Of a stretch of DNA of 20,000 bases, positions 1 to 20,000 are shown piece by piece (the stretch's first letter is position 1; every line of letters starts with the position of its first letter). The stretch is from an uncultured virus (IMG/VR IMGVR_UViG_3300025803_000010) (taxonomy: Duplodnaviria > Heunggongvirae > Uroviricota > Caudoviricetes): IMG/VR virus record IMGVR_UViG_3300025803_000010; one strand, given 5' to 3'. The notes beneath the pieces were generated by a model, which worked only from the letters and a program-made list of their open reading frames with translations, was not told the origin of the DNA and did not search any database. A program made the translations under genes and the position numbers.

Positions 1-674
1 TCAAATTTATAATGTACTGAGTCTTTATAGCCAAACTTGTATTTATAAACATCATCTACATACAAATGTATGCCTTTTTTAATATACTCTTTATTATGTA
101 AAAGATGATAATAACCAGAGTTAATAGACACATACCCTGACATCTTGCTGCAAATTTCAGGTAAATGGTCAGCAGGCAGACGTTCAAATTGTTTAGTTGT
201 AACAAAGTTAAATTGAGGAAATCTTTTTATTAATTCTTGTTCTACCTCTTTAGCATTCCATACACTCTTATGTTTTTGACCTGTTTCTAAAGCTAGTAGT
301 ATTGTCTTATCAAATTTATACCTATTATGTCTTATTTCAAAGTTAGGATAATGCTCAGGCTTTACTCCAAGTTTTTCACAATATTGTTCAACAATATTTG
401 TTTTATCTTTAAAATCTTTCTTTGAATAAAGATGTATTATCTTTTCATATTCAAAATCAGTTTTAGCACCATAATCTAATGCAGCTAAATGTTCTAAACC
501 AAATGATTGATTTATGTAAGTTTGTTGTGCATACAGATCAGGATATTGTGAAAACAGCACAATTTTATGAGCTTGAAAATTGTTATTGTAATAAGACCTA
601 AGTGCAGCTGAAGCACAGAAATGATCTCCTAAACCTTTGTCAAAGATATCAGAAATAACAATTATATCTCTCAC
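1..674 (-). CDS. Glycosyltransferase, GT9 (heptosyltransferase-like/GT-B) candidate; 3' end truncated by window edge
   Basis: Not in ORF track. Manual translation from GTG at 674 (GTGA overlap with the endolysin stop) is open to base 1: MRDIIVISDIFDKGLGDHFCASAALRSYY...YVSINSGYYHLLHN... The N-terminal GLGD and C-terminal xSGxxHL resemble the GT9 IGD and DSGxxHLA motifs. Confidence 0.6.
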   Translation of the reverse strand, partial: MRDIIVISDIFDKGLGDHFCASAALRSYYNNNFQAHKIVLFSQYPDLYAQQTYINQSFGLEHLAALDYGAKTDFEYEKIIHLYSKKDFKDKTNIVEQYCEKLGVKPEHYPNFEIRHNRYKFDKTILLALETGQKHKSVWNAKEVEQELIKRFPQFNFVTTKQFERLPADHLPEICSKMSGYVSINSGYYHLLHNKEYIKKGIHLYVDDVYKYKFGYKDSVHYKF

Positions 675-1147
675 ACAAGTTCTTTGGCTGATCCTAATAT
701 TGGTTTATATTTAGTTCTTCCCTCTGATTTATACGCATGTAAAAAACTAGCTCTTGGTGTTCCTTCAATCCAACTGCAATGTATCCATCCGCTGTTAGGT
801 TCTCCAGGCGTATAGTATTCGAGGATCAGTTGATCTGGCTCAAGGTTATTTTTAATCCAATCAAAAAGTTCAGCGTTGTCGACTCCAACACATTCGAAGT
901 CTGCGGCTTCAGCTTTGGCATGCTGCGAATTTGCAGAGCTGCCAATAGCCATACATAAATCCACGCTTCGAAATCCACTGGTTACCTTAACTCTGCCGAA
1001 GTGATCACGTACTGGCTGTAAAATATTTTCACACAAACCTTTTAATTTTTCTATTTGTTCTGCGTTAGGATTATTATTAATTCCCTTCCTAATTGCAGTA
1101 TCTGATTTAGTTAACTCTGAAAGAGTAAAATTACGGCTTAAGTTCAT
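671..1147 (-). CDS. Peptidase M15A-family Zn peptidase, putative endolysin
   Basis: SGFRS, SQH-x6-D (HAKAEAAD) and WIH motifs; N-terminal LSRNFTLSELTKS typical of phage M15 lysins. Confidence 0.85.
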   Translation of the reverse strand: MNLSRNFTLSELTKSDTAIRKGINNNPNAEQIEKLKGLCENILQPVRDHFGRVKVTSGFRSVDLCMAIGSSANSQHAKAEAADFECVGVDNAELFDWIKNNLEPDQLILEYYTPGEPNSGWIHCSWIEGTPRASFLHAYKSEGRTKYKPILGSAKELV

Positions 1148-1652
1148 AGTTTTCCTTTAGTTCTAATACAATATTTAAATTAAATCTGAATTTGTTGTAA
1201 ATTGGTGGACTTCCACAATGCAAGATATTGCTATTAAAGATTTTAGCTTGTCTTGGTTTATCATAATGTTTCTCGTCATTTATAATTGTATAACCATCGT
1301 CATCGATGCTATACACAATTGACAAAAAGTTATCATCATTCTCATCAACATGTAAAGACCCTACTGCTGATTTAGTATATAAATTGTAATAATATCTTAC
1401 AACATCTGCATTTATATTTAATTTTTTTTTAATTCTTGCAGCAATTGTATCTGCTATTTCAGTTAATTCTTTATTTTCTTTTGAAGTGTTTATGTTTTGT
1501 TTTGATTGTGGAATGCAGCAAAAACCATTATCAACAGTATAACCGTTTTTAGCATTATCTATAGATATACGCCAATCGGAACATATCAATAGTAATTGTT
1601 TTAAATTTTCGTTTTCTTTTCTATCTAAAACTTCTTCGATTTTTTGAATCAT
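1131..1652 (-). CDS. 2OG-Fe(II) oxygenase superfamily protein
   Basis: HxD (LHVDE), distal His (ILHCG) and the following R (KFRFNLN) match the facial triad and 2OG-binding arginine. Confidence 0.75.
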   Translation of the reverse strand: MIQKIEEVLDRKENENLKQLLLICSDWRISIDNAKNGYTVDNGFCCIPQSKQNINTSKENKELTEIADTIAARIKKKLNINADVVRYYYNLYTKSAVGSLHVDENDDNFLSIVYSIDDDGYTIINDEKHYDKPRQAKIFNSNILHCGSPPIYNKFRFNLNIVLELKENYELKP

Positions 1653-1865
1653 CTACTCCAGTATTAGCTTCTTTATCGATAAACTTCCATCAATATTTTT
1701 TTCTAATTCTGCTTTTGATTTAATACATTGGTAAGAAACATTATTGTCTATTGCTCTTGAAGCTACTCTTTTACCTTTTAAACAATCACTCATAGAAACT
1801 TGTATTCTATGTTCTTTAATTTCATTATTTACTATCATTAGTAAAGCCACAACTGTTTCAATCAT
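1653..1865 (-). CDS. Hypothetical protein with hydrophobic N-terminus and two Cys
   Basis: ORF track; abuts both neighbours (ATGA overlap upstream). Confidence 0.75.
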   Translation of the reverse strand: MIETVVALLMIVNNEIKEHRIQVSMSDCLKGKRVASRAIDNNVSYQCIKSKAELEKNIDGSLSIKKLILE

Positions 1866-2026
1866 AATACTTTACCTTTGTTTTGTCCTTGTTTAATGAC
1901 ATACTTTTGTGTACCATGTTTGCCAGTTTCAACTTCTTTTTTTAAATTTCTTATAAAGCTCATTTGTTTAGCTTTCTTTTCCATATCACTAATGTACTCA
2001 ACTATTTTTCTAGTGACTCGTCCCAT
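1862..2026 (-). CDS. Hypothetical 54-aa basic protein
   Basis: Manual translation MGRVTRKIVEYISDMEKKAKQMSFIRNLKKEVETGKHGTQKYVIKQGQNKGKVL*; fills the gap exactly, with ATGA coupling to the next gene. Confidence 0.7.
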   Translation of the reverse strand: MGRVTRKIVEYISDMEKKAKQMSFIRNLKKEVETGKHGTQKYVIKQGQNKGKVL

Positions 2027-2387
2027 TTGCTCTAACCTTATCTTTTAAATCTTCAATATCACTTAATGCTTTTTCTAATTGATCTCTTAAAAATTCTATA
2101 TTAACTTTATTAGTCATATTCATCTCTTGAGTTTCTTCCATTTTTTCTACAGATTTATATAAATCTTCTAATAAAAAATGTTGTTCTTGATCTACAGGTA
2201 CTTGTTCAGATTTTTTAAGCAAATCATTTTCAAACAATTCTCTTGAAGTTTCTAACGATACTAACCTTGAAGTTAGTTCTGTATATGCAAATACACCCAT
2301 AGCTACTAAAATAATTAAACTAGCAACTGTTTTCATTGGCATTTGCACAGCAGCCGATTCTGATATGTTAAGTGGTTTATTTGCCAT
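2010..2387 (-). CDS. Single-TM, coiled-coil protein (possible lysis accessory)
   Basis: Hydrophobic stretch VASLIILVAMGVFAY followed by an E/K/L-rich helical tail. Confidence 0.7.
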   Translation of the reverse strand: MANKPLNISESAAVQMPMKTVASLIILVAMGVFAYTELTSRLVSLETSRELFENDLLKKSEQVPVDQEQHFLLEDLYKSVEKMEETQEMNMTNKVNIEFLRDQLEKALSDIEDLKDKVRANGTSH

Positions 2388-2484
2388 TTTTTTTCTTTTT
2401 TGGTTTAGATTCCATAGCTTTGGCTATTGCTGCACAAAGACGGTCTATTCCTCCGAAAAATTTATATAAAAATTTATCAATCAT
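2377..2484 (-). CDS. Hypothetical 35-aa peptide
   Basis: Manual translation MIDKFLYKFFGGIDRLCAAIAKAMESKPKKKKNGK*; short overlaps with both neighbours. Confidence 0.55.
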   Translation of the reverse strand: MIDKFLYKFFGGIDRLCAAIAKAMESKPKKKKNGK

Positions 2485-2617
2485 CTATTTTAGGTTTTGG
2501 TAAAGGAATTATAATATCTTTTGAATCAAATTTCAATGAAGTGTGAGACGATGGTCTTACAAATAAAGCTAATAAACACATCAATATAATTAGTATTGCA
2601 GTAAACCCATAGTTCAT
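2477..2617 (-). CDS. Hypothetical 46-aa single-TM peptide
   Basis: Manual translation MNYGFTAILIILMCLLALFVRPSSHTSLKFDSKDIIIPLPKPKIDD*; GGAG RBS upstream. Confidence 0.65.
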   Translation of the reverse strand: MNYGFTAILIILMCLLALFVRPSSHTSLKFDSKDIIIPLPKPKIDD

Positions 2618-2629
2618 TTTGGGACTCCA

Positions 2630-2791
2630 TTAAGTTAACCAATTTTTTATCTTCTCCCAGAAAGCACTTATTTTAGTTATATTTTTACCGTTGTGATTGC
2701 ATTTTTGACAATCGCAGCTAGGACAATTTCCAACTGTACCTTGACCAGGACAATGACATACGTGATTACAATTTAAACACATTTTCCTCAT
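2630..2791 (-). CDS. Cys/His-rich 53-aa putative metal-binding peptide
   Basis: Manual translation MRKMCLNCNHVCHCPGQGTVGNCPSCDCQKCNHNGKNITKISAFWEKIKNWLT*; ATGA overlap with the upstream gene and GGAG upstream. Confidence 0.75.
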   Translation of the reverse strand: MRKMCLNCNHVCHCPGQGTVGNCPSCDCQKCNHNGKNITKISAFWEKIKNWLT

Positions 2792-3429
2792 TTTTTTTTC
2801 TCCATTTCGTAAAACATATTATCACTATCTTCAGTAACTAATCCAGAGTCCTCTGCATCCCAATACGTAGTTTGGACTTTATAGTCTGGCCAGCTGTTAT
2901 CAGTAGTATAACTATTAACGTGCCACAAAATGCGATTATTAGGCTGAGCTGCATAATTGCCGTTATCAAGAGCCAATATGTGTGCACACTTATGTTCTTG
3001 AGGAATTTCAGAATGCTCGGTATCCAATATGTTAGTTTCTGGATGAGCCCAGTCAACTGTAAATAAATATTTTCCATGTAAAAACTTTTTATCTAAACCT
3101 CTGTATTTACCGTTTAAACCAGCCAACCAATCAAAACAATGAACAGAAGGATAATAGCTAAAACAATTCCAAAGTTGAAGTTCACTAAGTCTTTGAGTGG
3201 GAACAGTTTCCGGTTGAAAACCACGTTGAATAAAAGCCGAAATTGGGATTCTCCAAAAGCACGCACCGTTGGGTAGCATGATATTAAATAATAACGCACG
3301 GCCTGATATCGATACCAAACCGAAGACAACGCAATCGTCAACTTCGCCTTGATGTTGTTTAAGATCATAAAGGTACTCCTTTCTTACCTGACAATAAATT
3401 GGTGGTATGTTAGCATTTAAATAAGACAT
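2788..3429 (-). CDS. Conserved hypothetical phage protein
   Basis: 213-aa ORF in the operon; aromatic/His/Cys-rich globular sequence with no assignable function. Confidence 0.8.
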   Translation of the reverse strand: MSYLNANIPPIYCQVRKEYLYDLKQHQGEVDDCVVFGLVSISGRALLFNIMLPNGACFWRIPISAFIQRGFQPETVPTQRLSELQLWNCFSYYPSVHCFDWLAGLNGKYRGLDKKFLHGKYLFTVDWAHPETNILDTEHSEIPQEHKCAHILALDNGNYAAQPNNRILWHVNSYTTDNSWPDYKVQTTYWDAEDSGLVTEDSDNMFYEMEKKK

Positions 3430-3432
3430 AGT

Positions 3433-3882
3433 CTAACATTTCCATCTACGTCTCGCTTGTCTGATTCTTGAATTTGGATCATTTCTAGTTTCTGCACTAG
3501 ATCTTTTTAACTGACCTAGGCTTCTAGCACAATAACTTTTTCTTCTATTTGCTGCTTTAGATCCTTTTTTAACTTTACCTGTTACTGCTGTTTTTAGTTT
3601 AGATCCAGGATTAGCACGTCTATATGCTGCAACACCTGCAGATGTCATACCTGCTCCTGATTTTGTTGATCTATAATTTTTTTTATTTCTAGCAATTGGT
3701 TTCTCAGTTTCTCCACCTCTGCTAAATTTTTTTTTAAATTTTATTTTGAATTGACCATCTGCTTTTACACCAATGTCTAATCTAGAATTTTCAGTTGATT
3801 TACCAACATTAATAAAAACTTTTTCATCACTAGGATCGATACCTAAATTTAAATCTGAATAATAGCTTTTATCTTTAGACAT
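3433..3882 (-). CDS. Basic protein with C-terminal DUF6321-like domain (copy 1)
   Basis: RRKSYCARS...NDPNSRIRQARRRWKC terminus; near-identical in protein to 9623..9916. Family name is from recall. Confidence 0.75.
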   Translation of the reverse strand: MSKDKSYYSDLNLGIDPSDEKVFINVGKSTENSRLDIGVKADGQFKIKFKKKFSRGGETEKPIARNKKNYRSTKSGAGMTSAGVAAYRRANPGSKLKTAVTGKVKKGSKAANRRKSYCARSLGQLKRSSAETRNDPNSRIRQARRRWKC

Positions 3883-3883
3883 C

Positions 3884-4174
3884 TTACGTAAATGTAATTG
3901 AAACGTTTGGGCAATTAGTTACTGTGACGTGAACACCTTCTTCAAATAAAATACCTGAACCTGGAATATAAAGATCTAAACCTTCTGTTCCAAATCCATA
4001 AGTAGCTATTACATTTCCTGATCCTCCTCCACTTCTAAAAACTAAAAGTGCTGATGCAATACCTTCTCCTTGAATAGAAGTAACTCTTGCTCTTCTTCCT
4101 GTTGGAACTAATTGACCAGTTGCTGTAGCATGGGCATTACCCTGATCTGATGTAAAACTTCCTCCACCTGACAT
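3884..4174 (-). CDS. Putative virion structural protein (paralog of 4178..4510)
   Basis: Gly/Thr/Ser-rich, beta-strand-like; IPGSGILFEEGV motif. Confidence 0.7.
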   Translation of the reverse strand: MSGGGSFTSDQGNAHATATGQLVPTGRRARVTSIQGEGIASALLVFRSGGGSGNVIATYGFGTEGLDLYIPGSGILFEEGVHVTVTNCPNVSITFT

Positions 4175-4177
4175 AAA

Positions 4178-4510
4178 TTATCCGTTCTGTCCCGTTAAGT
4201 TAGGCCCTGAAAATTTATCAGTTAATAAAGTAACTGCTGTTACATTTGTTGCTGTAGATAAATAAAGTCCGTTAGTAAATAGTATTCCATCTTCAGGTAA
4301 TGAAAAATTAATTACGTCTCCAGATGGTACATCGGCTGTAAATAAATTTGTACCACCAGATGAAGATCCCGTATTTAAAGATACTTGACCAGCACCACCC
4401 CCATCAGAAGCAATAATCATTCCTTTAAGTCTTACAGGAGAAGCAATAACCACATTCGATGTTGCAGTTCCCGCTACTCTTGTTGCTTGTATATCAGCTT
4501 TAGCTGCCAT
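4178..4510 (-). CDS. Putative virion structural protein (MAAKADIQATR..., 110 aa); probably a separate gene
   Basis: Has its own AAGGAG RBS and ATG at 4510 inside the 311-aa track ORF; LPEDGILFTNGL motif shared with the downstream paralog. Confidence 0.75.
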   Translation of the reverse strand: MAAKADIQATRVAGTATSNVVIASPVRLKGMIIASDGGGAGQVSLNTGSSSGGTNLFTADVPSGDVINFSLPEDGILFTNGLYLSTATNVTAVTLLTDKFSGPNLTGQNG

Positions 4511-4528
4511 AAAATTCTCCTTTAATTT

Positions 4529-4548
4529 GTGGCTCCCGAAGGAGCCAC
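4529..4548 (-). terminator. C(UUCG)G-capped hairpin (processing/stabiliser or weak terminator)
   Basis: GTGGCTCC-TTCG-GGAGCCAC: perfect 8-bp stem, no strong U-tract, immediately upstream of the RBS. Confidence 0.6.
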
Positions 4549-4557
4549 GATTAATTG

Positions 4558-5113
4558 TTACGCTGCAAATGCAAAATGCACCTGTTACAGCTGCTGCTGC
4601 ACCAGTGAATTCAGTTGCAATTGTCCATGTACCATCTTCAAAACACATGAAAGCAATTTTGCTACCAGTTGTTAAAAGATTAGTTGCTGCATCAGCTGGA
4701 GTGAAAACTAATTGTGTTTCACCTGCTGCTGAAGTATCAAAAGTTACTTCATTTGCTGCTCTTGATTCTATTAAAGAACCAGTCGCCCAAACATCAGTTC
4801 CAGCTGCATTAAAAGTTAAAGTTGCAGTTCCGCCAGCTGTGTCTTTAGATTGAACGTAAACAGCGATCGCACCTTTAGTTGCTGCTGGTAATGCTACAGC
4901 GCATGCTGCTGCACCTGTGTAGTTTACAGCTGCAATAATTCCATCAGCGATAGAAATGTTTGCACCTGTTGCTGTGTCAGCAAAAAGTAAACCTGTTATG
5001 TCAGGCATACCTGAGCTGTATCTTGTTGTTACAGCACCAGTAACAGAATTTTTAACAGCGACTTGAAAGCCACCTTCTGATCTGACCGGTCCTGAAAATG
5101 TAGTATTTGCCAT
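4558..5113 (-). CDS. Ala/Thr-rich putative virion (decoration/fibre-like) protein with an apparent 1-nt frameshift near its C-terminus
   Basis: Begins MANTTFSGPVRS with an AGGAGG RBS. Removing one T from TTTT (4573-4576) gives ...GAFAFAA-TAA at 4558, just before the hairpin and next RBS. Confidence 0.65.
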
Positions 5114-5120
5114 ATTTATA

Positions 5121-5192
5121 TCCTCCTAGTTTTTTGAACATAGTCTCTAGGCCGTCGACTATACGCGTCTATGTTCTAATTAATTGTATAGT
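5121..5192 (-). ncRNA. Candidate cis-regulatory leader RNA (double pseudoknot including the SD)
   Basis: Three complementary pairs in a-b-a'-c-b'-c' order: ACUAUAC/GUAUAGU, GAACAUAG/CUAUGUUC, CCUAG/CUAGG(AGG). Confidence 0.55.
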
Positions 5193-5275
5193 GATTTAGA
5201 TATATAGCAGATTTTAATAGAGTGCAAGAGAACCTTATAAGAAAGTGCGATTTCAGCGATGTAGCGTTTTTTGTG

Positions 5276-5491
5276 TTACGTAGCTACAGATACGTCAGGT
5301 GCAGCGTCTTCTATCTTATTAGTCTGTTGAGCAACTTGTGCTTCAGCTAATTTGATATGACTGATGACTTGTCTTATTTTGTCATCAATCCTTACCATAT
5401 CAAGAGTATATCTTTTCTCCTGATTATAGTGCTGCGACCATTCAAGTTCTAGTCCTCTTTTCTTCGTGTAGAGTTCCTGAACGTGTGTCAT
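5276..5491 (-). CDS. Hypothetical protein (helical)
   Basis: ORF track; GAGGAGG RBS upstream. Confidence 0.75.
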   Translation of the reverse strand: MTHVQELYTKKRGLELEWSQHYNQEKRYTLDMVRIDDKIRQVISHIKLAEAQVAQQTNKIEDAAPDVSVAT

Positions 5492-5678
5492 TTATAACCT
5501 CCTCATAGGTTAACCACAATTTGGATTTACTAGTAAATCCGTCTTTTTCCCAGACTATATCATTTTGTCCTAGTTTGTCAACTAGTGCATTTTCAAAGGC
5601 TTTATCATTATCCTCACATATAAGGTTGAAGATAGCATGATAGCCATATGCTCTGATTTGTACTCGGAAATTTTTCAT
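5442..5678 (-). CDS. Hypothetical protein
   Basis: ORF track; fills the gap after the capsid terminator; 50-nt overlap with the next gene. Confidence 0.65.
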   Translation of the reverse strand: MKNFRVQIRAYGYHAIFNLICEDNDKAFENALVDKLGQNDIVWEKDGFTSKSKLWLTYEEVINDTRSGTLHEEKRTRT

Positions 5679-5698
5679 GGGTTCTTTCTTTCTATCAT

Positions 5699-5728
5699 AA
5701 AAAAAGGGGACCCGAAAGCCCCCTTTTT
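5699..5728 (-). terminator. Rho-independent terminator after the major capsid gene
   Basis: AAAAA-GGGGGCT-TTCG-GGTCCCC-TTTTTTT, 18 nt after the capsid stop. Confidence 0.9.
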
Positions 5729-5746
5729 AATTTGTTTTAGTACGAA

Positions 5747-6658
5747 TTAAGCACCTTCAACGCCGAAGATACCTCTGAAGTCAGATACTCCAAATGAGTA
5801 TCTTTCTCTAGCTTTGTATCTTACGTTTCCAGTATCGAAGTCACCTTCCATAGCTGTTTTGATAGGTGATCTATCAAAGTACTTCATTCCATTAGGTATA
5901 TCTGTAATGATGTAGAACGCATCTGTATCTGTGATGTAATTGTTCACTCTGTAACCTTGAGGAACCATTCCCATAGAAACGATTGCATTGATATCATTAT
6001 CAGCTGTTCCTGTTCTACCTTGAGATTTCATCAATCTCTCAGCAGTGAATTGAAGTTCGCTAGGTACAATCATTTTCACGCCTCTTGCAGCAATTTTAAG
6101 ACCTCTTTCGTCTGTCATTGCAGCAATATCGATTAAAGATTGCTCTAGTGAAGTTTCGTTTAAGTCAGCTTGAGTAGCCAATGTGTTCGCAACATTACCC
6201 GCTATTGTTGGGTGAGCTGTATTGAACAATGAAACACCGTCACCAGAAGTGAATGTAGCAGTTGAAGGTAAACCATTGATTAATGGGTTAACAGCTTTAA
6301 CTTGCTTAGTGTTTGACATTGATCTAGCTAATGCTTTTGTATATCTAGACGCAAGTCTATCATACAAATTGTCTTCGATCGCCTCTTCAGTTATTGCGAA
6401 AGCAAGAGCCACAGTTTCGTGTGTGTATCTCGCAGTGTAAGTCTCTTGAGCATTGTCAAAAGCTATTCCACTTCCTTCCGGTTTAACTTGAGCTTGAGCG
6501 AAGCCAGATAACATAACTTCTTCTTCAAACGCTCTGTCTGATGATTCTGAAGTGTATATTTCAGCATGCTGATTTTCGTATCTTTTATATTCCAGGCCGA
6601 ATAGTGCATTCAATCCTGGCTCTAGTTCTTTAACTAGTTGTCCTCTTGATATAGCCAT
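5747..6658 (-). CDS. Major capsid protein
   Basis: 303 aa; MAISRGQLVKELEPGLNALFG start and GDFDTGNVRYKARERYSFG end recognised from marine podovirus capsids; follows scaffold/decoration genes; strong RBS and terminator. Confidence 0.9.
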   Translation of the reverse strand: MAISRGQLVKELEPGLNALFGLEYKRYENQHAEIYTSESSDRAFEEEVMLSGFAQAQVKPEGSGIAFDNAQETYTARYTHETVALAFAITEEAIEDNLYDRLASRYTKALARSMSNTKQVKAVNPLINGLPSTATFTSGDGVSLFNTAHPTIAGNVANTLATQADLNETSLEQSLIDIAAMTDERGLKIAARGVKMIVPSELQFTAERLMKSQGRTGTADNDINAIVSMGMVPQGYRVNNYITDTDAFYIITDIPNGMKYFDRSPIKTAMEGDFDTGNVRYKARERYSFGVSDFRGIFGVEGA

Positions 6659-6679
6659 AATTATTCTCCTATTCTCCTA

Positions 6680-7258
6680 TTATACGCCATTTACGTTCAT
6701 ATCTAACTCATGCTCGTTGATTCTAACGATCCAATTTACGTTAGCTGCGCCAACGGTATTGTTTGATGGATCTCTAGATACGCCGAGAATTTGTAAAGTT
6801 GCAGAAGAGCCAGCAGCTAATGTGCTGTCGTCTAATTCAACTTGTGATACGAAGTCCGGAGAACTACCTGCTGCATACACGATATCTGCAACGTTGAAGA
6901 TATCAGTTGTAGCGGAAGCCCCCGCATTATTAGATTGTATCTCAAACCTTTCATAAGGGTCATCAGAAATGAAACCAACAATGTCTGTTGCAGTGTTAGA
7001 AGCATTTAGGTGATTCGCATATGTAGGCTTGCTTGTGTTAGCATCAGTAAAGAAGATACCAGTGAGTGCTCCTGTTATAGCTCCGCCTGCGCCTGCTACT
7101 ACTATTGTACCTGTGTTTGCCATTTTCACAGCATCACCTTGGTAAATAGCTGTTGCATTAGCTGCAATGCTATATTCGGATAAACCTTGGTTGTCTCTAT
7201 TCTGGCCAACTTTGCCGATCGGTCTTAAACCGAAAGGTGCGTCTTGGTTAGTTGCCAT
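6680..7258 (-). CDS. Putative capsid decoration/cement protein
   Basis: Directly upstream of the capsid gene; Ala/Gly/Thr-rich beta-type composition; DAPFGLRP N-terminus. Confidence 0.65.
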   Translation of the reverse strand: MATNQDAPFGLRPIGKVGQNRDNQGLSEYSIAANATAIYQGDAVKMANTGTIVVAGAGGAITGALTGIFFTDANTSKPTYANHLNASNTATDIVGFISDDPYERFEIQSNNAGASATTDIFNVADIVYAAGSSPDFVSQVELDDSTLAAGSSATLQILGVSRDPSNNTVGAANVNWIVRINEHELDMNVNGV

Positions 7259-7273
7259 ATTGTTTCTCCTTTT

Positions 7274-7298
7274 GCAAAACCACTCAACGTAGTTTTGC
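7274..7298 (-). promoter_or_regulatory. Hairpin immediately 5' of the RBS of the decoration/capsid transcript
   Basis: GCAAAACUAC-GUUGA-GUGGUUUUGC (10 bp, one G-U), followed by AAAAGGAG. Confidence 0.55.
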
Positions 7299-7336
7299 GG
7301 TTAATGTTAATTCGTTGGGTAGGAATCGTTAAAAAA

Positions 7337-7801
7337 TTAACTTTTCTTTGAACCACCGAAAGTTACACGAGTCTGTCTATCAACATTGATAGGCATACTT
7401 GGATGCTCTTCCTTCATAAGATCGTTATCTGATGCTTTGACCTTTTCTTGATGCTGATTAGCATAATACTCTTGTCTTTGTTGCGCGATCTCATCAGGTA
7501 CTCTAGCGAGCACTAGGCCGCCTACTCCGATTACTCCCTTGTATTTGCCATCGTCCACAGTTGGAAAATCTGAGTCAGGGTATTCATCCGATCTAACTAA
7601 TTCATAACCAGATCTTAATCTGCCTTGAATATTTTTAGAATCATTGAATCCTAATGACTCGGCTCTTAACCATCTGTGCCTAAATCCTGTCGGCGCAGGG
7701 GGTGCATCTAAAGATGACGGTGGAGTCCAAACTTTTTTTCGAGATTCTTTATCTCTAGTCTGACTCGCACGGGAAGTTTTCTTTTCTGTTATTTTATTCA
7801 T
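7337..7801 (-). CDS. Conserved head-module protein of unknown function
   Basis: 154-aa ORF between scaffold and decoration genes; WTPPSSLDAPPAPTGFRHRW motif. Confidence 0.8.
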   Translation of the reverse strand: MNKITEKKTSRASQTRDKESRKKVWTPPSSLDAPPAPTGFRHRWLRAESLGFNDSKNIQGRLRSGYELVRSDEYPDSDFPTVDDGKYKGVIGVGGLVLARVPDEIAQQRQEYYANQHQEKVKASDNDLMKEEHPSMPINVDRQTRVTFGGSKKS

Positions 7802-7805
7802 ATGC

Positions 7806-8786
7806 TTATACCTCCTTCGTGATTTTTAATTGTTTCGCATACTCTTCAAGTGGCACACCTAATTTTTTAGCGATTGATACCTGTGATGATGTGAGTCTCA
7901 CAGTTCTGCGACCTGATTTTGTACTTCGCTTCGCTGAAGCTACTGTTTGTACTGGCTTGGTCGTTGTATTTTCAGCCGTATCGCTATTATTACCAAATTT
8001 ATGAGGAAATGCAACTCTTATTCTTTTGTCTATTTCCTTATAATATTCATCACTTGATGTGTCATAACCTTCTTCTTCAGTAAGCTTCTTATGCAAATCC
8101 ATAGCGGTGTATGTCATCGCATTATCACTTCCAAACCAAGAGTTTTTCTCAGCCCATGATTCTGCTCTAGGATCAGGAGTATCTTGTTTAGGAGCAATTG
8201 CTTCCCTTAAATTAGGTTGTTTTACTTCTTGTTGTTTAGCTGCTGTTTCTTGAGCTTCCTTGGCCTCAAGATACTTAGCTTTTCTATATCCTAATTCAGA
8301 TATAGATGTTTGAGCATCAATCTCAGCTTGAAGATCACTTGCTTCCCTTGCTGCTGCAAGTTTAGCTTTAGCGGCTTCTAAACCAGAATTAATACTTTGT
8401 TCTGTCGCTGATAAAAAACCAGGTTCTAATTTACTTAGTTTGTTTTTTATCGTTTTTTGTTCTGCAACAACTAACTCAGCGTATTTTAAAGCTTCATCTT
8501 TTTGTCTTTCAGCTTCTCTCCACTTTTTAGTTAGTTTTGCAATTCTTTTTTGTACTCCTGTAGAGTACTCTTCTAATTCTTTCTTTTCTTGAGGCTCCTC
8601 TTTTGTTTCTACTTGAGGTGCTTCTTCTTTCTGTTCTTCAACAACCGTTTCTTCTTTAGTTTCTACTTCAGGTTCAGTTGTGGGTTGTTCTACAACTTCT
8701 TCCTTTTTTTCTTCAGCGATATCAATATCAGCGCCTGGGCCTGATGTATCTATATCAACTGTTTTGTTTTCTTCTACGTCTGGCAT
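7806..8786 (-). CDS. Putative capsid scaffolding protein
   Basis: Acidic disordered N-terminus, long coiled coil, C-terminal IAKKLGVPLEEYAK helix-turn-helix; lies between portal and capsid genes. Confidence 0.7.
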   Translation of the reverse strand: MPDVEENKTVDIDTSGPGADIDIAEEKKEEVVEQPTTEPEVETKEETVVEEQKEEAPQVETKEEPQEKKELEEYSTGVQKRIAKLTKKWREAERQKDEALKYAELVVAEQKTIKNKLSKLEPGFLSATEQSINSGLEAAKAKLAAAREASDLQAEIDAQTSISELGYRKAKYLEAKEAQETAAKQQEVKQPNLREAIAPKQDTPDPRAESWAEKNSWFGSDNAMTYTAMDLHKKLTEEEGYDTSSDEYYKEIDKRIRVAFPHKFGNNSDTAENTTTKPVQTVASAKRSTKSGRRTVRLTSSQVSIAKKLGVPLEEYAKQLKITKEV

Positions 8787-8801
8787 AGTTTCCTCCTATG
8801 A

Positions 8802-9263
8802 TTAATATTGATGAAGTATGTCTTGTGGATTTTCGATGGTTGCTAACACTTCATCATCATTTAGCAATCTTACTTCTCCTCCATCGATTTGTATTCGGCT
8901 ACCTGCATATCTTGCAAAGATAACCCAATCTCCTTTTTTACACCAAGGTCCTTCTGGAAATTTTTCTTTATCATAACAATGTGGTCCCATTGCTAAAACT
9001 AAACCACAAGTAGATCCTACTTGTTGTCTTTCCAAAGTATCTTGGCCTAAATACAAACCACCTTTAGTTTTTTCTGGCATTTTAAAAGGAAGAATTAACA
9101 TTCTCCAACCAGTTGGGTTTGGTAATTTATTTGATTCTTTTGTTTTTAAACGTTCGTACCCTTCAACTTCTTTTTGTTGATTATCTTTGTACTTCTCTTC
9201 TAAAGCATTTTTATGCTTCGGTATCGTGTTTCCCGAACTTGATAATATTTCTGTCTTGCTCAT
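8802..9263 (-). CDS. groES: GroES/Cpn10-like co-chaperonin
   Basis: PTGWRMLI, EKTKGGLYL mobile loop, GLVLAMGP, KKGDWVIFARYAGSRIQIDGGEVRLLNDDEVLA; AAGGAG RBS. Confidence 0.9.
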   Translation of the reverse strand: MSKTEILSSSGNTIPKHKNALEEKYKDNQQKEVEGYERLKTKESNKLPNPTGWRMLILPFKMPEKTKGGLYLGQDTLERQQVGSTCGLVLAMGPHCYDKEKFPEGPWCKKGDWVIFARYAGSRIQIDGGEVRLLNDDEVLATIENPQDILHQY

Positions 9264-9453
9264 TTTTTTGCTCCTTAGGTTCTAGCAGGTTAGAGATTTC
9301 CTGACTTGTTTTATAGTAGGCATGTGCCTGTCCCATCATGTACTTGTATTTTTCCATATTGTCAACAGTACCAGCAATCATTGAATCACCGATTTGTTGA
9401 TATTCTTCTTTTAAATACTTTTGTATTTTATTTACGATTATTAGATCATCCAT
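9211..9453 (-). CDS. Hypothetical protein
   Basis: ORF track; operonic overlap with neighbours; GAGG upstream. Confidence 0.75.
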   Translation of the reverse strand: MDDLIIVNKIQKYLKEEYQQIGDSMIAGTVDNMEKYKYMMGQAHAYYKTSQEISNLLEPKEQKNEQDRNIIKFGKHDTEA

Positions 9454-9635
9454 TTTTCTACCTCTTTCAATTTTTCTCTAGCAGTTGATATCTTATCAAA
9501 TAGTTTATCCATCTCATCAATATGTTGTGGATGTTCTCCAATACCTACTGAATTAGATAAATAAATTTCTAATGTTGCTTCTGATTCTGCTATTTGTGCT
9601 TCGTATCTTTTTTTAAGTGCTTTTAACATTTCCAA
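9441..9635 (-). CDS. Hypothetical helical-hairpin protein (true start probably ATG at 9629)
   Basis: NSVGIGEHPQH turn between two helices. Confidence 0.75.
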   Translation of the reverse strand: MEMLKALKKRYEAQIAESEATLEIYLSNSVGIGEHPQHIDEMDKLFDKISTAREKLKEVEKWMI

Positions 9636-9916
9636 CGTCTCCGTGCCTGACGGATACGTGAATTTGGATCGTTTCGAGTTTTTGCAGATGACCTTTTTAA
9701 TTGTCCTAGTGATCTAGCGCAGTATGATTTTCTGCGATTTGCAGCTTTCGATCCAGGCTTCACTTTTCCTGTCACAGCTGTTTTTAGTTTTGAACCGGGA
9801 TTTGCTCTTCTATAGGCAGCGACACCCGCTTTTGTCATGCCTGCTCCAGACTTTGTAGGTCTGTAGTTCTTTTTAGTTTTAGGAATAGGATTACCTTTTG
9901 AAAAATATTGTCTCAT
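9623..9916 (-). CDS. Basic DUF6321-like protein (copy 2)
   Basis: 79 of 83 aa identical to the C-terminal domain of 3433..3882. Confidence 0.8.
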   Translation of the reverse strand: MRQYFSKGNPIPKTKKNYRPTKSGAGMTKAGVAAYRRANPGSKLKTAVTGKVKPGSKAANRRKSYCARSLGQLKRSSAKTRNDPNSRIRQARRRWKC

Positions 9917-10263
9917 TAATCTAACATTCCTTTGTAATATTTTGCATAAGATGGATTATTTAATTTAACACCACCATATGTAGAATTAATTGCTGGACCA
10001 ATATAACCACCAGCACTTGCTGTTTTTCTTTTAGCAAATGTTTTTACGTTAGTTGGTTTTGGACCTGTATTACTTGCTGCTCTTTTTCTGCTGACAGCAG
10101 ATGCCTTTTGTGAGCTTGTCATTCGTGTGGCTTTGGCAAGTGGTACGCATTTCGGATATTTTCTTTTGCTGCCCTTTGATCTTCCGCACGGTTGATATTT
10201 CCCGTTCTTCTTCGGAGCTCCTATATCTACCCATTTCTCTTGTACCCATTTTCTTAGCGACAT
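9916..10263 (-). CDS. Small basic protein
   Basis: SLRKWVQEKWVDIG...CGRS...YPKCVP; K/R-rich; TAATG coupling to the next gene. Confidence 0.8.
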   Translation of the reverse strand: MSLRKWVQEKWVDIGAPKKNGKYQPCGRSKGSKRKYPKCVPLAKATRMTSSQKASAVSRKRAASNTGPKPTNVKTFAKRKTASAGGYIGPAINSTYGGVKLNNPSYAKYYKGMLD

Positions 10264-10451
10264 CTTCTTTTTCTAGCCAATCCTGCAACTTGAAGTCCGC
10301 CATTAGCTGCTTTCTTACGACTACCTTTTTTACCGCCTGGTGTTATTTTACCAGAACAAACTCCTGATGCGTACATGTTTGCGTACGCGGAAGGATAAAC
10401 GTCAAATTTTCTCTTCGCTGCTGCTTTTCCTTTTGCACAAAGTTTAGCCAT
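10254..10451 (-). CDS. Small basic protein
   Basis: AKRKFDVYPSAYANMYASGVC motif; operonic. Confidence 0.75.
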   Translation of the reverse strand: MAKLCAKGKAAAKRKFDVYPSAYANMYASGVCSGKITPGGKKGSRKKAANGGLQVAGLARKRRCR

Positions 10452-10566
10452 TAGCTACCACCTTTTTACATGCTGGACAGCTTTTCATAAATCTTAAATG
10501 CATAGCGCATTTAACTTCTATAAATTTTTTTTGTTTAATAAATAAACTTTTTATCCAGTTCCACAT
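10444..10566 (-). CDS. 40-aa peptide with CxxH-x6-CxxC putative Zn site
   Basis: Manual translation MWNWIKSLFIKQKKFIEVKCAMHLRFMKSCPACKKVVANG*; TAATG coupling; fills the gap exactly. Confidence 0.7.
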   Translation of the reverse strand: MWNWIKSLFIKQKKFIEVKCAMHLRFMKSCPACKKVVANG

Positions 10567-10748
10567 TATACTTTTTCCGCTAATTTAGAATCAATCTTTT
10601 TTTGTACTGCTTCTGGCAACTTAGAAAAATTTTTTTCTTGAGTACCTGTAGCATAATTTTTTCTCATCATTCCACCTGCCATCTTTTTCACTCTTTTAAC
10701 AGGTGAACGACTGCAAGTAACTTGTGGGTTATATATTGGATTTGCCAT
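10566..10748 (-). CDS. Small basic protein
   Basis: ORF track; TAATG coupling on both sides. Confidence 0.7.
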   Translation of the reverse strand: MANPIYNPQVTCSRSPVKRVKKMAGGMMRKNYATGTQEKNFSKLPEAVQKKIDSKLAEKV

Positions 10749-11074
10749 TATACTCTTCCTCCTTTTTTAAAAGTAGTAGCATTTGGTAATTCTGTTTTAA
10801 TCATTTTTAATGCTTTTGATGGTTTACCCATTTTTGTTTTTGGAAAATATCTCCTATTATTATCTAAGAATTTTTGTTTGTCTTTTGCAGTGGCAAATTC
10901 ACTTGATGCAAAGCCTTTATCTTTTTTAAGCTTATCTATTCTAAATTCCCGCTGTCTTTTTTTTAAATCCTCTCTAGAAATAGATTTTGTAGGTTTTTTT
11001 TCAGTGGGTTTTTTTCTACTTTTTTTTGTACCTACAGAAAACATTTTTCTAGTTTGTATGTTGTATGTTCTCAT
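10748..11074 (-). CDS. Lys-rich small protein
   Basis: ORF track; TAATG coupling; ends FKKGGRV. Confidence 0.7.
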   Translation of the reverse strand: MRTYNIQTRKMFSVGTKKSRKKPTEKKPTKSISREDLKKRQREFRIDKLKKDKGFASSEFATAKDKQKFLDNNRRYFPKTKMGKPSKALKMIKTELPNATTFKKGGRV

Positions 11075-11262
11075 TATTTTTTTCCTCCTTTTAATATCTC
11101 TGCTTGATAAATTGCTTTAGCTCTTTTAGGTAAATTTTTATATTTGTATTCCGTTGTCTTACTTGTACCTGTTGTCGGTTTAACAGATTTAATTGTTTTA
11201 TCTTTAACATCTTTTTTTAATGCTTTACCAAATCCTCTTAGTGCTATTCCAATAACTGACAT
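11074..11262 (-). CDS. Lys-rich small protein
   Basis: ORF track; TAATG coupling; GGAGG RBS. Confidence 0.7.
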   Translation of the reverse strand: MSVIGIALRGFGKALKKDVKDKTIKSVKPTTGTSKTTEYKYKNLPKRAKAIYQAEILKGGKK

Positions 11263-11648
11263 TATTTTTTTCCTCCTCTAAAGATTTGTGTACCCTTAAT
11301 TCCAAAAATACTTGCAACTACAAGCACCCATAAATTAGTAAACCATTTCGGAAGCTCATGAAAGTATTCAAAGAATAGCTTTACTTTCTCCATAGCAGTT
11401 GGATCGTCTGACATTACTGCCCACATTAACACCACGATGGGCGCCGATATGATTACGAGTACAAATTCGTCCTTATAGTCGTTTTGACGGGCTTCTAATA
11501 GTTTGCCTTGGTAAGTTTCCTCACCTCGGGCCATCTTTTCTGCATGCATTAGTTGTGCATCAGACATAGCCATCTTAGTCTTCTGGCGGTTAGAGTAAAT
11601 TTTACTTCCAGCCTGTAAAGCAATTTTTGCTAGACTAAACCAAGCCAT
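11262..11648 (-). CDS. Holin-like membrane protein
   Basis: Amphipathic N-terminus, two hydrophobic segments (FVLVIISAPIVVLMWAVM; WFTNLWVLVVASIFGI) and a basic C-terminus; resembles GTA-type 3TM holins. Confidence 0.55.
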   Translation of the reverse strand: MAWFSLAKIALQAGSKIYSNRQKTKMAMSDAQLMHAEKMARGEETYQGKLLEARQNDYKDEFVLVIISAPIVVLMWAVMSDDPTAMEKVKLFFEYFHELPKWFTNLWVLVVASIFGIKGTQIFRGGKK

Positions 11649-11649
11649 A

Positions 11650-11832
11650 TTAGTACGCTTTTGATTTTCTTTTCTTTTCTGGCATTACAGCACCTTGACC
11701 TTGAACTTCTAATTCAGGTCCGCCTGTACCAATGTAGTTAAAAGCACCGTCAGCAGTTGTTTTAGATCTTGGATCTACTTCAATCTGTTGTTCGCCTACT
11801 TTAACTTCTTTAATTTTATCAAGTTTTTCCAT
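11650..11832 (-). CDS. Hypothetical protein
   Basis: ORF track; AAGGAG RBS. Confidence 0.75.
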   Translation of the reverse strand: MEKLDKIKEVKVGEQQIEVDPRSKTTADGAFNYIGTGGPELEVQGQGAVMPEKKRKSKAY

Positions 11833-11872
11833 TTTTAACTCCTTAGTTTATTTTTTAACCTATTTTTATAGA

Positions 11873-14368
11873 TTAGTCATCACTTTTTCTAACAATAGAT
11901 ACGTTAGGTATCATATCCTTAGCATTTGGTAATGTTTTTGAAAGAATAGTCTTTTCAATTGAAGTATCAGCTCTTAATTTTGCTAATTCTTCGTTTTGAT
12001 CCATCTTATCTTCTGTGTTTTGTTGGTTCATCATCGCTCTCATCTTATCAAGATTGATTCTTTCATCACCTTCTCTCTCTTTTCGCATGTTTTCTTGTGC
12101 TCTAAGATCTAATTCTCTTGCTCTTAACTTAGCAATTGGATCATTATCAAATTGTGAAGTAATTTTCTTCTCTTCTTCCATAAAATCGTTCATCATTTCT
12201 GCAATCAACACAGCTTTTCTTGCATCAATCTTCTGTTGCATCATCATGGCTTGTTGTTGAAGCTGTGGATTCTGTTGTGCCATCTGCATCATCTGTTGTA
12301 ATTGAACTAATTCCTGTCTAAATTCTATTTCAACCTGTTCTTGAGCCATTAAAGAAATATGTTCAAATATATTTTTTTCTAACAACGCCATAACCGCTGG
12401 ATTATTTCTAGCCATATTAGTTGCCATAAAATTTAAGTGAGCTGTAATGTGTGCTCTATGATCTTGACCAGGGAAAGCTTGAAATTGTTTTCCTGCTAAA
12501 GCATCAATGTGTTCTAACGCCGGATCTTTTGGTGTTGGTGGCATAGGTTTAACTAAAACTGAATCTATATTTTTTACACCCAACGCTTCATACATATTTC
12601 TATACGCTGAATACATATTGTGCATTTGAGGATTAGACGTAGCCAATTGCAGTTCCGTCTGAGCGAGGGAAATACGCTGTGTCTGTGAGAAAATATTTGG
12701 ATCTGCAACTGGCAATATATCCACTCGGTCATCAAAGTCAGTTTGTTTTATCATTCTTTGACCACCGACTACGTCGTAAGGATATTCCCGAGGCAAGTAT
12801 AATTTAAATACTCTTGCCATTAATTTAAATTCTTGTTTTAGAGCTGCATAAATTCTTTTGTGAATGGCAGACATAGTTCTGCTGCCTCTTTCCAACAAAG
12901 CTACTGTCGTACCCACTGCCGCTTGTTGATTACCCTCACCTACTTGCAAGTCTGCTATTGAAGCGAATCTTTGACCTGCTTGTACTACGACGCCCATAAG
13001 TCCTAAAAGTGTTTGTGATGGTTCCTTGAAAGGAAGCATCATAAATGAGTCTCTTAAATTACCTCCAGGCGCGTCTACATCTCTAAACTCTCCTGGTTGA
13101 ATACTTTGTGCATCGTCCCTAATTCTAATACCACGCATTTTAAAACCAGCGGGTAAGTTAGATAGGGTTCCGGCATCTAGCAACTGTCGTAATGCAGCTG
13201 TAGCTGTTCTTGATAATCCACCAATCATATGAATTAAACCAAAACCATAAAAGCCAAGTCCTGGTAAAAATTTGAAATGTACAAAATATTGAACTTTACT
13301 TTTTGTAGCATCTCCTACTTCATAATTTCTTTTGATTGATAAAATCTCTCTTGAGTGTTCTTCGATTGTTACAATATACGGAAGTTTAATTCCTGTAGGC
13401 TCACCATCTTCTGGATTAATATCCTGGTAACCTTCTAGATCTAAATTAACGTGACACTCTAATAAAGTAAAAATATCTTCATCTCTTGATTTAGATGTTC
13501 CTTCTAATTCTCTCTCTTTTCTTTGAACTTCTGTTTCGTTAGTGGGTCCAGGTTTAAGTTCAATGTCTTTATAAAAACCTGCTACTTGTTGTTTTCTTAA
13601 TTCATTCTCTGAAACTTTTACAACATGGATGATGGCCTCCGCATCGTCTAATGAGGTAGCCGTATACGGAACAACCAAGTCATCTGCTGGAACAAATTTA
13701 GAAACTGCTCTTTGTTCTGTTTCATCGTAATAAACTTTTTTAAAAGCAGAACCTGCTAAAGGCAAATGAAATAACATTGAATCAAATTCAGGTTCATATT
13801 CTTTCATCTGATCCATGATCTGATAATTCATAAAATCTTTTACACGTTGTGCTTGTTGAACTTTATCTGGAGTTTGTAATCCTAGTAATTGAGTTCTAAC
13901 AGGACCATCACTAGGTAATAATTCTTTGTAAGCTAATGCTTGAAATTGTGTAACCGCTTCTGCAAGTACAGGATGAGTTGCACCACTTGCACCTTGAAAA
14001 GGTTCTGTTCTTTGATCGTATTTAAATCCTAATAAATCTAAACCCTCTCTGTAAGATCTTTCCCATTCTTTTCTAGAACTTCTATATTCTTGATAATTTT
14101 GAGCAAGTGTAGAACCTAATCTTCCTAATACATCATCAGGTAAATGTTCTGCTAAATTATCGTAATGATTTTGCTCTCCTTCAATCGAAGCAATTGCAGG
14201 ATCATAGTTAATATCTACCGAACCGTCTTCGTTCTCTGTAACTTCTATCGGTTCACCTTTTTCATTAAGCTTTTGCTCTTCTTCTTGTTGAGCTAACTCT
14301 ATCTCTTCAGGTGATGGAATTTTTATTTCCTGCTCTACGTTTGGTAGAGACTTGTCTATGTCTGCCAT
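11873..14368 (-). CDS. Portal protein
   Basis: 831 aa, downstream of terminase; P22-like features (GSAFKKVYYD, GFYGFGLI, Q-rich helical C-terminal region). Confidence 0.88.
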   Translation of the reverse strand: MADIDKSLPNVEQEIKIPSPEEIELAQQEEEQKLNEKGEPIEVTENEDGSVDINYDPAIASIEGEQNHYDNLAEHLPDDVLGRLGSTLAQNYQEYRSSRKEWERSYREGLDLLGFKYDQRTEPFQGASGATHPVLAEAVTQFQALAYKELLPSDGPVRTQLLGLQTPDKVQQAQRVKDFMNYQIMDQMKEYEPEFDSMLFHLPLAGSAFKKVYYDETEQRAVSKFVPADDLVVPYTATSLDDAEAIIHVVKVSENELRKQQVAGFYKDIELKPGPTNETEVQRKERELEGTSKSRDEDIFTLLECHVNLDLEGYQDINPEDGEPTGIKLPYIVTIEEHSREILSIKRNYEVGDATKSKVQYFVHFKFLPGLGFYGFGLIHMIGGLSRTATAALRQLLDAGTLSNLPAGFKMRGIRIRDDAQSIQPGEFRDVDAPGGNLRDSFMMLPFKEPSQTLLGLMGVVVQAGQRFASIADLQVGEGNQQAAVGTTVALLERGSRTMSAIHKRIYAALKQEFKLMARVFKLYLPREYPYDVVGGQRMIKQTDFDDRVDILPVADPNIFSQTQRISLAQTELQLATSNPQMHNMYSAYRNMYEALGVKNIDSVLVKPMPPTPKDPALEHIDALAGKQFQAFPGQDHRAHITAHLNFMATNMARNNPAVMALLEKNIFEHISLMAQEQVEIEFRQELVQLQQMMQMAQQNPQLQQQAMMMQQKIDARKAVLIAEMMNDFMEEEKKITSQFDNDPIAKLRARELDLRAQENMRKEREGDERINLDKMRAMMNQQNTEDKMDQNEELAKLRADTSIEKTILSKTLPNAKDMIPNVSIVRKSDD

Positions 14369-14471
14369 TTATTTTCTCCGTTGGTACTTGTTTAACAGTA
14401 TTATAGGATAAACTCAAGCCCTGAGGCATGGGTCCTGATTTAGGGGGTATAGTCCTAGTTAATTTCTTCAT
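14307..14471 (-). CDS. Possible 54-aa ORF bridging the gap before the portal
   Basis: Manual translation MKKLTRTIPPKSGPMPQGLSLSYNTVKQVPTEKINGRHRQVSTKRRAGNKNSIT*; overlaps the portal start by 62 nt. Confidence 0.45.
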   Translation of the reverse strand: MKKLTRTIPPKSGPMPQGLSLSYNTVKQVPTEKINGRHRQVSTKRRAGNKNSIT

Positions 14472-14949
14472 CTAGACCAAAGTCAGGTTTTGAAGCTGCT
14501 TTGTATTTTAATTTTTGTTTTTCTAATCTTGGGGCTAATACCGTTTGTTCAAATTGCTCTGCAGCTGATAAGGCTAGTTTCTCTCTATCCGTTAGTTCAG
14601 GCATTTCCATACCTTCTCTTATTTTACCTACTCCTGCTTGTTTCATCTGAGCAGATAATAAATCGTCTTTTAACCCAAACCGGTCTACGTAATCTGATCT
14701 CTCTCTTGCGTCTTTAACCGGGAGTCCGGCTCCAAGGGTCACAGCGTTTAATAAAACTTCTTTTGCTGTTCTTCCTTCTCCAAAATCTAAAGGTGCTAAT
14801 AAAGCTCCTATACCAGATTCTGCTGCTATTAATTTACCAATAGGTTTTGCTCCTGTTGCAATTTGTCTTGCGTATTGACCAAAAGTTTTTTTAGATTCTG
14901 TTTTAGGAGCATCCATTGCTTTAAGGAGATCAGTAGGTCCTATATCCAT
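14455..14949 (-). CDS. Hypothetical protein (possible internal virion protein)
   Basis: ORF track; AGGAG RBS. Confidence 0.7.
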   Translation of the reverse strand: MDIGPTDLLKAMDAPKTESKKTFGQYARQIATGAKPIGKLIAAESGIGALLAPLDFGEGRTAKEVLLNAVTLGAGLPVKDARERSDYVDRFGLKDDLLSAQMKQAGVGKIREGMEMPELTDREKLALSAAEQFEQTVLAPRLEKQKLKYKAASKPDFGLDEEIN

Positions 14950-15828
14950 TTAAACTCCTAAAATTTTTATTAAGCCACCTTTTGCCATTTCCGGCATATC
15001 AGGATCATCATCTGCTTTCTTTAATTTTGTTCCTAGATCATCTTCTACTAAATCAAAAGAATCTTTCTCTAAAAATTCATTAGCTACTTTGTTAGCATTT
15101 TTTCCAGCTTCTTCACCTTCAAAAATTAAACCATCAAGTTTATCTAATTTATTTAAATCTCTTTTATAAACTTCATTGAACACATCTAATGGATTGATTG
15201 CTCTATCTGTTCGACCTAGTAAAGCATCTTTAATTCCTTGAGGTAAATTTAATCTATCATCATTTAATAAAATAGATCTTACTACACCTGCTCTATTCGC
15301 TTCTTCATTTGCACTGTATCTTTTTGCAGCTAGATCTCCTAGACTTTCTTCTTCTGTTCTATTTCTTTTATTAAGTTTAGCAATATCTTCTTTTAAATTA
15401 GCAAAAGATTTCTCATCTGTTTGCGGAGCTCTTTGTTTTAAAGTCATAATACCTTCTTCATCTAATTTCTTACCTGTACCTATATCGATAACATCAGCTT
15501 GAGGTTTTGGTTTCTTTGCTTCTTCAACCGCTTTAATCATATTCTCTGAAACACCTGCTTGTTTCATTTTAGCTTGTTTAAGTCTTTTAGCATTTAATTC
15601 AAAGTTAGCGATCTCATCTGCATTTTTATTAGACATTGCATAAGGACCGTACTCAGCAATTTTATCTTCTATAAATTGTATTGTTTTAGGATCTTCAAAA
15701 GCTTCATCTGAATAAACTTTATAAGGACTAGCCCAATCCATCTTACGAGGTTTGGTTACATTGGATCTTGTGCCAATCATCTTTTGCACATAGCTCTTAC
15801 CAAATAATTCTGTCAATAATTTTAACAT
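14950..15828 (-). CDS. Hypothetical charged helical protein ending in MAKGGLI motif
   Basis: ORF track; TAATG coupling to the terminase gene. Confidence 0.75.
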   Translation of the reverse strand: MLKLLTELFGKSYVQKMIGTRSNVTKPRKMDWASPYKVYSDEAFEDPKTIQFIEDKIAEYGPYAMSNKNADEIANFELNAKRLKQAKMKQAGVSENMIKAVEEAKKPKPQADVIDIGTGKKLDEEGIMTLKQRAPQTDEKSFANLKEDIAKLNKRNRTEEESLGDLAAKRYSANEEANRAGVVRSILLNDDRLNLPQGIKDALLGRTDRAINPLDVFNEVYKRDLNKLDKLDGLIFEGEEAGKNANKVANEFLEKDSFDLVEDDLGTKLKKADDDPDMPEMAKGGLIKILGV

Positions 15829-17297
15829 TAGTAATACGTCCTTTTTCTTTGTGGCATTTCCTCATCCTTATAATCTTCTGGATGATCAATTAAACCACCT
15901 TGTCTAAACCTCATAACAGCTTGTGTCATAGAATCCACAAGGTCATCATGCTCACCATACGGGAAAGCAGCGCATTCTTCAATGACTTCTTTTGCAAACT
16001 CCATATGTGTGGGCGCCCATATCCTCCCTGATTCGAACAGTGGAGAGACTGCGTTAACTCTTGTATGTTTATCATTTCCTTTTGACGGTGTAAAGTTTAA
16101 AACAGGTATTCCCATTTTACGAAGTTCATACGTTAAAGGTAGTCCTGATGCCTTTGATTCAATAACTACAGTTTCCGGATTCCAGTAGCCATATTGTTCA
16201 AGCGCGATTCTACGAAGTTCTGGAAATTCATATCGACCTTTTATCATATCAACTAATATTAATTGTGGACCTGAGTCTTCATCTTTTTGAAACACACCCC
16301 AAGTGGTAATGGCTGAAAAGTCAGCCGTTTGTTTTTTCATAAAAGCGGTATCGTAAGATTGAATGACGTGTTGAAGAGGAGGTAAATCTCCTTCCCAATC
16401 TTGCCACCATTCTCTTTTAATCAAAGCGCCTTCTTCTGATGTTGGGTTCTGCATGTATTGTGCAGACCATTTTGTTGTTGGAATAGATGCTTTAACAGAT
16501 TCTAAATCTTCAAGTTTCCAGAAGCCTGGCCATAGAGGCTGGCCACTTGGCATGATGGCTGGAAATTCTACGACCTCCCATTGATCTGCTCTAGGCTCCT
16601 TTTGAGCATGCATCAGGCGTCCGGCTAAATCTTTCTCATTCCATCTTGTCATTACAACCACAATCGCTCCACCGGGTTGAAGACGTTGTCTTGGTCCTGA
16701 TGTATACCATTCATAAGTTCTATCTAAGGCTTGAGCATTCATTGCATCTTGTTCAGTATGTGGATCATCAATAATTAATAGATCAGCACCCCTTCCAGTA
16801 ATGGCAGATCCAACTCCAGCAGCGTAGTATTCACCACCTTGTTCTGTTTCCCATTTACCTGCAGCTTGAGAGTCCGGATTTAATCTTGTTTGAAATACTT
16901 GTTTATATTCGGGTGAGTCCATAAGTGATTTAGCTTTACGACCAAATCTTACAGATAGCTCGGTAGTGTTTGTTGATTGAATTATTTTAAGTTTAGGATT
17001 ACGGCCCACCATCCAGGCAGGTAAGAAATAAGATGCAAACTCAGACTTAGTATGCCTTGGAGGCATATTAATAATTAATCTTTTAATCTTGCCTTGAGCA
17101 AGTTTATTAAATTTATCAGCTACAATCTTATGATGGGACCCTTCAATAAAATCAGGCCACATGTGTTTAACAAAAGTCAAAAAATCAGATTGGATTTTAG
17201 ATTCTTTTTTCTTTTCACTGTACTTCAGAAAAGTTCTCATAAAGTCTTTCTGAACATCAGGTGGTAACTTTTTAATCTTTTCTAAGTCTATATTCAT
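15828..17297 (-). CDS. terL: Terminase large subunit
   Basis: Walker A variant MPPRHTKS, Walker B LLIIDDP, coupling motif VMTRW, nuclease motifs QSYDTA and HDDLVDS. Confidence 0.95.
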   Translation of the reverse strand: MNIDLEKIKKLPPDVQKDFMRTFLKYSEKKKESKIQSDFLTFVKHMWPDFIEGSHHKIVADKFNKLAQGKIKRLIINMPPRHTKSEFASYFLPAWMVGRNPKLKIIQSTNTTELSVRFGRKAKSLMDSPEYKQVFQTRLNPDSQAAGKWETEQGGEYYAAGVGSAITGRGADLLIIDDPHTEQDAMNAQALDRTYEWYTSGPRQRLQPGGAIVVVMTRWNEKDLAGRLMHAQKEPRADQWEVVEFPAIMPSGQPLWPGFWKLEDLESVKASIPTTKWSAQYMQNPTSEEGALIKREWWQDWEGDLPPLQHVIQSYDTAFMKKQTADFSAITTWGVFQKDEDSGPQLILVDMIKGRYEFPELRRIALEQYGYWNPETVVIESKASGLPLTYELRKMGIPVLNFTPSKGNDKHTRVNAVSPLFESGRIWAPTHMEFAKEVIEECAAFPYGEHDDLVDSMTQAVMRFRQGGLIDHPEDYKDEEMPQRKRTYY

Positions 17298-17483
17298 AAA
17301 GTTTCAAATTTTCGCAAAATTTTTAGGGATTAATTTTGAAAACCCAAAAACTATTTCAGGAGCTTATATATCTAAATCTTAGTAATATAGGGTATATCCT
17401 GGGACCCCTTACGGTGTATATGTAAATCAATATCTAATAAAAGTCAAAAAGTCTCAAGCAGCCTGGTACCTCTATTGAGGGGG

Positions 17484-17510
17484 CCAGGGCGCCCCGCAGG
17501 GGCGCCCTGG
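17484..17510. other. Perfect 12-bp GC-rich inverted repeat with GCA triloop
   Basis: CCAGGGCGCCCC-GCA-GGGGCGCCCTGG; its 15-nt core recurs at 17826-17840. Confidence 0.85.
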
Positions 17511-17520
17511 TTCATGATTG

Positions 17521-17772
17521 TTAGTCTAGTAGTGTATAATATTGGTCAGTAAAGTTTCTGCTAAACCAGTCAAGTCCTTGACGATGTGTCTTCCAATCCT
17601 GCACCATCTCTGCACCCATGATGACATCATACACAGCAATAGCAAACTCTGGCAGTGTACATGTATCACCACCGAACCTGTTGGCTACTATGCCTTCCTT
17701 AGTTGGTTCATTTGATAACAATACTTTAAATGGTAACTTATATTCCTTATCTTTATATTTTATTACTTTCAT
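17521..17772 (-). CDS. Hypothetical early protein
   Basis: ORF track; AGAAAGGA RBS and its own promoter. Confidence 0.8.
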   Translation of the reverse strand: MKVIKYKDKEYKLPFKVLLSNEPTKEGIVANRFGGDTCTLPEFAIAVYDVIMGAEMVQDWKTHRQGLDWFSRNFTDQYYTLLD

Positions 17773-17793
17773 ATATATGTCCTTTCTATATCC

Positions 17794-17822
17794 TTTATAG
17801 TCCTATATTAATAATAAGTCAA
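17794..17822 (-). promoter_or_regulatory. sigma70-like promoter
   Basis: TTGACT-N17-TATAAA upstream of the RBS. Confidence 0.6.
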
Positions 17823-17888
17823 GTAGCCCCGCAGGGGCGCGACCCATTATGAACACCTGGTTCCTGTACCTGGTCTCTTATATCTAGC

Positions 17889-17954
17889 CTATGGCATATA
17901 CCAAAATAAAAACCAGGCCACGCCTAAAAGTCCTACTATATATTCTACCTCCAT
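17889..17954 (-). CDS. Possible 21-aa membrane micropeptide
   Basis: MEVEYIVGLLGVAWFLFWYMP*, preceded by GAGG; overlaps the end of the upstream ORF. Confidence 0.45.
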   Translation of the reverse strand: MEVEYIVGLLGVAWFLFWYMP

Positions 17955-18076
17955 TTATTCCTCTGCTCTAGTTCCCATAACTTCTGGTCATAGTGTGCTG
18001 CCATTGCTGTCGATACTACCCACAACAGTGCACCTGCTCCGCATAAAGTTAAACCTATAATTAATAATGTATTCAT
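17945..18076 (-). CDS. 43-aa single-TM peptide
   Basis: MNTLLIIGLTLCGAGALLWVVSTAMAAHYDQKLWELEQRNKWR*; AGAAAGGA RBS and promoter upstream. Confidence 0.75.
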   Translation of the reverse strand: MNTLLIIGLTLCGAGALLWVVSTAMAAHYDQKLWELEQRNKWR

Positions 18077-18092
18077 ATTATCCTTTCTGTTA

Positions 18093-18126
18093 TGGCTATC
18101 CTACATTAAATAGGATAGCCAGTCAA
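18093..18126 (-). promoter_or_regulatory. sigma70-like promoter overlapped by an 11-bp inverted repeat
   Basis: TTGACT-N17-TAGGAT; TGGCTATCCTA-N7-TAGGATAGCCA. Confidence 0.65.
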
Positions 18127-18130
18127 GGGG

Positions 18131-18694
18131 TTAATTTTGTGTTAATTGTAGAGCCTCAGTCTTATTCCAAACAATCCCCAGCGGCTTAAATATAGCCTCT
18201 AAAGTTTTTGGAAGCTCCGACGGTAGACCTGTTTCAAACACTTGGTTGATTGCACTTTGTTTATACAATTCAAGTTGCTTAACCTTCTTACCTTCCGGAG
18301 TTTTTTCAGCTTCTTTAATAGCCAAAGTCTCGGCCCATTGTCTAAGCTGTTCTCGACAGTCCTGAGGTTGTAAGCCTACGCCGTAATTGTCGGCTGAATA
18401 TTCTTTAAAAGAATATTTAAGGTCTTGTTTCATTTCTTTATTCACACCCTTAGTAAAGAAAGTTTTAGCTTTACGTTGCGCCTGTTCTAAGTTTTTAAAG
18501 GCCTTCTCTAGGTCCTTAATAACTACATCAGCTTTTATCTTTTTGGCTAACTTATTTTCAGCGCTTGCCGTTAATTCAGCTACGACTGATTTTCTCATTA
18601 GCTTTGCTTCTTCTATAAACGGGTCAATTTCTGCACCTACTCTTTTTTCTAAATGCGCCAATTGAAACTTCGTCATATATTTATTTTTACTCAT
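18131..18694 (-). CDS. Hypothetical helical early protein
   Basis: 187-aa ORF; AGAAAGGA RBS. Confidence 0.8.
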   Translation of the reverse strand: MSKNKYMTKFQLAHLEKRVGAEIDPFIEEAKLMRKSVVAELTASAENKLAKKIKADVVIKDLEKAFKNLEQAQRKAKTFFTKGVNKEMKQDLKYSFKEYSADNYGVGLQPQDCREQLRQWAETLAIKEAEKTPEGKKVKQLELYKQSAINQVFETGLPSELPKTLEAIFKPLGIVWNKTEALQLTQN

Positions 18695-18728
18695 TGTGTT
18701 ATCCTTTCTATTTATTTTTAATTATCCT

Positions 18729-18770
18729 ATATTATCCTCTTGACAAAAGATTGTCAAGTGTTTATATAGT
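18729..18770. promoter_or_regulatory. Overlapping divergent sigma70-like promoters
   Basis: Minus strand: TTGACA(18757-18752)-N17-TAATAT. Plus strand: TTGACA(18740-18745) followed by TATATAGT. The two -35 boxes form the palindrome CTTGACAA-AAGA-TTGTCAAG. Confidence 0.7.
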
Positions 18771-19021
18771 GTTAGGTATTACTATTATTACTGGTCTAAT
18801 GTTAACAATTAGTATTGGGAAGAGTAGTAGTCCTTTCGGGTCGAAGGCGTTGTTGTTGAAACCCAACAAAGTGCAACGCCCTTGAGCCCTGGTCCTGTGT
18901 CGAATTAAATTCAGCTAGCAGGACCTGGGGTCAAGAAAAGCGCGAACGGCGCGCTTGGCCGAGGCTTGGGGGACCCCAAATCTCTGTCCGCAAGTTTTAC
19001 TTGTAGAGGCACAAGAGGGCC

Positions 19022-19094
19022 CAAGCTTCAAGCAACAAGTGACCTGCGGCCACCGGAAATAGCCGAGCCGCAAGCCACAAGCAACAAGCCACAA
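19022..19094 (+). repeat. CAAGCnn heptamer tandem repeats (block 1)
   Basis: CAAGCTT CAAGCAA CAAGTGA ... CGAGCCG CAAGCCA CAAGCAA CAAGCCA. Confidence 0.8.
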
Positions 19095-19139
19095 TTTGGC
19101 CATAGTTGTGAAGTACAAAGAATTTAGAAAGGATATATT

Positions 19140-19769
19140 ATGAAAACAAGTGAAGCATTGAAACTAGTCGGAGGTTTGTCAAAGCCTTCTAAAATGCCTG
19201 GATGGGCCTACGGTCTACCAGCTAAAGAATGCAAAACAGGTTCTAAACTTGTAAAAGTAAAGGGCAGCACCTGCGAAGGTTGTTACGCTCTAAAGGGTTG
19301 TTATGTGTTCAAGGTGGTCCAGGCTGCACAATACCGGAGACTTGATTCCATCAAGTCACCATTATGGGTCGGAGCTATGTCGTTATTAATTAATTCAAAA
19401 AAATCTAAATGGTTCAGGTGGCATGATTCAGGGGATATTCAAGACGAGGCTCACCTCATGAAAATTTTTGCGGTAGCAAGATTGACGCCGGAGACAAAAC
19501 ACTGGATGCCAACGCGGGAAGCGTGGGTGAAGCATTTTCTGCCAGAGTGTCCAAGTAATTTAATTATTAGATTTTCTGCGCCGATGGTGGACCAGGCTGC
19601 ACCTGCAAGCTGGCCTAACACTTCAACGGTTGAATCACCTGGAAGCATGAGAGCAACTCATATACAAGGCAGCCAGCGTTGCCCGGCTCCAACTCAAGAC
19701 AATGAATGCAAGGATTGCAGGGCCTGTTGGGATCCTGAAGTTAAGAATGTAGCGTATGGCCAACATTAA
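19140..19769 (+). CDS. Gp88-like protein (radical-SAM-like, Cys-rich)
   Basis: C-x13-CxxCYA, FRWHDSGD and C-terminal CPA...CxxCxxCW motifs; AGAAAGGA RBS. Family name is from recall. Confidence 0.7.
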   Translation: MKTSEALKLVGGLSKPSKMPGWAYGLPAKECKTGSKLVKVKGSTCEGCYALKGCYVFKVVQAAQYRRLDSIKSPLWVGAMSLLINSKKSKWFRWHDSGDIQDEAHLMKIFAVARLTPETKHWMPTREAWVKHFLPECPSNLIIRFSAPMVDQAAPASWPNTSTVESPGSMRATHIQGSQRCPAPTQDNECKDCRACWDPEVKNVAYGQH

Positions 19770-20000
19770 AGATATTCCTGAAATAGAAATAATACATAAT
19801 GCCTGGTGCCGTGAGAATGGCTACCCGGTTAGATGGTACAAGCCGCAAGCGGGAAGGCCCAAGCTGCAAGCCGCAAGCTTCAAGCACCGGAGCAACAAGC
19901 ATCAAGCCACAAGCCACAAGCTTAATCGATTTGTGAAAGATCACCATAAGCCACAAGCTTCAAGCAACAAGCTTCAAGCCCCTGGGCACAAGGCTCAAGC
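19756..20000 (+). CDS. Possible ORF running into the repeat array; truncated by window edge
   Basis: MANIKDIPEIEIIHNAWCRENGYPVRWYKPQAGRPKLQAASFKH..., open to the window end. Confidence 0.45.
   Translation, partial: MANIKDIPEIEIIHNAWCRENGYPVRWYKPQAGRPKLQAASFKHRSNKHQATSHKLNRFVKDHHKPQASSNKLQAPGHKAQ
19839..20000 (+). repeat. CAAGCnn heptamer tandem repeats (block 2)
   Basis: CAAGCCG CAAGCGG ... CAAGCTG CAAGCCG CAAGCTT CAAGCAC ... CAAGCAT CAAGCCA CAAGCCA CAAGCTT ... CAAGCTT CAAGCAA CAAGCTT CAAGCCC; continues to the window edge. Confidence 0.9.

Follow-up and report, generated by a model that had tools for sequence, protein, structure and literature searches.

The leader of a plausible virion gene on the minus strand of a 20,000-nt stretch of DNA from an uncultured virus (hereafter the window; IMG/VR record IMGVR_UViG_3300025803_000010) carries a conserved pseudoknotted RNA, the existence of which we regard as close to certain. 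The leader apparently represents an undescribed and strongly supported structured RNA family of abundant marine phages. As to its role, we tentatively favor the reading that it acts in cis as a 5'-terminal pseudoknot that would stabilize the mRNA and tune the access of ribosomes.

A chained double pseudoknot at the Shine-Dalgarno sequence

A first-pass annotation of this DNA had proposed three perfect crossing helices in the leader, and our reading of the minus strand agrees with it to the base. Within 72 nt, six strands follow one another in the crossing order a-b-a'-c-b'-c', and helices a, b and c are all perfect Watson-Crick helices. The 5' strand of helix a, ACUAUAC (DNA ACTATAC, 5186-5192), pairs with GUAUAGU (DNA GTATAGT, 5158-5164); that of helix b, GAACAUAG (DNA GAACATAG, 5169-5176), pairs with CUAUGUUC (DNA CTATGTTC, 5136-5143); and that of helix c, CCUAG (DNA CCTAG, 5147-5151), pairs with CUAGG (DNA CTAGG, 5125-5129). 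These strands are separated by an A/U-rich loop (L1, 5177-5185), variable in sequence and length (7-17 nt in the alignment described below) and without conserved pairing, by the joiners ACGC (5165-5168), CGACGG (5152-5157) and AGA (5144-5146), and by an A-rich linker (5130-5135) that is A6 in the window and 5-8 nt long in relatives. The Shine-Dalgarno (SD) sequence AGGAGG, read directly from the sequence at 5122-5127, has its first three bases inside c'; on the 3' side of c' the window continues with AGG, eight further nucleotides and the ATG (5113-5111) that opens an ORF at 4178..5113.

When the 72 nt were shuffled 5000 times with dinucleotides preserved, 99 shuffles contained a perfect helix of at least 8 bp and two a crossing pair of 7 and 8 bp, while the chained 8/7/5 triple was never obtained. 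The nested minimum free energy (MFE) of positions 5100-5200 is unexceptional (-11.7 kcal/mol, z = -0.33, with 70 of 200 shuffles equally good), because the structure is a pseudoknot, to which a nested MFE is blind.

Covariation across related leaders

The 123 promoter matches listed (see below) comprised the window and 122 other loci. Once four truncated loci and five with another leader type (L033, L065, L101, L105 and L115) had been left out, the remaining 114 reduced to 98 distinct leaders of the type found in the window, which we designate class 1; each was taken from the predicted +1 to the ATG, and the set was aligned with MAFFT without reference to structure. In this alignment the three helices and one extra pair are formed in 2057 of 2058 cells, and compensatory changes on both sides are seen at 12 of the 21 pairs (211 cells). 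None of 500 shuffles matched any of five measures, and sliding the 3' partners by 1-3 columns left only 20-38% of cells paired. The helices thus proved both conserved and covarying, as the first-pass annotation had suggested should be checked.

Covariation extends to all eight pairs of helix b, which occurs in 33 sequence variants, each complementary at eight of eight positions. Helix a is 99.9% paired, with a single mismatch in one leader, and its seven haplotypes include changes from AU to GC in four leaders and from CG to UA in eight. Helix c reads CCUAG/CUAGG in 93 leaders and CCUAA/UUAGG in the other five, which carry four different helix-b variants. The extra pair, G5166:C5157 (columns 36:46), links joiners ACGC and CGACGG; it is G-C in 93 leaders, C-G in five and never unpaired, and the adjoining C5167:G5156 is invariant. 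A structure-blind mutual information (MI) scan of all column pairs returned helix-b pairs in the top four positions, and 12 of the 25 best pairs were proposed pairs, these 12 being 100% canonical throughout, with the others reflecting a subgroup split or neighbors of helix b. RNAalifold, which considers nested pairs only, independently recovered helix b. The window has one more perfect helix (ATAGTC 5162-5157 with GACTAT 5145-5140), which was rejected, since it is not conserved (89.1% paired against a shuffle mean of 89.3%) and has no compensatory changes in the alignment.

The unpaired joiners ACGC, CGAC (the first four bases of CGACGG) and AGA are nearly invariant by column conservation across the 98 leaders. 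Invariant unpaired joiners are the pattern of RNAs that bind ligands or proteins. No pairing between the leader and the coding sequence (CDS) was found in an MI scan of 105 leaders with 48 nt of CDS, in which the best MIp was 0.13 without a canonical pattern.

The alignment also contains approximately 44 G·U cells, which would be A·C mismatches on the opposite strand or in a DNA duplex, and the chained double pseudoknot is therefore a conserved structure of the sense RNA, not of duplex DNA or an antisense transcript. Inverted repeats near a promoter might otherwise have been read as a DNA-level element, such as protein-binding palindromes or a cruciform, or as chance repeats. The 33 always-complementary variants of helix b are, however, at odds with operator half-sites, which are conserved rather than covarying, and the shuffles speak against chance, leaving these readings close to refuted.

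A single-copy conserved promoter and the predicted 5' end

The sequence upstream of the leader had been described as a weak promoter; it is instead among the most conserved blocks of the region and occurs once per record in four records. The promoter block TCTCTTGCACTCTATTAAAA (5212-5231, minus strand) includes a -35-like TTGCAC at 5227-5222, and a -10-like hexamer, TATATC, lies 17 nt 3' of the latter (5199-5204). A three-way alignment gives the block as TCTCTTGCRCTCTAYTMAAA, followed seven bases on by a TATAAA-like hexamer, and the exact degenerate pattern of the promoter is found at no fewer than 120 IMG/VR loci. With up to three mismatches allowed, the block is present in one copy in the window (5231-5212) and is likewise single-copy in HTVC027P (57.6 kb), 023Pt (59.8 kb) and virus records G002 (53.9 kb) and G003 (43.4 kb), two complete genomes and two long contigs that were searched whole; the nearest virus record (G001, 8.7 kb, 14% complete) gave no match. 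The leader promoter is single-copy, highly conserved, sigma70-like and nearly invariant. It escaped a simple consensus scan, in which position 6 of the -10 hexamer has to be T.

Ordinary sigma70 spacing predicts the +1 at A5192, separated from the -10 hexamer by 6 nt and identical with the first base of helix a. The -10 position was left out of the promoter search pattern, and the hexamer observed in 108 distinct relatives was TATAAA in 54, TATAAT in 16, TATAGT in 13, TATATT in six and another sequence in 19. In 107 of these 108 relatives, ACTA (102) or ACTG (5) starts exactly at the predicted +1.

Sister leader classes define the conserved core

Two further leader classes share the promoter with class 1, and the three gene products begin alike (MANTTFSGPV in class 1, MTTHFSNGV in class 2 and MAGTHFKGAV in class 3); the three classes account for at least 260 loci in IMG/VR. 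Class 2 comprises at least 120 loci, with 73 distinct leaders among the matches listed, and no cultured representative of it was found in the phage collection. In this class the sequence at the predicted +1, ACUAAG(A), has its complement, CUUAGU, within a 9-bp hairpin, on the 3' side of the hairpin loop. The hairpin stem is 99.7% paired and covaries at six of nine pairs; the helix between 5' end and loop is 90.3% paired and mostly invariant, so that covariation supports it weakly, with one leader (L242) bearing the doubly changed CUAGGA/UCCUAG. Helix c is absent from class 2, where the SD occupies the loop of a GCGC/GCGC hairpin, a hairpin fixed by the search pattern; what the class keeps is only the core in which the 5' end pairs into a loop, that is, helices a and b, with a' and b' directly adjacent (0 nt). 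Class 3 (24 loci, 15 distinct sequences) has the full a-b-a'-c-b'-c' order with different helices (ACUACAUA/UGUGUAGU, GGUAUU/AAUACY and CCCAG/CUGGG), and AGA again follows c. One class-3 locus (L256) has a different promoter, located after a terminator-like hairpin, and its leader still starts 7 nt past a -10-like hexamer.

The comparison of classes bears on the proposal that the structure sequesters the SD, which holds in part. In 91 of the 98 class-1 leaders, the window included, c' does overlap the 5' half of AGGAGG. In the other seven, however, which read CUAGGAAAAGGA, c' (CUAGG) is followed by AAAAGGAG and the SD is separate, and every class-3 leader has its SD, AAGGA, further 3' than c' and clear of it. 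Because c' and SD are uncoupled in these leaders and class 2 lacks helix c altogether, the core is the 5'-end pseudoknot. On this comparison of sequences, the conserved core is a pseudoknot in which the first nucleotides are tied into the loop that helix b encloses, and helix c is a conserved add-on whose overlap with the SD is common but dispensable. Blocking of the ribosome site is thus probably not the core function of the leader.

The three classes also share their geometry. In each of them a stem closes a loop whose 3' side contains a', with a spacer of 1-2 nt 5' of a' and of 0 nt 3' of it. The closing stem consists of the two pairs C5167:G5156 and G5166:C5157 in class 1, of the 9-bp hairpin in class 2 and of a possible GCU/AGU stem in class 3. 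Helix a would stack on this stem while the short spacer passes across the deep groove, and the 5'-terminal nucleotide would be sandwiched at the junction between the two. The loop lengths of class 1 (a to b, 7-17 nt; b to a', 4-5; a' to c, 6-9; c to b', 3-4; b' to c', 5-8) should permit all helices to form together. Taken as nested states, a+c and b differ little in energy (-8.1 and -7.2 kcal/mol), and helix c is weak (5 bp, duplex -4.7 kcal/mol). Such near-isoenergetic states are as in a two-state switch, and in this respect count against the explanation that we favor.

The leader could indeed be a ligand-free switch in which helix b excludes a+c and co-transcriptional folding, temperature or ribosome load decides between the two. 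The two nested states cross each other as well as being close in energy, and all three helices are conserved, as such a switch would lead one to expect. Yet the loop lengths allow simultaneous formation, the pair G5166:C5157 and the fixed 1-nt and 0-nt spacers around a' would be sensible only if a:a' stacks on a closing stem inside b, and the class-2 leader, which has only a and b, with a' and b' directly abutting, is a true pseudoknot design. On balance we consider a switch of this kind decidedly improbable.

The downstream gene and its phage context

By its sequence, the window is that of an HTVC023P/HTVC027P-type pelagiphage. A distant blastn search with 4178-5500 against 50,697 phage records returned two matches, Pelagibacter phage HTVC027P and phage 023Pt_psg01, both confined to the part corresponding to window positions 5413-5066, which takes in a small ORF, the intergenic leader and the opening codons of the gene that follows. 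On either side the protein-coding DNA has diverged too far to be matched, and 5413-5066 is therefore unusually conserved. HTVC027P is presented as an HTVC023P-type podovirus of SAR11 in a preprint (bioRxiv 10.1101/2019.12.14.876532). A tblastn search of the phage collection with the downstream protein gave no match; low-complexity masking probably accounts for this, given that the locus had been recovered at the DNA level.

The ORF downstream of the leader (4178..5113, minus strand) encodes 311 aa, of which the first ~180 correspond to the usual protein of 184 aa; over residues 1-169, identity to 184-aa homologues ending in ...GAFAFAA is 94%. In the window the frame instead runs through a translated AAGGAG-ATG into the next gene, yielding a read-through fusion, whether by a genuine frame change or through an indel in the assembly. 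The protein has no Pfam family match and matches only PHROG 36974, of unknown function. An AlphaFold (AF2) model computed from a 41-sequence alignment is all-beta (pLDDT 87), and its best fold matches in the PDB, with E about 1e-3 and TMq about 0.4, are the N-terminus of the CBA120 tailspike TSP4 (E 8e-4, TMq 0.42), the Pa223 capsid spike and T4 gp9/gp10-type domains. No known RNA-binding fold was present among the fold matches of this model. The neighboring genes encode the major capsid protein (5747-6658), an SU10-type portal (11873-14368) and the large terminase (15828-17297). A virion gene had been proposed in the first-pass annotation, and the weak fold match together with gene position makes this assignment plausible.

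Expression during infection and in marine samples

In a published infection time course, the HTVC027P homologue of the downstream gene, gp62, is classed as Late (Table S3, PMC12753301). At the fifth time point, its mean TPM was 12,786, compared with 3,456 for gp60, 8,271 for gp61 and 3,198 for gp63, and exceeded that of the capsid gene (10,371); by the final time point gp62 had reached 28,568, with gp61, a short ORF immediately upstream, at 36,186 and the capsid gene at 74,585 (PMC12753301). This course fits a promoter of its own firing somewhat earlier, and it also reveals abundant transcription coming in from upstream. Late in infection gp61 is as abundant as gp62, and many gp62 messages may therefore be read-through products with their 5' end elsewhere. 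Neither a promoter nor gp61 or gp62 is mentioned in the main text of the HTVC027P transcriptome paper.

About 0.17-0.26 of the sampled words are contained in 12 RNA runs, and four metatranscriptomes from four studies yielded many contigs over the leader and gene start. Summed contig depth was 355-831 over 5159-5185, 1-18 over 5186-5212 and 7-34 further upstream, contigs being unable to show RNA ends or levels. RNA contigs of relatives are clipped in the variable stretch, and several RNA contigs continue upstream as loose ends, as in the case of one (depth 69.7) extending 46 letters beyond 5192; we take the drop in contig depth at the leader start as a weak hint. A 22-nt class-1 core was found in nine contigs of genome collections, three of which are single-cell assemblies (two Pelagibacteraceae and one uncultured Alphaproteobacteria) and six of which belong to metagenome bins with assorted labels. 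An RNase E/G-family protein, its open frame 615-678 aa long, is encoded in each of the three SAR11-type single-cell genomes with the motif.

Comparison with known RNA families

The first-pass annotation had raised the question of whether the leader matches an existing Rfam motif. A cmscan search of window positions 4900-5500 on both strands against Rfam 15 (E<=10) gave five matches, all of them eukaryotic snoRNAs, miRNAs or lncRNAs that fall far below gathering, and none of which explains 5111-5192; the best, SNORD12, lies on the plus strand at 5351-5404 and scores 22.4 bits against a gathering threshold of 43. We found no published account of a pelagiphage pseudoknot, and the literature on pelagiphages and riboswitches, judged by title and abstract, held nothing on this locus.

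With HDV-like ribozymes, whose fold is a nested double pseudoknot, the leader shares the strand order P1-P2-P1'-P2' and a P1 made of the (predicted) 5'-terminal nucleotides. It differs from them in having no P3/L3 or P4, in a third helix that is chained rather than nested, and in the absence of an Rfam match to any ribozyme; the region that in HDV-like ribozymes holds P3/L3 and P1.1 is reduced to the 4-5 nt (ACGC) between b and a' in 98 of 98 leaders. The resemblance of the 5'-terminal P1-like and crossing P2-like helices would nevertheless be expected of a self-cleaving ribozyme of this kind, and the position of the element directly behind a promoter, as in put RNA, of a put-like antiterminator; a processing site would be a further promoter-proximal job of this sort. 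But promoter spacing accounts for the 5' boundary without cleavage, and gp63, downstream of gp62, is about 3-fold lower, so that no strong read-through signal is seen. We therefore hold any of these roles to be highly improbable.

SAM-II, SAM-V of Pelagibacter, preQ1-II and guanidine-III are pseudoknot riboswitches that mask the SD. The pelagiphage leader resembles them in its compactness (~70 nt), in its covarying helices around highly conserved junction bases and in the inclusion of part of the SD in a helix, and by analogy the knot might be an aptamer for a host metabolite or alarmone that gates translation of a late virion gene. Unlike these riboswitches, it matches no Rfam family, with no SAM-II, SAM-V or preQ1-II aptamer core among the Rfam matches in 4900-5500, and its overlap with the SD is not universal, being dispensable in the sister classes. 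It also precedes a late phage gene whose product is modeled with a spike-like fold and whose neighbors encode capsid, portal and terminase proteins, that is, a structural gene and not one of ligand metabolism or transport. Moreover, the joiner sequences differ among the three classes, which argues against one fixed ligand pocket. A small-molecule riboswitch is accordingly improbable.

Protein-binding leaders offer a second set of parallels. The T4 gene 32 operator is bound cooperatively by its own ssDNA-binding product. Like that leader, the pelagiphage RNA is an H-type pseudoknot that, by its predicted +1, would open a phage mRNA, with an A/U-rich stretch and the ribosome-binding site following; in contrast to it, the knot adjoins or overlaps the SD, there is no sequence similarity, and the product is modeled as an all-beta spike-like protein. 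The S4 site of the E. coli alpha operon pairs with codons inside the coding region. The leader is akin to this operator in being a multi-helix pseudoknot that takes in the ribosome-binding region of the mRNA, but differs in that no covariation between leader and CDS was found and no ribosomal protein gene is involved.

A translational operator of this general type would have a phage or host protein, possibly the gene's own product, bind the joiners and the knot, stabilizing helix c over the ribosome site and thereby holding the dose of spike protein. T4 gp32, RegA and the RNA-phage coat proteins are phage precedents for such control, and it would make sense of the nearly invariant unpaired bases beside a freely covarying helix b, of the overlap between c' and SD in most class-1 leaders and of the single-copy unit of promoter, leader and gene. 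It is harder to square with a product whose model is not a known RNA- or ssDNA-binding fold, with the uncoupling of SD and c' in class 3 and seven class-1 leaders, with the lack of helix c in class 2 and with a leader for which no pairing into the coding region was found. We judge an operator to be somewhat unlikely.

A 5'-terminal pseudoknot as a possible mRNA stabilizer

The stabilizing role that we tentatively favor has its closest parallels in the leaders of E. coli ompA and phage T7 phi10/gene 10, in which 5'-terminal stem-loops stabilize the mRNA; paired 5' ends of this kind protect bacterial mRNAs from RNase E-type attack. In common with these leaders, the pelagiphage element would be a cis-acting structure located at or next to the (predicted) +1 of a strongly expressed gene, with its predicted 5'-terminal bases paired and a strong SD following. 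Whereas the ompA and T7 gene 10 structures are simple local hairpins, the predicted pelagiphage 5' end pairs over a long range into a hairpin loop, forming a pseudoknot, and the leader has a second pseudoknot reaching the ribosome site; stabilization is here proposed by analogy.

We envisage that transcription would start from the single-copy conserved sigma70-like promoter and that positions 5192-5114 of the minus strand would constitute the 5' leader of the mRNA for the ~184-aa virion-spike-like protein. The first seven nucleotides (helix a) would pair into the loop enclosed by helix b, with the flanking pair G5166:C5157 closing over the a' strand, and a second segment of this loop (c) would pair just 5' of the SD, in the window overlapping it. 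With its 5'-terminal nucleotides buried in a stacked helix, the RNA would present no single-stranded 5' end to RNase E-type, 5'-end-dependent decay, and the message would be stabilized, on the assumption that the SAR11 RNase E senses 5' ends. Helix c, weak and located at the margin of the ribosome-binding site, may in turn set the ease of 30S entry, and the leader as a whole would be a cis-acting module for constitutive expression.

A mere stabilizer is, on the other hand, argued against by the near-invariant joiners ACGC, CGAC and AGA, because they exceed what a stabilizer needs, and these joiners are the main reason why the protein-operator, riboswitch and two-state readings stay alive. Were the knot a sensing RNA, a new class of riboswitch or protein operator in one of the ocean's most abundant virus groups that reads the physiological state of the SAR11 host through a metabolite, an alarmone or a phage or host protein and gates the spike protein, which we think unlikely, the joiners would be its binding pocket and helix c its expression platform.

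Implications for pelagiphage biology

SAR11 are the most abundant marine bacteria and are known for their reliance on riboswitches. For HTVC023P-type pelagiphages, to our knowledge, almost no non-coding biology has been described. The leader constitutes a new structured-RNA family, with covariation support on a par with that of curated Rfam families, and its architecture is unusual, in that the first transcribed nucleotides, as predicted, are threaded into a pseudoknot that is chained to another at the ribosome site. It also provides a testable handle on gene expression in a culturable phage-host pair for which RNA-seq data already exist. If the notion of 5' capping is true, the leader would be a compact and portable means of stabilizing bacterial mRNA; if the knot senses something, it would represent control of phage late genes by RNA in a riboswitch-reliant host.

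Structural variation around the Shine-Dalgarno sequence in class-1 leaders

In roughly one quarter of class-1 leaders, those carrying CCCUAGGG (e.g. loci L017, L028 and L048), a local hairpin, AUAUU...AAUAU, places the Shine-Dalgarno sequence in its loop. The hairpin maps to columns 75-79 and 93-100 of A2, the MAFFT alignment of 98 distinct class-1 leaders, in which column pair 78:93 is A-U in 69 sequences and U-A in 17. The same subgroup shows a helix c lengthened by G·U pairs, with columns 61:79 presenting A·A in 72 sequences and G·U in 23. The arrangement is reminiscent of the GCGC hairpin found around the Shine-Dalgarno sequence in class-2 leaders.

Elements upstream of the leader

At 5554-5581 on the minus strand lies a sigma70-like promoter close to consensus (TTGACA and TATAGT separated by 16 nt, plus a TG extension; 11/12 matches), inside the ORF at 5442-5678 and upstream of a 71-aa ORF (5276-5491). 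The stop codon of this 71-aa ORF is spanned by a hairpin (5260-5288, minus strand) pairing TGTAGC (5288-5283) with GCTACA (5265-5260). Compensatory arm variants were observed in relatives (GTGGC/GCCAC in four and TTTGGC/GCCAAA in one), from an arm search that took the best complement and is therefore biased. No U-tract follows the hairpin, which may stabilise the 3' end of the upstream transcript or serve in its processing. The high TPM of gp61, the short HTVC027P ORF just upstream of gp62, could be due to this hairpin.

Between the stop-codon hairpin and the promoter, about 15-35 nt upstream of the conserved promoter block, many relatives (L003-L122, among the matches listed) present a further small inverted repeat. 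Its arms also vary in a compensatory manner in relatives among the matches listed (TTGGA...TCCAA versus TTGAAT...ATTCAA), and the counterpart in the window (TCGCTGAAATCGC) pairs poorly.

Coding regions downstream of the leader

The 311-aa ORF downstream of the leader (4178-5113, minus strand) joins the usual 184-aa protein to the next gene (MAAKADIQATRVAG...) by read-through, with the break near 4570-4575. The 184-aa homologues end in ...GAFAFAA*, where the window reads ...GAFCICSVTINRGSFGSHKLKENFM..., a stretch that corresponds to the translated intergenic AAGGAG plus ATG. This fusion reflects a genuine change of frame or else an indel introduced during assembly. Within the structural gene block, a 213-aa ORF (2788-3429, minus strand) matches PHROG 3704 (E 4e-75), which is annotated as 'ferredoxin' and classed among the moron/auxiliary metabolic genes.

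Habitat of leader carriers

Several sequencing runs with the conserved leader (X2-X5 and X13) bear freshwater metagenome labels, with small shares, and two genome-bin matches (L277 and L278) come from non-marine-looking bins. Judging by record labels, relatives of this phage group, and of the leader, may also have SAR11-like hosts in fresh water.
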